Positions 1 through 9,871 of a stretch of 9,871 nt of DNA are shown piece after piece. The DNA lies in contig CP070629.1 in NCBI GenBank assembly GCA_020356005.1, positions 258,991 through 268,861 on the forward strand, read 5' to 3'. Source of the stretch: Thermoplasmata archaeon (GTDB taxonomy: Archaea > Thermoplasmatota > Penumbrarchaeia > JAEHCK01 > GCA-020356005). The notes below the pieces were generated by a model. It did not search any database. It was not told where the DNA came from and was given only the letters and a program-made list of their open reading frames with translations. Position 1 is the first letter of the stretch. Each line of letters starts with the position of its first letter. A program made the position numbers and the translations under genes.

Positions 1-765
1 ATCAAAATTATATATTTCAGCCTCCAAGATCATTCCATGGTAGCCCGAGATTTTTACTAAACAATCGGCGCCGAGAAAGTTAATCTTGTATCCTGTGTCC
101 GGTTCATCATCCAATTCCATGAAAATGAAAATTGATTCTCTTCCGATGCTTAATTGATTTTCATCCTGGACAACACCCGTCATTATTTTTCCTTCCACAT
201 TAAAATAAAAGTATAAGTTGTATTCATTTGACATTGCTTTGTAACTTAATAAATTGATATTGATATTGTCTATCATATCATCGGAACGGTCAGAGAATTT
301 TTCTATTTTTGCCCAGTCATCAAATCTACCATCAATTGAAATTGCATCTTTGGAGGATTCAATATCTGTAATAATTATAATCATTGGTAATAACAGCAGG
401 ATTACAGCGAGTGTTGTGAAAATAATCTTACTTTTCAGATGCCTTGCCTTAATCTTGGCGATATGGCTGAGTTTCATTTTATTATAAGGGAAAACCCAAC
501 CGTTTGTAAGCCCGTTGCCGTTGGTTAACCCATTGCCATTTGTGAGACTATTTCCGTTAATCAAACTCTCTTTAGGGTCCCTTTTAGTACGATTATTATC
601 GTTTTGATCTTGAAATATTAAACCATTTGTGAGGCCGTTACCATTGGTAAGACCTTTGTATAGCCCTTTTCTGGTCAATGAGCGTTTCCCGTTTATTTCT
701 CCCGATTTAAAGATAAGCGGTTTTGATTTACTATTATTATCGCTTGTGTTGTTTTTTTCGGGCAT
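1..765 (-). CDS. Partial (C-terminus outside the window) type II membrane protein. It has an N-terminal cytoplasmic Asn/Gly-rich hexapeptide-repeat region, a basic stretch, one TM helix and an extracellular beta-sandwich-like domain with an IDGRFDDW motif.
   Basis: I checked the phase codon by codon: minus-strand positions 765 down to 1 contain no stop (255 codons). ATG is at 763-765, with an in-frame upstream stop at 817-819. The translation begins MPEKNNTSDNNSKSKPLIFKSGEINGKRSLTRKGLYKGLTNGNGLTNGLIFQDQ...INGNSLTNGNGLTNGNGLTNGWVFPYNKMKLSHIAKIKARHLKSKIIFTTLAVILLLLPMIIIITDIESSKDAISIDGRFDDWAKIEKF... The TM helix maps to nt 367-426, and the basic residues before it fit the positive-inside rule. 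A GGAG lies 11 nt upstream of the ATG. The ORF is missing from the supplied track because it has no stop inside the window. Confidence 0.75.
   Translation of the reverse strand, partial: MPEKNNTSDNNSKSKPLIFKSGEINGKRSLTRKGLYKGLTNGNGLTNGLIFQDQNDNNRTKRDPKESLINGNSLTNGNGLTNGNGLTNGWVFPYNKMKLSHIAKIKARHLKSKIIFTTLAVILLLLPMIIIITDIESSKDAISIDGRFDDWAKIEKFSDRSDDMIDNININLLSYKAMSNEYNLYFYFNVEGKIMTGVVQDENQLSIGRESIFIFMELDDEPDTGYKINFLGADCLVKISGYHGMILEAEIYNFD
499..558 (-). repeat. In-frame 18-nt tandem repeat (about 3.3 copies) encoding N-G-N-G/S-L-T units
   Basis: The plus strand reads ccgtttgtaagcccgttg / ccgttggttaacccattg / ccatttgtgagactattt. The minus-strand translation is NGNSLTNGNGLTNGNGLTNG. Confidence 0.8.
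619..654 (-). repeat. Second cluster (2 copies) of the same 18-nt / hexapeptide repeat
   Basis: The plus strand reads ccatttgtgaggccgtta / ccattggtaagacctttg, which translates as GLTNGNGLTNGL. It is in the same phase and has the same consensus as 499-558. Confidence 0.75.
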
Positions 766-813
766 GGTAAAAGATACTCCTCTACTGGATTTAAATATAA
801 ATGAAATATAGAT

Positions 814-821
814 TATTTAAA
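814..821 (-). promoter_or_regulatory. Candidate archaeal TATA box for the 1-765 gene
   Basis: The minus strand reads TTTAAATA, 48 nt upstream of the ATG at 765. A transcript starting about 24 nt downstream would still include the GGAG. The surrounding region is very AT-rich, so alternative TATA-like sites exist (for example TTTATATT, 28 nt upstream). Confidence 0.3.
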
Positions 822-952
822 TATGGCTCCCGATAATAATTACCCCTAAGCTGGAATTGAAGGCTTTCAAATAACTTCTAATGTAATTATAAGAAATTAT
901 ATAAATAAATATATATTTATTATAATAAACTACTTACAGGTTGCAACCTTAA

Positions 953-3900
953 TTATTTTTTTGCTTCTTCTCCAGGTAGAGAAACTGAAAATCCATCGCC
1001 AATGTCCACTGCCTCTTTCTTTTTCAAATCGCTCTTCTTGGGCTGAACTTCATCCGGAACATCGGTTTGGGGAGGTTGTGAACTCACCTGATCATAATCT
1101 CGTGCTCGCGGCTGCGTTGTCAGATCCTCCCCACCATAAACATATTCTCCCGGCCGGGGAACACCTTGTTGCATCTCTGGACCTGGACCAGGCCCAAGGG
1201 CTGGTAATTCAGCACCGTGCGGTTCAATTCCCCCGATCATTGGAGCCGGGGGTATTTCCGCTCCGGGTTGAAGACCTGGAGCAGCTGATAGGGATGCAAT
1301 TTCTTGTTCGGTTTTTTTAGCAGCCGCTGCTTCCTCTGCCTCTGCAATTGCCATGCGAAGTTTATGGCGGTCCTCGCTTATCACCTTGGTTTGTTTTTTA
1401 ATAAAGATAAAAACAATTATACCCACAATTATAAAAACAATAATAAGAATTATCAAATTAACCATAAAAGAACCGGAGAATAATTTGTCTTCGGAATCTT
1501 TAGATGTATCACTACCCTTTCCATCGTCATCTGCTAGAAGAGTGATATTATAATTTCCCTTCTCAGGAACTGTGACGCTGTTGTTTCGAAAGTCACTTAC
1601 TTCAATCTTATAATAAATTCTATCTCCACCGGTGTATTCTGCTAATTCTACCAATTCAACTCTGTCGATGTTGATGCTGTATTTCCCGTCAGAGGATTCT
1701 GTCATGGTCCTACCGGTGGTTTGGTCATTAAAATAGACCGTAACCTCGGATATGCCGACATTATCTGTTACCTCAACTGTTATTACAAGATTGGTATACC
1801 GGTTCTGAGAGATATCACCGGTGACATTGTGAATCTCCGGCGGAATATTGTCCACGATATTGATACGCTTATGACCCGAAGCCGGGTACCTGATCTCATT
1901 GACGGGATCGGATTTATCAGTCACGGAAAGGTAAAATTCAAGGTACGGGTCGTTTCTATTCTCAAGTTGATAGTTTAACATGGATTTACCGCTTTTTTCA
2001 TCCTTCGAAAGAACATCATACTGGTAATCCAGGTCGGTAGAATACCGCCAATTTATGGTTGCCTGATTTATACCGCTGTCGGTATCATTCAAATTAAATT
2101 TAAATAAGAAAGCAGCACCCGCCGTAACATGGGCTGGAGTTTCATCCTTTACAGAGGGTGGTGTGGTATCAATCCTGATAACTTTGGTGTCTTTATCAGA
2201 CCATGTTCCCATGTTGTCAACTGCCTTAACGTGGAAATACCATATGCCATCTGTTAACTCTTCCTCAACAATCAGTTCTGGATTACTGGTACCATTATGG
2301 GCCAACCGGAACTCTTCTGTTGATAATATTGTAGTGTTTTCAGGTTCCACTTCGAGAGATGTGTCAATGATATAGCTGTACCCCGCTATTCCGCTGGTGT
2401 CCTTTGGTTCGTTCCAATCAAATACCGCACGGTTTTTATTATACCATATACTTTCAAGCGGATGCGAATAACATTGTATCTGCGGAGGCTCTGGCTTTGC
2501 TGTATCGATTTTGAAAATATAGATATCGGACCAGGGGCCCTTGCTCCCGTAGTTATCACGCAGTCTAACTCTCCAGTAGTATGTTTTTTCCTCAAGCTCC
2601 GAATCTATTTTGAAGCTGTTGTCGGTACTATCCAGCGCTTTTGAATAAGCATAAGTCTTGAAGTCATCTTCTAATGCGATGTTAAGTTCAAAGCCAATCT
2701 GATAGTCCGTTGGATCCGGATCATGAAATTCCCATTTTAGTGTCGGTTTGCGGTCTCCCACCCAGCTGTTATTCAGAGGTAATACCGGCGTGGGTTTTGT
2801 TGGAATAGCATTGAATGTGAATTTAATCGTTTCCAGCACAGGAGTGTAACCGGGCTCGGTGGTGGACAGAACTGCCTTGTATTGTAAATATCGTCCTCCT
2901 TTGTAGCCAAACTCTGATTGTTCTTTTATTACTTTCTCCCAGCTGAGAGAATTTAAACCTACCGAGTTAGAAGACTGTCGAAAATAAATCTCGAGATTTG
3001 TACCCTCGGGTTCTGTACTTGTCCAGTTCACCAGTCTTAACGGGAGGCCGAGATCCTCTCCCAAATCGATTATGTCTGATTCCTTTGTATAACTATCCGG
3101 ATAAGTATAATAATCAATATTGACCCACTTTAATTTCGGCGTGTATAAAGGATTTCCGGTACTTATTTGCACATTATATGCCAGATATTTACTTCCGTCA
3201 AGAACTGCAGGTGTAGCCTCTCCATTTTTTTCATCAAAATAAGTATTGGTCTTGCCGTTCGGTCCAATAAATGAATCAGCGTTCTCCGGTGAATCGTCGG
3301 ATCCTGCAAGCTGAATCTTAACGGGATTGCTTCCAACATGTGTTGGAGCTGGATTGTAAACACCGAATGATACGGATTGTAAATTCATTCTATATCTGGG
3401 ATGATATATAGATGAACTGAGTTCGCCCGGTGATACATATGCCGAAGCATTTGGACTATAACCCCAGTAATCCTTCCGCCATCCACCAGAACTATATCCG
3501 CCGAATATTACTAACTTATTATGAATTGTATCCCAATCGCCCTCTGCATAATCTCTGGGAGGCGGGCCTCTTAATTTAGGCTCCCATGTATCTGAATCGA
3601 TATCATACCACCATGTTTCGTTCCTATACCCGTCTTTATATCCTCCCGTTATAACTATTTTTTTATTGTAGGTATCCCAGGCCATTATTGGACGATTTCT
3701 ATCGGCGACACCGCTGTGGTTGACCCAGGTATCGTTGTTAGGGAAATATTCATTCAGTTCCCATACATAATCGTATCCGGAGCCCGAAGTATATCCTTCG
3801 CAGCCCCCGTATACCATCATGGAATTCGTTTTCGGGCACCATATAGCATCATGATAGAACCGAGGTATATAATCCTTCATTTGTGCCCACATATCAGTCT

Positions 3901-4720
3901 GGACATTATAAATAAAAACATCATTGGAGGCATTATAAAAATCACCTATATAACCGCCGTACACTATAATCTGTTGAGTAACGGGGTTAAATGCTCCTCC
4001 GGAATAAGATCTTGCACCCATCCCTCCCGATTTCGGTGTCCATGTCTTGGTGGTAGGAGAATAACACCATAGATCATTCAATAAATCCCAGGATGAATCC
4101 CGACCGCCGTGAACCCACAATTGATTATTAACACTATCCCAAACCATGATAGCGGATGTCCTGGCAGGTGGTGGGTTCGAATGGCTAATTTGTTTCCAGG
4201 CATCTGTTTCGGGGTTGTATTCATACAAATTATTCGATGTGCCTACACCACTAATATAACCACCGAAGATAAGAAAAACTTTTTCACTGGGGCACCAAAC
4301 CATAGAATGTCGGTACAATTCCGTCGGGCCGTCGCCCAGATTCTCCCAAACCTCAATTTCGCCCCCTGTTTCTAGTTCAAGATGGCCGTCGGAGGGTGAG
4401 TAAACTAGATTCGACGATGAGTTATATTTAGAGGGGTCCTCCCAGATTATTTGATTTGGTCCTCCGCTCCAGTTGCTTTGGTTCCAGGAACCCTCTACCT
4501 TTGGCATCGATATCGGATCTGTAAATTCTTTTACCATATTGTTGCGTGAGGGGGATGATGAGCGGGTGATTTCAGCATCTTTTGATGTTTCCTCTCTAGG
4601 ATTTGATTCGTCAGCATAATCATCCTGATATACCGGATCAGATGAGTAACTAATCTGTGCTGGGAATATTAAAATTAAACAAAGTAAGACCGTTAAGAGA
4701 GCCCATTTCAATCCAGTCAT
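953..4720 (-). CDS. Large secreted, C-terminally membrane-anchored surface protein. It contains a signal peptide, a six-blade Kelch-type beta-propeller, repeated beta-sandwich (FN3/Ig-like) domains, a TM helix and a Pro/Gly/Glu-rich cytoplasmic tail.
   Basis: The track ORF 953-4756 begins at a TTG. I prefer the ATG at 4718-4720 (MTGLKWALLTVLLCLILIFPAQISYS, a signal-peptide-like sequence) because GGAGG sits 7 nt upstream of it. Six Kelch-like blades carry the hydrophobic-GG[YRC] signature: VFLIFGGY, LWVHGGR, IIVYGGY, MMVYGGC, IVITGGY and LVIFGGY, each followed by W/Y-rich strands (nt about 3461-4324). There is a duplicated domain ending YLAYNVQISTGNPLYTPKLKWVNIDY / YLQYKAVLSTTEPGYTPVLETIKFTF. 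An FN3-like unit carries TYYWRVRLRD. A further unit carries GIAGYSYIID...DGIWYFHVKAVDNMGTWS. The TM helix FMVNLIILIIVFIIVGIIVFIFI (nt 1400-1468) is followed by KKQTK. The stop is TAA at 953-955. Confidence 0.9.
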   Translation of the reverse strand: MTGLKWALLTVLLCLILIFPAQISYSSDPVYQDDYADESNPREETSKDAEITRSSSPSRNNMVKEFTDPISMPKVEGSWNQSNWSGGPNQIIWEDPSKYNSSSNLVYSPSDGHLELETGGEIEVWENLGDGPTELYRHSMVWCPSEKVFLIFGGYISGVGTSNNLYEYNPETDAWKQISHSNPPPARTSAIMVWDSVNNQLWVHGGRDSSWDLLNDLWCYSPTTKTWTPKSGGMGARSYSGGAFNPVTQQIIVYGGYIGDFYNASNDVFIYNVQTDMWAQMKDYIPRFYHDAIWCPKTNSMMVYGGCEGYTSGSGYDYVWELNEYFPNNDTWVNHSGVADRNRPIMAWDTYNKKIVITGGYKDGYRNETWWYDIDSDTWEPKLRGPPPRDYAEGDWDTIHNKLVIFGGYSSGGWRKDYWGYSPNASAYVSPGELSSSIYHPRYRMNLQSVSFGVYNPAPTHVGSNPVKIQLAGSDDSPENADSFIGPNGKTNTYFDEKNGEATPAVLDGSKYLAYNVQISTGNPLYTPKLKWVNIDYYTYPDSYTKESDIIDLGEDLGLPLRLVNWTSTEPEGTNLEIYFRQSSNSVGLNSLSWEKVIKEQSEFGYKGGRYLQYKAVLSTTEPGYTPVLETIKFTFNAIPTKPTPVLPLNNSWVGDRKPTLKWEFHDPDPTDYQIGFELNIALEDDFKTYAYSKALDSTDNSFKIDSELEEKTYYWRVRLRDNYGSKGPWSDIYIFKIDTAKPEPPQIQCYSHPLESIWYNKNRAVFDWNEPKDTSGIAGYSYIIDTSLEVEPENTTILSTEEFRLAHNGTSNPELIVEEELTDGIWYFHVKAVDNMGTWSDKDTKVIRIDTTPPSVKDETPAHVTAGAAFLFKFNLNDTDSGINQATINWRYSTDLDYQYDVLSKDEKSGKSMLNYQLENRNDPYLEFYLSVTDKSDPVNEIRYPASGHKRINIVDNIPPEIHNVTGDISQNRYTNLVITVEVTDNVGISEVTVYFNDQTTGRTMTESSDGKYSINIDRVELVELAEYTGGDRIYYKIEVSDFRNNSVTVPEKGNYNITLLADDDGKGSDTSKDSEDKLFSGSFMVNLIILIIVFIIVGIIVFIFIKKQTKVISEDRHKLRMAIAEAEEAAAAKKTEQEIASLSAAPGLQPGAEIPPAPMIGGIEPHGAELPALGPGPGPEMQQGVPRPGEYVYGGEDLTTQPRARDYDQVSSQPPQTDVPDEVQPKKSDLKKKEAVDIGDGFSVSLPGEEAKK

Positions 4721-4727
4721 TTCATTG

Positions 4728-4732
4728 CCTCC
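4728..4732 (-). promoter_or_regulatory. Shine-Dalgarno site (GGAGG) for the Kelch-repeat surface protein
   Basis: The minus strand reads gcaagtGGAGGcaatgaaATG, giving a 7-nt spacer to the ATG at 4720. Confidence 0.6.
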
Positions 4733-4776
4733 ACTTGCATCCCTGCGCCCAGCCAAACAAACTTACCGTCCCATCG

Positions 4777-4800
4777 GTATATATATTTTTCTTTTAAATA
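4777..4800 (-). promoter_or_regulatory. Candidate TATA/BRE region for the Kelch-repeat gene
   Basis: The minus strand reads TATTTAAAAGAAAAATATATATACC and ends 56 nt upstream of the ATG at 4720. The exact box is not resolvable by eye. Confidence 0.3.
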
Positions 4801-4828
4801 TACGTTAAATATGTATTATCTTAATTGG

Positions 4829-4835
4829 AAAAAAA
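4829..4835 (-). terminator. Oligo-T (T7) tract, a candidate archaeal terminator for the DOMON-cytochrome b gene
   Basis: The minus strand reads GGATTTTTTTCC, 67 nt downstream of the TAA at 4902-4904. Archaeal RNA polymerase terminates at oligo-T tracts. Confidence 0.45.
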
Positions 4836-4901
4836 TCCATATACATATGATTTCTGTGATTGAAATATATTCCCATCCACTTAGTGTTAAATATAAATCG
4901 A

Positions 4902-5933
4902 TTATACCAGTGAATATCCGGCATAGACTGTAATAAGCATCATAATAGTAGTAATTCGACCGAACCATCTATGAAGCGCTTTGAATTTTTTTGATGACCC
5001 GGCGGGTTTGGTTATGGTCTTTCCCAGTCTTAAGGTTATGACTATGAAGATTACTGTAATTAAACCAAGGAAGGTGTGAGGTTCGCTAAAATGCTCATTC
5101 GTACTTACGGAGATCATGTAGAAAGCATACCCGAAACCAATGAATGCAAAAACCCCACCAAATCCCTCCAGCGTTTTATGAGCAGAAAACCACCACGTCT
5201 TCTTTTTCATTGCCCCTGCAATTGCATTACCGGATCCTATGAGTATCAATCCTATTATCATTAAAAACGCGTGAAGCTGCCATCGTACTTCCTCATCTTC
5301 TTCAACCTCACCGGTTACAAGGTTAATTGTTCCAGATCCGAACTCTGAGTGTTGAGCATTAAAGTTATCGGAACTTCCATATGCCCAGATTACCTCCAGT
5401 TCTCCTGACTTTTTTATCGGTGCATCATAGGTATCGCCGGTAGAAAGGTCGCGGGTGAACTCGATGTGTGTCCAGCCGTCGCTTTCAGAACCTCCGCTGG
5501 ATTCGATATCATCGGTACCTCCCAGGTCCTCGTCGACGGGGTGGTCCCTGGAGGATTCGGAATAACAGTCCAGGACCGTGGCGCCGCCTGTGCTGTTAAC
5601 CCAGCCGATGATCATATCTGCATCTGTCATGCTGTTACCAATTCCGAATGCAACCCATCCGTTGGTTTTTGCGCTCAACCCAATTGAGATATTGGATTCG
5701 CCCACCGTCCAGTAAATCTTGAAATCACCGCCTGCAAATTCGGCTTTATGATCATATTCGTTTGCCGATATGATTCCATTAATTACGGGAACTGTTCCAT
5801 CACTATTTTCACCGGCAGCCGGAATGACTATAATAGCAGTAATAATTACAAAAAGAATCGACAAAGCAATGAATTTCGAAAATGATCTGTAATTATTTAC
5901 CAATCCGAATTGGTTTTTATGATAAAATCTCAA
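4902..5933 (-). CDS. Membrane redox protein with an N-terminal signal-anchor, an extracellular DOMON-like domain and a C-terminal four-helix cytochrome b561-like / ferric-reductase-like module carrying four conserved-position histidines
   Basis: The ORF is 343 codons and starts at TTG (5931-5933), 4 nt downstream of GAGGTGA. The N-terminus is FSKFIALSILFVIITAIIVIPAAG. The DOMON-like pattern is INGIISANEYDHKAEF..FKIYWTV..ISIGLSAKTNGWVAFGIGNSMTDADMIIGWV...VLDCYS...GWTHIEFTRDLSTGDTYD..I....ELEVIWAYG (nt about 5319-5786). Four TM helices then each start with a His: WQLH221AF, FSAH252KT, EPH286TF and KALH321RW. The lysine-rich loops (AMKKK, GKTITKPAGSSKKFK) alternate as the positive-inside rule predicts. 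The stop is TAA. Confidence 0.85.
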   Translation of the reverse strand: MRFYHKNQFGLVNNYRSFSKFIALSILFVIITAIIVIPAAGENSDGTVPVINGIISANEYDHKAEFAGGDFKIYWTVGESNISIGLSAKTNGWVAFGIGNSMTDADMIIGWVNSTGGATVLDCYSESSRDHPVDEDLGGTDDIESSGGSESDGWTHIEFTRDLSTGDTYDAPIKKSGELEVIWAYGSSDNFNAQHSEFGSGTINLVTGEVEEDEEVRWQLHAFLMIIGLILIGSGNAIAGAMKKKTWWFSAHKTLEGFGGVFAFIGFGYAFYMISVSTNEHFSEPHTFLGLITVIFIVITLRLGKTITKPAGSSKKFKALHRWFGRITTIMMLITVYAGYSLV

Positions 5934-5937
5934 TTTC

Positions 5938-5944
5938 TCACCTC
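5938..5944 (-). promoter_or_regulatory. Shine-Dalgarno site (GAGGTGA) for the DOMON-cytochrome b gene
   Basis: The minus strand reads cgcGAGGTGAgaaaTTG. This is a 7-nt match to the canonical anti-SD complement (GGAGGTGATC) with a 4-nt spacer, and it supports the TTG start. Confidence 0.65.
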
Positions 5945-6033
5945 GCGGGATACTTTGCTTAGCATAAATACAGCATTAATATTATATTATTTTGGTTTTT
6001 GCTGATTGTTAGAAGCTGAATAATCAATAAAAT

Positions 6034-6068
6034 CAGGTTCCAGGTTCTGGGTTCTAGGTTCTATGGCC
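6034..6068. repeat. Tandem heptamer array (NN-GGTTC) with 4 good copies plus 1 degenerate copy
   Basis: The array reads caGGTTC caGGTTC tgGGTTC taGGTTC tatggcc. It lies in the intergenic region 100-135 nt upstream of the DOMON gene start. Confidence 0.8.
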
Positions 6069-6149
6069 AAGGACACAGGACCAAAGACCCAGAGGGGGTT
6101 TAAATTTAATGGGATTACCTAGTCGGTTTTGGTAGGGGCTTTTTTCAAC

Positions 6150-6176
6150 CGCGAAAGCCGCGAAGTTCGCGAAAGA
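6150..6176. repeat. Three tandem 9-nt units (CGCGAARNN) containing a 13-bp dyad CGCGAA-g-TTCGCG
   Basis: The units read CGCGAAAGC CGCGAAGTT CGCGAAAGA, with an exact period of 9. The 6+1+6 palindrome is at 6159-6171. Confidence 0.8.
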
Positions 6177-6198
6177 TGATCTAGGGTTTTGATTCAAA

Positions 6199-6268
6199 CT
6201 GCCCACTGCCAGTGCTTAAAATCATAATAATAGCGAAACGGCCTGCCTCCTGCCAGCGCTTTTAATCA
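6199..6268. repeat. Imperfect 26-nt direct repeat, 2 copies, period 44 nt
   Basis: Copy 1 (6199-6224) is ctgcccactgccagtgcttaaaatca. Copy 2 (6243-6268) is ctgcctcctgccagcgcttttaatca. They match at 21 of 26 positions, and each contains CTGCCnnCTGCCAG. Confidence 0.75.
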
Positions 6269-6307
6269 ATGTGGAATCGAAGCGTTCTCGCTGAAATCGA
6301 AGTTAAA

Positions 6308-7117
6308 TCAAATCGGTATGTCTATTCCGGTATACTCGTGCTTCAGCTTGAACAGCAGCTGTCCCGTCTCAGCATCCAGTGCAGTAATAAACGATCCGTC
6401 CTTTGTTGCCGCGTAATACGCCAGCTTCTGCGTCTGGAAATTTGTTACCGAAGTAAAGTCCACCGTGGGGTAGCTCAGGTCGGCGGTGATGCCGTAAGAG
6501 GCCGAATCAAAATTGATACTGCCCCCCGTAAAAATATTTACGTTTATATCGTCATCATCAAGGTTTTTGAAAATATATTCGCTTCCCGCGAAGGTTAAAA
6601 CCGGCCACAAATCGTCCGTTCCGTTCCTGGGTGGATCGATTGTTTTCGCCATATCGTACTTAACCCCCGATTCGCTCACCAGAACATTATATCCGTTGGG
6701 TTCGTCCTTCGAGCCGAAGGTTACATTCCATATCAGCTCGCCATCCGTGCGGTTGCAGTAAGCCGTTGTCACATACGCCTCAGGATAATTGTTCAGGTAA
6801 TCATTGACTCCAGACAGCGGCAGGATATATGAGGTCATTGCGTTATCAGGTGAAAAGGCTTCAAAACTGTTTGTCAAATTGGATTTCTTGAGGCTGGGCA
6901 GGTAATTCCAATCATCGGCAAAATCAGATGCGAGGGTTGAATCCATATCCGAATACACCACCGGATAATGGTTGTTAGAATCGAACTCCTCATTGCATTC
7001 TTGGCTGCTGATTGAGGTGCTGCCCGCTGTGTAACCTTTCAATTGATTGGCATAATTCATCACAACGGTATTACCGTCGATTGTAAATTGTACATGCAGA
7101 ACAGATTTCAATGCCAC
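6308..7117 (-). CDS. Third (C-terminal, extracellular-type) segment of the composite reading frame; domain family unknown
   Basis: The track ORF is 269 aa and starts at a GTG (7115-7117) with no SD. The first ATG is at 7058-7060. There is no signal peptide or TM helix, yet the composition is Asn/Ser/Thr/Asp/Tyr-rich like the neighbouring extracellular domains. It is in the same phase as 7139-8224 and separated from it only by a TAA plus 7 sense codons. The stop is TGA at 6308-6310. Confidence 0.6.
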   Translation of the reverse strand: MALKSVLHVQFTIDGNTVVMNYANQLKGYTAGSTSISSQECNEEFDSNNHYPVVYSDMDSTLASDFADDWNYLPSLKKSNLTNSFEAFSPDNAMTSYILPLSGVNDYLNNYPEAYVTTAYCNRTDGELIWNVTFGSKDEPNGYNVLVSESGVKYDMAKTIDPPRNGTDDLWPVLTFAGSEYIFKNLDDDDINVNIFTGGSINFDSASYGITADLSYPTVDFTSVTNFQTQKLAYYAATKDGSFITALDAETGQLLFKLKHEYTGIDIPI

Positions 7118-7138
7118 CGGGTAGTTGTTGCCCAGCCA

Positions 7139-8224
7139 TTAATGCATGTAGAACTCATCGATGTTGTTGTCCTTGAGCGTCCCCGAATCCAGGTGGAATT
7201 CCAGCTTCAATGCCGGGTTGCCCGAGGCCTGGTCGGCGGATACAGCAATCCAGCTGTAGGCTACATTGTCGTAGATTATGGTATCCCGGTCGCCCAGCTC
7301 GATGGGATCCTCGGAAAGGTCTGCAAGCCTCAGCCTGCTGGGTGTGGCGCGGAGGTCGGGGAAGCTCGTAAGTTCATCAGTAGACTGCATTTCCAGCGGG
7401 ATGGAGACCGGCTCGGTAATTTCGGAGTCCAGATCGAGATCATTTGTAGTGTGTATCTGAATCGTATGACCTGTCGTATAATCGGTATATGAGGTCTCCA
7501 CCGAGTTCATCGTGCCGGTTATGGGTAGGGTCTCCTGGTACGACCCCGCGGTGGTGCTGGTCATGGATGCATCCATGGAACCGCTGATTTCGAGGTTCTG
7601 GCGGATTTCCCTGATATATACATCGTGAAGATTATTGAAACCGCTGGCGATTTGTGATGGTGAATCAAAAATGCTGGTTGACATTGGATCATTTGTCACA
7701 TTTCTGAAGTTTAACAGGATATTATTTATGTTGATATCCATCACACCAAAAAACTCGGAGCCAGAATTATAAGAAAAGCTTGCGATATTATCAGGATTGG
7801 TAACTGTGATGTTTCCCTCGCTAAGAAACAGTCCCGAATCACCCAGCAGTTCTTCAGAGACAATGACTTCCAGTGGATTTATCGTAATAGAGATGGAATC
7901 CGAATCAAGCTGGCCTTCCGCGGTTTCAACGGTTAGTGAAACCGTATATTCATTTTTTTCTGCTACAGTTTGTGCAAAATAACCCCCGACATAGATTGAA
8001 GTGTCAGAACCTGAAGTTAATATAAAATCGGTATCGAATATCCATTGGTATGCTGAGATCTCACCTATAGATCGCGCGGCATTGAAATTGAGGGTCTCAC
8101 CGGCATATGCCTGTGTATTGTCAACCTCTATGACCGCTTCAAGTTCACCCGGCGTAATTCCATTACCGTTTCCATCCTGCGAGGTTTCGATATATATCAT
8201 CCACAATAGAACCGCCATTATCAA
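7139..8224 (-). CDS. Middle segment of the composite reading frame, comprising the C-terminal half of a TM helix, a PKD-like Ig-fold domain and further extracellular sequence
   Basis: The track ORF is 361 aa. It begins at a TTG (8222-8224), with an ATG at 8216-8218. The PKD-like pattern is AVIEVDNTQAYAGETLNFNAARSIGEISAYQWIFDTDF...YFAQTVAEKNEYTVSLTVETAEGQLDSDSISITINP (nt about 7874-8143). The apparent N-terminus MIMAVLLWMIYIE is only half a helix; the other half is encoded upstream of the start, in frame. It ends at the TAA at 7139-7141. Confidence 0.7.
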   Translation of the reverse strand: MIMAVLLWMIYIETSQDGNGNGITPGELEAVIEVDNTQAYAGETLNFNAARSIGEISAYQWIFDTDFILTSGSDTSIYVGGYFAQTVAEKNEYTVSLTVETAEGQLDSDSISITINPLEVIVSEELLGDSGLFLSEGNITVTNPDNIASFSYNSGSEFFGVMDININNILLNFRNVTNDPMSTSIFDSPSQIASGFNNLHDVYIREIRQNLEISGSMDASMTSTTAGSYQETLPITGTMNSVETSYTDYTTGHTIQIHTTNDLDLDSEITEPVSIPLEMQSTDELTSFPDLRATPSRLRLADLSEDPIELGDRDTIIYDNVAYSWIAVSADQASGNPALKLEFHLDSGTLKDNNIDEFYMH

Positions 8225-8311
8225 GATCCCTGCAATGCCAACCGCAGCAATTTTTACACTCTGGGTTTTGGCAGGTGGGCGCGCACCGGGCTTTGGTTTC
8301 GCCTTTGCTTC

Positions 8312-8956
8312 TTAACTCTTCTTTTCCGTTGGGACCTCCAAACCCAGCATTGACATGGGGACTTCGGCTTCCTCTTCCTCCTCCTCCTTCTCTACTTCCT
8401 CCTCTTCTTCTGCCTCTCGCTTCTTCTCTCTCGGCTCTTCTACAGCTTCAAGCTCTCTGACACGCGCTGCATCGGAGACCTTCGGTTCCCTTATCTCCTC
8501 TTTGACCTTTTTTGGCTTTACCTCTTCCTCTTCTTCGAGATCGCCAATTAAAATCGTCTCTTCATCCTCTGGCGGCGGCGGTTCCACCGGCAGGGGTTTA
8601 CCCACCAGCATCAGCTTATCTTCTTTTTCTGTTCGCACTTTCGGCCTGGCCTTTCTGACAGGAGCTCCAACTAAAATAGTGCTCTCATCCTCTGCTTCCT
8701 CTTCCTCTACTTCCTCTTCGACCTCTTTCTCATAAGGTTCGGAGGGTTCCTCAACTTCCTCCTCAACCTCCTCTTCTATCCTGATTTTTTTGGGCGTATC
8801 CCCGATCTGTCCCCGCAGGATCTCCAGCCTGCGTTTCTTGAACATCTCAAAATCCGAATCCAGAAGTTCTGCAAGACCACTTACGTCGAACCCCAGGTTT
8901 TTCCATTCCTCGATTTTAGCTAAATACCGCGCTTTATCTTTCGCAGAGGGCTTCAT
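8312..8956 (-). CDS. Acidic, low-complexity, cytoplasmic-type protein or N-terminal segment of the composite frame. It has a short helical N-domain (EEWKNLGFDVSGLAELL) followed by Glu-rich tracts that carry repeated [TLS]-[IM]-L-[VI]-G motifs.
   Basis: The track ORF 8312-8971 starts at a GTG. I prefer the ATG at 8954-8956, which is preceded by GAAGGT with a 7-nt spacer. There is no hydrophobic segment. It ends at the TAA at 8312-8314. Confidence 0.75.
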   Translation of the reverse strand: MKPSAKDKARYLAKIEEWKNLGFDVSGLAELLDSDFEMFKKRRLEILRGQIGDTPKKIRIEEEVEEEVEEPSEPYEKEVEEEVEEEEAEDESTILVGAPVRKARPKVRTEKEDKLMLVGKPLPVEPPPPEDEETILIGDLEEEEEVKPKKVKEEIREPKVSDAARVRELEAVEEPREKKREAEEEEEVEKEEEEEEAEVPMSMLGLEVPTEKKS

Positions 8957-9005
8957 TGCACAGACCTTCACAGTTGGATTTATTTGTGTAATTAAACGTT
9001 AACCC

Positions 9006-9013
9006 CATATAAA
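9006..9013 (-). promoter_or_regulatory. Candidate TATA box for the 8312-8956 gene
   Basis: The minus strand reads aaacTTTATATGg, 49 nt upstream of the ATG at 8956. That spacing would give a 5'UTR of roughly 25 nt containing the GAAGGT SD-like site. Confidence 0.3.
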
Positions 9014-9111
9014 GTTTATTATTATGTTCTATATAATTGATGGAAATGAGGGGGATTCTGGAGAATTACTAAGAGATTTTTAATAGCTTATAGAAGTGCG
9101 GTAGATGTTTG

Positions 9112-9247
9112 CGGTTGCGAGGGGCGTAACGTTGGACGGCTAAGGCTAAGCGGCCGCTTTCATTACAACTTTCTTTAAATTCAATTCGACACGCTCTTCG
9201 CAACCGGATGACGTTACGCACATCGCAGCCGTCCAACGTTAGACGCC
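9112..9247. repeat. Compound inverted-repeat element with three complementary pairs in interleaved (A-B-C...A'-B'-C') order around a GCGGCCGC-centred 12-bp palindrome
   Basis: A 9112-9120 cggttgcga pairs with A' 9198-9206 tcgcaaccg. B 9124-9132 gcgtaacgt pairs with B' 9211-9219 acgttacgc. C 9127-9141 taacgttggacggct pairs with C' 9227-9241 agccgtccaacgtta. The C pair extends by GGCG 9123-9126 / CGCC 9244-9247 across a 2-nt bulge. The palindrome aagcggccgctt is at 9148-9159, and a tandem GGCTAA x2 is at 9138-9149. Confidence 0.7.
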
Positions 9248-9288
9248 AGACTGATAGCCTACACTAATCAAAGTGGTCTCGTTTATAT

Positions 9289-9296
9289 AAAAAAAA
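9289..9296 (-). terminator. Oligo-T (T8) tract, a candidate terminator of the rRNA transcription unit
   Basis: The minus strand reads ggattttccTTTTTTTTatataaa, about 105-110 nt downstream of the estimated mature 23S 3' end. Confidence 0.5.
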
Positions 9297-9399
9297 GGAA
9301 AATCCATATGCAATCTGTCAAATGGTTGAGAAGACGCGTGATTGTGGCCTGAACTGTTAGTGACTGCGGGCTGAATACCTCGGCCTTCAACACGGCGAC

Positions 9400-9871
9400 A
9401 CCGCGGACAAAGTCGTTGGTGTCACGGAATGTGAGGAAGGTGATCCCTTGGTACTTACACCCCAGTTCTATCAAACTTATCTTCTATAAGAGTTCTAAGG
9501 TGCTTCGTCTTGGGGCCGGCTTCGAGCTTAGATGCTTTCAGCTCTTATCCGAGACAGCGTGGCTGCCCAGCAATGCCCTACCGGACAACTGGTAAACTAG
9601 TGGCTCCAGAGCCTTGTTCCTCTCGTACTAAAGGCTCTTTCCCCTCAAGCATCAAAACGATTCCAGCACAAAGCAACAAACCTGTCTCACGACGGTCTAA
9701 ACCCATCTCACGATCCCTTTTAATGGGCGAACAACCCCACCCTTGGCAGCTGCTGCACTGCCAGGATAGGAAGAGACGACATCGAAGTAGCAAGCCTTCA
9801 GGTCGATGTGAGCTCTTGCTGAAGACAACTCAGTTATCCCCGGGGTAACTTTTCTGTCATCAATGACCCCC
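9400..9871 (-). rRNA. rrl: 23S (large-subunit) rRNA, 3'-terminal ~470 nt (domains V-VI); the 5' part lies beyond the window
   Basis: The minus strand carries universally conserved LSU motifs. CCCCGGGGATAAC (peptidyl-transferase-centre region) is at 9833-9845. TTCGATGTCG..CTCTTCCTATCCTGG follows. GGGTTTAGACCGTCGTGAGACAGGT is at 9680-9704. The sarcin-ricin loop AGTACGAGAGGAAC is at 9616-9629. GCTGAAAGCATCTAAGC is at 9526-9542. The 3' boundary (about 9400-9415) was estimated by eye against remembered E. coli and Haloarcula 3' ends and is uncertain by about +/-30 nt. Confidence 0.92.

Follow-up and report, generated by a model that had tools for sequence, protein, structure and literature searches.

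Three adjacent hypothetical proteins of a Thermoplasmata archaeon belong to one gene for a predicted receptor-like membrane protein, probably disrupted by two nonsense codons

The window, by which we mean the whole stretch of 9,871 nucleotides analysed here, comes from a 3.58-Mb contig deposited as MAG: Thermoplasmata archaeon, on which NCBI annotates three consecutive minus-strand pieces, each as a "hypothetical protein". The pieces occupy a single reading frame: the 888 codons read on the minus strand from 8971 to 6308 contain two internal stops, no more, and end with TGA. The original prediction, made from the sequence of the window, had placed open reading frames at 8312-8971, 7139-8224 and 6308-7117 in one minus-strand phase broken by two TAA codons; translation confirms this arrangement as well as the peptide strings quoted across the breaks. 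The gene, its predicted domains, its stops and its annotated pieces are as follows, with helices and pLDDT values taken from an AF2 model.

6308..8956, minus strand: ancestral gene in its entirety, 882 codons, of which two are in-frame TAA, followed by the terminal TGA
8807..8956, minus strand: predicted cytoplasmic three-helix domain, residues ~1-50 (AF2 helices 5-20, 28-34 and 36-48, pLDDT 80-87)
8252..8803, minus strand: acidic, low-complexity linker, predicted to be disordered (pLDDT <50), residues ~52-235, with a basic stretch at its end
8312..8314, minus strand: premature stop 1, TAA at codon 215, where the charged, variable linker gives way to the basic juxtamembrane stretch
8186..8248, minus strand: predicted single transmembrane helix, residues 237-257 (AF2 helix)
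7904..8110, minus strand: PKD domain, residues ~283-351 (Pfam, PDB profile, Foldseek)
6323..7873, minus strand: remainder of the predicted ectodomain, beta-rich at residues ~362-650 and alpha/beta at the C-terminal residues ~700-878 (AF2 pLDDT mostly >90)
7139..7141, minus strand: premature stop 2, TAA, codon 606, within the folded beta-rich ectodomain
6308..6310, minus strand: true terminator, TGA (the aligned L001 and L002 orthologues likewise end in TGA)
8312..8956, minus strand: fragment 1, JSV49_00810, UCH89221.1, 214 aa (same sequence in the translated window and in the database protein P0010)
7139..8218, minus strand: fragment 2, JSV49_00805, UCH89220.1, 359 aa, with its annotated ATG start at 8218 inside the transmembrane helix
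6308..7111, minus strand: fragment 3, JSV49_00800, UCH89219.1, 267 aa, TTG start, with neither signal peptide nor transmembrane helix

Three open reading frames in the same phase might simply be neighbours by chance. That this is not so follows from uninterrupted homologues, which align collinearly from end to end with the 6308..8956 frame and across both breaks. The closest relatives, P0002 (885 aa, 56% identity) and P0001 (58%), are uninterrupted, collinear and free of frameshifts, and so, at greater distance, are about 20 further members of the family, full-length proteins of 850-930 aa without an internal stop. Judging from the alignment with Met1 of the 885-aa orthologue, the likely start codon is the ATG at 8956 and not the GTG at 8971; at the other end, a further in-frame stop follows 13 codons beyond the TGA.

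Only fragment 1 has the native start, and its product would be soluble and cytoplasmic. Downstream of the first TAA, the earliest canonical start is, as had been predicted, the TTG at 8224, followed by the ATG at 8218; these correspond to residues 245 and 247, both inside the predicted transmembrane helix (residues 237-257). The helix is thus cut by the start of the second open reading frame, in line with the original prediction, but it does not sit astride the TAA as had also been proposed: the stop lies 22 codons upstream of it. The segment past the second break indeed has no signal peptide or transmembrane helix, as fragment 3 illustrates. With starts inside the helix and the modelled beta domain split between them, the downstream pieces would be incapable of giving a functional product on their own.

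Read as one gene, the frame would encode a single-pass, N-in, receptor-like membrane protein of ~880 residues that belongs to a conserved, uncharacterised archaeal family. The proposed order of acidic cytoplasmic domain, transmembrane helix and extracellular domains is fully supported. The N-terminal three-helix domain is conserved family-wide, with the consensus KIxxWxxLGFxTxxLExLLxxDFxxF, and searches of Pfam and NCBIfam returned no match to it. In the window copy as well as in its homologues a K/R-rich stretch precedes the transmembrane helix, which fits the positive-inside rule and therefore suggests the N-in orientation. The PKD-like domain anticipated for the extracellular side is weak in the window copy by itself (Pfam PKD, E=0.005, 17.2 bits, under the gathering cutoff of 23.5) and strong for the family, where PKD is found in 14 and PKD_4 in 13 of 21 members (best Pfam E 3e-21). 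A profile search against the PDB recovers a collagenase PKD domain (E 4e-16), and Foldseek matches the region to the PKD domains of ColG and ColH with probability 1.0 and TMt 0.68-0.78. For the non-PKD ectodomain, no Pfam family was matched, and Foldseek against the PDB yielded no confident global match, the sole partial one being the putative lipoprotein 4exr (TMt 0.56); in the AF2 model the alpha/beta region at ~700-878 consists of two helix-plus-4-strand units. With PKD-domain cell-surface and receptor-like proteins, such as the clostridial collagenases ColG and ColH and archaeal surface proteins, the present protein has in common a PKD domain, of which it carries one, directly after the membrane anchor. 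It differs from them in that neither the cytoplasmic three-helix domain nor ~520 residues of the ectodomain can be assigned convincingly to a Pfam, NCBIfam or PDB family.

A homologue search returned 267 matches at E<=1e-3, 43 of them at E<=1e-30, and a second, word-index protein search with a 21-sequence profile brought nothing beyond generic PKD proteins.

What do these homologues carry where the window copy has TAA? Comparison with orthologues, as the original prediction had proposed, finds sense codons at both sites. At the first break L001 has GAG (Glu), and the family column is variable, with E, K, G, V, S, D or a gap. At the second break L001 has CTC and L002 CTG, both Leu, and all of the 20 aligned homologues carry L, V, F, I or M, followed by a near-invariant Trp607. 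In the model, strands 599-604 and 608-609 flank this break, the blocks around it having pLDDT 93-94; as the beta domain that contains it is modelled at pLDDT >90, it marks neither a domain nor a gene boundary. A conserved stop was not found at either position in any of the 20 homologues.

Having established that the three pieces are one gene, we asked how far the window copy has diverged from its intact relatives. Alignment to intact orthologues revealed no frameshift over 882 codons. Lineage-unique amino-acid changes in segments 2 and 3 number 42 and 29 in the window copy, against 59 and 32 in one and 49 and 35 in the other of the two intact orthologues, and deviations at family-conserved columns are found at 24 of 136 positions in the window copy compared with 31 of 139 and 21 of 116 in the orthologues; at 56-58% identity and with saturated dS, the power of this comparison to reveal relaxed constraint is low. 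Pairwise dN/dS is ~0.09-0.13, but with pS at 0.72-0.84 dS is saturated, so that the lesions cannot be dated by it. Frameshifts or elevated dN/dS in relatives, which the original prediction had named as signs of a decaying gene, are not what we see: the relatives are intact. Because the window copy carries neither frameshifts nor excess divergence, the lesions are either recent or consensus errors; to judge from these alignments, a pseudogene without decay would have to be of very recent origin, or else an artefact.

Nonsense hits are not rare in this gene: a random substitution produces a stop in ~4.2% of cases overall and in 5.7% within the Glu/Lys-rich linker. Under sequential neutral decay, the second nonsense mutation would be due only after ~24 further substitutions and between one and a few indels, which makes two stops without any indel mildly unusual. 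TAA is the codon at both lesions, preceded by T each time (TTAA).

The neighbourhood shows how TAA is ordinarily used in this genome. The adjacent kelch gene (a 1,267-aa ORF) and DOMON gene (a 343-aa ORF) are both intact and end in TAA, with second in-frame stops within 10 and 4 codons, respectively, and the C-termini of the DOMON protein and its L001 orthologue lie no more than 3 residues apart. On the related contig L001, TAA terminates gyrB, orf183 and DOMON; matches to this gyrB, at 58-66%, are spread across archaea and bacteria and say nothing about its taxon. The window has ~1,600 further complete codons, none of them an in-frame TAA, and no other gene in it is interrupted. The window further contains a 23S fragment (467 bits), and the promoter-proximal region of the split gene is conserved with L001. 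A tRNA search of the 9.9-kb window found none, nothing convincing was seen in the way of inverted repeats flanking the inverted gene block, and the hairpin at 9112-9247 has no second copy within the window.

These observations bear on whether the two TAA codons might be translated. The boldest version, that TAA has been reassigned to sense throughout this lineage, deserves next to no credence: all it can point to is that both internal stops are TAA and the true terminator is TGA, whereas TAA closes the kelch and DOMON genes in an orthologue-consistent manner with second stops nearby, appears in frame nowhere else in the window and terminates three genes on L001, the two codons align to different amino acids (Glu and Leu), and genome-wide code screens describe no real reassignment of TAA in Archaea (bioRxiv 10.64898/2026.04.02.715157, on NCBI archaeal assemblies; PMC8629427). 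Within the window, reassignment is effectively refuted. Programmed or tolerated read-through, which would yield mostly a soluble acidic protein and a fraction of membrane-anchored isoforms, had been highlighted in the original prediction, and we regard it as very unlikely. It would account for the frame being kept over 882 codons and for the undecayed downstream segments, and would sit well with the conserved promoter-proximal region; low-level expression of disrupted genes is, moreover, documented in bacteria in a report on Salmonella "pseudo-pseudogenes" (PMC9122581). Yet the stops are conserved in none of the 20 homologues, the adjacent genes are terminated normally by TAA, and two successive read-through events would multiply two small probabilities. 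According to a review (PMC8211752), Sec at UGA and Pyl at UAG are the only cases of read-through demonstrated in Archaea, and UAA read-through is without precedent there. Nor is there a recognisable signal: folding of the 100 nt at and after each stop gave no structure (z = +0.35, -0.61, +0.63 and -0.62), and Rfam had no match at E<=1 in 5900-9400. The stops stand in the contexts TAA-GAA and TAA-TGG; UAA-G and UAA-U are not known to be leaky contexts. Near-cognate decoding of UAA inserts Gln, Lys, Tyr or Glu, and would therefore put a polar residue at the conserved hydrophobic core position of the second break. A TAATG overlapping the second stop might seem to allow reinitiation, but its ATG does not share the frame of the conserved sequence that follows, and this reading can be discarded. 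The narrower proposition that both UAA are real and read at a useful rate, giving a soluble 214-aa protein plus rarer membrane-anchored ectodomain isoforms, is favoured only by the intact frame and the absence of decay, and its chances appear slim.

More serious, if still rather unlikely in our estimation, is the possibility that the real gene is intact and that one or both TAA are artefacts, whether through an assembly or consensus error or a chimeric strain consensus. The gene is otherwise perfect, with no frameshift and no excess divergence, and each lesion is one base away from the codon expected from the homologues. The sequence is that of a MAG, each fragment is found on one contig only, and the searched collections contained no independent assembly: a family-alignment search of metagenome and genome contigs turned up neither closer relatives nor independent assemblies, a DNA pattern spanning stop 2 had no match in metagenome contigs, and exact-protein look-ups of the window's own products likewise brought up none. 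Against an error speaks that two independent stop-making mistakes in one gene would be very improbable if random, at ~4% per substitution. The rest of the window is also clean, with intact kelch and DOMON ORFs and a well-scoring 23S fragment, and the gene lacks indels of the type seen in unpolished long reads. Of the options named in the original prediction, a recent double-nonsense pseudogene and a base-calling error remain, and programmed read-through is not supported.

We therefore consider it probable that the locus is a recent nonsense-disrupted pseudogene, a single gene with two TAA substitutions that automatic annotation has rendered as three hypothetical proteins. The three pieces are one gene, the homologues have sense codons at both sites, TAA functions as a terminator in this genome, and decay cannot be detected. 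What can be reconstructed of the remainder is more conjectural. Two single-base substitutions would have turned sense codons into TAA in this genome, with both T/A bases presumably real and not consensus errors, and with GAA and TTA as the presumed ancestral codons. At codon 215, it was probably Glu GAA that became TAA; at codon 606, at a conserved hydrophobic core position, it was probably Leu TTA. Translation would then halt at codon 215 and leave just a 214-aa soluble cytoplasmic fragment. Neither the transmembrane helix nor the ectodomain would be made, as the nearest start codons downstream lie within the helix and the third piece lacks an export signal. Losing a surface-exposed, receptor-like protein was presumably neutral or advantageous, and genes for cell-surface proteins may often be lost under phage or predation pressure.

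Set against known systems, the locus most resembles the nonsense-disrupted "split genes" of prokaryotic annotation, which likewise have intact homologues, stops at positions that are sense elsewhere, and downstream pieces without native starts or export signals that are annotated as separate hypothetical proteins. It departs from the usual nonsense pseudogene in that it has two nonsense codons, yet is free of frameshifts and shows no measurably relaxed constraint. With archaeal Sec (UGA) and Pyl (UAG) recoding it shares an in-frame stop within a conserved open reading frame. In those systems, however, the stop is conserved among orthologues and served by a dedicated tRNA and machinery, with a SECIS element in the case of Sec, whereas here the codon is UAA, unconserved, unaccompanied by structure and aligned with nothing more unusual than Glu and Leu. 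As in the Salmonella "pseudo-pseudogenes", the disrupted gene could give traces of full-length product via translational errors; the events described there (PMC9122581) are bacterial, non-programmed and low-level.

Most likely, then, this is an ordinary disrupted gene of an already known kind and not a new instance of stop-codon read-through. Its significance is mainly one of annotation, in that a single disrupted gene should replace the separate entries JSV49_00800, JSV49_00805 and JSV49_00810, and it illustrates how a gene split by nonsense codons can look like a case of recoding. Were the TAA codons real and translated, the locus would bear on archaeal read-through beyond Sec and Pyl, and read-through of UAA at a useful rate would be the first programmed case described in Archaea. 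Two by-products emerge from the analysis. One is what appears to be a recent loss-of-function allele in a gene for a cell-surface protein. The other is the definition of a family of apparently receptor-like archaeal membrane proteins with 267 detectable members and a novel cytoplasmic three-helix domain. In one member, P0029, a cytoplasmic Ser/Thr kinase replaces the small helical domain, a variant that points to a transmembrane sensor architecture.

The three ORFs are pieces of one gene. Translation of the minus strand gives a single frame running down to a terminal TGA (6308-6310) and broken internally only by two TAA codons, at 8312-8314 (codon 215) and 7139-7141 (codon 606), where codons are counted from ATG 8956, a more plausible start than GTG 8971. 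The peptides and start codons reported across these breaks in the original prediction were confirmed on retranslation. Each fragment matches an NCBI protein exactly; all three are annotated separately as hypothetical protein ("MAG: Thermoplasmata archaeon"), and each is found on one 3,578,571-bp contig only.

8312-8971, minus strand: ORF 1, annotated from 8956 as UCH89221.1 (JSV49_00810)
7139-8224, minus strand: ORF 2, annotated from 8218 as UCH89220.1 (JSV49_00805)
6308-7117, minus strand: ORF 3, annotated from 7111 as UCH89219.1 (JSV49_00800)
9337-9871, minus strand: 3' 535 nt of an archaeal 23S rRNA

A search of 5.8 billion proteins returned two relatives: an uninterrupted protein of 885 aa with 56% identity, P0002, and P0001, with 58% identity and an N-terminus cut off by a contig end. 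Both are collinear with the frame across the two breaks, with zero frameshifts, bearing out the earlier single-gene inference. Orthologues carry sense codons where the window has TAA: GAG (Glu) in one of them at the first break, CTC and CTG (Leu) in the two at the second. HMMER, run exhaustively against 1.84 billion representatives, extended the family to 267 members (43 with E<=1e-30), many of them full-length proteins of 850-930 aa that span the entire profile. In a 21-sequence alignment the first break falls within a variable charged linker, and the column of the second holds L, V, F, I or M in 20/20 homologues, followed by a nearly invariant Trp. An AlphaFold2 model built on this alignment (mean pLDDT 75, >90 across most of the ectodomain) places residue 606 inside a beta domain whose fold is predicted with confidence, between two of its strands, which rules out a natural boundary between genes or domains at the second break.

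The architecture of the whole frame is as follows.

Residues 1-50: three-helix cytoplasmic domain, conserved in the family, with no match in Pfam or NCBIfam
Residues 52-235: acidic disordered linker with a basic stretch at its end
Residues 237-257: transmembrane helix, the only one in the protein
After the helix: extracellular PKD domain
After the PKD domain: long beta-rich region, then C-terminal alpha/beta region

The PKD domain, previously proposed from sequence, falls below threshold when the window copy is taken by itself and is clear in the family (13-14/21 members), with PDB profile matches to collagenase PKD domains (E 4e-16) and a Foldseek probability of 1.0; a Foldseek search of the model against PDB gave no convincing known relative for the two regions beyond it. 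One family member, P0029, combines the same ectodomain with a Ser/Thr kinase in place of the small cytoplasmic domain. From this variant and the domain order we infer an N-in, single-pass, receptor-like surface protein. The three-helix domain (~50 residues, consensus KIxxWxxLGFxTxxLExLLxxDFxxF) behaves as a mobile module among other members (P0029, P0110, P0134-P0148), found also in short proteins and as the C-terminal part of a zinc-ribbon protein. The transmembrane helix had been said to straddle the first break; it straddles the ORF 2 start instead, because the nearest canonical starts after the first TAA, TTG 8224 and ATG 8218, correspond to residues 245 and 247, within the modelled helix. 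The stop itself precedes the helix by 22 codons and lies at the junction of the acidic linker with the basic juxtamembrane stretch.

How did two stops come to interrupt this gene? Decay is not detectable in the window copy. It has no frameshifts, its lineage-unique amino-acid changes in the second and third segments of the frame number 42 and 29 (versus 59/32 and 49/35 in two intact orthologues), and its deviations from family-conserved columns, at 24/136 positions, are no more frequent than those of intact members (31/139 and 21/116); pairwise dN/dS is ~0.1, with dS saturated. About 4.2% of random substitutions create a stop in the whole gene (5.7% in the Glu/Lys-rich linker), and a neutral route to the second nonsense mutation would therefore bring roughly two dozen other substitutions, undetectable at this divergence, as well as one to a few indels, of which there are none. 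The lesions are thus either very recent or, in one or both cases, consensus errors. Both options had been raised before; we favour real mutations in a recently inactivated gene as the probable reading, since it is very improbable that random errors would place two stops within a single gene when the rest of the region is clean, and retain an error at one or both sites as an unlikely alternative. The collections searched held no closer strain or independent assembly.

Programmed read-through of TAA, also proposed originally, found no support and strikes us as very improbable, as it lacks every defining feature that could be tested. The stops are unconserved among homologues, 100-nt segments taken at and after each one are no more stably folded than shuffled versions of themselves (z +0.63 to -0.62), no Rfam element was found, and a scan of the window found no tRNA. 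TAA-G and TAA-T are not known to be leaky contexts. According to a review of archaeal recoding (PMC8211752), selenocysteine and pyrrolysine are the only cases in which read-through has been shown in archaea. Reinitiation at the TAATG of the second stop (7139-7143) was rejected: its ATG starts no more than a short ORF, in a different frame from the conserved sequence that follows. Each of the two premature TAA codons has a T immediately before it (TTAA), to which we attach no significance. Genome-wide reassignment of TAA to sense is excluded within the window, and we give it next to no credence overall. TAA terminates the kelch gene (953-4756), where another in-frame stop follows after 10 codons, and the DOMON/cytochrome b561 gene (4902-5933), where one follows after 4. 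The C-termini of the DOMON protein and of its orthologue on L001, a related contig that also employs TAA as terminator, lie no more than 3 residues apart, and no other window gene is interrupted. No genuine TAA reassignment emerged from large code screens, one of which covered every NCBI archaeal assembly (10.64898/2026.04.02.715157; PMC8629427). Our verdict is an ordinary gene, disrupted by nonsense codons, that was annotated as three ORFs.

Translation from the native start would yield only a soluble 214-aa cytoplasmic fragment, with transmembrane helix and ectodomain lost. A loss-of-function allele of this kind, in the gene for a surface protein, may be selectively neutral or beneficial; one might speculate that loss is advantageous, for example as escape from a virus using the protein.

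With the disrupted gene, the kelch gene and the DOMON gene, the rRNA-adjacent locus is a cell-envelope protein cluster. Its kelch gene (minus strand) is intact and encodes 1,267 aa with a Kelch beta-propeller, several Ig-like domains and a C-terminal transmembrane region. The DOMON protein has 343 aa versus 504 aa on L001 (6328-7842), where ~190 extra N-terminal residues have no window counterpart; the window protein begins with a hydrophobic N-terminal segment of its own. Compared with L001 and a second related contig, L002, the block at 6250-9060, which takes in the whole gene and ~100 nt of conserved sequence upstream of it, is reversed in orientation with respect to the sequence on either side. 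The DOMON gene lies upstream of and divergent from the orthologue on L001, the 23S 3' end lies downstream and convergent on L002, and all three are co-directional in the window, differences that a single in-place inversion in either lineage would explain. No inverted repeats were found flanking the block. The left-hand breakpoint falls within 5975-6307, ~330 nt of fairly high-GC non-coding sequence between the terminal TGA and the DOMON gene, which has no Rfam match and includes a short degenerate heptamer run (agaaccT agaaccC agaaccT ggaaccT, ~6030-6060). The right-hand breakpoint must lie in 9059-9256. Within that interval, between the 23S 3' end and the promoter region of the disrupted gene, sits a ~135-nt hairpin element (9112-9247, minus strand) whose long stem is almost perfectly paired (15-nt perfect and 21-nt 86% arms; MFE -52.3 kcal/mol, z = -3.35, 0/200 shuffles as good). 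Searches gave no Rfam match for it and no further copy elsewhere in the window, and the homologous flank of L002, whose similarity begins at 9256, lacks it. Candidate identities are a MITE-like insertion, a small RNA, or a processing or terminator structure.
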